Positions 1 to 64,000 of a DNA stretch of 64,000 nucleotides are shown here, one piece after another (positions within the stretch are counted from its first letter, which is position 1; every line of letters starts with the position of its first letter). The notes under the pieces were generated by a model, which worked only from the letters and a program-made list of their open reading frames with translations, was not told where the DNA came from and did no database searches. A program made the position numbers and the translations under genes. This stretch comes from a virus (lineage: Duplodnaviria > Caudoviricetes): positions 32,001 to 96,000 of the IMG/VR virus record IMGVR_UViG_3300012018_000002. One strand, given 5' to 3'.

Positions 1-420
1 AGAATCACTTCTTACAGGTATATTGGTATACATTTTTTCAAAATCACCATTTTCTACTAAGCTTTTTAATCTTAATAACTCAAGTGAACTAAATGTTCCC
101 CAACTAATAGTATCTACAACTAATTCTGCTCTAGCTATACCACATGCATTAGTTGCTTCTAAAGCAAATAAAGAATCAATGTAATCATGTGACCCTTGTA
201 ATAACCAGGTTAGTTTTTCATCTACAGTTGTAACAATTCTTTTTTCTCCTCTATCTCCAGGAACATCAATAGTTCCAGGTCTAGGTTCATAAGTCTTTCT
301 TTCTCCTTTAAAATCACCTTGATTGCTTCTAAAATAAGAAACATAGTCTGAAATCATTGCTCTGAAAGATGCTGCTAACAAATCTGTTTTAGCTAACAGC
401 GTGTTTAATTTAATGCTCAT
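1..420 (-). CDS. Hypothetical phage protein, 3' end truncated by window edge (MSIKLNTLLAKTDLLAASFRAMISDY...)
   Basis: Open frame from ATG at 420 (ATGA overlap with the polymerase stop) to the window edge; absent from the ORF track because it has no stop in the window. Confidence 0.8.
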   Translation of the reverse strand, partial: MSIKLNTLLAKTDLLAASFRAMISDYVSYFRSNQGDFKGERKTYEPRPGTIDVPGDRGEKRIVTTVDEKLTWLLQGSHDYIDSLFALEATNACGIARAELVVDTISWGTFSSLELLRLKSLVENGDFEKMYTNIPVRSDS

Positions 421-2381
421 AATTTTATTTGGTTTAATTCAATTTTTTCTATTTGATTTAGTATTCTATATGCTTTTTCTATATAATAATTATAATCAAT
501 ATTATAATCATCTTTCTTAACATATCTATTAAATACTTCTATATTCCAACCTGCTTCTATTTGTGATTGTCTAGTTCCATCTTCGATGTTACCAAATATA
601 TCTATTTGAAAAGTAGGTTTCTTTTTATTCAACGGTTTCATTCTTTTTAACAAAACTTTATCAGTATTAGATATATAATATCTTACTGTTCTTTGTTCTG
701 TATATTCATCTTGTGTCATTATATCTCTAACTACAAGATTATCTTCTTTATTTGCTCTAACAGCACAACAGAAATCATATATATTCTTATGATTTCTAAT
801 TGTATCTTCTAAAGGAATATTATTTTTAAAATACTCCTGAAGTGCAATAGCAACTACTTTTCTACTTTTATTTTTATGTAATTCTAACTCTGATACAAAA
901 TCACCTTTAGTTTTAGCTTTACCATCTGGTTTTATAGCTATATAATCATTCACTGATGTTTGTGCAAACATAGTAAAATCTTGATATTCAAGATTACCCA
1001 TTGTATCATTCCCTACTTTCTTCTCCCAATCACTACATATTTTATTATAGAGTTCTTCTTTTTCTCTGTCAAGATAACATAATACACCATCTGTATTAGC
1101 AGATACTACATATATGTCATTTAACATTAAGTCCTCAATTAACATTAATAAGTCAATTTGAGAACCAATAGTAACACAATTCATACTAAAAGGGTCATAC
1201 TGCCAATTAAAGGTTTCACCCATTTTACCAAATGAGCCACCATTTAAAGCTAATTTAAAAGCTTCATCAATTGCCTTGTATTTACCATCTTTAGTTTCTT
1301 TAAATTTCTTTTTAGCACCTATTCTTTTTTGAATAATCGAAGAATAAATACCTAACCAAGGTTCACCTAAATGTCTTGGAAATAATCTTCTTTTTCTAAT
1401 AGCATTTGGATACATTGAACCAACATCTGCATCTCTTAGTAAATATCTGTTATTAGATATAAACCATCTTGGACTATCTTCACTATGTAATCCACCTTTT
1501 GCTATAGTTAATGTTAAGTAATCTACTTTAAAAGTAAATACTTGTTTTTCATCTAATTCTACCTTAACATGTTTTAGCTTATCAAAATAGTCGTTAAAAT
1601 GTTTTGTTTTAAAACTATAATAATCAGGAAAACAATCACCAAAAGTAAAATCATTACTTTCTTTTGTTAAGTTTTTTAGTTCTTGCTTTTCAACATTTGT
1701 TGTAGCAATATAATTTGTTTTTATTATTTCTTCACCTATTTTAACATCATTATAGTTAAAACAGTCTATCTTAAATTCTTCATAAATATCACCTCTTAAT
1801 GATAACTTGTTTATTCCTTTATACAAAGGATGGTCAGTTCTACCCATTGTATATTCATACAAAGCTTCAGTAGAATCAACATCATTCATACAATAATAAA
1901 TAATATCATCTACTTGTTGTTTAGTTTCAATAACAGTATCATGACTTATAGGCATCTCTCTTAAATCTTCCCAATCAATAGAAAATTGAATCCATTTAAG
2001 AGAAGTTCTTTTTGCATCATTATCAAAATGCCATATCTTAAATAAATCAAGATTAGTTACCTTTAAATCATTATAATTAGGATATTTAGATTGATTTGTT
2101 ATAATGGATTGAGCAACTTTATATATTTGATTAGCTGATAATTTTTTATCAAACATTTTTCTAATAACCTGGGCATCAAAACCTAAATTATTAAAACCGA
2201 TTAATAGAGTTACTTTGTTTTTTAAAAAATCTATTAACTCATTATAATCATCAACATCCTTCCATATAACAAATACCTTTCTTTCTTTTGTAGAAACATT
2301 TTTAAAACATACTACAAAACAATTAATTAAAGTTTCAATATCATATATCCACATCATCAAACTTTTTATCATCATATTCAA
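417..2381 (-). CDS. polB: Family B DNA polymerase with 3'-5' exonuclease
   Basis: Exo I YDIET, Exo II GFNNLGFD, Exo III YCMND; Pol A DVGSMYP, Pol B KLALNGGSFGK, Pol C ANTDG. Confidence 0.93.
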   Translation of the reverse strand: MNMMIKSLMMWIYDIETLINCFVVCFKNVSTKERKVFVIWKDVDDYNELIDFLKNKVTLLIGFNNLGFDAQVIRKMFDKKLSANQIYKVAQSIITNQSKYPNYNDLKVTNLDLFKIWHFDNDAKRTSLKWIQFSIDWEDLREMPISHDTVIETKQQVDDIIYYCMNDVDSTEALYEYTMGRTDHPLYKGINKLSLRGDIYEEFKIDCFNYNDVKIGEEIIKTNYIATTNVEKQELKNLTKESNDFTFGDCFPDYYSFKTKHFNDYFDKLKHVKVELDEKQVFTFKVDYLTLTIAKGGLHSEDSPRWFISNNRYLLRDADVGSMYPNAIRKRRLFPRHLGEPWLGIYSSIIQKRIGAKKKFKETKDGKYKAIDEAFKLALNGGSFGKMGETFNWQYDPFSMNCVTIGSQIDLLMLIEDLMLNDIYVVSANTDGVLCYLDREKEELYNKICSDWEKKVGNDTMGNLEYQDFTMFAQTSVNDYIAIKPDGKAKTKGDFVSELELHKNKSRKVVAIALQEYFKNNIPLEDTIRNHKNIYDFCCAVRANKEDNLVVRDIMTQDEYTEQRTVRYYISNTDKVLLKRMKPLNKKKPTFQIDIFGNIEDGTRQSQIEAGWNIEVFNRYVKKDDYNIDYNYYIEKAYRILNQIEKIELNQIKL

Positions 2382-2784
2382 GTTTTATCGGATGAAAAAA
2401 CTTATTTATATGAGGGTCTACGTTTTCATTTATTTCATGCTCATCAAAATGTTGATAAGTAGTATATTTAATTACTTTTCTTTTATCTTTTCCTGCATAT
2501 AATACTTTCCTTATGTTCATAACTTTCTGAAAACCAATAGGATATACTTTACTTTCTACAAATTCTATTAGCCATTTTTCACTAGAATATATAGTAGGTT
2601 GATAATCAATCATTTCATTTGGATTCTGTTCATTGTATTTATCAACATTAGATAAAAGATGAAGGTCATCATCACTATAAAAACTTAAACCTTCACCTTT
2701 GTATTTAAGCAATTTAGCTTTACCAACATAATTTTTATTATTTTGATAATCTAAATAAATATCTTCTACTTTATTTTTTTTCAT
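2341..2784 (-). CDS. Hypothetical protein
   Basis: 147 aa ORF in a tightly overlapping minus-strand operon. Confidence 0.75.
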   Translation of the reverse strand: MKKNKVEDIYLDYQNNKNYVGKAKLLKYKGEGLSFYSDDDLHLLSNVDKYNEQNPNEMIDYQPTIYSSEKWLIEFVESKVYPIGFQKVMNIRKVLYAGKDKRKVIKYTTYQHFDEHEINENVDPHINKFFHPIKLEYDDKKFDDVDI

Positions 2785-3049
2785 TTACAATACAGAAATT
2801 ATCATTATAAATACCAGTTTTAAAATTATGTTGTTTAAAACTTTCTTTATTATTTAAGTAATTAATTAAGTATTCCTTTGCCACATTCAAACTAATAATA
2901 TTAAAACCAGCATCATATTGTTGCATTACATTTAAAAATATAATGTTTGGAACACTTACAATATTAATTTCAGGAAATATTATTAGTTGTTGAATTGCAT
3001 TATACAGAACGTCTTTTATTGGTTCCCAAGGATATATTTTTTCTTCCAT
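2771..3049 (-). CDS. Hypothetical protein
   Basis: 92 aa ORF overlapping both neighbours. Confidence 0.65.
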   Translation of the reverse strand: MEEKIYPWEPIKDVLYNAIQQLIIFPEINIVSVPNIIFLNVMQQYDAGFNIISLNVAKEYLINYLNNKESFKQHNFKTGIYNDNFCIVNEKK

Positions 3050-3413
3050 GAACTGCTTTTTTTAATTCTTGAAAAGTATTTTCTTTTAATTTTCTTACTA
3101 ACATTGACATTAAACCTCTTGGTTCATAACCTGAATTAATTAAAGCCAAAAACGCAGCTTTTTTTGCATTAATACTTAATCTTTCAAAGTGTCTATTATA
3201 ATTAATACCATAACTTAACATACTATTAACCTTAGCTACACCTAATTCAGTTAATGGGTCTACAATAGCATAAGCATCTATTAATTTCTTTTCTGCTAGA
3301 GAAATTAATGCATTTTGAGTATTATAATCATCAGGTTCTACATTGATAAAATCTAATGAACCTTCATGTAATCTCAATAAAGTAATTGCTTCGTTTATAT
3401 TTAATTTTTCCAT
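3000..3413 (-). CDS. Hypothetical protein
   Basis: 137 aa ORF with A-rich leader. Confidence 0.7.
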   Translation of the reverse strand: MEKLNINEAITLLRLHEGSLDFINVEPDDYNTQNALISLAEKKLIDAYAIVDPLTELGVAKVNSMLSYGINYNRHFERLSINAKKAAFLALINSGYEPRGLMSMLVRKLKENTFQELKKAVHGRKNISLGTNKRRSV

Positions 3414-3414
3414 A

Positions 3415-3451
3415 ATAAAAAAATATTGGGAGAGCCATATACCCTCCCAAT
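3415..3451 (-). terminator. Intrinsic terminator-like hairpin after the 3461-3877 gene
   Basis: ATTGGGAG/CTCCCAAT stem followed by a T-run on the minus strand. Confidence 0.6.
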
Positions 3452-3460
3452 AAACTAAAT

Positions 3461-3877
3461 TTAATCAGCCAATACTGGAGCTGATAATCTTCTGCTTAAA
3501 GTTCTTTCAACAAGAACCTCAAAGTCAGGAGCATCTGTATCACCTAATACAATAGCTGTATAGGTATTAACAGTTCTTACTTCACCTGAATTGGTATCAG
3601 TGATACTATAAGGTTCTACTGTTCTTGTAACAATATCACCTGTAACATATTCACCTACCGGCAAACTATAACCAAATTCTTCTTTTCCATTAAGATATGA
3701 TTCCTCATATACATTCATAGAAGAAGTTTTTGTTGGAACGCTCACACGAACATTTCCCACACCAGGAACATTTTGCATCTGTGTGCCAATTGTCTGGAAA
3801 GTGATAGTTTTGTAATTTTTGCCATTTTTGTCTTGTTTAACGGCAGATTCGGCTACTTTTTTCAAAAGTTTTCCCAT
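3461..3877 (-). CDS. Beta-rich protein, possibly ssDNA-binding (function tentative)
   Basis: 138 aa, alternating beta-strand pattern, own terminator, in the replication arm; function is inference only. Confidence 0.45.
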   Translation of the reverse strand: MGKLLKKVAESAVKQDKNGKNYKTITFQTIGTQMQNVPGVGNVRVSVPTKTSSMNVYEESYLNGKEEFGYSLPVGEYVTGDIVTRTVEPYSITDTNSGEVRTVNTYTAIVLGDTDAPDFEVLVERTLSRRLSAPVLAD

Positions 3878-3932
3878 TTTTTCTAATTTTTAATTGTTTT
3901 TTGACTGATGAGCAGTTCCACCCTGTAGATTA

Positions 3933-4106
3933 CTACAATTTTAAAAGGCTTCTAAGATTATTGAAATGAAATACTTCATGGAATCTTGTAATTCCAGGGT
4001 TTCCATCTTTCAAAGAATCATAAACTTTTTTGTTTTGGAAAGCAGGAGTCTTTTTTTTGGCTAGACTAAGTGCTTGTTTTTTGTTGATTGTTGATGTAAT
4101 TATCAT
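3933..4106 (-). CDS. Small hypothetical protein (57 aa, MIITSTINKKQ...)
   Basis: ATGA overlap with the upstream gene stop; below ORF-track cutoff. Confidence 0.55.
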   Translation of the reverse strand: MIITSTINKKQALSLAKKKTPAFQNKKVYDSLKDGNPGITRFHEVFHFNNLRSLLKL

Positions 4107-4408
4107 ATAGCTGATTTTAAATGAAAAATCTTCCTTCTTACTATCAATAAAGTTTCAGGTTTACCATTGATTGATGCTTCATGAGAAGACATAATAGTAT
4201 CACCTTTCTGTTCTTTATATTTAGATTCAATTATTCTAAAACGTATAAATTGAGCAACTTTGTTTTTATTAGTTAATCTGTAATTTCTTTGAAATCTATT
4301 TGGATAGAATATCGGTGTTCCATCTTCTTCAACTCCAAGCTGTGTTCTGGTTATATGATAACCAAGCGGTAGAGATTTTACTTGTTCTCTTGTATACGGT
4401 TTATTCAT
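4103..4408 (-). CDS. Hypothetical protein
   Basis: 101 aa ORF translationally coupled to the kinase. Confidence 0.7.
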   Translation of the reverse strand: MNKPYTREQVKSLPLGYHITRTQLGVEEDGTPIFYPNRFQRNYRLTNKNKVAQFIRFRIIESKYKEQKGDTIMSSHEASINGKPETLLIVRRKIFHLKSAI

Positions 4409-5931
4409 AATTTATTAATTAATATTACTTTATCATCTGTTTGACAAATAATACCTGCTTTTGATGTTGTTAATATTGAATTTTCTGTGATATAATCACA
4501 TGAAATTTCTGCTACCTTTGTAGAAAAAGAATATACATCTAATCTTTTATCTTCAGGAACAAATGTTAAGTTATTTAATACACAAAATCTTCGCATATCA
4601 TCTAACTCTGGTCCTAATTCAAGAGACATTCCATCAACTGTAGCCAAATAAGTTTTAATTCTATTTCCTTCTTTTATTTTAATACATAACATTTTATCTC
4701 TCTTATAAGCATCTCTTATATCATATTTTGTTCTTAATGTGAACAAACCTGATGGATGTGCCCATAATAACCATTTCTGACCACTTATACTTTGAATTAA
4801 TACTTCATCTCCTTTAACTAAAGAAGGTATATAAATATTATTCTTATATAATTGTTTTATATTTAAATCAAATATGGTATAACTATCAGCTAAATTACTT
4901 AATCCAATAAAATAATCACCAGATTTAAATAATAAAGGATGTGGAGACCAAGGTTTAAATGTAGTAGTAAATGTTGAATGAACAGATATATCATATTGTG
5001 ACATTACATTGTTCTTATCAAAAGTTATCAACATGTTGTTAATTACTTCATAATATTTTACATTATCTTGTATCTGTTTGATACTTAAAGAGTTAACAAT
5101 AGATGTAACAATTTTAGGAGTTGATTTTTGAATGATTTTTAAGTCATCTAAATCAATTATAAATCTTCTGTCATATTGAAATATATCTAAAAATTGATTA
5201 TGAATACGAGAATTAGTAATCGGTTCATAAAACGAAGGAATAATAATATCAGTATTTTTTGATAATATTGACAAATGTTTTAATACTCTCTCTTCTATTG
5301 TCTTATATTTTTTGTGAACACCCTTATATGGATGCATAAATGTAGAAGCATTAAAAGTGAGAATACTAAGGCTGAAATAATCAGAGTATTTGTCTATTTT
5401 ATCATGTAACCAATCTCTAATATCATTTAACATAATACCAGAATGTGGTTTACTGTTTGTTTGATAACTATCAGTATCAATAAAATAAACATCTCCATTA
5501 TTTGTAAAAAGTAAATTATAAGGATTTAAATCACCTATAACTACATCATGACTATGTGCTTCTTTTAAGCCTTTAATAAGAGAGTCAAATACTTTCTTTT
5601 TAAAATCAGAATCATAGTTGTTTTTATTACATTCAGCTTTACTAAATAAATTTGTAAATGGAAACATACTTCCCATATCTAAATAAGGCATAGAAAAACC
5701 TACGATTTGCTTACGTATATTGTAATACAAATCAATAGGTTTAATAAATTGCGAACTTAATTTAGATAATTCATTTAGAAAAGTTTGATTAATAGTTGGT
5801 TTTATATGAGAGTGATATATTTTTACTACTCTGTCTTTTGACATTTTATAAATAATACCTTCACCTCCACTACCAAGTTCTTTTGAAGTGTCTATTGTTA
5901 CTTCGTTTCCTTTGTTATCAAATATTTTCAT
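4405..5931 (-). CDS. Ser/Thr protein kinase (TerY-P triad type) with beta-rich C-terminal domain
   Basis: Gly loop GSGGEG, VVKIY lysine, catalytic GDLNPYN, DTDS in place of DFG. Confidence 0.88.
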   Translation of the reverse strand: MKIFDNKGNEVTIDTSKELGSGGEGIIYKMSKDRVVKIYHSHIKPTINQTFLNELSKLSSQFIKPIDLYYNIRKQIVGFSMPYLDMGSMFPFTNLFSKAECNKNNYDSDFKKKVFDSLIKGLKEAHSHDVVIGDLNPYNLLFTNNGDVYFIDTDSYQTNSKPHSGIMLNDIRDWLHDKIDKYSDYFSLSILTFNASTFMHPYKGVHKKYKTIEERVLKHLSILSKNTDIIIPSFYEPITNSRIHNQFLDIFQYDRRFIIDLDDLKIIQKSTPKIVTSIVNSLSIKQIQDNVKYYEVINNMLITFDKNNVMSQYDISVHSTFTTTFKPWSPHPLLFKSGDYFIGLSNLADSYTIFDLNIKQLYKNNIYIPSLVKGDEVLIQSISGQKWLLWAHPSGLFTLRTKYDIRDAYKRDKMLCIKIKEGNRIKTYLATVDGMSLELGPELDDMRRFCVLNNLTFVPEDKRLDVYSFSTKVAEISCDYITENSILTTSKAGIICQTDDKVILINKL

Positions 5932-6628
5932 ATCGAATTATAGATATATCATCTTCATATCTATGTGTATTAGAAATTATATTTAATTTTCTATCCAACA
6001 TAGCATGAGAATGATGTAGTGATAAATCATCCAATAAATAATCTATTGGATTTATTTCTGTTTGTTTTATAAGTCTGATTGCTTCAATACCATCAGTGCA
6101 AATGCTAAACTTCTCAACATCTTTATAAACAGCAGTATTTTTTTCTATATAATTATCCAAGTCTTTAAAATTATAAACTAGATAATCAGGTGCATTATTT
6201 GGAGATATAATATTAATCATTACATTGTTAATATAAATACTACCATCACCAAATGAATATACCACTAATACCTTTTTATATGGATTATATATAAAAATTA
6301 AAGCTGTTGATAAACATTCCATTTCTTTAAAATTTAAAACAGCTACTGCTGCTTTAAATGTTTTTATTGCATCATTAATAGGAGTTAATAACTCCTTATG
6401 AGTAATTACATCTAAATATTTAAAGAAATCTCTAACGTATGGATACCAATTATCAAATGCATTTTTAAAACATGTAGATAATAATCCAGAAGCTAAATGG
6501 CTTCTAATTCCACTACTACATCCATCAAAAACACCACCAATAATCAATGAATCAAACTCAAGAACAAAGAGGGAATCCTCACAATAATTCTTGTGAGAAT
6601 CCCCTTTTCTTATTCCTGTCCAAATCAT
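5918..6628 (-). CDS. PP2C-family protein phosphatase
   Basis: CEDS, VFDGCSSG, GDG, CTDG, EDDIS metal-binding motifs. Confidence 0.88.
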   Translation of the reverse strand: MIWTGIRKGDSHKNYCEDSLFVLEFDSLIIGGVFDGCSSGIRSHLASGLLSTCFKNAFDNWYPYVRDFFKYLDVITHKELLTPINDAIKTFKAAVAVLNFKEMECLSTALIFIYNPYKKVLVVYSFGDGSIYINNVMINIISPNNAPDYLVYNFKDLDNYIEKNTAVYKDVEKFSICTDGIEAIRLIKQTEINPIDYLLDDLSLHHSHAMLDRKLNIISNTHRYEDDISIIRYENI

Positions 6629-6631
6629 TTT

Positions 6632-7312
6632 TTAAAATTGAATAGGCTGATTAGTTGAGCTTTTACTTACAGAAGCAGAGATAAAGCCAATAAGCTTTCT
6701 TACTTCTTTACCTGTATTACCTACTACAGCCAAATGTTTAAATCCTGATGAATTAAAAGAACTTTCATAATATTGTCTGTTACCAATACCAAAGAAAATA
6801 GTTTCAAATGAAAAAACATTTCTTTCTTCTTTCATTAAATCCTGTAATTGTCTTTTAACATCAGTAAGGTCTCTACCTGTATTAGATTCTCCATCAGTAA
6901 TTACAAAAACCAATGATTTACAGTTAACACCTGTTTTTTCAAGGTCTTCTCTGTATTTAACAGTGGCTTCTACTGCTTTAAAAGCAGCATCACCTAATGC
7001 AGTGCTACTACCTTTTGGTATAAATGTTACATGTGAAGCATCAATATTAACAATAGGCTGAAAACCTGTGCGGTCAACAACATTTTCATTAAACTCAATG
7101 ATTTTAACCATTAATTTGCTTGATACATGACTTCTTTGCATTTCTGCAATAAATTCACTAAAAGCAGAATTTAAATCATCTACTTTATCTTCCATTGAAG
7201 GAGAAATATCACATGCAATAGTTACCAAAATTACTTCATCTGTTTGTATTTCAGTTGGGTCAAAGTTGTCAAAACCAAACCCTGGAGTTATTAAATTAAA
7301 TTGATTTTCCAT
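6632..7312 (-). CDS. TerY-like von Willebrand factor A domain protein
   Basis: MIDAS DISPS...T(STALGDA)...ITDG; upstream of PP2C and kinase. Confidence 0.85.
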   Translation of the reverse strand: MENQFNLITPGFGFDNFDPTEIQTDEVILVTIACDISPSMEDKVDDLNSAFSEFIAEMQRSHVSSKLMVKIIEFNENVVDRTGFQPIVNIDASHVTFIPKGSSTALGDAAFKAVEATVKYREDLEKTGVNCKSLVFVITDGESNTGRDLTDVKRQLQDLMKEERNVFSFETIFFGIGNRQYYESSFNSSGFKHLAVVGNTGKEVRKLIGFISASVSKSSTNQPIQF

Positions 7313-8115
7313 TATAATAAATTATTTGTAGATTTAGAAACTCTAACACCTTTACTGATACAATCAGTATAAATGTCATTTACTTGTTGATAAAAAGCTG
7401 GTGGTAAATCAGGAACATCGCTCATACAATCTTCAAGAATAATAATCTTAGAAGCTAATGCAGGAACTTCATTTACTGCTTGGCGTAAACTATTAGCCAC
7501 ACAATGACTACGAGCTTCACCAACCAAATAAACATCATCATATTCCATTAGTGTTTTAACCAAATCCTGATTAAATTGAGTTTTTGGGTCTTCAGGCATT
7601 TCAATATTTGCCCTGAATGCACCAAAATGCTCAGTATAAGGATTATCACCTTTTGTTACAAATTTCACAGGAATTTTTCTTGTAGCTTCCCATTCATTAA
7701 TTGCCGCATGAAGAGGTTCATACAATGAAGCACCTTTACTACCAATCAAACAATGATAAGTCCAGATAAAATGAGAGAACTCACCTTGTTCTTCTAATCG
7801 TTTTACATAATCTATACTCCAAGTAGGAGCAAATAAAGGTGTATATTTACCATCCAATAAATCCTGATAGGAAATTGGTGTAAATGGTAAAACATTTACT
7901 CCATCTTTATCTACCCACCATGAAGGATGAGAAATATCAATAGTTCTATGTGAGTCCAAGGTGCAAGATATAGAACTAATTTCTGCACCATGTTTTTTAA
8001 TAAATGCAGCAACTCTGTCCATGTCATTAGTTGCACCTTTAACAGGTAAAGCACTTCCTGGTAAATCCATGAAATCTACCTGTCCATCAATAATTAATAA
8101 TGCTATTTTTTTCAT
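7312..8115 (-). CDS. Isochorismatase/nicotinamidase-family cysteine hydrolase
   Basis: IIDGQVDF Asp, DSH and HC metal ligands, TKG Lys, ARSHCV Cys nucleophile. Confidence 0.85.
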   Translation of the reverse strand: MKKIALLIIDGQVDFMDLPGSALPVKGATNDMDRVAAFIKKHGAEISSISCTLDSHRTIDISHPSWWVDKDGVNVLPFTPISYQDLLDGKYTPLFAPTWSIDYVKRLEEQGEFSHFIWTYHCLIGSKGASLYEPLHAAINEWEATRKIPVKFVTKGDNPYTEHFGAFRANIEMPEDPKTQFNQDLVKTLMEYDDVYLVGEARSHCVANSLRQAVNEVPALASKIIILEDCMSDVPDLPPAFYQQVNDIYTDCISKGVRVSKSTNNLL

Positions 8116-8651
8116 AATGTTTCTTTTGATTCTTCAATTTGTTTTAAATCTTTTGGTGGTATAATAGGTAAGTAAACTTCTTCTCCAACCTCTAAACCAA
8201 TTTCAATAAAGTCAGGAATATTTTTTAAATCTTCTTCTGTAATAAAATGTTTTCTCAAACCTAATACTTCAATGTCTGAAGATTTTTTTCTACTAAAATA
8301 AGCATTCCATACTAATGTGCGAAATTGTTTAGAATGAATAAATGGAAATAATAAATTAGCAATTTGCTCATTATTCATTTTAATAAAATTTCTAACATCC
8401 ATTACTACTGGAAATGTAGCTTCAATATTTCTTTTATACAATACCTTGTTTAAAGATTCCATTCTTGCTACTTCTTTGTTTTGAACATCTTCATAGTATT
8501 TAGATACTGATTCAGATGCTACAGTTTTTCTTTCTTCTCCTATCATCTTTTCGATGATGCAGGTTGTTTTTGTGGTTACTTTACCTTCTTCTACAGTAGT
8601 TGTATACTGCCAACGAATATAATAGTCTTCACCATTGTAGTTAATTTTCAT
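8112..8651 (-). CDS. Hypothetical protein
   Basis: 179 aa ORF, first gene of the cassette. Confidence 0.75.
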   Translation of the reverse strand: MKINYNGEDYYIRWQYTTTVEEGKVTTKTTCIIEKMIGEERKTVASESVSKYYEDVQNKEVARMESLNKVLYKRNIEATFPVVMDVRNFIKMNNEQIANLLFPFIHSKQFRTLVWNAYFSRKKSSDIEVLGLRKHFITEEDLKNIPDFIEIGLEVGEEVYLPIIPPKDLKQIEESKETL

Positions 8652-8777
8652 AATATATTATTTTTAAATTAAATTATTAAAAAAGTAAAGCACGGAAAAA
8701 CACTTTACTCGATTTTTAACTAAACTATTTATTATCCCTTTTTAAATGTTTAAATAATTAATTAATATTCCGTTCAG

Positions 8778-9082
8778 TGGACCTGGTGAGATTTGAACTC
8801 ACGTCCAGACAAATTTTCATAAATAGATTTATTCATAGGCTTAGTTTATTCAGGGATAAACTGGGGTTTTTAAGGAATACTCCACCATCTTATTTTTAAT
8901 AGAATAAGAAAACTATTTTGTTAGACTAATTCAGCTTCCACTGCTAAGTTAGCATCAATATATGCTAACACATCGTCTGATGTTGTTGATGATAATTCGT
9001 CATCTAAAAGTTTGCTATTTTAAAGCATAGCTGCTCTACCTAATCTATTTACTGCTATATGCTGTCAATACCTGTCAAGCCC
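8778..9082 (-). ncRNA. ssrA: tmRNA, predicted tag (A)DELSSTTSDDVLAYIDANLAVEAELV
   Basis: 5' GGGCTTGACAGGTATTGACAGC and 3' GACGTGAGTTCAAATCTCACCAGGTCCA form an Ala-type acceptor with G3-U70 plus a T arm; internal reading frame 9001-8921 after the TTTAGAT|GAC resume context. Confidence 0.9.
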
Positions 9083-9094
9083 ATAATTAAAAGG

Positions 9095-9169
9095 TGGAAG
9101 AGGGATAGAATTGAACTACCAAGAAAAATCGCTATGATATTTCCAATTTTAAAAAACCTTTCCTCTTCC
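9095..9169 (-). ncRNA. tRNA-like RNA with 8-bp acceptor and no canonical anticodon arm
   Basis: GGAAGAGG/CCTCTTCC-A-CC acceptor, GGTAG-TTCAATT-CTATC T arm; D and anticodon regions non-canonical. Confidence 0.55.
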
Positions 9170-9181
9170 ATGTAAATAAAA

Positions 9182-9249
9182 ATAGTAAGGAAAAATCTTC
9201 AGAGTTTTATTTCACCAAAAGAAGTAACTCTAAACAACACCATTACTAT
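9182..9249 (-). ncRNA. Minimal Y-RNA-like module (copy D)
   Basis: ATAGTAA-T-GGTG...TTTAGAG-TTACTTC...CTCTGAA..TTTTCC-TTACTAT; same motif as the other four copies. Confidence 0.7.
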
Positions 9250-9251
9250 AG

Positions 9252-9324
9252 TATCAGGTATGGGATTTGAACCCATGTGTTTACCGTGAAAGGGCAAAAT
9301 CCTGGACCACTAGATGAACCTGAC
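9252..9324 (-). tRNA. tRNA-Glu(TTC)
   Basis: GTCAGGT/ACCTGAT acceptor, CT-TTC-AC loop, ATGGG-TTCAAAT-CCCAT T arm. Confidence 0.9.
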
Positions 9325-9326
9325 AT

Positions 9327-9803
9327 TTATAAATTTAATATTTTTCTGATTTCTGTAGAACTTTCAGGAACTATTACATCAGGTATAACAACTAATTGAC
9401 AACCAAATGTAACCACTTCTTTACCATATACTTTATTAGAGTTTTTAAACATCTTTATTGTGTTTTTATAAACAAAAGGATGCACAAAATCAGCAATACT
9501 TAAATAATTATACATAGTAACTGTTGAATCAACAGAAGTAAGAGATTCAATCATATATGCTCTATCTCTTTCATTAAAAATAGGATTTCTATTCTTATTA
9601 GTATTGATTAAATCATCAGAATCAACAAATACTACAAGAAAATCACATTCTCTTTTACATTTTTCAAGAAATAAAACATGTAATGGATGTAATAAATCAA
9701 AACATCCACTTGTTATACCTATTCTCATATTAGAATCAATTTTGAGCAGTGCTTGTAAACGTGCTCTCAGTATAATCATATCTTCTTGGTTTCTACAAAT
9801 CAT
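9327..9803 (-). CDS. HxGH-superfamily nucleotidyltransferase (RfaE-domain II/TagD-like)
   Basis: TSGCFDLLHPLH (HxGH variant), VDSD, R-P-x-x-x-ER-x-R, terminal SSTEIR. Confidence 0.82.
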   Translation of the reverse strand: MICRNQEDMIILRARLQALLKIDSNMRIGITSGCFDLLHPLHVLFLEKCKRECDFLVVFVDSDDLINTNKNRNPIFNERDRAYMIESLTSVDSTVTMYNYLSIADFVHPFVYKNTIKMFKNSNKVYGKEVVTFGCQLVVIPDVIVPESSTEIRKILNL

Positions 9804-9830
9804 AATAAATAGTTTTTTGTTAATAAAAAA

Positions 9831-9908
9831 ATAGAAGGAAAAGTAAATATAGCTTGTTTGAGCGAATTTATGAAATTTGCGAAGTAACTATATTAAACAC
9901 CATTCTAT
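9831..9908 (-). ncRNA. Minimal Y-RNA-like module (copy C)
   Basis: ATAGAA-T-GGTG..AATATAG-TTACTTC...CTATATT..TTTTCC-TTCTAT. Confidence 0.7.
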
Positions 9909-9911
9909 TAG

Positions 9912-10037
9912 TAGCGTGTGAAGGATTCGAACCTCCATTTCTCGTTTAAGATACGAAGTAACTTTTCAAATCACCATCATTACTGAGGAAAAGTTAGAAA
10001 AGAAATTTTTAGCGTTCTGCCATTAAACTAACACGCT
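9912..10037 (-). ncRNA. Circularly permuted Y-RNA-like/tRNA chimera (copy B)
   Basis: AGCGTGT/ACACGCT-A acceptor, GTTT-AATGGCA-GAAC D arm, GGAGG-TTCGAAT-CCTTC T arm; anticodon arm replaced by CTTTTC..TTTTCC-TCA-GTAA-TGA-T-GGTG..GAAAAG-TTACTTC. Confidence 0.75.
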
Positions 10038-10040
10038 ATA

Positions 10041-10194
10041 TGAATAAGGAAAGTTAAAAAGAGGCTTTTTTATAAACGTGTTTACCATTTCACCACCTGC
10101 CTCATTGTATTGAAGCAGGACAAGACTCGAACTTGTAAACTCTTACGAGTATTTATTCCGATTTAGAAGTAACTCTTCTTTACACCATTATTCA
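10041..10194 (-). ncRNA. YrlA-like Y RNA (copy A)
   Basis: Terminal stem TGAATAA/TTATTCA with GGTG..AAGAG-TTACTTC; then T arm ACAAG-TTCGAGT-CTTGT, closed acceptor hairpin CCTGCTTCA-ATACAA-TGAGGCAGG, D arm GTG-AAATGGTAAA-CAC; begins 5 nt after the Ro60 stop. Confidence 0.82.
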
Positions 10195-10199
10195 AATCT

Positions 10200-11603
10200 T
10201 TATTCCTGTTCTTCAAAGGTATTTGTAATACCTTCATAAACAGAAATATAAGTTAAGAAGTGTTCTGACCAACCTGAAATTTCAGCAGTCCAAACACCTT
10301 CATAATTAATACCATTTTTATGTGCTGACACATCAATAATATAATTAGCAATACCAAATGGATTAGGTTTTGTTTTTACACTATCCATATCCTGAGAATC
10401 ACTAAATACAATAATTCTATCAGGAGTATAATCAATATGTGATTTTATATACTCAAGACATTGGCGAGTAAATATACCACCTCCACCTAATTGAACTCTT
10501 TGTTTTTCAACTTGTTTAATTAAATCAAAACCAGAAGAAGGATTATCAATTCTTGATGTATTGTGTTTTTTGTTAAAACCACTACCTGCAGTGCACCACA
10601 CATCAATCCATTCACACTGATTAACACCTAATAAACACATTGCTTGAGCTACTTTTAATCTAGTATTAGTAGATTTAGAACTAATACCTGAACCCATACT
10701 ACCACTAACGTCAACCACAAAAAGTGTTTTACCAGGTAATTTTTTGAGATAAGAATAAGAAGTAATCATTCCTTGTTCTATTTCTCTCATATACTCTGGT
10801 GCATTTTCAGCAGCACTAAGAAAATTTAAAGGTAAAATCATATTACCTTTCATTTCTTTTAATGCCTTTTTAATTACATTTGAATCAACAAAGACATTTT
10901 TCATATTACGTAAATTACGTAATAATGCAAGTGCTCCAAGTTTATCATTACTAATTAATCTTTCCCAAGTAGCTTTTTTATCTTTACCTGCAGACAATGC
11001 AACTTCCCAAGTATCAGGAACTTTTAATTGTCTTTTTGCAATTCTATCAAATAGACTATATTCTTGAGGATTTCTTGCTTTTGGATGAACCAAAAATAAT
11101 ACATCTCTCAATTTATACTCACCATCTCTATCATATTTTGCAAACTGATATTCATCAAAATTGTGAAATGATTGAGCTAATCCTTTTTTAGCTGCAGCAG
11201 CCATTGGTCTTGCTTTCTTATTAGTGTCTTTCCAATAAATAGCACAGAAATCAGCTAACATATCTGCTCTTGTTATTACTTTTGGTAATAAATCTTTAAC
11301 ATATAATCTATGTGTATCATATTTACACATTTCAGATATGATAAACAAAGGCACATGTCTAAGCTTTTGAACAATTCTACATTCTTCTGCAATTTCTGCA
11401 ACTTTTTTTGCTTCTACTAATGGTATTAACTTAGCAATATTATCAGAGCTACCTGATTCATAAGCTAAATTTTCCCACAATAAACAAGCTAAGACTGCAC
11501 GTCTTAACTGATTTTCAGCAGTTTGTATTGCTGCTTTTGCACCATAACCACCTGCCAGTGTTTCAGCAGGTTTAGGTTTTACGTTAGGGTTTACTTTACT
11601 CAT
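10200..11603 (-). CDS. rsr: Ro60/Rsr TROVE-domain RNA-binding protein with C-terminal vWA
   Basis: LRRAVLACLLWE, FDEYQFAKY, LRDVLFLVHPK, TWEVALS, ALLRNLRN; vWA VDVSGSM...FSDSQ. Confidence 0.9.
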   Translation of the reverse strand: MSKVNPNVKPKPAETLAGGYGAKAAIQTAENQLRRAVLACLLWENLAYESGSSDNIAKLIPLVEAKKVAEIAEECRIVQKLRHVPLFIISEMCKYDTHRLYVKDLLPKVITRADMLADFCAIYWKDTNKKARPMAAAAKKGLAQSFHNFDEYQFAKYDRDGEYKLRDVLFLVHPKARNPQEYSLFDRIAKRQLKVPDTWEVALSAGKDKKATWERLISNDKLGALALLRNLRNMKNVFVDSNVIKKALKEMKGNMILPLNFLSAAENAPEYMREIEQGMITSYSYLKKLPGKTLFVVDVSGSMGSGISSKSTNTRLKVAQAMCLLGVNQCEWIDVWCTAGSGFNKKHNTSRIDNPSSGFDLIKQVEKQRVQLGGGGIFTRQCLEYIKSHIDYTPDRIIVFSDSQDMDSVKTKPNPFGIANYIIDVSAHKNGINYEGVWTAEISGWSEHFLTYISVYEGITNTFEEQE

Positions 11604-11890
11604 TTTACTTTCTTTTTAAATCTATCAGTAATGTATTTTTTTACGTGAATTGGATTTCTCATGTAATTGTATAATTGTGTTAACAATTGTCTATCCTGTT
11701 CAAAAGACATTTCTTCTAAAGAAACATCATTTTGTTTTGACCAGATATAAAGACATACACCTCTATGGTCTGATAATCCAGGAACATAACTACATATACC
11801 TATTGAACTATTAGGAATATGTTGTGACACATCATTAGCAAATAATACTGTTTCATGAATGTTTTTTTGTTTAAAAGTAATTCTTACCAT
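11600..11890 (-). CDS. Hypothetical protein
   Basis: 96 aa, ATGA-coupled to rsr. Confidence 0.7.
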   Translation of the reverse strand: MVRITFKQKNIHETVLFANDVSQHIPNSSIGICSYVPGLSDHRGVCLYIWSKQNDVSLEEMSFEQDRQLLTQLYNYMRNPIHVKKYITDRFKKKVK

Positions 11891-11948
11891 GTTATTTGTT
11901 GTTGATTTGTAGTCACTACAAGACTCGAACTTGTAACCTACTGTTTAG

Positions 11949-12547
11949 CTTACCACTATAATTTTCATTACTATATATTATTCATCTTAATGAATAAATG
12001 GATAGATTTATCATTTCTATCCTATATTTGTGGTCTGGACTGTCTCTTCATCTTCAACTTAATGGTCAGATGTTTAACATACAGTCTCTGCATTTACTTA
12101 TGAATAATATAAATAAACTCACGATTACCAATCATACTAAAGTTTGCAAAAAATGCAATTTAGAAAAATCAATTAATGAATTTTATAAACAAAAAGATAG
12201 AAAAAATAATTCTTCTTTCTGTAAATCTTGTTTTAACAAATATTGTATACAAAGATGGACCAATAAAAAAATTAAAGCCATTGAATACAAAGGAAGTCAT
12301 TGTATTGATTGTAAATTACATATAAATAATACACATTATTCCGTATTTGAATTTCATCATCTTAATCCAAATGAAAAAGATTATGATTGGACAAAATTAA
12401 GATTACGTTCTCAAAATTCTATAAATTTAGAACTTGATAAATGTATATTATTATGTGCTAATTGTCATAGAATTAGACATAGTATAATAAGGATTTCCTG
12501 AACAGTTAAAATTCATATATATATTTCTATATATATGCTCCTATTTA
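11949..12547 (-). mobile_element. Group I intron inserted after anticodon position 34
   Basis: 5' exon ends in U, intron ends in G; P2 CATATATATA-GAAA-TATATATATG, P3 TTTAAC/GTTAAA, P TGTTCAGGAAA, Q AATCGTGAG, R GCAGAGACTGT, S AAGAGACAGTCC. Confidence 0.88.
12100..12501 (+). CDS. HNH homing endonuclease, antisense within the intron (likely start MNNINK at 12100; track ORF starts 11998)
   Basis: CxxC pairs, FEFHH, KCILLCANCHRIRH. Confidence 0.82.
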   Translation: MNNINKLTITNHTKVCKKCNLEKSINEFYKQKDRKNNSSFCKSCFNKYCIQRWTNKKIKAIEYKGSHCIDCKLHINNTHYSVFEFHHLNPNEKDYDWTKLRLRSQNSINLELDKCILLCANCHRIRHSIIRIS

Positions 12548-12586
12548 AAGACAGTTGCTCTATCCAATTGAGCTAAGTGACCAATA

Positions 12587-12778
12587 TTATTTAAAATTTT
12601 GAGGATTAAATACTTCATTAAAAGGAAGTGTTTGTCCTACTGGGTGAGTATGAGTTTTTAATTTCTTTTCAGGAATAACTATTCCTTTTTCTTCTAAATA
12701 ATGCGATGGATTGTTTAAATTAGGTCTTTCATAACCAACTGGATGAAGACCAAAAAAAATTAATATTTTCTTTTTCAT
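12587..12778 (-). CDS. Small hypothetical protein
   Basis: 63 aa ORF with A-rich leader. Confidence 0.55.
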   Translation of the reverse strand: MKKKILIFFGLHPVGYERPNLNNPSHYLEEKGIVIPEKKLKTHTHPVGQTLPFNEVFNPQNFK

Positions 12779-12790
12779 AATAAAAAAATT

Positions 12791-12823
12791 AAAAAAGGGT
12801 TAATCAAATTAACTAACCCTTTT
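12791..12823 (-). terminator. Intrinsic terminator-like hairpin
   Basis: AAAAGGGTTA/TAACCCTTTT inverted repeat with a T-run just after the 12830 stop. Confidence 0.6.
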
Positions 12824-12829
12824 GTAAAT

Positions 12830-13180
12830 TTAACCTGGTATTACAGTATCAAAATAATCTGCTCTTAAAGCTGAATAGAAAGATAAATCTGAAAGAACAT
12901 CTTCCAAATCTTTTTCTGCTCTAATTACTGATGCTCTTGCACTTGCAATAGAATTCATGTAAGCAATTCTATCACTGATGGTTACAGATGGAGTTATAGC
13001 ATTAGTAAATGCAGCTTTTGCACTTTCTAAAGCTAATTCTCTATCTACTTTTAGGTTTTCCAAACCACTAATCTGACTGCGAAAAGCTGCAGTCGCCAAT
13101 CTCTCGTTTTGAGAGATAATTTCCTCTGCCTTACCTTTGTTACCAATGATAGTAGCAGACACTGTGGAAAATTTACTCAT
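12830..13180 (-). CDS. Helical/coiled-coil hypothetical protein
   Basis: 116 aa, Ala/Ser-rich heptad pattern. Confidence 0.75.
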   Translation of the reverse strand: MSKFSTVSATIIGNKGKAEEIISQNERLATAAFRSQISGLENLKVDRELALESAKAAFTNAITPSVTISDRIAYMNSIASARASVIRAEKDLEDVLSDLSFYSALRADYFDTVIPG

Positions 13181-13356
13181 GATTTTAAATGCACAATAAC
13201 TTGTTCTTCAATAGAACTTATTTGTGTTTTTAGTCTTTCTTCTTCTAATACTAATTCTACATAACACTTATCAGATGCGTTATATTTAGCTATTCGCATT
13301 AGGTTTAATACAGAACATACAGTTTTGTATTTGTATTTTATTTCAGGTAAGTTCAT
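13177..13356 (-). CDS. Small hypothetical protein (59 aa, MNLPEIKYKY...)
   Basis: Stop overlaps next ATG (ATGA); below track cutoff. Confidence 0.5.
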   Translation of the reverse strand: MNLPEIKYKYKTVCSVLNLMRIAKYNASDKCYVELVLEEERLKTQISSIEEQVIVHLKS

Positions 13357-13439
13357 ATTATTTAATTAATTCAATTAATAATGCTATTCCTGTTGGTATT
13401 GCTATAACACCAGCAAGACAAATAAAAAATATTCCCATT

Positions 13440-13943
13440 TTAGTGGATTTTTGTTTTTTCGTGTAAATAATCTACAATTGATAATATAATAGCAGAAAAT
13501 AAAAATACTATATGAACAAATGCTAATTTATATAAAGTATCCCAGTCTACACCTTTAATTTCAATTGATTCTTCAAGTATAGTAATACTCGTAATACCAA
13601 TTAAAGATGTAGCCATTTTAACTTTAAGCATACCACTGCTCATATTTTCAGTAGATGATTCATTACTTTTATTTACAAATGAATTATAACTACCTGTAAT
13701 AATCATTTTAGCTAAACCAGCAACCATTGCTATGTCAATCAATTCAATTAACATTAGCATTGCTGAAGATTTATCAACATGTTTTAAGTCCATTAAATAA
13801 CTAATAAAATAGGTTATATCAAAATATGCATATAAACCTAATGCTATTACTAATATTAAATAAAATGGTATTAGTAACCATTTAGAGGAAAACAGTAGCT
13901 CTTCTACTATTAATCTCATTAATTGTCTTTTTTGATTTGCCAT
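13440..13943 (-). CDS. UPF0114/YqhA-family membrane protein
   Basis: E..LF.S.WLL.PFY, LIELIDI.MV..L..MI..GSY.SFV, LKVK.A.S.IGI.SI..L pattern; 3-4 TM segments. Confidence 0.8.
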   Translation of the reverse strand: MANQKRQLMRLIVEELLFSSKWLLIPFYLILVIALGLYAYFDITYFISYLMDLKHVDKSSAMLMLIELIDIAMVAGLAKMIITGSYNSFVNKSNESSTENMSSGMLKVKMATSLIGITSITILEESIEIKGVDWDTLYKLAFVHIVFLFSAIILSIVDYLHEKTKIH

Positions 13944-14055
13944 ATGTATTCTGTTTCCCCTCCTTTTTTCTCAATATTTTTATCATTGTGTATTGATATA
14001 AATGTTATTGCTGCTGCAACTAATGTAATAAATGCAAATGCTACTAATATATCTT

Positions 14056-14499
14056 TCATAAATGATTATTTAATGTGTTAACATAATTTAAATCTTTAAT
14101 TTCAGGATAAGTTTGATGTAAATATTGATTATTACCTAAATGAGATTTACTAATATATACTGCAGGAAGTCTACTTTCAAATTGTTTTAATGTAAGGTCT
14201 ATATAATAATCCTTATATTTAACAAATGAATGATGTAAATATCTTGCTAAATCATTTTCTGCATAACTCTTATCAATCCAAAATCCTCTACAACATACTA
14301 CAATAGCTGAATTAGGTTCAACTTTATTGATTTCATCACATAAATAACGTGATATTTCTACACATCTACCTTTTAAATTAGACATGTTATTATCCATAAT
14401 TGTAATATATATAGCACCTATTATACCTCTAGGTAAATTACCAAGATTATATGCACTTTTTGTTTTTAAATGGTTATAGTATAATTTATCGAGTATCAT
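14056..14499 (-). CDS. Hypothetical protein with possible papain/transglutaminase-like Cys-His-Asp triad
   Basis: GRCVEIS...HHSFV...YIDLTLKQF spacing. Confidence 0.5.
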   Translation of the reverse strand: MILDKLYYNHLKTKSAYNLGNLPRGIIGAIYITIMDNNMSNLKGRCVEISRYLCDEINKVEPNSAIVVCCRGFWIDKSYAENDLARYLHHSFVKYKDYYIDLTLKQFESRLPAVYISKSHLGNNQYLHQTYPEIKDLNYVNTLNNHL

Positions 14500-15812
14500 A
14501 ATAATAATTTTTAAAAAGAGGTTAAATCTTTACTGACAACATACGCTGTAAAGATATAAAGAACGTATTTTATACCTCTTTATGTTATTTAAAGATTTTG
14601 GTTTTAAATTCTTAAATTATCTTTTCATTGGTAAGTTATCATCTTACCCGCACAATGTTGTTATTACTTCTTGCAAAGTAAAGTGAGCATATATCCCTCA
14701 TTAACAACTACTACAACAATATTACTATTGTTGAGGCTAACCTGTTACAGGATTCTGACCTGTCTAAACTCTCAACTGAGAAACACGATAGCTGCCACCA
14801 CATACTTTACTTAGATTATATATATACTACACAATTTTTCAGTGCCTATCAGTATATTTTCAAGTATGCTTTACACTCTCTACCACTGTAGATAGTTGCT
14901 GTAAGGTTATCTACTCCCATAGCATTGTAAGTGGTATGAAATATTACTAAAACCTTTTTCTAATTAAAAGTAACCAGCTATGTTTGGTTGTGGATTAGAT
15001 TAACATTTAGTCCTTCTCTGTTTATAAAAGAAATTAGTCTCACCATTCCTCTTTAACTATGTCATTCAATCTACCTTCCCAGGTTGTTTACAATTAAGTA
15101 AACTTTACAATGAGGAATCCCACCTCTTTCCACTTGACCCCCATTTCTGGCTTTTTAAAGTCTTGTATGTGTTGCTGTTCATAAACGTAGCTTAATTAGT
15201 ATCTTTAAAAAATATTATTCATATAATCCATTCTGAGCAATCTCCTTCTGTTAATAATTGCAGAGATTTGTTTTTCTGTTGGAGCATTCATATAATAAGT
15301 TTAATTATTAAATAAGGAGTTACACCTTTTCTATTACCTTGCGAGTAAAAGCCTTGTCACCTAAGCCTCATATAGGGGTGCTTACGAAGTTTTGTATTTC
15401 TACAATAAATTAAAAAACTAAGAATTTGTAATAGCATCCAACCAATCTATTTGATACCAACATTTCTGTTAGGGCTAAACTTATATCTAATCCATTGTGC
15501 ACATTTCATAGAATTTCATATTAGCTCTAGGCTCAACGGGCTTATCATGTTTACCGCCTTTTTGCCTTATATTCCCCCAGCAGTCACTGAGTCTTCATTC
15601 TTAGTTTTTAATATCTTTAACAGCCTAAGCTGTGCATCCTATTTCAGAGAGATGTTGGATATACCTTCAACTCAAATTCATAGAATGACTAACTAGTTTC
15701 TTACCCTAACTTGGTATTTCACGTTGCTTAGACGATAAAAATAATTTAGCGCATAAGTAAACCCATAAAGGTTAAACCTAAGCCAATTACAAATACAATT
15801 GTTACTATCATT

Positions 15813-16133
15813 TTATTTGAGTTTTTTAATAATAAAATATTTTGTTGCATATGGGTCATTGTTATCTATCCATAATGAATCCATATTTACCCATTCATAA
15901 TGAGTAGTATTATTCTGATAAGTATAAATAGTATCCAATTGATTGTCTTCAAGATTACGAGCTAAATACATTTTAACTTGATGATTATCAACTGATATAC
16001 TCATAAATACTATTCCAGAGATAACAAATAATAATCCCATAATAGTAATAAATGTCCATATAACGTTTAATAAAATACTACGTATCATTATAATAACACC
16101 TATAAGTGCTATAATTATTCCAAATATAAACAT
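15813..16133 (-). CDS. Membrane protein with two N-terminal TM helices (probable start MFIFG)
   Basis: Two hydrophobic segments followed by a polar tail; the track start at 16169 lies in an upstream hairpin. Confidence 0.65.
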   Translation of the reverse strand: MFIFGIIIALIGVIIMIRSILLNVIWTFITIMGLLFVISGIVFMSISVDNHQVKMYLARNLEDNQLDTIYTYQNNTTHYEWVNMDSLWIDNNDPYATKYFIIKKLK

Positions 16134-16238
16134 ATAATTAAATTTAAAAGTGAAAAAACTCCCTATCAAATCATCTATTTACACAGATTATTGAATCGGG
16201 AGTAAGGAGGCTACGGAAACAGCCATATCTTGTATTAT

Positions 16239-16643
16239 TTAAAAATCTTGTTCTATTGCTACCGCATCTTTAAGAAAATGTATTACACGGTCTTTGGTTT
16301 CGGGTTCATTATATTTATTAAATAAAAAATTGTTAATAACACTAATATCAGCAAAATAAGGAGCACTCGGATATAATATTTTTAACGCTTCTTTACTTGC
16401 ATTTCTTAAAGGTAACGAAACAACTGGCATTTGTTTATTTTCAGGTATTATATTTCCATCTGAATCAACTATTAATGCAGAAATACTAAAATAAGGTTTT
16501 GGAGAACCTTTGGCATAACTATAATGACCTAATGCACAAAAACAATCAGTTTTAGGAGAATAATACATTCCTTCTCCCCATTTATTTGCTGGAATAGGCT
16601 CTAATATATTAAGAGCATCCTGTAAAATTTCTTTGTTTATCAT
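16239..16643 (-). CDS. Hypothetical phage protein (CFCALGH motif)
   Basis: 134 aa, coupled to the upstream ORF. Confidence 0.7.
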   Translation of the reverse strand: MINKEILQDALNILEPIPANKWGEGMYYSPKTDCFCALGHYSYAKGSPKPYFSISALIVDSDGNIIPENKQMPVVSLPLRNASKEALKILYPSAPYFADISVINNFLFNKYNEPETKDRVIHFLKDAVAIEQDF

Positions 16644-17239
16644 GTTATTACTTTATAATTTTTTAGTTCATCAATTGTAAACAAACCTAATTCATTTACA
16701 CGAGTAGAAACAATATGACCTTTATTAGTAGCTATTTCATCATGAATGCGTTGTAACAATATCCATTCATCATTTGTTAATATACCAACAACTTCAGGTT
16801 TAAATAAATCTTGTTGTGTATTAGATAGGAATAAGTAAAGTAAACTTTTTTCATAATTTTCAGGATGTATCATATTTTTACCTGCAACACACATTTTTCC
16901 ATCTTCTGTAAGATAACTACATTGAGTGCCATCATATCCACAAAGTTCAGAGTTATGATAATAAGGTGCTATTTGTGCTAAAGCAAATTCTTTCTTGTTC
17001 ATTTGAATTATAAATCCTGGTTGCATTTCTCTTATATCAGAGTGCATTTCAATAGGATATGCTGATTCACCACAAGAAAATAAATCTTGTTGATAGAAAT
17101 ATGTAGTAGCTTTATCACAAGTATTTTCAATTCCTTCAGGAAGAATAAACTTCCTAAAAGATATTTTACTATAATCTTCTGTATATACTTGAACTACATA
17201 TGTTCTAGTTGGAGAAGGTTGTAATGGAGTTTTTGTCAT
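16640..17239 (-). CDS. Hypothetical phage protein (C-x-Y...CVAG...LQRIHD, putative metal-binding)
   Basis: 199 aa; conserved-looking Cys/His motifs. Confidence 0.72.
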   Translation of the reverse strand: MTKTPLQPSPTRTYVVQVYTEDYSKISFRKFILPEGIENTCDKATTYFYQQDLFSCGESAYPIEMHSDIREMQPGFIIQMNKKEFALAQIAPYYHNSELCGYDGTQCSYLTEDGKMCVAGKNMIHPENYEKSLLYLFLSNTQQDLFKPEVVGILTNDEWILLQRIHDEIATNKGHIVSTRVNELGLFTIDELKNYKVIT

Positions 17240-17253
17240 AATAATAAGTTTTT

Positions 17254-17301
17254 GAGTTAGACATTTATATGTTTCATCTATTTAAGGCTCATCAGTAACT
17301 C
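17254..17301 (-). ncRNA. Type I hammerhead ribozyme
   Basis: GAGTTA-CTGATGA-GCCT-TAAAT-AGAT-GAA-ACAT-ATAA-ATGT-C-TAACTC: complete core, stems I and III perfect, GUC cleavage triplet; stem II imperfect. Confidence 0.78.
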
Positions 17302-18237
17302 TTGTAATAAAAAACTTTGATACTACTCCCATTTAATAGTAGTTCTCACCTCATTGGGATTATTACAGGTCACAGACGGATTTACCGTCTCACTGCATAA
17401 CATCAAAGTTTTTATAATTGTAATAAAAAGGTCTATTGTAATACTAAAAGGAGTTGATGAAAATCCTCTACCACATTTTACAGCATAACATGATATGTTG
17501 TGTATTGGTATTACAACTGCTCACCCTTGGGAGACTGATTAAATCTAAACATGTAGTTACTCAGGACAGTTTTTCCAATTAGAGGTTGCAATCTCTACAG
17601 GAAGTTTGAGGGCAAACTGACAAACCTTATTCACTCTTTCATCCGAGTTTAGGCATCTATTGTAATAATTATCCAATGACTACATGGACTGTCTGTTTAC
17701 TATTTCTAGTTACAATTATTACAATAGACCTAAACCTGATAATACTCTTAGCTATTATACCCCTATTTCAGGATAGCTTATCGGAGATATATCAGACCCA
17801 ATAGAATAGCTAATCTTTAATAGCGTGTATTGTTACATCTACTGTATTAGCTATTTATTGTGCACTCTTTAAAGAATAAATTAAAATAAGAACCTTCATT
17901 TTTCTCGACTAATAGCTATTCTTAATTCGCTAAGTCTCCCAACTATGAGTAAAGGATACTCTCACGTCGTGGAATTTAAAAATACATATTACATATAAAA
18001 ATGAATATTCATGTGGCATTCCTATAAGGAAGTGCAATACCACACCACTTAGGAGACAGCAGATTTTTTAATAATCCTGTTTTCGTGATTTATATTTATC
18101 CCTTTCGGGTCTCCACTTGTCTACACCATTGCAATGGCTGAATTAATAGTTCATAATAATAAAAGGTAAAAACGAATATAGCAAAACACCTATCTATCAT
18201 CCTTTTAGCAAGGTTGAGTCATTGATAGGCGTTTATG

Positions 18238-18660
18238 TCAATATAATACGATGTTGTTTATTGTGTATAAATGAGTTGAAAATGTATCATCAGTTATAAC
18301 CCAAAGAGCAATAGTCTCTTCATTTGTATCATCTTTTTGTCTAAATGATACTTCGTTATTAATTATTTGATTATTAAATTTTCTTGTAAGTTCATGCCTA
18401 ATGATACCTTTTATTAGATTACATTCTTCATCCAACACAACACATGGTTTATTATGAAAGTTATTAAATATGAAAGAGGTAAGTTTATATTCAATATCAC
18501 ATTGTTTATTAACAAATGTAAATCTATCTTTACTAGTTAACTTTTTAAATAACTTATTACAATCAGGATTATCATAAAGAAACCTGTTAAATTTCATGTT
18601 GGTATTAAACTCTTCTATGATATTATCAATAGACTGAGGTATTATTTCACTTATGAACAT
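18238..18660 (-). CDS. Hypothetical protein
   Basis: 140 aa ORF. Confidence 0.65.
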   Translation of the reverse strand: MFISEIIPQSIDNIIEEFNTNMKFNRFLYDNPDCNKLFKKLTSKDRFTFVNKQCDIEYKLTSFIFNNFHNKPCVVLDEECNLIKGIIRHELTRKFNNQIINNEVSFRQKDDTNEETIALWVITDDTFSTHLYTINNIVLY

Positions 18661-19249
18661 AATGCTATATTTATATGGTTAATTGAATTTGATGTTAAAT
18701 GAAATATGAGTAAAAATGATAGTAGAGAAAACTGCTCTTCATTTCTACTCATAATCTCCTGACTATCATTTACTTAAATAATAATCATACAAGTCATACT
18801 CTGACTTATAAAAGCTTAATTTATTCATGATAATATATTGAGGTGAATTAATTCAGATACAAAGTAAGCAGATATACTATAAAAGAGTAGTAATAATACA
18901 ATGCTTTCTTTCTAGGACATTATACTTCTTACTACTCTACACATAGAATAACAACTTTAGCAATGTTACCAACTAAAGCAAGTTCAGAGTTAAACTCTTA
19001 ATAATGTATTCGAGAATTTCTATACTAGTCTAATTTATATAGCATAAACTGGAATACATTATTAAAAGTAGAGCATGAATAACATACTCTACTAACCCTA
19101 ACCATATAACAACCAATTAGTTAGCTGTAGCTCATGACCTGAAGGTGGGAAACTACAGCACACAAGGCACAACCCTTGTATTAATATCTTAAAAGCTAGT
19201 GTAGACTTGAGGAGTTAGTCTACATCTAGCAATATGCGCTTTCTGGTTG

Positions 19250-19501
19250 TTAAGCCAGAAGTCCTGTAAGGTTTTTAACCACGTTTGTTTCTCTGTGGTT
19301 GATGAGACAAGCATCTTCCATTTTGTCATCTTCCCAAAGAAAGTCAAGAGGTTTGTCATAGTCGATGTTGTTTTCAACTTTGAACTTACCAACGTTGGTT
19401 GCGAGAAACAGTTTGCCATTTTGCGGGTTCTTAACAACTTCCATTGTGTTAATCCCAAGCTTAGCGGCGAAGCTTTTGTAGTTCATTGAATTTTTTGCCA
19501 T
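19250..19501 (-). CDS. Small phage protein at the start of the left arm (probable start MAKNSMNY at 19501)
   Basis: EVVKNPQNGKLF-containing 83 aa frame with distinct codon usage; the track extends it to 19582. Confidence 0.65.
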   Translation of the reverse strand: MAKNSMNYKSFAAKLGINTMEVVKNPQNGKLFLATNVGKFKVENNIDYDKPLDFLWEDDKMEDACLINHRETNVVKNLTGLLA

Positions 19502-19879
19502 AAGATAAAGCGGGGTGTTCCCCGCTAGTTTTTCAACGTAGTCCCCTTGATTGAGATGGTCTATACCCTCACAAATTTTCAAAAAAATTTTTTAGTAGAA
19601 AATATTTATCATATTAACTATTTTTAACATTTATAATGGAAAATATTTTTACCAGGATTTACTACTTTGTTCATGATATTTACCAAATGCTATATTGTAT
19701 ACAAAAGCTAACATTCTATACATTTATACTTGTAAAGGTATAACCTTACTTTAATAAAGAATTGTCAGGTCATAACCTTATTCTGTATACTCTATTAGAC
19801 ACTTTGAATTACAAAGGTTAAAAAGTGTTAAAGTTTTCCTAATAAGACCAAAACATGCAAAAGTGTCAAAAACTTTTTG

Positions 19880-19887
19880 TATGTTTG
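19880..19887 (+). promoter_or_regulatory. Bacteroidota-type -7 promoter element TATGTTTG
   Basis: Matches TAnnTTTG in the strand-switch intergenic region, facing the right arm. Confidence 0.45.
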
Positions 19888-20212
19888 CAATCGAAAGACA
19901 TGAACCCATGTATCCCCTCCGAGGGCGTAAGTAATTAGGAGGGCAGACAGAGGATTGGGTGGTTTAAGAATTTAAGAATGAAAAAGTGTCAACATTGTAA
20001 AGCTTTAAAAGCTGCTATTTTATACTTAAATGCTCATATTGACTGAGACATACTTACCATTGTTTTCTCCTCTACTTTCAAAAGTGAGAATATAGGGATT
20101 TGGGGTGGAATAAAGCTTAAAGGGTGATAGGCTCCACAGAGGGTGTAATCGAACAGCAAGTCCTGAAAGTTCAAATGAAAAAGTAAACTGTAAAAACGGT
20201 AGGGGATTTTCT

Positions 20213-20599
20213 ATGGTAAAAAGAAACATAATTCAAATCCCTCTTTTCCAAGGGGAAGTTGAAGTTTATACTAACAAGAAGAAAATGTTAGATAGACTAT
20301 TGGAAATAGGTTTGGTTAGAAAACTGAAAAAAGAAAAGACTGAAAAGTTCTTAGAATTGTTAGAGGGGGTAGTTTATTATGAGACAAAAACAGACCTTAT
20401 AATAATAGTATATTTACCTTCAAAATATAATGATATAACAACTTCTCATGAGGTTATTCATATCATTACTACTTTTTATAAGTATTATGATTTACCTGCT
20501 CCAAAGGAAGGTAAAGATGAAATATTTGCAAGATACCATGATTACTTCATGAGTGAAATAAAAAGTAAGATATATCGTATTCAGGATAAAACTGAATAA
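20213..20599 (+). CDS. Putative zincin-like metallopeptidase
   Basis: SHEVIH (HExxH) plus downstream DEIFA glutamate. Confidence 0.6.
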   Translation: MVKRNIIQIPLFQGEVEVYTNKKKMLDRLLEIGLVRKLKKEKTEKFLELLEGVVYYETKTDLIIIVYLPSKYNDITTSHEVIHIITTFYKYYDLPAPKEGKDEIFARYHDYFMSEIKSKIYRIQDKTE

Positions 20600-20637
20600 A
20601 TCATTCATTAAATAAATTAATTAATATCTTTACATCA

Positions 20638-21045
20638 ATGATTCCAGTAATAAAAGATGAATATAAAGTAGAGGAAAAAGAGTTCTATAGAATTTACTTT
20701 AACATCTTCAATATAAAATTAGATAAAAAGTTAACCCCACAAGAGATAGAGGTTTTAGCAATATTATGTAGTAAACCAATGAATTTCTATTTAGACAGTA
20801 AAAGGGCAGCAAATCACAAAAGTAGAAAATATGAGATAGCTGAAGAATTAGGAGTTAACAAAACAGTAATTTATGGGTTCTTAAATGGACTAGTTTCAAA
20901 AGGATTACTGATAAAAAAATCAGACGACTTTATGGAGTTACCACAAGGTATACAAACATTAAGGTCAGCAATAAAAAGTAATATAAAACAAAATCCTAAA
21001 AAAGAGTTTGTTTTTGATTATACATTTAATTTCACAGTAAAATGA
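20638..21045 (+). CDS. Winged-helix DNA-binding protein
   Basis: LTPQEIEVL...EIAEELGVNKTVIYGFLNGLVSKGLL. Confidence 0.7.
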   Translation: MIPVIKDEYKVEEKEFYRIYFNIFNIKLDKKLTPQEIEVLAILCSKPMNFYLDSKRAANHKSRKYEIAEELGVNKTVIYGFLNGLVSKGLLIKKSDDFMELPQGIQTLRSAIKSNIKQNPKKEFVFDYTFNFTVK

Positions 21046-21257
21046 TAATTGATAAAATAGATGAAGCTATAAAAGGATGGAGAAAAAAAGTTAATGCAGA
21101 CACTACTGATTTAACACCATCTTTTTTAATCCTTGACAGAGTATCTTACGCAGCCTTGCTTGATGCAAGAGGAATGGAAGAAGAAGACATTACTGAATAT
21201 GCAGGAATGATAATTCATATAGAACCTAAAGATGAAGGAAAAGTCGAGTGCATTTAA
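21042..21257 (+). CDS. Small hypothetical protein
   Basis: 71 aa, overlapping neighbours. Confidence 0.6.
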   Translation: MIIDKIDEAIKGWRKKVNADTTDLTPSFLILDRVSYAALLDARGMEEEDITEYAGMIIHIEPKDEGKVECI

Positions 21258-21735
21258 AGTAGAACATATGAATCCCTGGATGATGGGTGCAGTAGATACA
21301 AATAGGTGTGGAGAGTTAAAGTTTTTTGAAGGAAGTAAAGAACTAGACCCTGATGATGTTAACTTGTGGGATAAGGTAGATTCTAGTGTTTGGATTGAAG
21401 CTTATGATAAATCTGGTGAAAATATGCCTAATTATATGAAAGATTTATATCAAGCAGGTCTACCTAAAATAGCAATGACAGGAAAAAAAGCAGGTAAAGT
21501 TATCGTTTATGGAACTAGTGGAGACATGGACAAACATTCAAACTTTAAAGACCTATTTTACAATCCAGGACTAAGACAACAATTAAATAACAATGGCTAT
21601 TTTATTTCAGGAGCTAGTAGAAAAGGTAAGCAAGAAAACAGGTTATTCAGAACAATTAGTAAAGCTTTGTATAAGGCACAAGTTTTCCTGGTTAAGACAA
21701 CAAATGACATCTTCAGAAGAAGTCGCAATCTTTGA
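21232..21735 (+). CDS. Protein containing a fragment similar to the terminase ATPase
   Basis: GKVIVYGTSGDMDKHSNFKDLFYNP versus TerL GIAIIYGTGGDMEKGAKEFSEMFYNP. Confidence 0.6.
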   Translation: MKEKSSAFKVEHMNPWMMGAVDTNRCGELKFFEGSKELDPDDVNLWDKVDSSVWIEAYDKSGENMPNYMKDLYQAGLPKIAMTGKKAGKVIVYGTSGDMDKHSNFKDLFYNPGLRQQLNNNGYFISGASRKGKQENRLFRTISKALYKAQVFLVKTTNDIFRRSRNL

Positions 21736-21865
21736 CCAGTTTTGGGGAACTTATCAACTATCTGAAAAAAGAATTTACAACTATCTTAAAAGACATCCAG
21801 AGGATGAATATTTTAAAGAATTATTCCAGAAAATAAAACAACACAATAAATCACGAAAAAAATGA
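21593..21865 (+). CDS. HU/IHF-like DNA-binding protein
   Basis: ELVEKVSKKTGYSEQLVKLCI helix pair and FWGTYQL (FGTF-like) strand. Confidence 0.65.
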   Translation: MAILFQELVEKVSKKTGYSEQLVKLCIRHKFSWLRQQMTSSEEVAIFDQFWGTYQLSEKRIYNYLKRHPEDEYFKELFQKIKQHNKSRKK

Positions 21866-22431
21866 GTGAAATAATGAATGAAGATATTTCTTCAAAAAAC
21901 TATGATGAATTCGACTTTCCAGAAGGGTCAGAAAAAGAGCAAGAATATTTAAGAAAAAAACAAGAAGAAGTAGATACTTACAATCGAGAAATTACTAATT
22001 TCCATCCTTTTCTGAAAGAAAGAAAGTTTGTAGAAGGGAATATAATCGTAAGGTTATTTAAAATGGACATGGTAAAAGAGATAGAAGTAATGGGACAAAC
22101 ATCTCTTATTAGAGCTTACTCTAAAATGAAAGTTCCTAATGGTCATGATGAACATGGTAAAGAAAAATTCAAACATGTAGAAAATTTATTACCATATAAA
22201 TTTGAAGGTGTAATTGCAGGATTTGATACTAGTTTAGACAAACCATTCTTAAAAAAAGATTTAAAGGTTCAGTTATCTCCTTTTAACATTTTGGATTATA
22301 TTTATTATCCTGATAGAGAAAAAGAAGATGAACCTTGGACTGCTGAAGATGTAAAAAGAGGAAAAAATGTTTTACCTAATTTTGAAGGTTATGTTAAGAT
22401 TAGAGCAAACATGATAGAGAGTTATGAATAA
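21862..22431 (+). CDS. Putative enlarged GroES-like co-chaperonin
   Basis: Directly upstream of and overlapping groEL; GNIIVR...EGVIAG...LKKDLKVQL echo GroES DRVIVK...GEVLAVG...VKVGDIVIF. Confidence 0.45.
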   Translation: MSEIMNEDISSKNYDEFDFPEGSEKEQEYLRKKQEEVDTYNREITNFHPFLKERKFVEGNIIVRLFKMDMVKEIEVMGQTSLIRAYSKMKVPNGHDEHGKEKFKHVENLLPYKFEGVIAGFDTSLDKPFLKKDLKVQLSPFNILDYIYYPDREKEDEPWTAEDVKRGKNVLPNFEGYVKIRANMIESYE

Positions 22432-23953
22432 AATAATCGTATTCAATCAAGAAGCAAAACAAGCTTTAAAAAGAGGAATAGACAGTCTTGCTAATGCAGT
22501 AAGAGTTACTCTTGGACCAGAAGGTAAGACTGTCATTCTTGCTTCTTATAAAGATAATAAAGCCACTATTACTAAAGATGGTGTGTCAGTAGCAAGACAA
22601 GTGTTCTTAAAAGACCCAGTAGAAAATGCAGCAGCTCAAATAGTTAAAGAGGTAGCTAATAAAACAGCAGAAGATGCTGGAGATGGAACTACCACAGCTA
22701 CTGTTTTAGCACAAGCTTTAATAACTAATTGTATTGATAAGAATTTAACAAGTAAGTTTTTTAAGCAGCTTTTAGAAGATAAAGATGCAGTAATTGAAAA
22801 TATTAAATCTCAATCTAAAAAAATATCTTCTGAAGATACTGTTTCACTGATTAATGTTGCTTCTATATCTGCTAACAATGATAAAGAGATTGGTAAGCTA
22901 GTAGCAGAAGCAATACAAAAAACAGGTAAACATGGAATAGTAACTGCAGAAGAAGGAGATTCTTTTGAGACAAAAATAGTTCTTAAAAAAGGTTTGAATT
23001 TTGAATCTGGTTTTATATCTCCATTATTTATTAATGATACAGATAAGTTAGAATGTGAACTAAGTAACTGTTGTATCTTTATGTATGATGAAGAGTTAAC
23101 TAGAATTGAAGATGTATTACCTCAAATTAGATTTGCAAATGCAAGAAAAAAATCACTGCTGGTAGTTGCACCAGATATACACGGTGATGCATTAAGTGTT
23201 CTTTTAAGTCAGAAAAACCAAGGTTTTAAATGTGCTGCAGTTAAATCACCTAGTTTTGGTGAATATAGAAAATCATTAATGGTAGACATAGCAACATTAA
23301 CTGGTGGTGTAGTTGTTGAATCTCAAAAAAGAGTTAACTTTACTGAACTTTTAGAATCTCATTATGGTTTTGCTGAAAGAGTAATAATCACTAAAGATGA
23401 AACTACAATAGTTGAAGGTAAAGGAAAAACAGAAAAAATAGAGCAAAGAGTAAATCAACTAGAAAAGCAAATTGAGAATACTGGTAATGAATATGAAGTA
23501 AGAATAATGAAAGAAAGAATAGCTAAACTTCAAGGTGGTATTGCTGTAATTAAAGTTGGTGGTTATTCTGAAATTGAGATAAAAGAAAAGAAAGATAGAA
23601 TAGAAGATGCTATCTTTGCAGTTAAAGCAGCTTTATTAGAAGGTATTGTAGAAGGTGGTGGTATTGCTTATTTAAGAGCAAAAGACCTTTGTAAGACAAA
23701 AGAATTACAAGAAGCTCTTTCTACACCATTTGTTCAAATAATGACAAATGCTGGTACATTAGATATTCCTGCTTTACAAAACAATATAGTTCAAAAATAT
23801 ATTCCTGGTATTAATGCTAAAACAGGAAAGATAGTAAACATGTATGATGAAGGAATCATAGACCCATTAAAAGTAACAAGAGTAGCCTTAGAGAATGCAG
23901 TAAGTATTGCTGTAACTTTCTTAACTACTGAATGTATAATTGTAGATGAATAA
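22424..23953 (+). CDS. groEL: GroEL chaperonin
   Basis: VTLGP, ITKDGVSVA, AGDGTTTATVLA, ERIAKLQGG, GIVEGGG, GIIDP.KVTR.ALENA; lacks the GGM tail. Confidence 0.96.
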   Translation: MNKIIVFNQEAKQALKRGIDSLANAVRVTLGPEGKTVILASYKDNKATITKDGVSVARQVFLKDPVENAAAQIVKEVANKTAEDAGDGTTTATVLAQALITNCIDKNLTSKFFKQLLEDKDAVIENIKSQSKKISSEDTVSLINVASISANNDKEIGKLVAEAIQKTGKHGIVTAEEGDSFETKIVLKKGLNFESGFISPLFINDTDKLECELSNCCIFMYDEELTRIEDVLPQIRFANARKKSLLVVAPDIHGDALSVLLSQKNQGFKCAAVKSPSFGEYRKSLMVDIATLTGGVVVESQKRVNFTELLESHYGFAERVIITKDETTIVEGKGKTEKIEQRVNQLEKQIENTGNEYEVRIMKERIAKLQGGIAVIKVGGYSEIEIKEKKDRIEDAIFAVKAALLEGIVEGGGIAYLRAKDLCKTKELQEALSTPFVQIMTNAGTLDIPALQNNIVQKYIPGINAKTGKIVNMYDEGIIDPLKVTRVALENAVSIAVTFLTTECIIVDE

Positions 23954-23969
23954 AGAAGAATTTTAATAT

Positions 23970-24045
23970 TGCGAGTGGGTGAAATGGATTAATCATTCTA
24001 GGCTCATAACCTACGAGATAATGGGTTCGATTCCCATACTCGCTA
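23970..24045 (+). tRNA. tRNA-Met(CAT), initiator-like
   Basis: TGCGAGT/ACTCGCT with a 1-72 mismatch, CT-CAT-AA loop, T arm ATGGG-TTCGATT-CCCAT. Confidence 0.85.
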
Positions 24046-24049
24046 CATT

Positions 24050-24195
24050 GCAAAGAGATAGCTAACAAATAGACATTGGAGGTTTCCAGTTATTGATAAA
24101 ATTTGGAATCTGCTATCTCACATACATTGACTCATTGGCGTGATAAGTGGTCTCCAAAACCATGATTTGCAGGTTCGACTCCTGCTCTCTGTGCT
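24050..24195 (+). tRNA. Atypical tRNA-Trp(CCA) with a large insertion in the D region
   Basis: GTGGT-CTCCAAA-ACCAT anticodon arm, GCAGG-TTCGACT-CCTGC T arm; the 3' TCTCTGTGC pairs with GCAAAGAGA about 90 nt upstream of the anticodon arm. Confidence 0.6.
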
Positions 24196-24208
24196 AAATT
24201 AAAAAACT

Positions 24209-24364
24209 ATGGATGAAATAAAAACAAAACTATTGCAACAATTACATCGTGCAATAGAAAGTCTTGAAGGTCAAGATATTAACAATATTGAAGATGTAAA
24301 AAATTTTATGTTTATTATACAACAATCTAGTCAAATTATTAGTGTAATAAATAATTTAAACTAA
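24209..24364 (+). CDS. Small hypothetical protein (51 aa, MDEIKTKLLQQ...)
   Basis: A-rich leader, fills the gap between RNA genes. Confidence 0.5.
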   Translation: MDEIKTKLLQQLHRAIESLEGQDINNIEDVKNFMFIIQQSSQIISVINNLN

Positions 24365-24438
24365 GTGGTGTTTGAAAGAGTTACTTCAACTTTTCTGAAC
24401 AGAGTTACCAAATAAACTCTTTCTATTTTTCCCTTAGT
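24360..24438 (+). ncRNA. Minimal Y-RNA-like module (copy E) inside the tRNA cluster
   Basis: ACTAAG-T-GGTG..GAAAGAG-TTACTTC...CTCTTTC..TTTTCC-CTTAGT. Confidence 0.7.
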
Positions 24439-24442
24439 ATTT

Positions 24443-24515
24443 AGTTCTGTAGCCCAACGGAAGAGGCACATGCCTTAGGAGCATGATAGTAAGAGTTCGA
24501 GTCTCTTTAGAACTA
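24443..24515 (+). tRNA. tRNA-Leu(TAG) with short variable loop
   Basis: AGTTCTG/TAGAACT acceptor, CATGC-CTTAGGA-GCATG, 5-nt variable loop. Confidence 0.82.
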
Positions 24516-24520
24516 CAATT

Positions 24521-24591
24521 ATCCTTTTAGTTCAATGGAAGAACGCCATCTTTACATGGTGGTTAAAGAGGTTCGATTCCTTTAAAGGATA
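24521..24591 (+). tRNA. tRNA-Val(TAC)
   Basis: ATCCTTT/AAAGGAT acceptor, CCATC-TTTACAT-GGTGG. Confidence 0.87.
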
Positions 24592-24597
24592 CTAAAT

Positions 24598-24679
24598 TGA
24601 GTGGTAGACAAGCTGGAAAAATCAAGTGTCTGTAAAACATGCGTCTTTGACTATGGGGGTTCGAGTCCCTCTCACTCAA
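24598..24679 (+). tRNA. tRNA-Tyr(GTA)
   Basis: TGAGTGG/TCACTCA acceptor, CT-GTA-AA loop, long variable arm. Confidence 0.82.
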
Positions 24680-24764
24680 CAAATAAAACTCACGCTACTG
24701 AAGCCTCCTATATGGTGCTCTTAAGTGAAAGTAAATAGCTGTAGAATAGCGGAGTTTTTTATCA

Positions 24765-24837
24765 GCCAATTAAGCTTTGCTCGGTGAAGTCCTCACTTGT
24801 AATGAGGAGGAAGTGGGTTCAAATCCTACAATTGGCA
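24765..24837 (+). tRNA. tRNA-Thr(TGT)
   Basis: GCCAATT/AATTGGC acceptor, CCTCA-CTTGTAA-TGAGG. Confidence 0.87.
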
Positions 24838-24842
24838 CAATT

Positions 24843-25232
24843 ATGATAAAACAATGTAAAATATGTGGAAAAGAATATGGTAAACTTAAATCTTATGAAA
24901 GAAAAAGAAATAAGTGTTCATCTTGTCATACAAAAATTAGAAGGTTTATAAATAAAGAAAGAGCGGTAGCTTATTTAGGAGGAAAATGTAATAGATGTGG
25001 ATATACTAATCAAGAAGCTCTTGAATTTCACCATATAGACAAGACTACAAAAGATTTTAATATAGGATGTGTTGCAAATAAATCATGGGACTCTATATTA
25101 AAAGAAATAAAAAAGTGTGAATTATTATGTTCAAACTGTCATAGAATTGAACATACAAATAGAAACTCTAAAGAATTTATAGAAGCAGTAATTGAATATA
25201 AGAAAAATATGGAAACAGGGCAGGTCTGGTGA
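24843..25232 (+). CDS. Free-standing HNH endonuclease (start at ATG 24843)
   Basis: CxxC pairs, LEFHH, KCELLCSNCHRIEH; the track start at 24777 lies inside tRNA-Thr. Confidence 0.85.
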   Translation: MIKQCKICGKEYGKLKSYERKRNKCSSCHTKIRRFINKERAVAYLGGKCNRCGYTNQEALEFHHIDKTTKDFNIGCVANKSWDSILKEIKKCELLCSNCHRIEHTNRNSKEFIEAVIEYKKNMETGQVW

Positions 25233-25285
25233 TATTGCGCTTGTTTGAAGAACAAGATAACTCTGTTCAATTCAGAGTGTTTCCA
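25211..25285 (+). tRNA. tRNA-Phe(GAA)
   Basis: GGAAACA/TGTTTCC acceptor, CTTGT-TTGAAGA-ACAAG. Confidence 0.82.
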
Positions 25286-25352
25286 CAAAAGGGTTCATCA
25301 TTGCGATAGCAAATGGACAAGAGTTCTGACCTTCCTCTGATAAGGTCAACTA

Positions 25353-25423
25353 GCAAGTGTCGTATAATGGTAATACACTAGCCTTCCAAGCCTGTGATAT
25401 AGGTTCGATTCCTATTATTTGCT
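25353..25423 (+). tRNA. tRNA-Gly(TCC), anticodon stem with two mismatches
   Basis: GCAAGTG/TATTTGC acceptor, U73, CT-TCC-AA loop; CTAGC/GCCTG stem is imperfect. Confidence 0.72.
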
Positions 25424-25539
25424 CATGATTAAAATAGTTCCAATAGAAGAAGAATTAGAAAACAATATTTCTCGACCATACACTAAAAAACAATGGCAGA
25501 AATTTGAAGAAGAAGCTAAAAGTTATATAGATAATATAT

Positions 25540-25611
25540 TTTCGGGTAACTCAGTGGTAGAGTGCATTCCTGATAAGAATGTGGTCGTAGGTTCAACTCC
25601 TACCCTGAAAA
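25540..25611 (+). tRNA. tRNA-Ile(GAT)
   Basis: TTTCGGG/CCTGAAA acceptor, CATTC-CTGATAA-GAATG. Confidence 0.88.
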
Positions 25612-25623
25612 CAAACATAAACT

Positions 25624-25812
25624 ATGAAAATTAAAATTATTATTGAAGGAGAAGAGCTTTCAGAAGTAATAGAATTTACTCATAAAGCATTAATGAATTA
25701 CATTAATCATCCTCCAAATCCACCAATTTTATCAAGTATGGTAAATATGGTATTGTTAGATAAATTTGAAAAACTAACAGAGGACGAGAAAAAAATATTC
25801 AATTTATTATAA
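25624..25812 (+). CDS. Small hypothetical protein
   Basis: 62 aa with A-rich leader. Confidence 0.55.
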   Translation: MKIKIIIEGEELSEVIEFTHKALMNYINHPPNPPILSSMVNMVLLDKFEKLTEDEKKIFNLL

Positions 25813-25815
25813 ACT

Positions 25816-26352
25816 ATGGAAATTTTTAATATTATAAACGATGCTCCAGTCGTAACTCCAGAAGGACTATATATTCCAGAATTAAGAAATATCTGGAATA
25901 GAGATAAAAGTCCACACAAAATAAAAGCACAAGGAGAACTTGCTGCTATTTATCATTTAATTGACCCAAGAAGTTCTTATGCAAAACAACCTGAAGAAGA
26001 AAGACAGAAGTTAGTTGCAATAGATTATATTGGTGATGAAAATTGGATTCCTGACGAAGATATAACACTAGCAATGGAAAAATACAGGATACTTATTATA
26101 GGTCCTGCTATGAGATTTTATTTATCATTAAAAAAGTTACTTGATTCTATATCTGATTATGCTAACAACACAACAGTAAGAGGAGGAAAAGATGGTAACT
26201 TAACACAAGCTTTAGCTGCTATTGAAAAAGGAGAAAAAATTATGTCATCTCTTGAAAAAGCTGAAAAGATTGCCAACAGAGAAATACAAGCTACTGTTGC
26301 AAAACTTAAAGGTAATGCTAAGTTTGGATTTATTCAAGGAGAAAAATTATGA
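25816..26352 (+). CDS. Protein preceding TerL, possible terminase small subunit
   Basis: 178 aa, helical, ATGA-coupled to TerL; function inferred from position. Confidence 0.5.
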   Translation: MEIFNIINDAPVVTPEGLYIPELRNIWNRDKSPHKIKAQGELAAIYHLIDPRSSYAKQPEEERQKLVAIDYIGDENWIPDEDITLAMEKYRILIIGPAMRFYLSLKKLLDSISDYANNTTVRGGKDGNLTQALAAIEKGEKIMSSLEKAEKIANREIQATVAKLKGNAKFGFIQGEKL

Positions 26353-28589
26353 GGTCAGTAATAGAAGGTATAAGTCCAAAAGTAGCACTAAGATGGAATA
26401 GTATATTAGACGAAATTCCTGACAGTGTAAGACCTAGAGTTTCTGACTTAACAACTAGAAATTCTGTTAGTAATACAGGAATTCCTTATTTTTATTTTAC
26501 AGATAGTTCAGTTTTTACTCCTGCTGCTAATGCATTTAGAGAAAGTGAGAAAAATGCACCTAAAGGAACTACTCCTACATACACACATTATTTAGAAGGA
26601 ACCATTGCCTGGAAACAGTTTTGGAGACAAGAATATGAAAGATGTATTAATGGATATGAACCTGAAATAGATGGTGTTCCTTGTGGTGTTAGAATTACAG
26701 GAGAACACTATTTTTATTTGAATTATTGTAGGATAGTTCAAAAATACGAGGATGAAAAATCAGGTAAGGTAACTAAAAGAGAGGATTTTCCTGAGTTTTT
26801 ATCTATGGACTTTTACTGGTTTCACATGCTTGAAAGAGCAGAAAACCCAGAAAGATTTGGTAGAAGCACATTTGAAAAAAGACATTTAATTATGGCTAAG
26901 GCTCGTAGAAAGGGTTGGTCATATAAAAATGCTGCAGGTGCTGTTTATGTATATTCATTTGTTCCTAATGGTAAGGTAGTAATAGGTTCTCAGTTTGGAG
27001 ATAAAGGTAAGATTACATTTAACATGGCTATGACCATGATTGACTTTATCAACAAACATACAGAATTTGCTCAACCTTGGGTTCAAAGAAGACAAACTAA
27101 AAACGATTGTTTTATTTTATCTGGTGCTGAAGAAGATATAGATGGTGTTAAAACTTATAAAGGTATTAGAACATCTATAGAAACTGTATCCTTTAAAGAT
27201 AGACCAGATGCTGCTGCAGGTCTTTATGCAACTAGATTCTTATTTGAAGAAGCTGGTCAAATTGAACAATTAAAAGCTGCATTTGAGTTTTCTGAACCTA
27301 CACTTAGAGATGGTGATTATCTTACTGGTATAGCTATTATCTATGGAACTGGTGGTGATATGGAGAAGGGTGCTAAAGAATTTAGTGAAATGTTCTACAA
27401 TCCAAAAGACTATGGTTTAATGGAATTTGACAATATCTATGAAGATATAGAGTTATCAGGTAAGTGTGGATGGTTTGTAGATGATATGTGGTTTAGACCT
27501 GGTGAAATTACTATTGAAGATAAATTATACAAAGCTGTAGATGAGAATGGTAATGCACATAGATGGGTAGCTGAATTAACACTAGAAGCAGAAAGAGAAG
27601 TAAAAAGAAAATCATCAAGAGAAACTTACTCTACTTTTGTTACTCAGCGTTGTAAAACTCCTGCAGAAGCTTTCTTAGTAGTTCAAGGTAACGTATTTCC
27701 AGTTGCTGAATTACAGAGTATTTATGCTAGAAAAAGAGCATTAAATGAATTTACATTGTTAGGAAGAAATGGAAAACTAGTAGATACATTAGGTATTCCA
27801 AGATTTGTTCCAGATTTAAGGAATGAATTATATCCTATGGATACTTATCCTTTAAGGTCTCAAGAACATAGTAAAGAAGGATGTGTTGTGCAATATGAAG
27901 CACCAAGAGAAATAGAGGGTTATGTGCAACCAGGTGCTTATGTAGTTTGTATGGACCCTATTGATATTGATAATGAAGGTGCAGAATCTTTGTGTGCTAT
28001 CTATGTTATTAAAACTATGAAGTTTGCTCCTATTATTGGTGGAGATGAAATAGTAATGGAATACGTAGGAAGACCAAAAGAAGATACAATTGATACATGT
28101 AGTAGAATAGCATATTTAATGTGTAAATATTATAATGCTAAATTATCACATGAAAATGATAGAGGTGGTAAATCTGTAGCAGATTACTTTACTAAAAATA
28201 AAGCATATCATATGTTACTTAAACCACCAGCAAGAATGGTTTCTGGACATATTCAAAACTCCAGAACACTGTTAAGAAAAGTAGGTCACTCAATGTCTTC
28301 TCCTCAAATGAAAGAATTAGGAGAAATATATTTAAAGAGATGGTTACTTGCAATTAGAGCAAAAGATAGAGAAGGAAAAGAAATTCGTAACATGGATTTA
28401 ATACCTTCTAAAGGTTTGTTTGAAGAATTAATTATGTATAACAGAGATGGTAATTTTGACCGAGTATCTGCTTTAATGGGAGGAGTTTTACAATTACAAG
28501 AGTTGTTTAACGAGTTCAAAGAAGAGAACGAAGATGAAGAATCAGTAGGTTCTTGGTTTTCAAAAAGAACATCTTATTTTAGAAATTAA
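26349..28589 (+). CDS. terL: Terminase large subunit
   Basis: ITGEHYFYLNY, Walker A KARRKGWSY, Walker B FLFEEAG, YGTGG, nuclease CMDP...GNFDRVSA. Confidence 0.92.
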   Translation: MRSVIEGISPKVALRWNSILDEIPDSVRPRVSDLTTRNSVSNTGIPYFYFTDSSVFTPAANAFRESEKNAPKGTTPTYTHYLEGTIAWKQFWRQEYERCINGYEPEIDGVPCGVRITGEHYFYLNYCRIVQKYEDEKSGKVTKREDFPEFLSMDFYWFHMLERAENPERFGRSTFEKRHLIMAKARRKGWSYKNAAGAVYVYSFVPNGKVVIGSQFGDKGKITFNMAMTMIDFINKHTEFAQPWVQRRQTKNDCFILSGAEEDIDGVKTYKGIRTSIETVSFKDRPDAAAGLYATRFLFEEAGQIEQLKAAFEFSEPTLRDGDYLTGIAIIYGTGGDMEKGAKEFSEMFYNPKDYGLMEFDNIYEDIELSGKCGWFVDDMWFRPGEITIEDKLYKAVDENGNAHRWVAELTLEAEREVKRKSSRETYSTFVTQRCKTPAEAFLVVQGNVFPVAELQSIYARKRALNEFTLLGRNGKLVDTLGIPRFVPDLRNELYPMDTYPLRSQEHSKEGCVVQYEAPREIEGYVQPGAYVVCMDPIDIDNEGAESLCAIYVIKTMKFAPIIGGDEIVMEYVGRPKEDTIDTCSRIAYLMCKYYNAKLSHENDRGGKSVADYFTKNKAYHMLLKPPARMVSGHIQNSRTLLRKVGHSMSSPQMKELGEIYLKRWLLAIRAKDREGKEIRNMDLIPSKGLFEELIMYNRDGNFDRVSALMGGVLQLQELFNEFKEENEDEESVGSWFSKRTSYFRN

Positions 28590-28599
28590 AAAAAATTAA

Positions 28600-31182
28600 A
28601 TGATATTTAACTCATTACCACCGCAGAGAATATCTTTCGCTGCAAAAAATAAACAATGGAGAATTAATTGCATGGATTTTTTATGCACCCAGGCAAATCA
28701 CCATTATCTGCATGATTTTAAAAGAATGTTAGATAATTACAATCTCCATAATAATATTATAAACCAAGAAGAATTCCAAAAGTATTGTGACCCTTTAGGT
28801 TTAGATGCAGGACAAGGTAAAGACTTTGTTCAAGCATTTAATAAAACACACAATAAAATTCAAGTATTAAGAGGTGAAGAATTAAGAAGACCTTGGAATT
28901 TTCATGTAAAAGATTTTTCTCACAATGCAACTAACGAAGTAATAAGAGAAAAACAAAGAGAATATAAGAATTATTTCAAAACTCATATTGAGTTAGAGAT
29001 ACAAAAGCAACAAGCTATTATTGATATTGAAGCTAAATTACAAGCTGGAAAAGTAAATAAAACAGAAGCACAAAGAGCTTATGAGCAAATTTCCCAGTCT
29101 TTAATGGCTAAAGAAAAAGAAGTATTAAATCCTGAAGAAATAGAAAGGAAGTTTAAAAGTTACAAAACATCAAAAGAAAAATTGATGAGTAAACTTCTTA
29201 GAAGTAAAACAGGTGAACTTGCTGTAAAACATAAGAAAAATGAAGCTTTCTTTGATTTAAATGTAGCAGGTATTGAAGCTGTTATGACTACAATTATCAA
29301 TGGTGAACCACAAATAGAAATATTAAATCCATTAGGTGTAGCTTATCATAAATCACCAGAAATACAGTTTTTCCAAGATGGTGATTATGTAGTTTATAAG
29401 AGAGAAATGTCATTAGGACAAATATTAGATTTATATGGTGATGATTTAAGTGATAGAGATTTAAGAGATATTAATGAGAGACTAACTAATATATTTGGAA
29501 CTAATGCTAAAATGATGTCTGCAGATGGAGAATCTCCTTCTCACTGGGACCAATTAAACAGAAGAAGAGGACATGATTATTACTCTATTCAAAGTGTTCC
29601 TTTTACTGGTGGTTATGGACAAGGTAATACAAAAAATAGCTTTTTAGTTGTATATACAGGATTTTGGAAGAGTTATACTCAAGTAGGGTTTTTATCCTAT
29701 ACAGATGATAGAGGTGAAAAACAATCAACTATTGTTCCTGAAGAATTTCCTGTTCCAAAAGAAGCAAGAAAGATAACTTTAAAAGGTGATTTCTATAATA
29801 AGAAAACCAAATATGTATGGGTAGATGAAATAACAGGTTCTACAATGGAACTTATATGGGAATTTATTCCTCAAGTTTGGGAAGGAACTAGAATTGGTCA
29901 AGATAAGTATTTGAATATCAGACCTTATCCTTATTCTAAAATGTCATTAGAAAATCCTTTTAGATGTAAACTTCCTATTTTTGGAACTGCTTTAAATAAT
30001 AGAAACTCTGTTATTACTTCTACAATGGATAGAATGAAACCTTGGCAAAGACTTTACTTATTAGTAATGACTAAGTGGTTAAAGTTAATTGCACAAGATA
30101 AAGGTATCATTCAACTATTAAACTTGTTAATGTTAGATAAGGATATAGGACCAGAGAAAACAATGCAATATGCAATGGACTTAGGTTATTTACCTTATAA
30201 TCCATTAAGTAATACTGAAGCATCAGGTATAGTTCAAAATATGAAAGTATCTGAATCTGTAAATCTTTCTAACATTGCTAACATTAGATATTATACAGAA
30301 ATACTTTCTTTCCTGGAAGCACAGATTGGAGAAGCTGCTGGTATATCTAAACCAAGAGAAGGACAAACAGGCAGTAATACAAACGTAGGTGATAACAGAC
30401 AAGATTTACTACAAAGTGCTGTTATTACAGAACCTCAGTTTGCTGTGCATGACCTTATTTGGGAAGACATATTAAATGAATTAGTATATCTTACTCAAAG
30501 AAATATTGCAGAAAAAGGAGGACAATACTCAAGAGAAATACTTTCAGATGAAGAAATTGCCATAATTGAAATGGATGGTATTGATTTTGTAAATTCTGAT
30601 TTAGGAGTTAGAGTAGCTAATAACGGTGCTGCTAATACAGTGTTAGACCAAATAAAAGCTAATGCACAAGCTCTTATTCAAAATGATAAGATTAATCTTT
30701 CTACATTAATGGAACTATTATCTACTGAAGACTTAGCAGAATGTAAGATGATTGTAAAAGACATAGAAGCAAATATAGCAGCTAGAGAAGAAGCTATGAA
30801 CAATTCTAATCTTGAAAATCAAAGAGCAATTGAAAAAATGAGAGTTGAAGCAAGAGAAGATGAGCAATTACATGAAAAAGAATTACAAGAAATGAAAGAT
30901 GCTGCTGCTCTTGAAAGAGAGTATGTTAAGGCTATAGGAACTGCAACTGCTGCTACTGGTGATATTGATACTGATGATAACACTGTTCCTGATGTGCTTG
31001 AAATAGAAAGATTTAAACAAGAAGCAGAAATATCAAGAAAAGAACATGATTTGAATGAAAGAAAACAAAGACATCAAGAAAAAATAGACACAGAAAAACT
31101 AAGATTAGAAAAAGAAAAAATAGCTTCTCAAGAGAGAATAGCTAAAACTAAAGCAGCTCAAGCAAAAAAGAAAACTACATAA
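28600..31182 (+). CDS. Portal protein
   Basis: 860 aa after TerL, LPPQRI start, WEGTRIG, coiled-coil C-terminus as in crAss-like portals. Confidence 0.85.
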   Translation: MIFNSLPPQRISFAAKNKQWRINCMDFLCTQANHHYLHDFKRMLDNYNLHNNIINQEEFQKYCDPLGLDAGQGKDFVQAFNKTHNKIQVLRGEELRRPWNFHVKDFSHNATNEVIREKQREYKNYFKTHIELEIQKQQAIIDIEAKLQAGKVNKTEAQRAYEQISQSLMAKEKEVLNPEEIERKFKSYKTSKEKLMSKLLRSKTGELAVKHKKNEAFFDLNVAGIEAVMTTIINGEPQIEILNPLGVAYHKSPEIQFFQDGDYVVYKREMSLGQILDLYGDDLSDRDLRDINERLTNIFGTNAKMMSADGESPSHWDQLNRRRGHDYYSIQSVPFTGGYGQGNTKNSFLVVYTGFWKSYTQVGFLSYTDDRGEKQSTIVPEEFPVPKEARKITLKGDFYNKKTKYVWVDEITGSTMELIWEFIPQVWEGTRIGQDKYLNIRPYPYSKMSLENPFRCKLPIFGTALNNRNSVITSTMDRMKPWQRLYLLVMTKWLKLIAQDKGIIQLLNLLMLDKDIGPEKTMQYAMDLGYLPYNPLSNTEASGIVQNMKVSESVNLSNIANIRYYTEILSFLEAQIGEAAGISKPREGQTGSNTNVGDNRQDLLQSAVITEPQFAVHDLIWEDILNELVYLTQRNIAEKGGQYSREILSDEEIAIIEMDGIDFVNSDLGVRVANNGAANTVLDQIKANAQALIQNDKINLSTLMELLSTEDLAECKMIVKDIEANIAAREEAMNNSNLENQRAIEKMRVEAREDEQLHEKELQEMKDAAALEREYVKAIGTATAATGDIDTDDNTVPDVLEIERFKQEAEISRKEHDLNERKQRHQEKIDTEKLRLEKEKIASQERIAKTKAAQAKKKTT

Positions 31183-31279
31183 TGCTATAATAAGTTAATG
31201 TGTATTATGAAAACTAGTCGTTTTTGTATAAAAGTTGCAAAAATATCAAAATAATTACATATCTTTACAATTCCAAACT

Positions 31280-32413
31280 ATGAGTGAAATAATGAAACTT
31301 CCAGAAATTCCTACATTTAAGGAAACTGAGAACATGAAACTAACAGGCATAATTACTCCAGAGCCTATTGAAGAAACTGCAGAAGAAGTTGCAGCTAGAG
31401 AACAAGAAGAACAAGAAGCAGCTAGATTAGCCGAGGAAGCTGAAAAGCAAAAAACTCCTGGTTATTTAGATGACAATCAAGAGGATAATCAAGATGAACC
31501 AAAAGCTGAAGCTAATTCTATTATTAGTTATGTAAAAGGGTTAATTGATTTAGGTGTTCTAAATACTCCTGAGAATTTTGAAATCAAAAAAGACTTTACA
31601 GAAGCACAACTTCAGGAGTTACTTGATTATGATGCTAAAGCAAGAGATGAAGAATCACAATCTTCTTTTTTATCCAAAATTAAAGACCCAAGAGTTCTCG
31701 AACTTGCAGAGTTTAGTATTAAAGGTGGAGAGTTTGCAGATGCAGAAAGCTTCTTTAAACTACAAAAACAAGAAGAATCATTTGAAAAAATTGATTTGAC
31801 AGTTAGAGAAAATCAAGAACTAATTGTATTAGAAGCATTAAAAAGAAAAGGTATTAACCCTAAAAGGGCTAAAGACATGCTTGATTTAATTGTTGTTAAT
31901 GATGAACTTGAAAGTGAAGCTACTGCCTTAAAAAATGAATTTATAGAAGCTACAAAGCTAGAAAAACAAAAACTTGCTGAAATTGCAGAAAGGTCTAATA
32001 AACTAGAACAACAAAGACAAGAAGCTTGGAGAAATGATTTTTATAAATCATTAGAAGCTACTAAATTTAAACAAGAAAAAAAGAGTGAAATACTTTCTTC
32101 ATTTAATAATGTAAGATTTGAGAATGGAGAAACAATGCCAAAATGGAGATATAAAATGATGCAGATTCAAAACAATCCTGGTCATTTTATGGAGTTCTTG
32201 GACTTATTATCTCTTTATAATCCTGAAAAAGGATTTAACCCAGTTAAAGAAAAAGCAGCAGAGATTAAACAAACAGAAGCTGCAAATAGTTTATTTAGTA
32301 AACTAAAAACACATGCAACAGGAATGAAAGTTGGTAAAGGTGGTCAATCAGACGAAGTAGAAGAAAGATTTATCCCAACAAACCCTGCTGATAGAAACGT
32401 AAGAATAAAATAA
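31280..32413 (+). CDS. Acidic scaffold-like protein (probable start MSEIM at 31280)
   Basis: Glu-rich helical protein between portal and capsid. Confidence 0.65.
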   Translation: MSEIMKLPEIPTFKETENMKLTGIITPEPIEETAEEVAAREQEEQEAARLAEEAEKQKTPGYLDDNQEDNQDEPKAEANSIISYVKGLIDLGVLNTPENFEIKKDFTEAQLQELLDYDAKARDEESQSSFLSKIKDPRVLELAEFSIKGGEFADAESFFKLQKQEESFEKIDLTVRENQELIVLEALKRKGINPKRAKDMLDLIVVNDELESEATALKNEFIEATKLEKQKLAEIAERSNKLEQQRQEAWRNDFYKSLEATKFKQEKKSEILSSFNNVRFENGETMPKWRYKMMQIQNNPGHFMEFLDLLSLYNPEKGFNPVKEKAAEIKQTEAANSLFSKLKTHATGMKVGKGGQSDEVEERFIPTNPADRNVRIK

Positions 32414-32420
32414 ATAATAT

Positions 32421-33938
32421 ATGCAATTTACAATGTCGGGGCTAAAGCCCACCCTTATCACAGAAGGTTTTGGAGGTAACTCAGTTAACTCTACTCACCT
32501 TATTAGAACTTATGGTCTTGATAAAAAAGATGACTTGTCAGTAAACGCTACTGGTATTGCTCAATTATTTTCTGCTACCGATAGATATGGTGATAAACCT
32601 ATGATTGGTATGACTGAAGCTAAAGGTAAAAAAATCTATCTTAGCTCTAATCAATATAGCTGGAAGTTGAGAGGATACATGAAACAAGTAGCTACAGTTA
32701 CTGAAGTTATCGAAACATCTAGTAGACCAGGTGAAAACCAATCAGAATTTCAAGTTGTTTTAAACAGAGGATGGTATAAAGAACCAGACGTTCTTATCTC
32801 TGAATCTAACGCTTATCCTCTTGAAATTGTAGGTAGTCCTTATCAAAAAGGATTAGGTTGGGTTTATACTTTAAGAATCCAAACTGATGATAACTCTTAC
32901 TACATTCCTACTGAATTTATTCAAGTTGGTAGAGAATTTAGAAAAGTGTCTACTTCAGTTGTAGATGAAGAAAACAACAAATATGGTACAATTCAGTTTA
33001 ACTCAATCTTTGAATTGAGAAGCCAAACTGGAAACGTAGCTGAGAAATTTGAGTTTTCTGATAAAGCTCTTAGGGTAGATAAAAACTCTGCTAATTCAAA
33101 AGCATTACACTGGAATGTTCCTTTCTTCGATAACAAAGGTAAAGAATATAGAAACTTTATGCCTTTGGCAGAAGCAGAAATGATGAACCAGGTATATGAA
33201 GATATTGAATGGGGATTAGTTTTTGGTAGAAAATCACTAAGAAATGTTGGTCCTTCAGGTTATGTTAAAAGAACTGGTCCTGGTTTAAGACAACAATTAG
33301 AGTATGGTCACACTCTATACCATAACAACAACTTAACACTTGCCAAACTTGACCAATGGCTAAATGCTATCTATAGAGGTAGAAAAGATGCTACTCCTGA
33401 TAAAAGAAGAATTATCTTAATGACAGGAGAGATGGGTGCTACAATGTTCCATAACATGGTTGCTTCTCAAGCTTCTGCTTTCTTAACTGTAGATACACAC
33501 TATATTGAGAAAGAAAGTGATGTAAGACACTTAGCATTTGGTGCTCAGTTTACTCACTACAAAGGTATCAATGGTCTTGATGTTACTGTAATGCTGAACC
33601 CAGCTTACGATAACCCTGATTATTGTCCTCAAACTCACCCTATTTACACTGACACAGTATTAGACTCTTGGAGAATGGATATTCTTGACTTCGGAGTAGC
33701 AATGCAATCAGGAACTGATGCAATGGGAGATAACATCTCTATGGTTTGTGAACAGTATGCTGATTACTTCTTTACTACTGCAGGTAAATGGAATCCTAAA
33801 ACTGGTATGCCAATTAACGATGGTAGCCCTGGTTTAGCAGGTGGTATCTCAGGTTATGCAACATTCATGGAAAAATCTTTCGGTCTGTTGATTAGAGATA
33901 TTTCAAGATGTGGTTCTATTCAATTGAGAATTACCTAA
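32421..33938 (+). CDS. Major capsid protein
   Basis: 505 aa, position, high-expression codon bias, TGPGLRQQL and TGEMG motifs typical of crAss-like MCPs. Confidence 0.85.
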   Translation: MQFTMSGLKPTLITEGFGGNSVNSTHLIRTYGLDKKDDLSVNATGIAQLFSATDRYGDKPMIGMTEAKGKKIYLSSNQYSWKLRGYMKQVATVTEVIETSSRPGENQSEFQVVLNRGWYKEPDVLISESNAYPLEIVGSPYQKGLGWVYTLRIQTDDNSYYIPTEFIQVGREFRKVSTSVVDEENNKYGTIQFNSIFELRSQTGNVAEKFEFSDKALRVDKNSANSKALHWNVPFFDNKGKEYRNFMPLAEAEMMNQVYEDIEWGLVFGRKSLRNVGPSGYVKRTGPGLRQQLEYGHTLYHNNNLTLAKLDQWLNAIYRGRKDATPDKRRIILMTGEMGATMFHNMVASQASAFLTVDTHYIEKESDVRHLAFGAQFTHYKGINGLDVTVMLNPAYDNPDYCPQTHPIYTDTVLDSWRMDILDFGVAMQSGTDAMGDNISMVCEQYADYFFTTAGKWNPKTGMPINDGSPGLAGGISGYATFMEKSFGLLIRDISRCGSIQLRIT

Positions 33939-33962
33939 TTTTATAGTTTCCTATAAAATATA

Positions 33963-33980
33963 GAAGGGGGAAACCCCTTC
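33963..33980 (+). terminator. Strong hairpin after the capsid gene (terminator or stabiliser)
   Basis: GAAGGGG-GAAA-CCCCTTC; no U-tract on the plus strand. Confidence 0.45.
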
Positions 33981-34010
33981 ACATCAAAAACTCCAAAAAA
34001 ATAAAAAACT

Positions 34011-35081
34011 ATGTCATTAAAATTAGAAACTGGGAGAAAGGTTATAGTAAGACCTAACCCAAACATTAGACCTGTTGTTAAGTATGAAAGAGTAACAGAA
34101 AGAGATTCCCAAGGGAATGATATTACAGAACCAGATAGAGAACTTACCAGAGCACCTGGAACTAAATTTACTTTTATGGCAAGTCCTTCAGCTTTACTAA
34201 ATGGTTATCTTGCTACAGGAATGCACCACATGGTTGCTAATCCTTACAAAGACCAAAAGAATTATAAATCAGCAGCTTGGAAAGATATTTTACATGAGAA
34301 TGATGAAGTATTACTAAGCAATGTTATTGAGTATAAATTTAATAAACCAATTGGTTATTACTCTAATGAAGTTGATTTACAAAGAGTAACACCAGTAATT
34401 CTTGCAAAAGATTTACCAAAAGAATTCAATTTCTGGCAAAGTGATTTAGCCATGTTTGATTTAGAAGATGGTGGTATGGTGCTTAACTTAGACAAAGAAA
34501 GAGATTTAATTCTTTACTATTTGTTAAAAGAAGACCCAATGTGTGCTAATAGTTATGAAGAACTAAGTCCAATGACAAGATTCTTTATTGCTGCAGAACA
34601 CGAAGAAGAACAAAGAAAAGTAACAAAAGATAAGTCTATTGACATTGCATTGTCAAAACTTGTTGAAATTGACTCAGAAAGTGATTCTGATAAATTAATA
34701 AAATCATTTGGTAATGTGCTTGGTGTAAGAACTAAAGGTATTAGCAAAGAAAGAACTTATCAAGAATTAAGTAATAGATTAAAACAAAACAAAGCTGACT
34801 TCATTACTAACTTTAATTATTATTACAAGTTATGGAAAGAACCAGCAACTAGACAAGAATTCGCTGTAAGAGCTAGATTAGTAGATTATACAGATTTTGG
34901 TGTAATTACAATGAGAGGTTCTGAATACAGTTGGTTGCCACCAAGAGATGTTGATGGAAAACAAGAACCTGAGATTACTTGGTTTAGAAGAGAAGATGTA
35001 ATCAATTACTTATTAGATAAAAAATATCAAAAAGAAAGAAGCCTAATGGAGGCTCAACTAGAAGCTAAAGCTAAATATTAA
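34011..35081 (+). CDS. Conserved capsid-module protein
   Basis: 356 aa directly after MCP. Confidence 0.7.
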   Translation: MSLKLETGRKVIVRPNPNIRPVVKYERVTERDSQGNDITEPDRELTRAPGTKFTFMASPSALLNGYLATGMHHMVANPYKDQKNYKSAAWKDILHENDEVLLSNVIEYKFNKPIGYYSNEVDLQRVTPVILAKDLPKEFNFWQSDLAMFDLEDGGMVLNLDKERDLILYYLLKEDPMCANSYEELSPMTRFFIAAEHEEEQRKVTKDKSIDIALSKLVEIDSESDSDKLIKSFGNVLGVRTKGISKERTYQELSNRLKQNKADFITNFNYYYKLWKEPATRQEFAVRARLVDYTDFGVITMRGSEYSWLPPRDVDGKQEPEITWFRREDVINYLLDKKYQKERSLMEAQLEAKAKY

Positions 35082-35824
35082 TGTTAATAGATAGAATGCA
35101 TTATGAATTTGGAATCAGGTTTGACCAAGTGGATAACCAAAGCAAACCTGATTTCACACCTTTAGAAAGAGATACTTTCCTTAATAACGCTATTAGAGAG
35201 TTTATAAAAAAGAGATTTGGACTAGACCCTCAATCAAAAGTAGGATTTGAAAGTGACTCTGATACAATTAGTGCTCTATCAACATTACACGTAGAATCTC
35301 CACAGACACAAGTAGAATTAACACCAAATAATTTAACAGATGGTATATATTCTATAAACTTGGATGATTTAACTACTGAACCTTGGTTTATAACTAAAGT
35401 TCAAATTAGAGCAACTAAAGACAATTGTCCATCTAAAAAAATAGATTGTCGATATAAACCTATTGATTTATTAAATGATAGGTTTTCAACACCTTCTTAT
35501 AAATGGAAAAGATGTCCTTTTAGAATATCTTCAACATCTACAACAGGAAAATCAGCAATCTATATGTTTACAGAAGATGATTTTGAAATTACATCATCTT
35601 TAGTATCCTACATAAAAAAACCAAATGTTGTTTTTATTGGTGGATATAATCAAATAGATGGACTATATGATGCTGCTGACCCAAAAGTAAATTGTGACCT
35701 AGATGAAAATTATCATGATGAAATTGTAGATATTGCTGTTAGTTTAGCACTACGTTCTTTAGGTGACAATAGAACACCATTATTTAAAACAGATATAATA
35801 AATAACAAACAAAAAATCAATTAA
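35081..35824 (+). CDS. Tail ring/head-tail adaptor protein
   Basis: MHYEF...D.FLN.A...YIKKP...H.EIVDIAV pattern of crAss-like ring proteins. Confidence 0.65.
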   Translation: MLIDRMHYEFGIRFDQVDNQSKPDFTPLERDTFLNNAIREFIKKRFGLDPQSKVGFESDSDTISALSTLHVESPQTQVELTPNNLTDGIYSINLDDLTTEPWFITKVQIRATKDNCPSKKIDCRYKPIDLLNDRFSTPSYKWKRCPFRISSTSTTGKSAIYMFTEDDFEITSSLVSYIKKPNVVFIGGYNQIDGLYDAADPKVNCDLDENYHDEIVDIAVSLALRSLGDNRTPLFKTDIINNKQKIN

Positions 35825-35826
35825 TT

Positions 35827-37149
35827 ATGCATTCAAGTGTAAAAGTAGAAAAAATTCTTGTTGCTTCTGGAAACCAAGCTCTTGTAGCTCCAGGAACCTC
35901 ATTAATTAATTCTTCTACTGGCGTATTTAACATTGCCAGTGGACAAATAGGTATCTTTGCAGATGGCAATGGAAACCTTACAAAAGATACAGCATTAGGT
36001 CCTGGAGATGACACAAATGATGCTCCTGGTATCTATATTGTTCAAGGAACAAGTGATTCTGCTGCTCCAAAAGCATCAATAGGAATTACTCCTCTTCCTA
36101 TGAGAGCTGTAGAAAAATCTCAGTTTATCTTAAAAAATGGAGTATATCAATACAGAGGTGCTTCTTATGCTGCTCCTACTCATTCAACTTGGGTTATTGG
36201 TAGAAAAGATGGAACTTCTGGACAGATTAACGTAAGCTCAGAAAAAAGATATTCTTTTAGTATCGCTTTTGATGGTAGGAGAGTAGACGTATTAAATGGT
36301 AGAAATCAACCAGCTTTCTATCCTGACTTTACAACTCCTGATTTTACAGAAGAAGGAATTACAACTACTGTAACAAAAAGAGATTACTTGCTAACTTATT
36401 TAGCTTTTGCAGCTAATCAGGAATCAAGACTTTATCCTGGTAATCCTGGTGGTGGAGACTTTATTTGTCTTGCTATTAGTGAAACAGGAACAGGTTCAGG
36501 AACTGCAATTTCTGGTATGTCAGCAGGAAATTATAACATTGGATATGATGGTAATGGTAATGTTATTACTGTAGCTTTTACTGCAGATATGGTTACTTCA
36601 TTAAAAGAAGCTATCGTAGCTAATGGTGGTCCTTTGGATAACACTTCAGAGCTTGTAACTTATAACAAAGCTACTGCAGGTGGAGGAACTACTCAAGTAG
36701 ATGTATTAGCTTTCATGGCTTTAGATTCTCCTACTGCTTATTTTGATAGAATTCCTCAAGTTAAGTCAAGACTTAAAGTTGGACCAGTTGAAGGATTTAA
36801 CTCATTAGTTTATAAATCAGAAGTATGTAAAGCATACGAAGGTGAAGGAATTGGTAGAGCTTGGAAAATCTTCTATGAATCTACTGATGAATTAAGAAAA
36901 TTTGCTTCTGAGCAATCTCCTTCTGCATATGCAATTCAATATAGTTCACCAATTGCGGGAACAGAAACTTTTGATGCATATACAATTTATCATGCTCAAC
37001 CTGATTTTGCAACTAATGGTGCAAAAACTGAACATCCTTGTATGACTATTATTCTAAATCCTGTAGGAGATACAACTACTACAGCAGCTTTGGAAGCAGT
37101 TCTTAATCCTTGGATGATTTCTGCAGGTCAATTAGCCGTTAACCTTTAA
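35827..37149 (+). CDS. Structural protein (auxiliary capsid-like)
   Basis: 440 aa Gly/Ala/Thr-rich, in the structural operon. Confidence 0.55.
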   Translation: MHSSVKVEKILVASGNQALVAPGTSLINSSTGVFNIASGQIGIFADGNGNLTKDTALGPGDDTNDAPGIYIVQGTSDSAAPKASIGITPLPMRAVEKSQFILKNGVYQYRGASYAAPTHSTWVIGRKDGTSGQINVSSEKRYSFSIAFDGRRVDVLNGRNQPAFYPDFTTPDFTEEGITTTVTKRDYLLTYLAFAANQESRLYPGNPGGGDFICLAISETGTGSGTAISGMSAGNYNIGYDGNGNVITVAFTADMVTSLKEAIVANGGPLDNTSELVTYNKATAGGGTTQVDVLAFMALDSPTAYFDRIPQVKSRLKVGPVEGFNSLVYKSEVCKAYEGEGIGRAWKIFYESTDELRKFASEQSPSAYAIQYSSPIAGTETFDAYTIYHAQPDFATNGAKTEHPCMTIILNPVGDTTTTAALEAVLNPWMISAGQLAVNL

Positions 37150-37160
37150 TCTTTTTTAAT

Positions 37161-37526
37161 ATGAATGTAAGAACAATTTCTGTAATTTACGATGGTTCTA
37201 TTGATGGCTATGCCCAAGGAACTATTACACCTAGACATACAAAGACTCTTCCTAAGAATGCAAGAGTTACTGCAGTAAGAACAATCTCTGATGTTGATAT
37301 GACATCTGGTGGTTCTGCTACTTTAGAACTTTTATGTGGTGCAATTAGCTTAGTTTCTGCTTTAGCTTATAACAACGCTGACTGGACAACTACTACAAGG
37401 TCTCTAGCATTAGCAGGTTCTGCAGAAGCTATTGATATTACTACAGCAGGTCAAATTAAAGTAGCTGTTGCTACTGCTGATTTAACTGCAGGTAAAGTAA
37501 GATTCTTTATTGACTACGTAGTTTAA
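37161..37526 (+). CDS. Small beta-sandwich structural/decoration protein
   Basis: LPKNA.V...SGGSAT...DLTAGKVRFFIDY pattern. Confidence 0.55.
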   Translation: MNVRTISVIYDGSIDGYAQGTITPRHTKTLPKNARVTAVRTISDVDMTSGGSATLELLCGAISLVSALAYNNADWTTTTRSLALAGSAEAIDITTAGQIKVAVATADLTAGKVRFFIDYVV

Positions 37527-37547
37527 TAATAAACAAATTTGCTAACT

Positions 37548-37593
37548 AAAAGGCAGACAGGCTCTCTTATTGAGGTGTGTGTCTGCCTTTTTT
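37548..37593 (+). terminator. Intrinsic terminator
   Basis: AAAAGGCAGACA/TGTCTGCCTTTT stem followed by a T-run. Confidence 0.7.
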
Positions 37594-37605
37594 AATAACT
37601 AAAAA

Positions 37606-38160
37606 ATGGATAAACTTTATATTGGTAAAAACATTGATGTAAGTGGTGCAACTTCTCGCTTATTCAAAAACAGTGAAACAAAAATTGAATTGGTTTCTAC
37701 TGTTCAAACAATCTTAGAAGAAAATGGGGTATCTACTCCTAAATTTGATGTAATCTCAGAACTTAATGCCGCAGAAGGTGTTACTGCAGATGGTGTTCTT
37801 TTTAAAGACGGTGGAGTTAGTGCAAACTCAATGTATGCAGCTTTCTTTCCTACAGCAGCAGCTCAAGCTTTAACAGGAGCAGGTGCATGTAACGTAACTT
37901 CTTATTTAACTAAGTTTACATCTTCAGGAGCAGCACAAGCTTTGACTCTTGCTTCTGGAACTCAAATTGGTCAAAGAAAAAAAGTAGTTCACGTATCAGA
38001 TGGTGGTTCAGGTGTTTTGACAGCAGTATTTACTGGTGGAACAACTATTACCTTCACTACTGTAGGTGAATTTGCAGATTTAATGTGGACAGGTTCTGAA
38101 TGGTCAGTTCTTGAATTGGGTAATACCGCAACTCCTGGAACTCCTCCTGTATTAGCATAA
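37606..38160 (+). CDS. Head/tail fibre-like structural protein
   Basis: GVTADGVLFKDG repeat-type motif; C-terminal LTLASG..GQ.K....L.W.G.EW tip. Confidence 0.55.
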   Translation: MDKLYIGKNIDVSGATSRLFKNSETKIELVSTVQTILEENGVSTPKFDVISELNAAEGVTADGVLFKDGGVSANSMYAAFFPTAAAQALTGAGACNVTSYLTKFTSSGAAQALTLASGTQIGQRKKVVHVSDGGSGVLTAVFTGGTTITFTTVGEFADLMWTGSEWSVLELGNTATPGTPPVLA

Positions 38161-38185
38161 TTCATTAAGGTTAATAATTAACATA

Positions 38186-38443
38186 ATGAACTTAATAAAA
38201 AAAATTGACTATTTTTGTATGAATAACCTAGATGTAAAATTTGCATTTTTATCACTTGTAAGTTATACAGTAAGTAAAGTAACAGGTTTTGTATCAGCTA
38301 CAGCTAGTATTAATTTGAAAGATACTTGGCATTTTCAAGCATTGCAAGAACTAGCTTTTTTAGCTGCTATAGTTTCAACTATTATTGCTGCATTATCTTT
38401 TCATAAAAATGTGATAAAGAAATCTAAGAAAAAAAATGAGTAA
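38186..38443 (+). CDS. Small membrane protein, holin-like
   Basis: Hydrophobic segments and a basic C-terminus. Confidence 0.45.
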   Translation: MNLIKKIDYFCMNNLDVKFAFLSLVSYTVSKVTGFVSATASINLKDTWHFQALQELAFLAAIVSTIIAALSFHKNVIKKSKKKNE

Positions 38444-39635
38444 ATACTTTAGAAATATTAGTGGAGATGAAGAAGATTCTCTTTGGATACCAACTAATGT
38501 TGGTAGATATGCTTCAACTCTTGATGAGAATAAGTGGATTGACCTTGATGCAAGATTTGCAAGGGTAGGCACTGAATACACAGGAGTTGAAGGTTCTGTT
38601 ATTTTTGTAGGTGAAGATACTTACCTTGATGAAGATAATCCATATTTTTTCTACGATAAAACAAATAACAGAGTAGGTCTTGGAGTTAATTCAGGACTTA
38701 CTGCAAGATTAAATTTTCTTTCAGGAACTACAGCAGCAGCAGGGATTGCATTTGGTTCAGACGTAACTTTATACAGATTTGCTGCTGATATCCTGAAGAC
38801 AGATGATACTTTTGAAGTAGGGGCAAATTTTAGATTTCCTAATACAACTACCCTTGGTGCTAATGGAGTATTCTATAAAGCAGGAACAAGATTTTTACAT
38901 GCCTATGGAACAAACAATATATTCCTGGGTCAAGGTTCAGGTAATTTTACATTATCTGGAGGTTCAGGAAGTAATATAGGTATTGGAACTAATACTTTAA
39001 TTGCATTAACTTCTGGACAATTTAATATTGTAATAGGGACAAATAATGGTCAATCATTAACTACAGGTAGTTCAAATACATTAATTGGATTACAGTGTGG
39101 AAGATATATAACTGGTAGTTATAATACTGCATTAGGAGATGGTGCACTGTATGGAGTAATTGGTTCTAATACAGCAGCTTCCAATGTTGCTATTGGTAGA
39201 AATATTGGAAACTTAGTAACTACAGCAGCTAATAATACTGTTGTAGGAACATCTGCAGCAGAAGGATTAACTACTGGAAGTAATAATGTTTTTATAGGAT
39301 TTCAAGTAGCTAATGAAACAGGTGTTACAGGAAGTAATAATATTGTAATTGGTTATGATATAGATTTACCAACAGTATCTACATCAAACTATTTATCAAT
39401 TGGTAATATTATTTATGGAACAGTAAACACAGGACAAGTATCGGTTGGGGTTAGTTCTCAAGTTGCTTCTGCTATTTTACAAGTAGATTCTACTGTAAGA
39501 GGATTCCTTCCTCCAAGAATGACAACTGCTCAAAGAAATGCTATATCTGCACCAGAAGAAGGATTAGAAGTATATGACTTAACATTACATAAAAAATTTG
39601 TATATGATGGAACAACCTGGCAAGGATGCTGGTAA
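38436..39635 (+). CDS. Tail fibre/spike protein with N-x-x-I-G beta-roll repeats
   Basis: Repeated LTTG..N..IG units; terminal GFLPPRMTTAQR...GL.VYD...YDGTTW. Confidence 0.72.
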   Translation: MSKYFRNISGDEEDSLWIPTNVGRYASTLDENKWIDLDARFARVGTEYTGVEGSVIFVGEDTYLDEDNPYFFYDKTNNRVGLGVNSGLTARLNFLSGTTAAAGIAFGSDVTLYRFAADILKTDDTFEVGANFRFPNTTTLGANGVFYKAGTRFLHAYGTNNIFLGQGSGNFTLSGGSGSNIGIGTNTLIALTSGQFNIVIGTNNGQSLTTGSSNTLIGLQCGRYITGSYNTALGDGALYGVIGSNTAASNVAIGRNIGNLVTTAANNTVVGTSAAEGLTTGSNNVFIGFQVANETGVTGSNNIVIGYDIDLPTVSTSNYLSIGNIIYGTVNTGQVSVGVSSQVASAILQVDSTVRGFLPPRMTTAQRNAISAPEEGLEVYDLTLHKKFVYDGTTWQGCW

Positions 39636-39809
39636 TATAACAGTAGAACAAGCCAAATTATTTCTTGAAGAAGAAAGAAAGATTAGATTAAACGAAGCTA
39701 TAAAAGCTTTAGATGAATTAAAAAGAAAATATAGTGTAGATATTGATGTAGTAATATCATACAATCCAGAAGATGGATTTAAGAAAAATTTAATTTTAAT
39801 TGACAAACT

Positions 39810-41402
39810 ATGATGACAGGATTTAATGGAGAAAACTGGTTTGATGCACAAGATGAATTATCTAAACAATGGGTAATTGATGCAATACCAGAAGGTAAAA
39901 CTTTTACTTTAAGATTTAGAGCTGACAAGCCAGATGTTAAAGCAGAAGATGTATATAAACTTATTGATTTAAGTGATTCATTTAAAAGAGCTAATAAATT
40001 CTTAAAAGTAATTTATTGTGCTAATATTGGTTATCCTACAAGTTCTGTAGAGACAGAGATGACTAATTTAAGTTTTTTAAAAGAAGCAGGTGTAGATGTA
40101 GTAGCTGTTGAATTTGGTAATGAGGTATATGCAGGTAGTAGAGCAAACTTTGATTTTAATTTATATAAAATCTGGTTTGAACCACTAAGAGTAGAAATTG
40201 AAAATGAATATCCTGGTTTACCTTGTTTAGTATTCTTAGCACCTAGAGCTAAAGATTCTGGTGTATTAGGAGGAAGAACAGACCACAAAGATTTTAACGA
40301 TGCTGCTATTACCTATATAAATAGTAAATCTAATTTACATCCAACAGTGCACATCTATCTTAATGATAGAGAGTGTCCAGTTAGTGTAACTTCTCCAGAG
40401 AAGATTACATATGAACCTGGTGTAGAATATCCTGCTTTGACAGAATATTATACAACATTGCTAAATCAAGCAATTGAAAATTTAGATAATTTATGGGAAA
40501 GCACATTAAATTATATAACAACAAAATGTCCTGGTAAACAACTTTACATTACAGAATGGGGATTTGATAATTATGGTGATATTAAAAACACTATGTCCAC
40601 TGGAATTGTTGCTTGGATAATCTGGAATAAATATGGTAGAGATAGTAGAATAACTGCTTTACTACAACATAATGGTATATCAAAAGCTGGTCCAGGAATG
40701 ATATTTCCTGTTCATCCTAAGAATGATACACCAGAACCTAATGGAGGATTAAATAAAAGAAGAATTGATTATTTTGTTTATCAGTTATATAGAGAGTTAG
40801 ATGATTACACACAGTCTAATGTTTCTATTCTTTATCCTGGTAAATACTATTCAATAATGGAAAATACCCCTTCATTAATAGATGACAAACTAGTAATTAC
40901 TTCATCTAAAACACGAATAATAGGTGGACAATTTATTTACTCTTCTGCTGGTGCTACTGAATGGATGGCAAAAAACTCAACTCCTAGCTATGAAGTTAGT
41001 GGTATATCTGATACATTAAACTTTGTTATTATATCATATACTACTTATGAAGTTAGTCAGGTGTTACCTGTAAATGTTCCACCAGTAGCAATTGTTAGTG
41101 GAATTACTAAATGTTATGAAGGAGATAAAATAAGCTTTTCAGGACAAAATTCATTTGATGATGATGGTAGTATAGTTGATTATACTTGGTATGATTACAA
41201 AGGTGCTGTTGTTTCTAATAGTGTAACTTGTAATGTAACTGCTCCTTCTGCTGGAACTTACTCTTATTTATTAGTAGTTACTGATAATCAAGGAGCTAAA
41301 GGTAATGCAAATATAGAAGTAGTAGTAACTAAAAAACCAATTGTTAAACCTAGACCTTGGTATTGTTCAGTGTTTCCTTGGTTAAAATCTTGTAAAGTAT
41401 GA
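39810..41402 (+). CDS. GH-A clan glycoside hydrolase-like protein with C-terminal PKD domain
   Basis: EFGNE acid/base and YITEWG nucleophile; PKD: PPVA...SFDDDGSIVDYTW...GTY..L.VTDNQGA. Confidence 0.7.
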   Translation: MMTGFNGENWFDAQDELSKQWVIDAIPEGKTFTLRFRADKPDVKAEDVYKLIDLSDSFKRANKFLKVIYCANIGYPTSSVETEMTNLSFLKEAGVDVVAVEFGNEVYAGSRANFDFNLYKIWFEPLRVEIENEYPGLPCLVFLAPRAKDSGVLGGRTDHKDFNDAAITYINSKSNLHPTVHIYLNDRECPVSVTSPEKITYEPGVEYPALTEYYTTLLNQAIENLDNLWESTLNYITTKCPGKQLYITEWGFDNYGDIKNTMSTGIVAWIIWNKYGRDSRITALLQHNGISKAGPGMIFPVHPKNDTPEPNGGLNKRRIDYFVYQLYRELDDYTQSNVSILYPGKYYSIMENTPSLIDDKLVITSSKTRIIGGQFIYSSAGATEWMAKNSTPSYEVSGISDTLNFVIISYTTYEVSQVLPVNVPPVAIVSGITKCYEGDKISFSGQNSFDDDGSIVDYTWYDYKGAVVSNSVTCNVTAPSAGTYSYLLVVTDNQGAKGNANIEVVVTKKPIVKPRPWYCSVFPWLKSCKV

Positions 41403-41584
41403 CTTTAAAATTATCACGTAGAGAAAGAATGACTTATATAGGATTAGTATTAATCCTTGCATTTGGTGTAGTTGCTATGTTTAAAGATTGTTCTTTGATA
41501 GAAGCAACTGCATTTACTTCTCCTTTAATTGGTATGTTAGGTTGGTATCTAAAATTAGAGACTGACCGTAAATCTGATATATAA
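41399..41584 (+). CDS. Small two-TM membrane protein, holin-like
   Basis: Two hydrophobic helices, 61 aa. Confidence 0.5.
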   Translation: MTLKLSRRERMTYIGLVLILAFGVVAMFKDCSLIEATAFTSPLIGMLGWYLKLETDRKSDI

Positions 41585-42159
41585 TGGCATTAATAGCAAA
41601 ATCAACAGTATCTTTATCTTGTGATGGTGAATCTTTTTTATTCACTGAAACTACAGGTGCATATAATGTAAGCACTAATCCTGGGGGATATGGTGCACCA
41701 AATGCTGCATTAGCAGATTGCACAGCTACTTTAGTAATAACTAATGATAGCACTGATGTAGAATATGATAGTATTACAATGACACCTTCAAGCTCAAATG
41801 GAGCTACTTTAATTGAGCTTGAAGATATTTTATTAGATGGTGTAGAGTTAACTGCTATTGAAGATGGCGTATGGAAGTTTCTTTATACTGTGACAAGTGC
41901 TTCAGTTAATTATACATCTGAAGTAAAAGTATTGGTTATTAAATCAATAAACTGTAGTTTAGTAGAACTTGCTCATAAATATTCTGATGATTCTTGTGGT
42001 TGTTGTAATAATAAAGATTTTAGAGATTATTTACTAACTGCTTATGCTAAATGGTTAGCTTTAACTATGTCACCTATTTGTGGTGATGTAGCAAAAATAG
42101 ATACACAAAGAGAATCCTTAGAAGATTATCTTAAAGAAATAAATTGTAAAAATTGTTAA
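41584..42159 (+). CDS. Structural protein (tail hub-like) with Cys-rich C-terminus
   Basis: TGAY...NPGGYGAPN, DGVW...YTV, CGCC, CKNC. Confidence 0.55.
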   Translation: MALIAKSTVSLSCDGESFLFTETTGAYNVSTNPGGYGAPNAALADCTATLVITNDSTDVEYDSITMTPSSSNGATLIELEDILLDGVELTAIEDGVWKFLYTVTSASVNYTSEVKVLVIKSINCSLVELAHKYSDDSCGCCNNKDFRDYLLTAYAKWLALTMSPICGDVAKIDTQRESLEDYLKEINCKNC

Positions 42160-42160
42160 T

Positions 42161-42748
42161 ATGTGCTTAGATTGCGGATGTAATTCAATAACTATAAACT
42201 CAGGAGCTACTGGAGCTGCTGGTCCTGCAGGAGCTGATGGTGCTCCTGGTGTAGTAATTTTAACTAGAGATACTACTGCTTATACAACAGCTAGTTCAGC
42301 TTCATTTGAAGCATTATGGTCATATACTATTGCTGCTGATACATTAGAAGCTAATGGTGATGAAGTATGGTATAAGATTAGTGCTAAAGCAGGTGACTCT
42401 TCTGTAGGTGTATTTGATGAGTTTAAAATCAAATTCAATGGAACAGCTTTAACTAACCCTACTACTTCTTATATTGGAGCATTAACTTCTACTTATAAAG
42501 CACCTTATGTGTCAAGTGAGTTATTAACTATTACAGTAAGAATAGTTAGATTAAGTGCTACTACAGTTAGAATATTTCTTTATCTTGAAGCTAATTATGG
42601 TAACTCAAGACAAGACTTATATGCTACTTCAACAGCAGCAAATAACTTAGATAGTTCTACTAATAGTATAGCATTGGAAGTTTCTAGTGCTGATACTGCA
42701 GGAAGTATAGTAGTATATGACCAAGTAATTTATAAATTAATACAATAA
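42161..42748 (+). CDS. Fibre protein with short collagen-like repeat
   Basis: MCLDCGC start, GATGAAGPAGADGAPG. Confidence 0.65.
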   Translation: MCLDCGCNSITINSGATGAAGPAGADGAPGVVILTRDTTAYTTASSASFEALWSYTIAADTLEANGDEVWYKISAKAGDSSVGVFDEFKIKFNGTALTNPTTSYIGALTSTYKAPYVSSELLTITVRIVRLSATTVRIFLYLEANYGNSRQDLYATSTAANNLDSSTNSIALEVSSADTAGSIVVYDQVIYKLIQ

Positions 42749-43812
42749 TGCTTAACTCAAAAACTTTAGCTTTAACTACTTCAACTGCATTACTTGCACA
42801 TGAAGTAAATATAACATATTATACTACTTGTTCATTGAATTTAAATGGACAAGGACATATTGCTATTACAGCATCTGGAACTCCTAAAGAGGGAACAGTA
42901 AATACTTTTATATGTAATTTCTCTACAACTAACTATTCAGAAGGTGTAGATGACATTACTTTTTATGGATTTACTTTACCTGCAGAATTAGCAGCTAAAA
43001 CTTTTTATGTTGTAGCTTCTTATAATGCTGCTGCTTGGAGAGTAATGTTTTTACCTTCCCTTCAGAACACAGGATTAATAGATACAGGATTATTAGCTAG
43101 TGATGCAGTAACCACTGTTAAAATAGATGATGATGCAGTAACTACAGCTAAGATATTAGATGCAAATGTAACTACAGCTAAGATTGCTGATGATAATGTT
43201 ACACTTGCAAAAATACAAGATATTGCTGATGATACTATTTTAGGTAATGTTTCAGGTGGTTCATCTTCTCCTGCTGCTTTAGATGCAGAAGATGTTAGAA
43301 CTTTATTAGACCAAGATGTTACTCTAACAGGACATGTTACTGGTACAGCTACACAGACTTTTGCAACAGGAGATACTTCTATATCTACTACTATTAGTAA
43401 TAATACTATTACAGTAGCTATGTGTACTAATACAGTTAATACTGATTTAGTAACTATTCCAATATCTTTAGAATCTAACGCTTTAACTGCTGGAGATGCT
43501 TACATAGCCGTTAAAGTTCCGTATGCTTGTACAGTAGAAGAATGGGGTTTCTCAGTAACTTCTTTAATAGAAGCTACAGATAATGCTACTATATCTTTAT
43601 ATAATACAGCCGGTACTTTAATGGGAAGTTCATCAGTAACAGTAACTAAAAATACTAAACCTTCAACTTCTGCTGCTGGTGGTTCCTTTTTTAACTCTTC
43701 TAGTATAACCTCTAATAACAGTGTTTCTACTGGTAATATATTTTATATAAGAGTGCAGAAGACTACTGCTGGAGGTCAAGGATTTGCTAATATTAAAATT
43801 AAACGAGCTTAA
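42748..43812 (+). CDS. Tail fibre protein with D-x-A-VTT-x-KI repeats
   Basis: Four or five tandem 10-aa repeats, visible at DNA level (~43100-43230). Confidence 0.7.
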   Translation: MLNSKTLALTTSTALLAHEVNITYYTTCSLNLNGQGHIAITASGTPKEGTVNTFICNFSTTNYSEGVDDITFYGFTLPAELAAKTFYVVASYNAAAWRVMFLPSLQNTGLIDTGLLASDAVTTVKIDDDAVTTAKILDANVTTAKIADDNVTLAKIQDIADDTILGNVSGGSSSPAALDAEDVRTLLDQDVTLTGHVTGTATQTFATGDTSISTTISNNTITVAMCTNTVNTDLVTIPISLESNALTAGDAYIAVKVPYACTVEEWGFSVTSLIEATDNATISLYNTAGTLMGSSSVTVTKNTKPSTSAAGGSFFNSSSITSNNSVSTGNIFYIRVQKTTAGGQGFANIKIKRA

Positions 43813-44075
43813 TGGCGCAGATAATCTGGTATTTAAAAATTCAAGATAATTTAGTTAAGTATAAAGATAGATTCTTTAAACCTACTAAATACTTAAATTT
43901 AAAGGAATACATTGAAGATATTGCAGGTAGCGCATTAGGAACTAATGTAAATGTGACTAGTGGAACTATTACTTCTAATTATTCATTATCTGCAGGACAT
44001 ACAATGAGAATTACTACAGCTAAAACAACTGCTGGTGGTAAAGGGTTATTGTCAATTAAAGTTCAAAGAACATAA
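43812..44075 (+). CDS. Small protein whose C-terminus resembles the C-terminus of the upstream fibre
   Basis: ITSNYSLSAG...KTTAGGKG...IKVQRT versus ITSNNSVSTG...KTTAGGQG...IKIKRA. Confidence 0.6.
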   Translation: MAQIIWYLKIQDNLVKYKDRFFKPTKYLNLKEYIEDIAGSALGTNVNVTSGTITSNYSLSAGHTMRITTAKTTAGGKGLLSIKVQRT

Positions 44076-44350
44076 TGGAACAACAGGGAATAATTGATTT
44101 TGATTTTAATAATGAAGAAAGTAGTGTTGAGTTTGTATTAAGAGCAATTAATGTTACTCCTTTAAATTTTAATTATATTAATTTTCTTTCTGTAAGTAAT
44201 GATGACCATGATACAGAAGATAGTATCGTAGAACAAATAAAAATAGAAATAAAACAAATAAGAAATAATACTATAACATTAATAGCTTTTGCACCAAATC
44301 AAGCTTCTAATGTTTATAGTTTTAAATATACTTTAAACTATGGCGATTAA
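44075..44350 (+). CDS. Hypothetical structural-module protein
   Basis: 91 aa, coupled. Confidence 0.6.
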   Translation: MEQQGIIDFDFNNEESSVEFVLRAINVTPLNFNYINFLSVSNDDHDTEDSIVEQIKIEIKQIRNNTITLIAFAPNQASNVYSFKYTLNYGD

Positions 44351-45773
44351 AATTACAGGTAATACAGGAGGAGTAGTAGAAACTAGTAATAACTATTTAC
44401 ATGTTAAAACACCTAGTAACTTAGATGACTCAGGTTATGTAAGTTTAGTTGCTGAAGCTGACCCTGGTGAAATAATAGATAAAACTGTAAGACCTTTAGA
44501 CCCTTCTCTTGATTATCGTTTAAGAGTAGGTGTTGATAATCTTTTATGGGATGATACTTTTAATTACACTGCATTAAATACATCGGTATATCAAGGAGTA
44601 ACTTCTACTATGACAATTACTTTGTCAGGAGGAGCTTTAAACTTAAATGCTGGTAATGCTGTAGCTGCTTCTAACGTAGCTAGAGTTCAGTCATATAAAA
44701 CATTTCCTTGTTTAGGTTCATTTCCTACTTATATAGATTATTGGTTTAAAATTTCAGCAGCAGCTCCTGCTAATGGTATTGCAGAATTTGGAGTAGGATA
44801 TGCAGCTACTACCGCTACTCCTTTAGACGGAGTTTATTTTAAAATAGATAATGGAATTCTAAAAGGTGTTACTAATTATAATGGTGTAGAAACCTCAGTT
44901 ACTTTATTAAATTCTATTGAAATTAATACTGTTTATCACGGACTTATCTGTATAACAAATGATTTAGTAGAATTTTGGATAGATGTGGATTCAATTCCAA
45001 TTAAATTTGGAGAATTATCCAGACAAACTGCAAACAGTGGTCATAGTATGAACACTCATTTGCCTTTATTAATGAGGCAATATAATGGATTAGGAGGAGC
45101 CTCATCTGCTTTCCAAGTTCAAATACATAAAGTAACAGTTACTTTAGGAGATGCTAATAATATAAGACTTTGGCAGAATGTAGTTTCAGGTATGGGGTTA
45201 GGAACTTTAGGTTCTCCTCATGGTGCAGCAGCAGGACAATTAGCTAACTATGCTAACTCTGCAGCTCCAGCATCAGCATCTCTTTCAAATACAGCAGCAG
45301 GTTATACTACTCTTGGAGGACAATTTCAATTTGCAGCAGTAGCAGGTGCAGAAACAGATTATGCTTTATTTGCATATTTAGTTCCTGCAGGTTCCACAAC
45401 TCAACCAGCAAGAAATTTAATGATTACTGGTGTAACTATTTACTCATATAATATGGGTGCTGCAGTAGCTACAACTCCTACTCTATTACAATGGGGATTA
45501 GGATTAGGTTCTACTGGTGTATCTCTTGCAGTAGCAGATTCTGCAACAGCAGGAACTAGAGCACCTAAAAGAATTATGTTAGGAGTTCAAAATATGATTG
45601 TAGCAACTCCTGTAGGAGGAACAGCAGATAGAGAAATTAATATACAATTTGGAACACCTCTACCAGTAGAAGCAGGAACTTATTGTCATGTAATATTAAA
45701 AATGCCAGTAGGCACAGCGACAGCTTCTCAAATAATTAGAGGAACAGTAATGATAAACGGATACTTTGAATAA
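44340..45773 (+). CDS. Beta-rich virion/spike protein
   Basis: 477 aa Ala/Thr/Gly-rich. Confidence 0.6.
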   Translation: MAIKITGNTGGVVETSNNYLHVKTPSNLDDSGYVSLVAEADPGEIIDKTVRPLDPSLDYRLRVGVDNLLWDDTFNYTALNTSVYQGVTSTMTITLSGGALNLNAGNAVAASNVARVQSYKTFPCLGSFPTYIDYWFKISAAAPANGIAEFGVGYAATTATPLDGVYFKIDNGILKGVTNYNGVETSVTLLNSIEINTVYHGLICITNDLVEFWIDVDSIPIKFGELSRQTANSGHSMNTHLPLLMRQYNGLGGASSAFQVQIHKVTVTLGDANNIRLWQNVVSGMGLGTLGSPHGAAAGQLANYANSAAPASASLSNTAAGYTTLGGQFQFAAVAGAETDYALFAYLVPAGSTTQPARNLMITGVTIYSYNMGAAVATTPTLLQWGLGLGSTGVSLAVADSATAGTRAPKRIMLGVQNMIVATPVGGTADREINIQFGTPLPVEAGTYCHVILKMPVGTATASQIIRGTVMINGYFE

Positions 45774-46638
45774 TATGAAAAAATTATATACACTCTTATC
45801 TTTAGTATTATTAATGTCATGCACATTAATACCTACTCCTATGGCAAAATTAATCCCTTCTACTTTTGATGCTACTCCATTAGGGGAGACAGGAACTTAT
45901 GAAGGTTATGAAACTTCTTTAGGAACTACTGAAGCACACTTATTAAATGCACCAAGAATAAAACCTATTAATGGTAAAATAGTAATGGTAAGTATTGGAG
46001 CTTCTGTTCAAAATCAAATATCAGAAAGATTTGAACAAAGAGTTCCTGAACTTACTAGCACTAAATTTAAATTTGTTAACTTAGCACAACCTGCTAAAGA
46101 TATTAATGATTGGTTAACTGACCCTAATGTTTGGACAATTGCTAATAATAGATTAGAAGACGCAAATGTTTTAAATACAGAAGTTCAGGTAATTTGGTTA
46201 CAAGATGATATTCTTAATGATGATATACCTTCTTTTCCAGCAACTTCTTTAATGGTAAAAGATTCTTTAATATCACTTATTAATAAAATTAAACTAGAAT
46301 TTCCAAAAGTTAAACATATATTTATATCAGGAAGACCTTATACAGGTTTTTCAGAAGATATTAAACACGATGAACCTAAAGGTTATTATAATGGATTTGC
46401 TGCTAAGTGGTTAGTAGAAGACCAAATTGCAGGATTACTTCCACCTAAACCTTGGATATGTGATGCTATATATATGTGGACTAATGGAGTAGAACCTAGA
46501 TTAGATGGATTTTTTATTTTACCTGGTGATTATAATACTGATGGTGTTCACTTATCTGGTCAAGGTAAAACTAAATTTGGAGATTATTTATTTGAACAAC
46601 TTACTACAAATCAAGTAAGTTCTAAATATGTTTACTAA
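45766..46638 (+). CDS. Putative lipoprotein with SGNH-hydrolase-like domain
   Basis: MKK..LLSLVLLMSC lipobox; SIGAS (block I) and DGVHL (block V). Confidence 0.6.
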   Translation: MNNMKKLYTLLSLVLLMSCTLIPTPMAKLIPSTFDATPLGETGTYEGYETSLGTTEAHLLNAPRIKPINGKIVMVSIGASVQNQISERFEQRVPELTSTKFKFVNLAQPAKDINDWLTDPNVWTIANNRLEDANVLNTEVQVIWLQDDILNDDIPSFPATSLMVKDSLISLINKIKLEFPKVKHIFISGRPYTGFSEDIKHDEPKGYYNGFAAKWLVEDQIAGLLPPKPWICDAIYMWTNGVEPRLDGFFILPGDYNTDGVHLSGQGKTKFGDYLFEQLTTNQVSSKYVY

Positions 46639-47051
46639 TGATGAGCTTTGGAATAAAAAAAGAAACAACTCACTTTAAAGAGTTTACTGGTGGTGCTGCT
46701 CAAGTAACAGCATCTACTACAGCATATGCTCCAATTAATGGAACTACTAACTATAATGCTACAGAGAATAACAGACAAAGTTTAATATCAAGAAACTGTC
46801 TAATTTCTAATCTTGTAGTGGTAACAGGAAGTTCACAACCAGCTTCTGGTTCTCTGACATTAACTGTTAGAAAAAATGGAGTAGATACAACTTTAACAAT
46901 AACTATACCAGCAAACCAAGCAGCAGGAACTTTTACAGATACTACTCACACAGTATCTTTTGCAGCAGGAGATTTAATATCTTTAAAAGGTGTTAATGCA
47001 GCTACAGGTAACTCTGCAGCTTTAGTAGCATGGTCTATAAAAACTAAATAA
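46638..47051 (+). CDS. Small beta-sandwich fibre-tip-like protein
   Basis: TLTVRKNG...SFAAGDLISL. Confidence 0.55.
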   Translation: MMSFGIKKETTHFKEFTGGAAQVTASTTAYAPINGTTNYNATENNRQSLISRNCLISNLVVVTGSSQPASGSLTLTVRKNGVDTTLTITIPANQAAGTFTDTTHTVSFAAGDLISLKGVNAATGNSAALVAWSIKTK

Positions 47052-47052
47052 T

Positions 47053-47346
47053 ATGGTAAACGAAAAAACAGAACAACTACTTACTGAAATATTAAGTCTA
47101 TTAAAACCAAGCAGAACCTCTGTTATATTTGGTAGTTCAACTACAACAGGTTCTTTTCTTTCAGGTGCTTCTAAAATTTCTATTAGAAATAGTGGTGGTG
47201 CAAATGCAACTATCACATCTAATGGAACTAGTTATACTTTAGAACCAGATGAAATTATAAGTCTTGAAGGTGGTATTACAAGAATTAATAACTTAATTAC
47301 TTTTGATGCTACAGGAACTACAATTAAATATATAATCTACTATTAA
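47053..47346 (+). CDS. Hypothetical structural-module protein
   Basis: 97 aa beta-rich. Confidence 0.6.
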   Translation: MVNEKTEQLLTEILSLLKPSRTSVIFGSSTTTGSFLSGASKISIRNSGGANATITSNGTSYTLEPDEIISLEGGITRINNLITFDATGTTIKYIIYY

Positions 47347-47900
47347 TGACTCAAGATATTTCTTTAGATTTATTAAATAAAAATGGTGTATATAAAATAA
47401 CTAATACATCTAAAAATAGATTTTATATTGGTTCTACTTCTCAAGGATTTTTAAAAAGATTTAAACAACATCTTTATATTTTAAAAAAAGGAAAATCTAT
47501 TCAAAGATATAATCAATGGATGGTAAGAGATTATCGTTTAAATAATAGCTTCATTTTTGAAGTTATAGAAACCATAGAAGAAAAAAATAAAATTCAAGAA
47601 AGAGAACAATATTATCTTGATTTATATTTTAACAAAGATAACTGTTATAATATGTGTCCTAAAGCAGATGGTGTTAAAGGACATAAGATGCCAGAAGAAA
47701 GTAAAAAAAGAATATCTGAAGCAGTAAAAAAGAGAGGTAATCCTCAATCAATGAAAATTGTATTGGATACTCAAACAGGAATATTTTATGACAGTGTTAA
47801 AGAAGTCTCAAATATACTTGGTTATAATAGAAGAGTTTTAGCTAATATGCTAAATCCAAAACAAACAAATATTAATCGAACTAATTTAAAATACGTATAA
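47346..47900 (+). CDS. GIY-YIG homing endonuclease with NUMOD-type DNA-binding tail
   Basis: GVYKI...FYIGS, R..QH, REQYYLD, YN, H..EESKKRISE. Confidence 0.88.
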   Translation: MTQDISLDLLNKNGVYKITNTSKNRFYIGSTSQGFLKRFKQHLYILKKGKSIQRYNQWMVRDYRLNNSFIFEVIETIEEKNKIQEREQYYLDLYFNKDNCYNMCPKADGVKGHKMPEESKKRISEAVKKRGNPQSMKIVLDTQTGIFYDSVKEVSNILGYNRRVLANMLNPKQTNINRTNLKYV

Positions 47901-47901
47901 A

Positions 47902-48201
47902 TTGACTACTGAATGTTTTGACATATGGAAAGGTTACTTTGCTTATAAACTAAATGATTTAGGTAATAATTTATCTATTGCACAAAGTTATGCAACAAAG
48001 AAAGAACTTTGCTATCGTCAAGATTTGATTATAGCTACTTTCTTATTTAGAGCTATTTGTCAATTATGCTTTTATACAGAAGCAGAGCAGGAAGCAGATG
48101 ATACTTTAACAACTGGTGATAAACTTGGTTGTGCTACTCATGATGAGATTATGACTATTATAAATAAATTAAAATCAATACTAGACGAATGTGGTTGCTA
48201 A
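47902..48201 (+). CDS. Cys-containing hypothetical protein
   Basis: 99 aa; TTG start, possibly displaced by the endonuclease insertion. Confidence 0.55.
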   Translation: MTTECFDIWKGYFAYKLNDLGNNLSIAQSYATKKELCYRQDLIIATFLFRAICQLCFYTEAEQEADDTLTTGDKLGCATHDEIMTIINKLKSILDECGC

Positions 48202-48713
48202 GACTAATTGTTATAATGTTTTTACTTTCTTCTTGCTCTGCTGAAAAGTTATTACAAAGAGCATATAAGAAAGACCCATCTTTACTAAAACAAGATACAA
48301 TACTTATTCCTGAAATAAAGATAGATACGTTTTATAAATTTGACACAGTAGAAATAAAATCAGACCTTGATTCCATACTTGATTCTATTGACATGCTTGA
48401 TAGCTGCCCTGATGCAAAAACTGAAATCATTAAGGAAATAACTAAATACATTACTACAAATCTTATAACAGATACATTGTATTATGAAAGTTATTTAAAT
48501 AATGATAGTGTAGATTTACATCTAGCATTAAAAGTATGGCAGGAAAAAGGAGAGATAAAATTTAACTCAGTATTACTAGATAGTAAAATATTAACCAAAG
48601 CACCTATTACTGTTATAAAAGAAGATTCATTGTTTAATAAAAAACAAGAAATCATATTCTTAATTATATCAGGAATAATAATAATTTTAATAATATGGCG
48701 AACTTTAAAATAG
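48189..48713 (+). CDS. Lipoprotein with C-terminal TM helix (unimolecular spanin-like)
   Basis: LLSSC lipobox, C-terminal TM, adjacent to the endolysin. Confidence 0.55.
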   Translation: MWLLRLIVIMFLLSSCSAEKLLQRAYKKDPSLLKQDTILIPEIKIDTFYKFDTVEIKSDLDSILDSIDMLDSCPDAKTEIIKEITKYITTNLITDTLYYESYLNNDSVDLHLALKVWQEKGEIKFNSVLLDSKILTKAPITVIKEDSLFNKKQEIIFLIISGIIIILIIWRTLK

Positions 48714-49264
48714 CATTTGAAAAAACACTCGTAGCTGAAGGAGGATACTCTAATCATCAAGCAGATGGTGGTGGTGAAACTTATTGTGGTGTAGCTAGAA
48801 AGTTTCATCCTAATTGGTCTGGTTGGGTATTAATAGACGAGTATAAAAAACAACCTGGGTTTCCTAAGAATATAGAAAAATCAAAACTCATCAGTCATAT
48901 AGAAACATTTTATAAAGTTAATTTCTGGGATGATATGAGGTTAGATGAAATAATCAATCAAGATATTGCTGAAGAAATCTATGATACAGGGGTTAATATG
49001 GGACCTTCAGTTTCTATTAAATTGGCACAGGAAGCATGTAACCTTTTAAACAGACAAGGTAAAGATTATCCAGATATTGAACAAGATGGTATTATAGGTA
49101 AAAATACTATAAAGACCATTAACAATCATCCTCACCCAACAACACTATTTAACTTATTAAACTTTTTACAAGCAGAAAGATATATTAACATATGTCGTAA
49201 AAATCGTTCACAAGAAGTTTTTATGAGAGGATGGCTTAATCAAAGAGTTATCTCTAAAAAGTAA
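48695..49264 (+). CDS. GH108 lysozyme (endolysin)
   Basis: EGGYSN...D.GGET..G, YD.GVN.G, DGIIG..T, F.RGW..R. Confidence 0.9.
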   Translation: MANFKIAFEKTLVAEGGYSNHQADGGGETYCGVARKFHPNWSGWVLIDEYKKQPGFPKNIEKSKLISHIETFYKVNFWDDMRLDEIINQDIAEEIYDTGVNMGPSVSIKLAQEACNLLNRQGKDYPDIEQDGIIGKNTIKTINNHPHPTTLFNLLNFLQAERYINICRKNRSQEVFMRGWLNQRVISKK

Positions 49265-49318
49265 CTGGAGTTTCTCATGACAGAATGTTTATTGTCATAA
49301 ATATTTTCCGTAAAAAAA

Positions 49319-49362
49319 GGGGTTTATGTAGTTTTTCATAGTTACTACATAGACCCTATTTT
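49319..49362 (+). terminator. Intrinsic terminator-like hairpin after the lysis genes
   Basis: GGGTTTATGTAGT/ACTACATAGACCC followed by TATTTT. Confidence 0.55.
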
Positions 49363-49421
49363 CATTTTGTAACCTAACAAACAATCTTTCTTTTTTTAAC
49401 TAATTTACTTAAATTTGTATT

Positions 49422-50123
49422 ATGTCTGAATTACGCACTATTGATGCACATATAGGAGAACTAAGAAAACTAATAAAACAGTTTTCAGATGATTCTGTAT
49501 ATGATGATGAATTTCTATATAAAGTATTTATAGAAGCAAGGTCTACAATATTAGGTAGACAATTAGAGTCTTTAAAATATAAGAGCCAGTGGAACTGGAT
49601 GACTATTATTGTTCCACTAGAAAAAGCAGATTACTTTGAAGATAATTCTTTTCCTGAAGGTATTACTTGTAAGGTTAGAAAATCTATGTATAAGATACCA
49701 AGACCTTTTGCAACTAAGTTAAAAGAGGTTATGCAAGTTCTAACTTTATCTGGAGACACTATTAGTCCTGGTAATCTAAAAGATGCTCAAAACTTAAAGC
49801 ATACAAAGACAATGCAAAATCAAATGTTGTGGGAAATTAAAGATGAATATCTTATAATCCATAACAATCTTCAAATTAAAGCCTTACCTATAAGAGCAAT
49901 ATTTGAAAATCCATTAGAGGTTGCTGAGTTTCCAAAATATAATACATCAGGAGAGTATGTAGATGAAACTTGTTTTAATCCACATATTCAACATGTTCCA
50001 ATGGACATGGATTTAAATGATGCTTGTTATACTCAAGTATTAAAAAAACTAGGACTAGTTGCACCTTTGGTAGAAGATAGAAGTAATAATCATGCAAGTC
50101 CTACTACACAAAATACAATATGA
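49422..50123 (+). CDS. Tail ring protein
   Basis: IP.P...YL.I...AIFENP.EV motif of crAss-like tail module proteins. Confidence 0.55.
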   Translation: MSELRTIDAHIGELRKLIKQFSDDSVYDDEFLYKVFIEARSTILGRQLESLKYKSQWNWMTIIVPLEKADYFEDNSFPEGITCKVRKSMYKIPRPFATKLKEVMQVLTLSGDTISPGNLKDAQNLKHTKTMQNQMLWEIKDEYLIIHNNLQIKALPIRAIFENPLEVAEFPKYNTSGEYVDETCFNPHIQHVPMDMDLNDACYTQVLKKLGLVAPLVEDRSNNHASPTTQNTI

Positions 50124-50578
50124 AAAGACTTTCAATAACTAAAAGTTATAATAGCCTACCTAATAAAAAGAATAAAACACACCCTGATTTTATTACAAAA
50201 CAAGTATATAAAAATATTAATGATTGTTTTAATAAAAGTTTATTTGAAGCATTATTGATTACAGGAGATGAATTCAATTTACCAGAAAGATTAGGAACTC
50301 TTAGATTTATAAAGTTCAAACCTAAAAATCCTTCAATTGATTTTGCAGCTAGTAAAAAACATGGAATGAGAATAGTTCATGATAACTATCATTCTGATGG
50401 ATATGCTGTAAAATTAAGATGGGATAAATCAAAAGCCAATTTTAAAAATAAAAGAATTTGGGATTTACATTTAGTAAGACATCATTTAAGATTAAATGAA
50501 CTAAGTGTAAAAAACTATATCATGAAACATGGTGTTTCACAATTCTTAGAAAATACAATTTATTATGCTAATAACTAA
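50120..50578 (+). CDS. IHF-like protein of the crAss-like tail module
   Basis: F.LP.RLG.L...K...ID...SK......H.N.HSDGY....W.K. Confidence 0.65.
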   Translation: MKRLSITKSYNSLPNKKNKTHPDFITKQVYKNINDCFNKSLFEALLITGDEFNLPERLGTLRFIKFKPKNPSIDFAASKKHGMRIVHDNYHSDGYAVKLRWDKSKANFKNKRIWDLHLVRHHLRLNELSVKNYIMKHGVSQFLENTIYYANN

Positions 50579-51386
50579 CTACGTTCCTTTAAGTGCTGCA
50601 GTTCAAGAAGTATATAGATTACTTCCTAAAGACCAAGTAGATTATAATGAAATCTATGAGATGGCATACTCTGCATATGAAGCTATCATGGTAAGACAAT
50701 TATATGATGAAGTTATATATCTAGTAGATGTAGAAAATCATACTTTTCAATTACCTAAAGGTTTAAGATATATTGAACAAATGTTTTTTAAGGATACTAC
50801 AACTAGTCCTTCTACAACTAATGTTCCTATTTACCAGGGAGATGCAAACACTACTACAGTAATTACTACTGATTGGGCATTCCTTTTAGCTGATGAAACA
50901 GCTAGATGGCAACCACTAAGATTATCTCCTAGTATATGGAGTAATACTTTTGTATGTTCTAACTCACCAACAATTAGTGCTATATCTGAACATACTTATA
51001 CTATTACTAAAAATAGATGTGGTATAACTTCTTTTGAGTCTGGTCAAATTGCTATAGGTGGATTAAGATACCCTGTTGATGAAACAGGTGAATTATTAAT
51101 TCCTGACCATAGAGATGTAAGAGAAGCTATTAAATATAATATATTAATGAATTATTTCTTAGTTAGAGATATTCTTCAAATACAAGGAACTGATAATATG
51201 GAAAGAAAATATAGAGGTTATTGGGAAGTATATGCTGCTAAGTGTAGGGGTAATTTAATGTTGATGGGTATTGACCAATTAGAAAACTTTAGAACTCAAA
51301 TGCAAAGAATTGGACAGCATAATGAAACTTATAATAATGCATTTTCTAATTTATCAACTCAAGAAAATTTAAATTTAAATGGATAA
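50565..51386 (+). CDS. Tail tubular/ring protein
   Basis: LP....IE, TSFESG, P.DE.G...IPD; directly precedes the muzzle gene. Confidence 0.6.
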   Translation: MLITNYVPLSAAVQEVYRLLPKDQVDYNEIYEMAYSAYEAIMVRQLYDEVIYLVDVENHTFQLPKGLRYIEQMFFKDTTTSPSTTNVPIYQGDANTTTVITTDWAFLLADETARWQPLRLSPSIWSNTFVCSNSPTISAISEHTYTITKNRCGITSFESGQIAIGGLRYPVDETGELLIPDHRDVREAIKYNILMNYFLVRDILQIQGTDNMERKYRGYWEVYAAKCRGNLMLMGIDQLENFRTQMQRIGQHNETYNNAFSNLSTQENLNLNG

Positions 51387-54300
51387 TTTAAGAGGTATAA
51401 ACACTGATTTAAGTCATAAAAATCAGCCACCAGGAACTTATAGGTTTGCTTTAAATGCTATTAACAATAGCAAAGAAGGAGATATGAAAAGCATTTCTAA
51501 TGAACAAGGAAATGAATTTGATGTTTCTTTCACTACTAACTTTTTGCCTATAGGTAGTTGTTTTATTAATCCTGATTATACTATAGTTTTATCAGCAGGA
51601 ATAGAAGGATTAGAAGACTATGTAAGAATAGATAAAAGAGTAAATGGTTTACTACAAAACATTATGTATATAAAAGATAGTGGTTGGACAACTAGTAAAC
51701 AAGTAAAAATAAAACATAAAGTTTTAAATGGCTGTGATGATATTATTATTATAACTGATGGACAAAATCCAATTAGATATATTAACATATCTCAGCTTCA
51801 GAACTATTTACTTGATGGAGAAACAACAACATCTGCTAACTTAGATGGAGAAGGTTGGGATTTAGGATTGATGAATATATCACCTGATTTTCAATCACCT
51901 ACTCTTTCTTCTATTGATGTATCAGACTCTTCTGGTAATTTGGAAATTGGTTCATATATTATTGTTCCTCAATATCTTACAAGTTCATTAGACCCTTCTT
52001 CTTGGTTATCACATATTGGTGTTATACCTATTTATGATGAACCTTTTTATGGAGAATATACTAACATTGATGGTGGAACTACAACTCTTGTAGAAACAAC
52101 AAACAAAGCTATAAGATTACAATTTACAAATCTTGATACTTCTTTTTCTTATTTAAGACTTGCTCTTATATCTAATATTGATGGTGCTATAAGTTCAAAT
52201 ATAATAGCAACTATTCCTATTACTAGCACTGGTGTAAATTATATTATTACAGGTAATGAAGTTAAGACAGCTATTGCTTTAGAGGAAATAGTTATTGATA
52301 ATAATATATATGACAGTGCAGAAGATATAGAATTATATGATGACAGGCTATGGTTATTAAATGTAAAAGAAAGACAAATAGACCATGCTATTTTACAACA
52401 AGCAGCTTTCAATGTAAAAGCTCACTGGTTTACTACCAATATAAATGCTGAAATTTCAGGAGGATTAGATACTAAGAGTGCTACCTATTATCTTAATTAT
52501 AGAAGTTATATGAGAGATGAAGCGTATGCTTTTGGTATCCAATATAGATTTAAAAATGGTTGGTTATCAAGAGTTTATGCTTTAGCTAGTAGAGAAAAAG
52601 ATACTGGTTTTTATACATCATTACCTACAAATACAGAACCTAATCCTTGGCATAATAGACTAGCTCCAACTACTGGTTGGGATTCTACTTTATATAGAGT
52701 AGGTGTTGATATACCATTAGTAGATGTAGAGCATCTAGGATTTACAACTGGCTCTGAAGACATAGGAGATGGTCCAGGATATGTTCAAAGATGGAAAGTA
52801 TTTAATACAGCTACTGTAGATTCTTCTGTTGGAAGTGGATTATATTTTAGTAGTGGAGAATTTGCTTATACTGAATCAACTGATAGGTATCCAAGTAACT
52901 CAGTATATGGAAGTAACTCAGGACAACCTATAAGAGACTTTAAATTTCCAGATGCTATACTTAATCAAATAGGATATGGAGAGGCAGGAACAAATGCAGG
53001 TGCTAGTTTTGAAACTGATTACATTGCTAAAAACTATAGAATATTTCCTATAGGAATTGCTTTTACTGATATTAATATTCCTGCAGAATATGCAGATGAA
53101 ATAGTTGGATATGAAATAGTAAGAATAGAAAGAAATGAATTTAACTCTACTGTTCTTGATAAAGGTATTTTAACCAAGGTTGTAGAAACTCAATTCTCAG
53201 GAACTGTAGATGAAGATTATATTCAACAATTATTTGGAACAACTTTTACTAATGTTGTAGAACCTGATTATACTAAATTTATAAATGATAAATACCAGGT
53301 ATTACATAATCCATTAAGTAAGTTTACAAATTCAATTTCTGGTTCTTATATTAAAGTAGAAGGAGAACATCATGGAAGAAGTGAACTTTATCCAGGAACT
53401 GGTAACTTAGGAAGAGTAATGATTGTTCCTGGTGATGACCTAGGTGGTATTAATACATTTAGTGAAACTTTATATAATAGAAAAATAGTAGCGAAAGATT
53501 TTATAGCTTCTGATTCTTTATCTACTAGTTCACTAAGTATTAACGTAGATAATACAGAACAACAAGAAGGTTTATTTATAGAATTAAATAACACATTACC
53601 TTTTAATAAACTTCCAATTGCTACAGATAATTTCTTTTTATATGCAGCAATAAAACAATTAATTAGTAATCAATATGGAACAGTCGAAGGTAGAGTTTAT
53701 ATACCTACAGATTCTATATTACATACAGAAACTTCTTGTGAAATATATGGTGGTGATATATTTATTTCTCCTTTAACTTACAGAAGATGTGAGAGAATGG
53801 ATAGAAAATACAATCCTTTAAATCATGAAGAAGAAGATTCTGGTGGTTCTGCATTTACTTTACACTCAAGATATTTGTATAAACATTATGTTGAAAGCAC
53901 TATCAATTGTAATTTAAGACATGAAGGAACTGATGATACAGAAATATATTATCCTAAAAGTGCATATGAAGATATTCAAAGTTTCCTAAACATAGAAGGT
54001 GATTGGTCTACAGATTTAATTCCTAACTACTATGCTTATAATAGTGCATTTTCTCAAGAGAATAATATCAAGACTTATTTTGGTTTACCTTTTAATTTTG
54101 ACTATGATAACAATTGTATTGGTGAATTTAATACAAGAATAGCATGTTCACAGAAAGATAATATAGAATCAAGTGCTGATTCAAACAAAATATTTTTACC
54201 TAACAATTATAGAGACCTTCCTAAAAATAAAGGCGTAGGTCTATCTTTGTTTACTAGAGCTGATAAGTTATATGCACACTTTGAAAGAACATTATATTTA

Positions 54301-55662
54301 ATTCCTGTAAAAGACCAGGCAGTAAAAGTTGGTGATATAAATGCTTATTTTGGAACAGGTGAAGTATTATCAATTCCACCTAATGAGTTAATCACTATAG
54401 AAAAAGGATATGCTGGACTATCTTCTAAATCATCATTTATAGATACTCCTTATGGTTCTTTGTTTGTAAGTCATGAAGATAGAAAAGTATTTTTATTATC
54501 TGACTCATTAGAACCTATTAGTAATTTAGGTTTAGCTACATGGAGTTTTGATAATATGAAATTTAAATTCATAGATTCTTTTAATGATTTAATGAGACAA
54601 GCTAATTTACCTATTGCATTTGATAGGTTTAGAAATAACTGTTCTCCTTATGGTATAGGCTTCCACTCAACTTATGACCCAAGGTATGATAGAGTAATTA
54701 TTACAAAGAGAGATTATAAAATAAAATTTGGTATAGGTATAGGAAGTGGATTGTTTTCTGGAATATATAACTCTTTAATTGTGTATCCAGAAGGTTCTAT
54801 TGTTTGGAATACTACTGACCAGGTATTTGAAGTAGTAACAGGAGTTGGTCTAGGAAATCAAATTAGAACACCTATTAATTACTATGATACAGATTACTTT
54901 GAAAATCATAGCTTTACACTTTCTTATTCATTTCTTTCTAAGTCATGGGTAAGTTTCCACTCTTATATTCCTTTGTTTTATATGTATGATAAAGAACAAT
55001 TTTATTCTTTAAACTATACACAATCAAAAGTGGTAAATGGTTCAACTATAAACTATACTCCTTCTGCATCTAGTTTTGATTTATACAAACATGCAGCAAC
55101 TTCTAGTTTTCAAAGATATTACGGTTTTAGAAAAAATCATATAATAGATTTAGTTATGACAACTAATTCTCCATCTAACTTTTCAAACATATTCTTAGAC
55201 ACCAGAGCAAGTATATTAGATACTACATACAATGAATGGTATGATGTAGAAGATATAACTTATAGTAACTTTATTGCTTATAATACAAGACAATGCACAG
55301 GTCAACATAATATAGTAATCTTAGATGATTACAATGAAGCTACAAACTGGTCATCTAATATATCTTATGCTAGAAGATTAAATACTGTTTGGAGAATTAA
55401 TAATTTAAGAGATTTGGTTTCTAGTAGAACTATGTCTTATTTTACATCACAATACAGTGATATATCTTCAAACTATTTTATTGATAAAGTATTAAATGAA
55501 AATGCTATTAATTATGATACTTCACAATATGAGTTAAAAAGAATGAATGATACTTGGTTAGGAATTAGATTAACTTTTAATGCTATTCCTCAACAATTAG
55601 ATTCAAACAAAATTAAACTAACAACTAACATTATCGAAACTTTAAATTATCAATCAAGATGA
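51379..55662 (+). CDS. Tail stabilisation/muzzle protein
   Basis: 1427 aa; G.NTD...YRFALNA, TDG.NPIRYINI, SYMRDE.Y.FGI, TLSYS....W.SFHSY.P. Confidence 0.75.
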   Translation: MDNLRGINTDLSHKNQPPGTYRFALNAINNSKEGDMKSISNEQGNEFDVSFTTNFLPIGSCFINPDYTIVLSAGIEGLEDYVRIDKRVNGLLQNIMYIKDSGWTTSKQVKIKHKVLNGCDDIIIITDGQNPIRYINISQLQNYLLDGETTTSANLDGEGWDLGLMNISPDFQSPTLSSIDVSDSSGNLEIGSYIIVPQYLTSSLDPSSWLSHIGVIPIYDEPFYGEYTNIDGGTTTLVETTNKAIRLQFTNLDTSFSYLRLALISNIDGAISSNIIATIPITSTGVNYIITGNEVKTAIALEEIVIDNNIYDSAEDIELYDDRLWLLNVKERQIDHAILQQAAFNVKAHWFTTNINAEISGGLDTKSATYYLNYRSYMRDEAYAFGIQYRFKNGWLSRVYALASREKDTGFYTSLPTNTEPNPWHNRLAPTTGWDSTLYRVGVDIPLVDVEHLGFTTGSEDIGDGPGYVQRWKVFNTATVDSSVGSGLYFSSGEFAYTESTDRYPSNSVYGSNSGQPIRDFKFPDAILNQIGYGEAGTNAGASFETDYIAKNYRIFPIGIAFTDINIPAEYADEIVGYEIVRIERNEFNSTVLDKGILTKVVETQFSGTVDEDYIQQLFGTTFTNVVEPDYTKFINDKYQVLHNPLSKFTNSISGSYIKVEGEHHGRSELYPGTGNLGRVMIVPGDDLGGINTFSETLYNRKIVAKDFIASDSLSTSSLSINVDNTEQQEGLFIELNNTLPFNKLPIATDNFFLYAAIKQLISNQYGTVEGRVYIPTDSILHTETSCEIYGGDIFISPLTYRRCERMDRKYNPLNHEEEDSGGSAFTLHSRYLYKHYVESTINCNLRHEGTDDTEIYYPKSAYEDIQSFLNIEGDWSTDLIPNYYAYNSAFSQENNIKTYFGLPFNFDYDNNCIGEFNTRIACSQKDNIESSADSNKIFLPNNYRDLPKNKGVGLSLFTRADKLYAHFERTLYLIPVKDQAVKVGDINAYFGTGEVLSIPPNELITIEKGYAGLSSKSSFIDTPYGSLFVSHEDRKVFLLSDSLEPISNLGLATWSFDNMKFKFIDSFNDLMRQANLPIAFDRFRNNCSPYGIGFHSTYDPRYDRVIITKRDYKIKFGIGIGSGLFSGIYNSLIVYPEGSIVWNTTDQVFEVVTGVGLGNQIRTPINYYDTDYFENHSFTLSYSFLSKSWVSFHSYIPLFYMYDKEQFYSLNYTQSKVVNGSTINYTPSASSFDLYKHAATSSFQRYYGFRKNHIIDLVMTTNSPSNFSNIFLDTRASILDTTYNEWYDVEDITYSNFIAYNTRQCTGQHNIVILDDYNEATNWSSNISYARRLNTVWRINNLRDLVSSRTMSYFTSQYSDISSNYFIDKVLNENAINYDTSQYELKRMNDTWLGIRLTFNAIPQQLDSNKIKLTTNIIETLNYQSR

Positions 55663-57728
55663 AAAGAAAAATAAAATATCCAGAAGGAGGTAAAGTAATT
55701 AGTTCTGGAACTGCTCTTCCTAATTCTATTAATCAAACACAAGGAAATCTAGGAACTGTTTTACAAGACCCATATGCTTTTTCTAAGGCAATGGGAGTAA
55801 CTACCTTAACTCCTGAACAATGGAAGAAATTAGATGCTGGACAACAACAAGCTATTTGGAGACAAGGATTTGATGTTGCAGGATTTACCCAAACAGGAGA
55901 AAACTCTTTTAATGCAAATGGACAAACTAATAATTTTGCAATGGGGGGTCCTACAGGAGATGAGAAACCAAAACCTAATTATAATTTTAGTGAAGCAATT
56001 CCTAGATACAAGCTTGATAAAACAGACAGTATGTATTATGAAGCAGGATTTAATAATATGATAAAGCTTGACCCAGCTATTGTTAATCAATATGGCAAGA
56101 TGCAAAAATATGGGATTCCTGTTAATGATTCATATCCTATGAATAAAACAATACTTAATTCTTATGAAGATGCATTAAATCAAATGCCTCTTGGTAAAAA
56201 GTTAGGTGTTAAAGCAGGGGCAAAGGCAAAAGCTTTTGCAATGGGAGGTAATCCTCAATTTGATGCAGTTACTGGTGCACTATCTCCTTTAATAGGTTTA
56301 ATACCCGGTGGTCAATTTATAAACGCAGGATTAGATTTAGTTGGTAATTTCTTACCAGCTAAGAAAGAAGAAAAAGTTCCTAGTTCAGGAGTATATGCAT
56401 TAGGAGGTAGAGCTAAATATTTTAATAACAAAAAACCTGTATATGAAGTAGAAGGTGATGAAGTTGTTTTAGGTGGTGATGTATCATTAGAAGGTTCTTC
56501 AGATTCTTCTAAATATGGTAAGATAGCTAAAGGTCCTACTCATGATAAAGGTGGTGTTGATGCAACTGGTGGTAAATATGTATTGTCAAATAGAATAGGT
56601 ATTGATGGAAGTATTAAGAAAGAAAATGAAAACTCAATAGCTAGTCATGCTATACCTATTATGAAAGCATTAGCTAGTATTGCTAAACGTCCTAGCAGCA
56701 GGGTTGATAGAGAAGGAGAGAATATTTTAACCAACAAACTGAATACACTAAAGGACTTTAATGAAAAAATGTTATCTTTACAGGATAACAATAAAAAGAA
56801 ATTTTATTATGGTGGAGATACTCCTGACTGGGAACTACCTGATAATTATGGACAAGGTAGTGCTTTAAATTTACAAACAGGAACACCAGGTATTACCGAA
56901 AGAATTCCTGAAACAACAATGGGTATAAATACTAATTATAATACACCTTATCCAAATATAAGTCAATCATCATTAAAAACTAAAGATGGTGGTGCTGCAA
57001 GAATTGCTAAACCTTCAGTAGGAGTTAATTTAGTTCCTGAAAGTTATTTTGCTAATGCACCTAAAGAAATGGCAGGTGAAACTACACAAAGTAAAATAGG
57101 TGGTGTTAATGCATTAACAGGAGTAGGTATGGGATTATCTGCTTTAGGTAGTCTTGGTCAATTAGGTATTACAATGGCTGAACATAGAAGAAATGAAAGA
57201 GAAAACCCTGAACAGAATTTCTTTAGTGAAATAAGCCAAAGAGCAGAATCAACTTATAATGATTCTCTTGAAGGTTTAAATGCACAAAAGATAAAAACTA
57301 AAAGAGATATTAATGATGCTTATGGTTCTATCTTTTCTAATAGTCAAGCTAACTCAGTGAATGTAGATAGAGCTATGAAAAATATGGCTCAAGTTCAAAA
57401 GGTAAAAGGAATTGCAGATTCTAATCTTAATTATGATAGTGCTATTGCAGATAGAAAAGTAGGATTAGCTGGATTACAAATGCAAGGAGATACTTTACAA
57501 GCACAAGGAGCTGAAAGAAATTTAATTAATAGACAACAAAACTTAGCCAACTACTTTACTAACCTTGGCTCTAATGTATCTGATGCTACAGGTCAAGCTT
57601 TAAATGCAATTAAGATTGCACAAAATGCTAGAACTCAAACACAAGCACTTAGTATGTTATCACAAGCATATCCTAATTTTACTTTAGAACAGTTAAATGG
57701 AATGTTACAAATAGTATTCAAACAATGA
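55659..57728 (+). CDS. Virion cargo/ejection protein with repeated (F/Y)xxGG motifs
   Basis: EVEG.EV, GPTH..GGV, YVLS.RI; five (F/Y)xxGG motifs; Gln/Ala-rich C-terminus. Confidence 0.62.
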   Translation: MKRKIKYPEGGKVISSGTALPNSINQTQGNLGTVLQDPYAFSKAMGVTTLTPEQWKKLDAGQQQAIWRQGFDVAGFTQTGENSFNANGQTNNFAMGGPTGDEKPKPNYNFSEAIPRYKLDKTDSMYYEAGFNNMIKLDPAIVNQYGKMQKYGIPVNDSYPMNKTILNSYEDALNQMPLGKKLGVKAGAKAKAFAMGGNPQFDAVTGALSPLIGLIPGGQFINAGLDLVGNFLPAKKEEKVPSSGVYALGGRAKYFNNKKPVYEVEGDEVVLGGDVSLEGSSDSSKYGKIAKGPTHDKGGVDATGGKYVLSNRIGIDGSIKKENENSIASHAIPIMKALASIAKRPSSRVDREGENILTNKLNTLKDFNEKMLSLQDNNKKKFYYGGDTPDWELPDNYGQGSALNLQTGTPGITERIPETTMGINTNYNTPYPNISQSSLKTKDGGAARIAKPSVGVNLVPESYFANAPKEMAGETTQSKIGGVNALTGVGMGLSALGSLGQLGITMAEHRRNERENPEQNFFSEISQRAESTYNDSLEGLNAQKIKTKRDINDAYGSIFSNSQANSVNVDRAMKNMAQVQKVKGIADSNLNYDSAIADRKVGLAGLQMQGDTLQAQGAERNLINRQQNLANYFTNLGSNVSDATGQALNAIKIAQNARTQTQALSMLSQAYPNFTLEQLNGMLQIVFKQ

Positions 57729-57844
57729 ACACAGGGATATACACAATAACTAATATAGTTAATAATAAAATATATGTAGGGAGTTCTGCGTATAATCTAA
57801 AATTAAGAAAAATTTCAGAAACTAAAAGGAGGAAATTACAATGA
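57725..57844 (+). pseudogene. Internally deleted GIY-YIG endonuclease remnant (39 aa)
   Basis: MNTGIYTITNIVNNKIYVGSSAYNLKLRKISETKRRKLQ*; ATGA overlaps at both ends. Confidence 0.75.
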
Positions 57845-60315
57845 GTCGTTTTTTTAGAACATCTTCTACTCCTATTACGGATTATGGAGAGCAATATCCT
57901 ATAGAGGCTATAGCTATGGGTTTAGCTGGAAGACAGCAATCTTACAATATTAACAAAGCAGAATGGGAAGCAAAACTTCAAGCTATTGAAGATACTCCAT
58001 ATTTGAAATTAGGTTTAGGTGATGAACAGGCTCATGAAGAGCTGATGAATAAGTATCAAAAGTTAATAGATGAATCTTCTAGTAATCCTGACTTTAGTCA
58101 AATGGGTTCTCAACTTGAATTTATTAAAAGAGAAATTAAAAAAGACTTTGGTATTAATGGACCAGCTTCTGCATTAACAGGAAGATATAATGAATATGCT
58201 AAATGGTCAGATGAATATAAAAAAGGTATACAAGAGGGTAAATACTATGAAGGAGATGAAAGAAGATTCATTGAAGGATTTAATCAATTCAAAGGTGAAA
58301 AAGGAATGAATTCTCTTGGTGTAGATAGTTTAGTTGCAAGACCAGACATAGATACTAAAGTTACAAACTATATTGATAAAATATTAAAAGATGAAAAGAA
58401 TGTAAGAATAGAGAAGTCTGAAGATGGTAGATATATTATTAAAACTACAGAAGGTGGTATTAGAGAACAAAGACTTAACAATGGTTTAAATAATTATATT
58501 AATACTATACCTGGTTATAAAGAATGGATGTCTTGGGATAATAAATCTAAGTTTCAATCTCTTCAAACTCCTGATGGTGGTGTTAATGTAGATTCTCCTT
58601 ATTATCAAAAAGCTGAAGAATATTTAGCTAGTAGGTTATTAAATTTAAAATCTGACAATGAAAAGATTGATGAGTTATTAAAAGGTAAAAAATTATCTGC
58701 AGAAGAAAGAGAAAATTACATGCTAAATAAAGAGGCTAATATTGCTGAGATAAATGATATTGCAGGATATGATGAGAAGACAAAACAAAACATTGCTGCT
58801 AACTTAATTAATCAATCTTATACTAATGAAAAGATTGCTCCTTATATGGCAAGAGCTAACTGGAGTATATTAGACAAAGATATAAAAGCAGATGATTATG
58901 TTCTTGCAGATTATAAACACTCATTAGCTTTAAAAGAAATTGATTATCAAAACAGACAAGCACTAACTAATATTATTGCTTTACCTGGACAAATTGTTCC
59001 TTTTGATGAAAAGTCAACAAAAGAAAACTTTGCTAAACTACAAGAGAATTATAAAACTGTATCTGGTGATTATAACAAAGCTACCCTTGATATATTTAAA
59101 CAACTTACTTTTGTTGATAAAAACTTACAGTCTTTATACTCTGATTATCAAAATGCCACTGGTGCTGATAAAATAAAATTAGAAAGAGAAATATCTAATA
59201 AAGTTAAGAACTGGTATAATGATATGAACAATGGTAAAGATGTAGGTTCTTATAAAACTGTTCTTCAAAATAATAGATTGAACTATGATTATATAAATGA
59301 TGCAGCTAATAAATCTATTGAGTCATTAGACAAAGCAGAAAATGCATCTAGGTTTCAAGCTCAGTTTGTTATGACTCCTGAATTAGAAACTTCTATCAAT
59401 GATTTAAAAACATGGTTTAAAACTAACAATGCAGTATTACCACCAGAGATACAAAAAGCTGTAAATAGCAATGATGTTTCTGACTTTATGGTATTGCTTG
59501 AAAGAGGAAAGATTAGTCCTGAAGCAGTTAGAAAATTTTCTAAACTTAGTATTGGACATAGTAAGTATGATGCAGAAGACTTTTCTAAATTGTTAAACAA
59601 CATAGATAATTCTTATAAAAATGCATTAAAAAATGTAGCATCACTTCAAAGTCAAAATACTTGGGATATTACTTTCCCTGAAGAAGTTAGCACTAAAGTT
59701 CAAAGTATCAATGAAGATTTAAGTTATGCTGTAGCTGATGGTTATGGTAGTTTATCTTCATTCAATGGTAACACAGTAGGTGCTAATGAAAAAGATAATA
59801 TTGGTGATGCTAAAATAAAATCAAGAAAAGCTAATCTTTCTTCTATGGTTCATAATGGTAAGCTTTATTTTAAAGTTACTACTGAATATGAAAAAGAAGG
59901 TAAGACACAATATTTCACAGATTATGCAGAAGTTCCTGATACAGAGTTAAGTAATATGCAACAAGAACTTTTATCTGTTGCTACTATACCTGGTCCAAAA
60001 GGAGCTGTAGGAAGAATAGCAATTGGTAGAATGGATGTAGGAGATACTTTTGTTGAAGGTGATTTCTTACAGTCTATAAAAAATGGTCAAACTATATTTA
60101 TAGGAAATAACAATGAATATAAGATAGTTCCTGTATCTACTATTGATGGACAAAAGATTTTAAACTTATATTATTCTAAGGACCAAAGCACAGAAAAAGA
60201 AAATAGAGAATATTATCCAGTGGATAATTATCACAATACAAATCCAACTGATAGGTCAATCCCTGATATAAATACAGTGTTTGAGATTATTGGAAATTCA
60301 TATATACAAAAATAA
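57841..60315 (+). CDS. Large helical virion cargo/ejection protein
   Basis: 824 aa after the muzzle and first cargo gene. Confidence 0.6.
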   Translation: MSRFFRTSSTPITDYGEQYPIEAIAMGLAGRQQSYNINKAEWEAKLQAIEDTPYLKLGLGDEQAHEELMNKYQKLIDESSSNPDFSQMGSQLEFIKREIKKDFGINGPASALTGRYNEYAKWSDEYKKGIQEGKYYEGDERRFIEGFNQFKGEKGMNSLGVDSLVARPDIDTKVTNYIDKILKDEKNVRIEKSEDGRYIIKTTEGGIREQRLNNGLNNYINTIPGYKEWMSWDNKSKFQSLQTPDGGVNVDSPYYQKAEEYLASRLLNLKSDNEKIDELLKGKKLSAEERENYMLNKEANIAEINDIAGYDEKTKQNIAANLINQSYTNEKIAPYMARANWSILDKDIKADDYVLADYKHSLALKEIDYQNRQALTNIIALPGQIVPFDEKSTKENFAKLQENYKTVSGDYNKATLDIFKQLTFVDKNLQSLYSDYQNATGADKIKLEREISNKVKNWYNDMNNGKDVGSYKTVLQNNRLNYDYINDAANKSIESLDKAENASRFQAQFVMTPELETSINDLKTWFKTNNAVLPPEIQKAVNSNDVSDFMVLLERGKISPEAVRKFSKLSIGHSKYDAEDFSKLLNNIDNSYKNALKNVASLQSQNTWDITFPEEVSTKVQSINEDLSYAVADGYGSLSSFNGNTVGANEKDNIGDAKIKSRKANLSSMVHNGKLYFKVTTEYEKEGKTQYFTDYAEVPDTELSNMQQELLSVATIPGPKGAVGRIAIGRMDVGDTFVEGDFLQSIKNGQTIFIGNNNEYKIVPVSTIDGQKILNLYYSKDQSTEKENREYYPVDNYHNTNPTDRSIPDINTVFEIIGNSYIQK

Positions 60316-63300
60316 TGGCTTCATTAAACGAATTAAGAAAAGATACTATTACTCCTGCTGTAACTAGAGGAAGTAGTGGTTTAAATGTATTCTCTACATT
60401 AGACCCTGCTGATTACTCAGGACAGTTAGGAGATACTTTATATGGTAATAAAACCTCTTTAGATATTCAAAGAGCTAATGCTCAGAGTAATTGGGAGAGT
60501 GCAGGTAACTTCTTAGCTAGAGGTGTAGGTAAAGCTTTGCTTTCTGTTCCTGAGACAGCAGGTTATATCCTTGATATACCTGGTTGGGTAGGAGCTAATA
60601 AAGATTATGATAATGTTTTATCTACTTGGGCTAGAGAAGGTAAAGAATTCTTAGATGAAGAATTACCAGAATATTCAAGAGATACCATTGGACATGATTC
60701 ATTTAATCCAGCTTCTTTTGGTTGGTGGATGAGAAATGGAGATTCAGTTATTGAATCTTTAGGATATTTTGTTCCTGGTATGGCTTTAGGTAAAGGTGTT
60801 ACTGCAGCTTTGAAGTTAGGTAAAGAAGCCAGTGTTGCTGCTAACATTGCTAGAGGTATGAATAGATTTAGTAAGCTATCTACTACAGCAGAAAGAATTG
60901 CTGAAGCAGGTGGAACACTTACTGCAGCTATTGCATCTAATCATGCAGAGGGTATGCAGATTGCTGCTCAGACTTATAAAGATGTATATACTAGTGTAGT
61001 AAATAATGTAGGTGATGCCAAGGCTAAAGAATTAGCTAGTGAAGCTGCAGGTAAAGTAGTAAGAGGTAATCTTGTTATGGCTGTTCCTGAGTTCTTTGAA
61101 ATGAGATTAATGTTTAAAAACTTTGACTCATTAAGAAGAGGTGCTAACTTTAGTAAAAACTGGATAGGTAGAAATGCTCCTGAATTATTAAAACAAGCAG
61201 GTCTTGAAGGTGGTGAAGAATGGTATCAAGGTTTTATTGAAAGAGAATCTAAGAGAACCGCAAACATTGAAGCAGGTGTTATTGAAGATGATAAGTCTAA
61301 TGTATATTCAAGAATTATAGATTACATTACTTCTGATGAAGGTATGACAGAAGGTTTTTTAGGTGCTATTGGTGGTCTTGGATTTGGGGCTATTGGTGGT
61401 GCTATGAATATGAATAAGAGTGCAAGAGATAGAAAAAGAGGTATTGATATTATTAGTCAAAACCAAAGTGCATTAAAAAAAATAATGCAATCTCAAGGAC
61501 AGCTTATTGATATGATGGGTAAAGAAGTAGATAAAAATAATCCTACTGCTGTTGAAAATGCAATTAAAGGTATCTTTTTAAATAGAGCTTGGTTAGCTGC
61601 AGAAGCTGGAACATTTTCTCAATTAGAAGAATATGTAGAGTCTATGCAAAATGCTAGTCAAGAGGAAATTGAAAAAAATGGTTGGGATAGAAAAACTATT
61701 GCAGAAAGAGTTCCTCAGTTTAAAAAGTTATTATCTCAAGTAGAAGATGTTTACAATAAAGTAAATTCTTTAGGTGGTAGTATGTCAAATGAGTTTGTTG
61801 GTAAAATGGCAAACCATTTACTAAAACAAATGGCAGCACAAGAAGGATTAGCTCAAGTAGAAAATGATTTACAATTAGCTTATGCTGATTTGTTAAAAAC
61901 AATTCCTAATAAATCTACTGACTTCTTGTCTTTACATCCTTTACTTTTAGAAAGAGTTATACTAGAACAATTTGCTAAAGCTTATAAAGATGAAAAATGG
62001 AGAAAAGATAATAACTTAAATTATAGTCCTGATGTAGAAAAAACACTCATTGATAGATTACTTTCTTTAGAAGTTGATTTAGATGAAAAATCAAAGGGTG
62101 TTGATACTGGTAAAGTGTTAGATAATGAAGTTGCTAATACAACAATATCTAAAATTATTACTGAGAAAGTAAGAAATCTTATTCTATACGAACAAGAAAA
62201 ATCTGATTATAATTTCTATTCTAATCCTAGAAACAGAGAAGAATGGGAATTAAAAAATGAACAAACATCTACAGAAACTCAAGAAGTAGCTGAAGAAAAA
62301 CCTGTTGATAAAAAAGAAACTAAAAAAGAAGTTCCTACTGAAACAGTTGATTCTATTATCAAACAAAGAGAACAAGAAATTGAAGATATAGAAACTTTAA
62401 TCGAAGCTCAACAAGTTAAATTTGAAAATACTCCAGGTGCTGATATTGATGCTCATAATAAAAAGATAACAGAGCTTAGAGATAAAATAGCAAAGGTTAG
62501 AAAAAATGCAGAGGACAGAATAAGTAAACTTAAAAAAGTTGAAGACGATGGTGATTTAAAAGGTAATAAAACATCAATTAAAAACAAAAACCAAGAAGAA
62601 ACTCAAGAGTTTTTAAACCTTGCTGAATTAGCCAAAGAAGATATACTTAATGTATTTGATAGCTTTGAAAGAAAAGAAGATGTAGGTGAAAGTAAACATA
62701 AGGGAAATGCTGTTACTATTAAAATTAAGAATTCTGTAATTGATGAAATTGTAATTTGGAAATCTTCTAAAGATATTGGGTTTAATCTGAAATCAGGAAA
62801 ATCATCTGTGCAAATAACAGATGAGAAAAAACTATTACAGTTAATTGCTGAAAAGCTTACTGAAGATAAAAGAAAAGCAGAAAGAAAACCTAAACCTGTA
62901 ATTACTAATGAACCAGTAACTTCTATTACTGTAACTCCAGAGATATTACAAACTCTGGAAGAAGGTTCTGTATTGCAAGTAGAAACTGCTAATGATTCTA
63001 TTATTACTTTAATTAAAACTAAAGAAGGCTTTAAACTTGAAAGAGTTTTATATCAAAATGGTATTAGTGTTCCTGAAGTTCCATCTAATCCTGAAATTAA
63101 ACTAGATAAATATTTAATTGCAGCATCATCAATATCCCAAAAGGATTATGATATTCTTATTGCTACTTTAAATGCAGGTGCTATTGCTGAACAATTTGTA
63201 GGAAAGATTACCAAAATTAAAAATGGTAAAGTTGAAAAAACTCAAGATGCTGAAGGTAATGTAGTTGAAGATGAAACACCTGATGGTAAAGAAGAAGATA

Positions 63301-64000
63301 GAGGTGAAGATGTTATTTTATCAGGTGACTTTGGAAGTGAATGGTTAGCACATACTAAAACTACAATTAAAGAAGTTCAACCTATTGAATCTAAGGTTAC
63401 AACTAATAGTAGTAATCCTCAATACAATCAAGGTGTTGCAACTACTAGTTTAACTGTTGACTACAATAGTCAAATTGTATGGAATGATGAATCTAAAGGA
63501 AGAAATCCTGAAAACAATTATGACTTAGAATATTTATATAGTGGTGAAGCTAATAATGATACTACATTACAACTAGAAGTAGATACTACTTATGGTGGTG
63601 ATAATGTATTTCCATATACTGAAGTTCCTGTTATCTTGGTTTCTAAAACAAGAAAAGAAACTTCTGACTCTCCTGTTGCTGGTAGATTAGGACATTTACC
63701 TACATTAGTATTTAAAAAATCTATTAATGAATATGATATTGCTAGAACTACATCAAGTTCTACAGCTTATGTATATTGGAGTTTAGAGGATTTATTGAAA
63801 GAGAAATCTTCTATATCTAAATTACCTGATAGTGATATAAATAAAATGACCTTATTAGAAGAGGTTAATAAAGCTATTGATGTCAGAAGAGGTCAAATCA
63901 AGTCTTATCTTGATATGAGAAAAGCTTTACTTGGTAGAGATGGTGACTTTACTTTAGAAGAAAGAAAAAACGCAACTCCTGTTAAAGTAATTAATCATGG
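60315..64000 (+). CDS. Very large virion cargo protein, truncated by window edge (MASLNELRKDT...)
   Basis: Starts at a TAATG overlap; appears open for >1200 codons to the edge; Gly/Ala-rich hydrophobic N-terminal segments; position of the crAss-like giant ejected proteins. Confidence 0.72.
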   Translation, partial: MASLNELRKDTITPAVTRGSSGLNVFSTLDPADYSGQLGDTLYGNKTSLDIQRANAQSNWESAGNFLARGVGKALLSVPETAGYILDIPGWVGANKDYDNVLSTWAREGKEFLDEELPEYSRDTIGHDSFNPASFGWWMRNGDSVIESLGYFVPGMALGKGVTAALKLGKEASVAANIARGMNRFSKLSTTAERIAEAGGTLTAAIASNHAEGMQIAAQTYKDVYTSVVNNVGDAKAKELASEAAGKVVRGNLVMAVPEFFEMRLMFKNFDSLRRGANFSKNWIGRNAPELLKQAGLEGGEEWYQGFIERESKRTANIEAGVIEDDKSNVYSRIIDYITSDEGMTEGFLGAIGGLGFGAIGGAMNMNKSARDRKRGIDIISQNQSALKKIMQSQGQLIDMMGKEVDKNNPTAVENAIKGIFLNRAWLAAEAGTFSQLEEYVESMQNASQEEIEKNGWDRKTIAERVPQFKKLLSQVEDVYNKVNSLGGSMSNEFVGKMANHLLKQMAAQEGLAQVENDLQLAYADLLKTIPNKSTDFLSLHPLLLERVILEQFAKAYKDEKWRKDNNLNYSPDVEKTLIDRLLSLEVDLDEKSKGVDTGKVLDNEVANTTISKIITEKVRNLILYEQEKSDYNFYSNPRNREEWELKNEQTSTETQEVAEEKPVDKKETKKEVPTETVDSIIKQREQEIEDIETLIEAQQVKFENTPGADIDAHNKKITELRDKIAKVRKNAEDRISKLKKVEDDGDLKGNKTSIKNKNQEETQEFLNLAELAKEDILNVFDSFERKEDVGESKHKGNAVTIKIKNSVIDEIVIWKSSKDIGFNLKSGKSSVQITDEKKLLQLIAEKLTEDKRKAERKPKPVITNEPVTSITVTPEILQTLEEGSVLQVETANDSIITLIKTKEGFKLERVLYQNGISVPEVPSNPEIKLDKYLIAASSISQKDYDILIATLNAGAIAEQFVGKITKIKNGKVEKTQDAEGNVVEDETPDGKEEDRGEDVILSGDFGSEWLAHTKTTIKEVQPIESKVTTNSSNPQYNQGVATTSLTVDYNSQIVWNDESKGRNPENNYDLEYLYSGEANNDTTLQLEVDTTYGGDNVFPYTEVPVILVSKTRKETSDSPVAGRLGHLPTLVFKKSINEYDIARTTSSSTAYVYWSLEDLLKEKSSISKLPDSDINKMTLLEEVNKAIDVRRGQIKSYLDMRKALLGRDGDFTLEERKNATPVKVINH

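What the first reader, a model, noticed from the sequence alone, without database searches (positions are those of the whole stretch)
9912..10037. Circularly permuted Y RNA: a tRNA whose anticodon arm is replaced by the putative Ro-binding stem
Seen in sequence: copy A reads Y-stem 5' strand, T arm, closed acceptor hairpin, D arm, Y-stem 3' strand. Adjacent copy B reads acceptor 5', D arm, Y-stem 3' strand, GUAA (GNRA) tetraloop, Y-stem 5' strand, T arm, acceptor 3' plus discriminator A. It is the same fold opened at the opposite end. Inference: B would be processed like a tRNA (RNase P, CCA addition) and might be aminoacylated while carrying a Ro60 site and no anticodon. It looks like a tRNA-to-Y-RNA evolutionary intermediate or a new functional class. 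I do not know of a description of this permuted form but cannot check the literature here.
Basis: partly seen in the sequence, partly recalled or inferred. Interest (0 to 1): 0.92.

Follow-up and report, generated by a model that had tools for sequence, protein, structure and literature searches.

The report
tRNA-shaped Y RNA beside phage Ro60
A crAss-like phage encodes, right after its Ro60-type gene, a 126-base RNA that is a complete tRNA shape, anticodon arm included, with one extra arm that probably docks Ro60; I found no paper describing this strand order of the known Y RNAs.

Summary
The element at 9912-10037 (minus strand) is real. It scores as tRNA in Rfam (43.7 bits) and lies 181 nt downstream of a TROVE+vWA (Ro60/Rsr) gene, between two other Y-RNA-like modules.

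I collected 41 relatives from phage contigs. Their fold covaries strongly: 95% of cells are paired, against 64% after shuffling. All 7 acceptor pairs and all 5 pairs of the bulged-U helix show compensatory changes.

It was wrong that the anticodon arm is replaced.
- Nucleotides 27-28 pair with 42-43. This covaries in both the open and the closed-acceptor forms.
- A 3-bp stem follows, with a 7-nt anticodon-like loop (CUU in the window).
- The Y arm is a 55-nt branch between nt 28 and 29.
- With the branch deleted in silico, ARAGORN calls tRNA-Lys(CUU).

Best reading: a Ro60-partner RNA cut out by tRNA-processing enzymes, not a decoding tRNA and not an intron.

I found no published description. 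Earlier notes of this scan reached the same reading on other phages.

The parts
10200..11603 (-). Ro60/Rsr-type gene (467 aa, TROVE plus weak vWA)
   Evidence: Pfam TROVE E 3.1e-17, VWA_2 E 0.002. About 54% protein identity to the crAss001 gp96 TROVE protein (DNA match).
10041..10194 (-). Copy A: YrlA-order Y RNA (Y 5' strand, T arm, closed acceptor hairpin, D-like arm, Y 3' strand)
   Evidence: Sequence and fold. Shares the bulged-U / GG:CC helix and the UUAC junction with B.
9912..10037 (-). Copy B: the finding, a 126-nt tRNA-shaped Y RNA with open acceptor ends
   Evidence: Rfam tRNA 43.7 bits. Own covariance model R1 scores it 106 bits. Covariation in 41 relatives.
10031..10037 (-). B acceptor 5' strand, paired with 9913-9919; discriminator A at 9912
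   Evidence: 7 of 7 pairs here. 99% of cells paired and all 7 pairs covary in relatives.
10014..10028 (-). B D arm (4-bp stem, 7-nt loop containing GG); N26 at 10013
   Evidence: A15 pairs with U48 at 9937 as the Levitt pair, which covaries G:C / A:U in relatives.
10011..10012 (-). B nt 27-28 (CU), paired with nt 42-43 (AG, 9941-9942): outer part of a split anticodon stem
   Evidence: 63 of 80 cells paired against 36 +/- 4 after shuffling, 0 of 5000 shuffles as high, six pair combinations. Same pairing in closed-acceptor forms, 96 of 102. In this copy the UU of the junction could pair with the AG instead.
9962..10002 (-). B Y arm: stem 2 (9997-10002 with 9962-9967), internal loop, CC:GG (9987-9988 with 9974-9975), bulged U 9976, stem 1 (9984-9986 with 9977-9979), GUAA loop 9980-9983
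   Evidence: RNAalifold and the model consensus. The helix with the bulged U is 97% paired and 5 of 5 pairs covary. The same motif occurs in copies A, C, D and E.
9956..9961 (-). Conserved junction UUACUU (the YUAY of YrlA) between the Y arm and the anticodon-like hairpin
   Evidence: Nearly invariant in alignments A2 and A4. Chen 2014 names YUAY as the start of the V loop.
9941..9955 (-). Anticodon-like hairpin: nt 29-31 (9953-9955), 7-nt loop 9946-9952 with CUU, nt 39-43 (9941-9945)
   Evidence: With the branch removed in silico, ARAGORN calls tRNA-Lys(CUU), 71 nt.
9920..9940 (-). 4-nt variable loop (9937-9940) and T arm (9920-9936, standard T loop)
   Evidence: The T stem is 100% paired in relatives.
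9831..9908 (-). Copy C: plain Y module (no tRNA part), starting 2-3 nt after B's discriminator
   Evidence: Fold z -2.6; motif scan.
9182..9249 (-). Copy D: plain Y module after tRNA-Glu
24360..24438 (+). Copy E: plain Y module just before the tRNA cluster

Best explanation
B is a partner RNA of the phage Ro60/Rsr protein. It belongs to the YrlA kind of Y RNA but is written in normal tRNA strand order.

Shown: it is a complete tRNA cloverleaf, with a 7-bp open acceptor, D arm, T arm, the elbow nucleotides, a Levitt pair, a 5-bp anticodon stem and a 7-nt loop. The 5' strand of the anticodon stem is interrupted between nt 28 and 29 by a 55-nt branch. That branch is a hairpin with the conserved bulged-U helix shared by all Y modules of this phage.

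Inferred:
- The rsr operon is transcribed early as one precursor.
- RNase P cuts at B's 5' end and so also makes the 3' end of copy A.
- 3' trimming after the discriminator also frees the 5' end of copy C, and the host CCA enzyme completes the end.
- The ring protein docks on the bulged-U helix of the branch.
- The tRNA body is the effector module. It presents a full tRNA look-alike, including a Lys-type anticodon loop and a free acceptor end, to a tRNA-binding partner. Possible partners are a processing or modification enzyme, an exonuclease complex such as the PNPase-containing one known for other Ro60 proteins, or a host tRNA-cutting defence nuclease for which it would act as bait.
For: - tRNA shape: Rfam tRNA at exactly these coordinates.
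- Covariation in 41 relatives: 95.2% of cells paired against 64.3% after shuffling and about 45% with slid partners; 23 of 27 pairs compensatory.
- The Levitt pair covaries.
- Split anticodon stem: 63 of 80 cells paired against 36 after shuffling, 0 of 5000 shuffles as high. With the branch deleted, 37 of 40 cores are called tRNA.
- Closed-acceptor relatives, which cannot be charged as made, keep the same anticodon-like arm (96 of 102 paired; U33 and R37 in 40 of 40). That arm is therefore kept for something other than decoding.
- Ro60 link: a TROVE gene lies on the same strand 136-3697 nt away in 13 of 33 loci, mostly within 800 nt. Two of five further records hold TROVE elsewhere; the other three are 12-15% fragments.
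- Five modules in this phage share the bulged-U motif, with compensatory stem changes.
- Published support: a phage Ro60 binds the Y-like RNAs encoded next to it and also binds host PNPase (PMC12135203). M. smegmatis YrlA is cut by RNase P and gains CCA in vivo (PMC4201824). The crAss001 TROVE gene is an early gene (PMC8375218).
- Processing: neighbouring modules abut B within 2-5 nt. B and all ten phage tRNAs have C after the discriminator and no encoded CCA.
Against:
- The published Ro60 motif GNCGAAN0-1G is not present exactly in B or in any of the 41 relatives.
- Rfam's YrlA model finds nothing in this phage, even at E up to 10.
- 20 of 33 related loci show no TROVE gene within the DNA held; many of these are short fragments.
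- Capping the Y stem with a loop might change Ro60 docking.
- For this copy alone, nearest-neighbour energy prefers other registers: the comparative fold is -19.3 to -24.8 kcal/mol against an MFE of -30.1.
Confidence: 0.7

Rival explanations
1. B is a working, chargeable tRNA-Lys(CUU) that decodes AAG on the ribosome while carrying an extra arm, in the way class II tRNAs tolerate a long variable arm. Ro60 binding would be a second function or none.
For: - With the branch removed it is a textbook 71-nt tRNA-Lys(CUU) with discriminator A.
- The loop has U33 and A37, and positions 36-37 follow the UA / GG rule of real tRNAs.
- The phage's other Lys tRNA has anticodon UUU, so CUU is not a duplicate.
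Against: - Among relatives the discriminator varies A/C/G/U and often does not fit the triplet. For example GUU occurs with C, G or U; G73 as the Asn rule is my own knowledge of E. coli.
- Several triplets would need features that are absent: Ser without a long variable arm, His without G-1.
- Closed-acceptor forms keep the same arm although they cannot be charged as made.
- L003 and L005 share one acceptor stem but carry CCU and CUU.
- One relative (L107:3953-4075) has no such hairpin.
- To my knowledge, no tRNA with a branch inside the anticodon stem is known to decode.
Confidence: 0.1
2. The 55-nt branch is an intron-like insert. It is cut out and the halves are ligated, for example by an RtcB-type ligase, giving a normal tRNA plus a free or circular Y RNA.
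For: - Precise removal gives a canonical tRNA in 37 of 40 cases.
- In bacteria rsr often sits with rtcB (PMC7790460).
- Wang et al. raised processing of YrlA towards canonical tRNA as a possibility.
Against: - No group I or other intron family was found at E up to 10, and 55 nt is too short for a self-splicing core.
- I saw no bulge-helix-bulge at the junction (by eye).
- The site 28/29 is not a known bacterial intron site.
- The branch keeps the same conserved helix as the free-standing Y modules, so it is selected as a functional RNA part.
- An earlier scan note says this island has no RtcB gene (not checked here).
Confidence: 0.05
3. B is mainly punctuation: a tRNA-like signal that lets RNase P and 3' nucleases cut the operon transcript and free copies A and C. 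It would have no partner-binding role of its own.
For: - Head-to-tail packing with 2-5 nt spacers.
- Relatives are likewise flanked by plain Y modules.
- tRNA punctuation is a known processing principle (my own knowledge).
Against: A plain tRNA or a minimal acceptor-T hairpin would do the job. Instead the Y arm inside B is conserved and covaries (97% paired, 5 of 5 pairs), and so does the anticodon-like arm.
Confidence: 0.1
4. B is a chance resemblance or a decaying tRNA gene disrupted by a repeat.
For: ARAGORN does not call it. The genome is AT-rich, so the short motifs recur by chance.
Against: 41 relatives with quite different sequences keep every helix through compensatory changes. 46 of 65 pattern matches have 7 of 7 acceptor pairs, where about 0.1% is expected by chance.
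Confidence: 0.01

Closest known systems
YrlA, the tRNA-like Y RNA of bacteria and mycobacteriophages (Chen et al. 2014, PMC4201824; Wang et al. 2018, bioRxiv 10.1101/312249; Rfam RF02553)
   Same: - Encoded next to rsr on the same strand.
- T arm, D arm and elbow nucleotides.
- The YUAY junction.
- A helix with a G-rich 5' strand, taken as the Ro60 site.
- A hairpin before the T arm.
   Different: - In YrlA the RNA ends lie in the Ro60 stem and the acceptor is a closed hairpin. In B the acceptor is open and the Ro60 stem is capped by a loop.
- The Rfam YrlA model does not score B or A.
- The exact GNCGAAN0-1G motif is absent.
- The hairpin drawn as a variable arm in YrlA is here enclosed by the covarying pairs 27:43 and 28:42, so it sits as an anticodon arm.
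[quoted passage not shown] 2014)
   Same: The result is a Y RNA with an open, tRNA-like acceptor end carrying CCA.
   Different: There the open end is made by cutting a closed hairpin, which gives a two-piece RNA. In B the open end is encoded and the RNA stays in one piece.
Thermus phage phiLo Ro60 with Yrl1 and Yrl2 (PMC12135203)
   Same: Phage Ro60 gene with adjacent Y-like RNA genes. Binding to the phage protein and to host PNPase was shown there.
   Different: Those RNAs have the classic 5'-3' stem and a CGAA bulge. No tRNA-like part is mentioned.
Circularly permuted tRNA genes of red algae and an archaeon (Soma 2007 and others, as cited by Wang et al. 2018)
   Same: The same fold is written in two strand orders. 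Copy A resembles the permuted precursor and B the normal order.
   Different: Those precursors are processed into decoding tRNAs. Nothing suggests that here.
tmRNA
   Same: Acceptor and T arm formed by the two RNA ends, with a large insert in place of the lower half. One lies 830 nt downstream in the same island (8775-9082).
   Different: - B keeps a D arm and an anticodon-like arm.
- It has no G3:U70 pair.
- It has no tag reading frame and no pseudoknots.

Membership tests
YrlA-type Y RNA | Encoded within about 4 kb of a Ro60/Rsr (TROVE) gene, on the same strand | tested here: met
   181 nt downstream of the TROVE gene on the same strand. Same strand in 13 of 13 related loci that hold TROVE.
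YrlA-type Y RNA | tRNA-like domain with T arm, D arm and tertiary-contact nucleotides | tested here: met
   Rfam tRNA 43.7 bits. U8, A14, the D-loop GG and the T loop are conserved. The 15:48 pair covaries.
YrlA-type Y RNA | 5' and 3' ends pair to form the stem that holds the Ro60 site; the acceptor is a closed hairpin | tested here: not met
   The stem is capped by a tetraloop and the acceptor is formed by the RNA ends.
YrlA-type Y RNA | GNCGAAN0-1G motif on the 5' strand of the stem | tested here: not met
   Exact motif in 0 of 41 open-acceptor and 3 of 79 closed-acceptor relatives. A relaxed G-G/U-Y-G-W-A-G form occurs in about half.
YrlA-type Y RNA | Match to Rfam RF02553 | tested here: not met
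   No hit at E up to 10 in the region or in the whole phage record.
YrlA-type Y RNA | YUAY at the start of the hairpin before the T arm | tested here: met
   UUAC at 9958-9961, nearly invariant in relatives.
YrlA-type Y RNA | Bound by the Ro60/Rsr protein | not testable with these tools
   Needs pull-down or gel shift. Only genomic linkage is available.
Canonical decoding tRNA | 7-bp acceptor from the RNA ends, D arm, T arm, variable loop | tested here: met
Canonical decoding tRNA | Uninterrupted 5-bp anticodon stem with a 7-nt loop | tested here: not met
   The loop and the pairs are present, but the 5' strand carries a 55-nt branch between nt 28 and 29. ARAGORN does not call the native sequence.
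Canonical decoding tRNA | Identity elements consistent with the anticodon across relatives | tested here: inconclusive
   The window copy fits Lys (CUU with A73). Across relatives the discriminator varies and often does not fit.
Canonical decoding tRNA | Aminoacylation and use in translation | not testable with these tools
   Needs charging assays.
Intron-containing tRNA | Self-splicing core, or a bulge-helix-bulge at the exon-intron junctions | tested here: not met
   No intron family at E up to 10. The insert is 55 nt. I saw no bulge-helix-bulge by eye.
tmRNA | G3:U70, tag reading frame, pseudoknots, no D stem | tested here: not met
   Pair 3:70 is C:G, a D stem is present, and the RNA is 126 nt with no frame. 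Rfam assigns tRNA, not tmRNA.

The most novel reading that the evidence does not exclude
The tRNA-order Y RNAs are true five-armed tRNAs. They are CCA-tailed and charged (the window copy by LysRS, through CUU and A73), so that Ro60 is tethered to an aminoacyl-tRNA look-alike.

That could work in either of two ways:
- It brings Ro60 surveillance to the translation machinery.
- It offers a fully authentic bait to host anticodon nucleases and other tRNA-targeting defences, whose favoured targets include Lys-type anticodon loops (my own knowledge); Lys- and Asn-type loops are the ones most often copied in these RNAs.

They would also be the ancestral form from which the closed, permuted YrlA arose by tandem duplication.
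Probability: 0.12. Interest if true: 0.9.

Novelty: new variant of a known kind. Interest (0 to 1): 0.72.

Why it matters
- **Tests become possible.** Y RNAs were known only with their ends in the Ro60 stem. An encoded form with natural tRNA ends and an intact anticodon-like arm makes it possible to test directly whether Ro60 particles use real tRNA pathways (RNase P, CCA addition, modification, perhaps charging).
- **Origin of the family.** This form gives a concrete link between tRNAs and Y RNAs. A tandem repeat of one form contains the other.
- **A redrawn fold.** The pairs 27:43 and 28:42 also redraw the phage YrlA-like fold as a whole tRNA with a branch in the anticodon stem.
- **A tractable system.** crAss-like phages are among the most abundant viruses of the human gut. 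crAss001, which carries the same RNA, can be grown in culture, so the particle is experimentally tractable.
- **Possible medical link.** Gut bacterial Ro60 has been discussed in lupus, so abundant phage Ro60 particles may deserve a look there as well.

Tried and rejected
- ARAGORN on the native sequence: no call.
- Rfam at E up to 10 on 9700-10300: only tRNA, with no Y RNA, YrlA or intron family. RF02553 on the whole phage record: nothing.
- Sigma-70 promoter and terminator scan of 8700-12000: at or below chance, and not informative for a crAss-like phage.
- MFE folding of B alone picks a different register for stem 2. I rejected that register in favour of the one that relatives support.
- The MAFFT alignment of 37 copies mis-registers the Y arm by one column, so pair counts were made on the model-fitted alignment A5 and by anchor-based scripts.
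- A first crude A/B classification by acceptor pairing within 190 nt was too permissive. I replaced it with distance and D-arm criteria.
- Many model hits at 30-50 bits are ordinary tRNAs or the joint between two tandem closed-acceptor copies. These were excluded.
- B's tRNA core is not a recent copy of any of the phage's ten tRNAs: 39-50 identical positions, which is generic similarity.
- Exact GNCGAAN0-1G motif: absent.
- The Annual Review on bacterial Ro60 (PMC10870794) and the supplements of Chen 2014 are not held.
It was redone from files.

Full report
**Setting**

The window is part of a 112,765-bp virus record with 29.6% G+C. The phage is crAss-like. Its TROVE gene matches the gp96 gene of Bacteroides phage crAss001 at 65-71% in DNA, and the two proteins are about 54% identical.

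The ORF at 10200-11603 (minus strand) carries a TROVE domain (E 3.1e-17) and a weak vWA domain. That is the domain set of Ro60/Rsr.

Downstream on the same strand, packed head to tail, lie:
- copy A (10041-10194);
- the finding, copy B (9912-10037);
- copy C (9831-9908);
- a nucleotidyltransferase-like ORF;
- tRNA-Glu;
- copy D (9182-9249);
- a tRNA-like RNA;
- a tmRNA.

A fifth module, E, lies at 24360-24438 before the tRNA cluster.

**The observation**

Rfam's tRNA model matches exactly 9912-10037 on the minus strand: 43.7 bits, full model length, with 68 nt skipped inside the anticodon arm. ARAGORN does not call it.

All five modules of the phage share one motif: a short stem, a bulged U, two G:C pairs, an internal loop beginning UG, a second stem, then UUAC. 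The outer stem differs in sequence between copies but stays paired.

**Relatives**

crAss001 has the same RNA in the unannotated 900-nt gap after its TROVE gene (L001:2591-2734, Rfam tRNA 46.6 bits).

More copies came from several sources:
- a protein-guided scan of IMG/VR;
- two DNA-pattern scans of IMG/VR;
- a covariance model built from 14 copies (R1), which collected 41 open-acceptor copies in 34 loci.

On that alignment 95.2% of cells form standard pairs, against 64.3% after shuffling and 39-49% when partners are slid. 23 of 27 pairs show changes on both sides.
- The acceptor is 99% paired and all seven pairs covary.
- The helix with the bulged U is 97% paired and all five pairs covary.
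- An independent RNAalifold run on a MAFFT alignment predicts the same helices.
- The tertiary 15:48 pair switches between G:C (9 copies) and A:U (4 copies, the window among them).

Among 65 distinct pattern matches, 46 have 7 of 7 acceptor pairs. The remainder are joints between tandem closed-acceptor copies.

So this is a genuine, conserved, structured RNA class with open tRNA ends.

**The anticodon arm is not replaced**

Between the UUAC junction and the T arm, most copies have a short stem with a 7-nt loop, followed by a 5-nt stretch that looks like a class I variable loop. 27 of 41 copies have at least 3 contiguous pairs, U at loop position 2 and a purine at position 6.

The two nucleotides right after N26 pair with the two nucleotides just before that variable loop. 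63 of 80 cells are paired against 36 +/- 4 after shuffling, with 0 of 5000 shuffles as high, and six different pair combinations occur.

The fold is therefore a complete cloverleaf. Its anticodon stem is split into 2 + 3 pairs by a branch inserted between nt 28 and 29. The branch consists of a linker, the Y hairpin and the UUAC junction.

When the branch is deleted in silico, ARAGORN calls the window copy a 71-nt tRNA-Lys(CUU). It of 40 cores tRNA.

For the window copy alone, the UU of the junction could also pair with the same AG. Nearest-neighbour energy does not decide between the registers.

**The closed-acceptor forms have the same arm**

In closed-acceptor (YrlA-order) copies from the same loci:
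- pairs 27:43 and 28:42 hold in 96 of 102 cells, against 61 after shuffling;
- in the 40 copies with a clean hairpin they hold in 80 of 80 cells, with five pair types;
- U33 and R37 are present in 40 of 40.

Loop positions 36-37 are almost only UA or GG in both forms. From my own knowledge of tRNA modification determinants, that is the pattern of real tRNAs (U36A37 for t6A, G36G37 for m1G).

These closed forms cannot be charged as made. The anticodon-like arm is therefore kept for mimicry, not for decoding. For these phage RNAs this also changes the published drawing, in which that hairpin is a variable arm.

**Link to Ro60**

- In 13 of 33 loci with an open-acceptor copy, a TROVE gene lies in the DNA held, always on the same strand and mostly within 800 nt.
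- Of five loci without one, the two records of reasonable completeness hold TROVE elsewhere. The other three are 12-15% fragments.
- The form also occurs in bacterial chromosomes. 8 of 32 pattern hits have 7 of 7 acceptor pairs. In two Chryseobacterium genomes and a spirochaete MAG the copy lies next to TROVE.
- Binding itself is not shown here. A phage Ro60 has been shown to bind the Y-like RNAs encoded beside it and to bind host PNPase (PMC12135203).

**Processing**

- Copy A ends 5 nt before B's first base. Copy C's stem begins 2-3 nt after B's discriminator.
- None of the ten phage tRNA genes encodes CCA. All have C after the discriminator, and so does B.
- The crAss001 TROVE gene is an early gene.

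I infer that B is cut out like a tRNA, and that these cuts also define the neighbouring RNAs.

**Against decoding or splicing**

- The discriminator varies A/C/G/U among relatives and often does not fit the triplet.
- L003 and L005 share an acceptor stem but carry CCU and CUU.
- One relative has no such hairpin.
- No intron family matches.
- The branch keeps the helix shared with the free-standing modules.

Neither rival is excluded. The window copy in particular has a self-consistent Lys set (CUU with A73), and the phage's other Lys tRNA is UUU.

**Comparison with what is known**

The closest family is YrlA. B shares its genomic place, its tRNA-like domain and the YUAY junction. It fails three defining features: ends in the Ro60 stem with a closed acceptor, the exact GNCGAAN0-1G motif, and a match to RF02553.

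It works like a YrlA, but it is a different topological form.

Searches of the held literature found no description of an encoded open-acceptor form. Wang et al. only raise the possibility that YrlA might be processed towards a canonical tRNA. The main review could not be read, so prior description cannot be ruled out.

Earlier notes of this scan reached the same reading on other phages, one of them crAss-like, and on giant viruses. I saw them after reaching mine.

**Limits**

The sample of relatives is biased by the search patterns, which required the UUAC junction and standard T and D loops. Pair counts on A5 lean towards the model that aligned it. The slid-partner control, the independent RNAalifold result and the anchor-based scripts reduce that concern.

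Noticed in passing
loci L009, L015, L030 and others (closed-acceptor copies); In closed-acceptor YrlA-like RNAs, the two nt after N26 pair with the two nt before the variable loop (96 of 102 cells, five pair types). They enclose a 3-bp stem and a 7-nt loop with U33 and R37 in 40 of 40. The hairpin drawn as a variable arm in the literature therefore sits as an anticodon arm, and the Ro60 stem is a branch at nt 28/29.
   Followed up: partly
alignment A5 and the closed-acceptor set; Loop positions 36-37 are almost only UA (50 of 71) or GG (16 of 71), the pattern of real tRNAs that receive t6A37 or m1G37. The commonest triplets are GUU, GCU and UUU, and most copies are of the kind that reads ANN codons.
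   Followed up: partly
L001:2338-2479 (-), L057:1689-1827 (-), L060:4208-4331 (+), L036:4952-5072 (-), L058:3596-3721 (+), L081:7134-7261 (+), L016:5165-5302 (-): A second open-acceptor class. It has a 7 of 7 acceptor stem and a T arm and, in the copies read closely, a capped Y hairpin. The D arm is replaced by a simple hairpin, and a long region lies before the T arm. crAss001 carries both classes.
   Followed up: partly
L201:6364-6494, L204:3905-4035, L209:2148-2274, L194, L200, L212, L219, L222: Open-acceptor copies also lie in bacterial chromosomes or MAGs (Chryseobacterium, Taishania, a spirochaete, myxobacteria). Three of them are directly beside a TROVE gene.
   Followed up: partly
window 9095-9169 (-): A tRNA-like RNA with an 8-bp acceptor and a T arm, but no Y module and no clear D or anticodon arm. 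It lies between copy D and the tmRNA.
   Followed up: no
window 8775-9082 (-): A phage tmRNA (Rfam 52.9 bits) in the same strand-wise island as the Ro60 gene and the Y modules.
   Followed up: no
genome G000, all ten tRNA genes; Every phage tRNA gene has C right after the discriminator and none encodes a full CCA. B shares this.
   Followed up: yes
L063:297-422 (-), L146:4101-4223 (+): Open-acceptor copies whose branch lacks the usual U-GG-YG motif and carries a different short hairpin. This is possibly a different handle.
   Followed up: no
L010:2490-2939 (+): Two open-acceptor copies in tandem, then a plain module and a T-arm-bearing module, all upstream of the TROVE gene rather than downstream. 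A tandem pair of one form contains the other form across its joint, which suggests how the two strand orders interconvert.
   Followed up: no
window 9327-9803 (-) and 4405-8115 (-): Two sets of genes follow the RNA island on the same strand: a cytidylyltransferase-like ORF (Pfam E 1.2e-10), and further downstream an isochorismatase-like hit and a protein kinase. The transferase family is that of NMN/NaMN adenylyltransferases and not of CCA-adding enzymes (my own knowledge).
   Followed up: no
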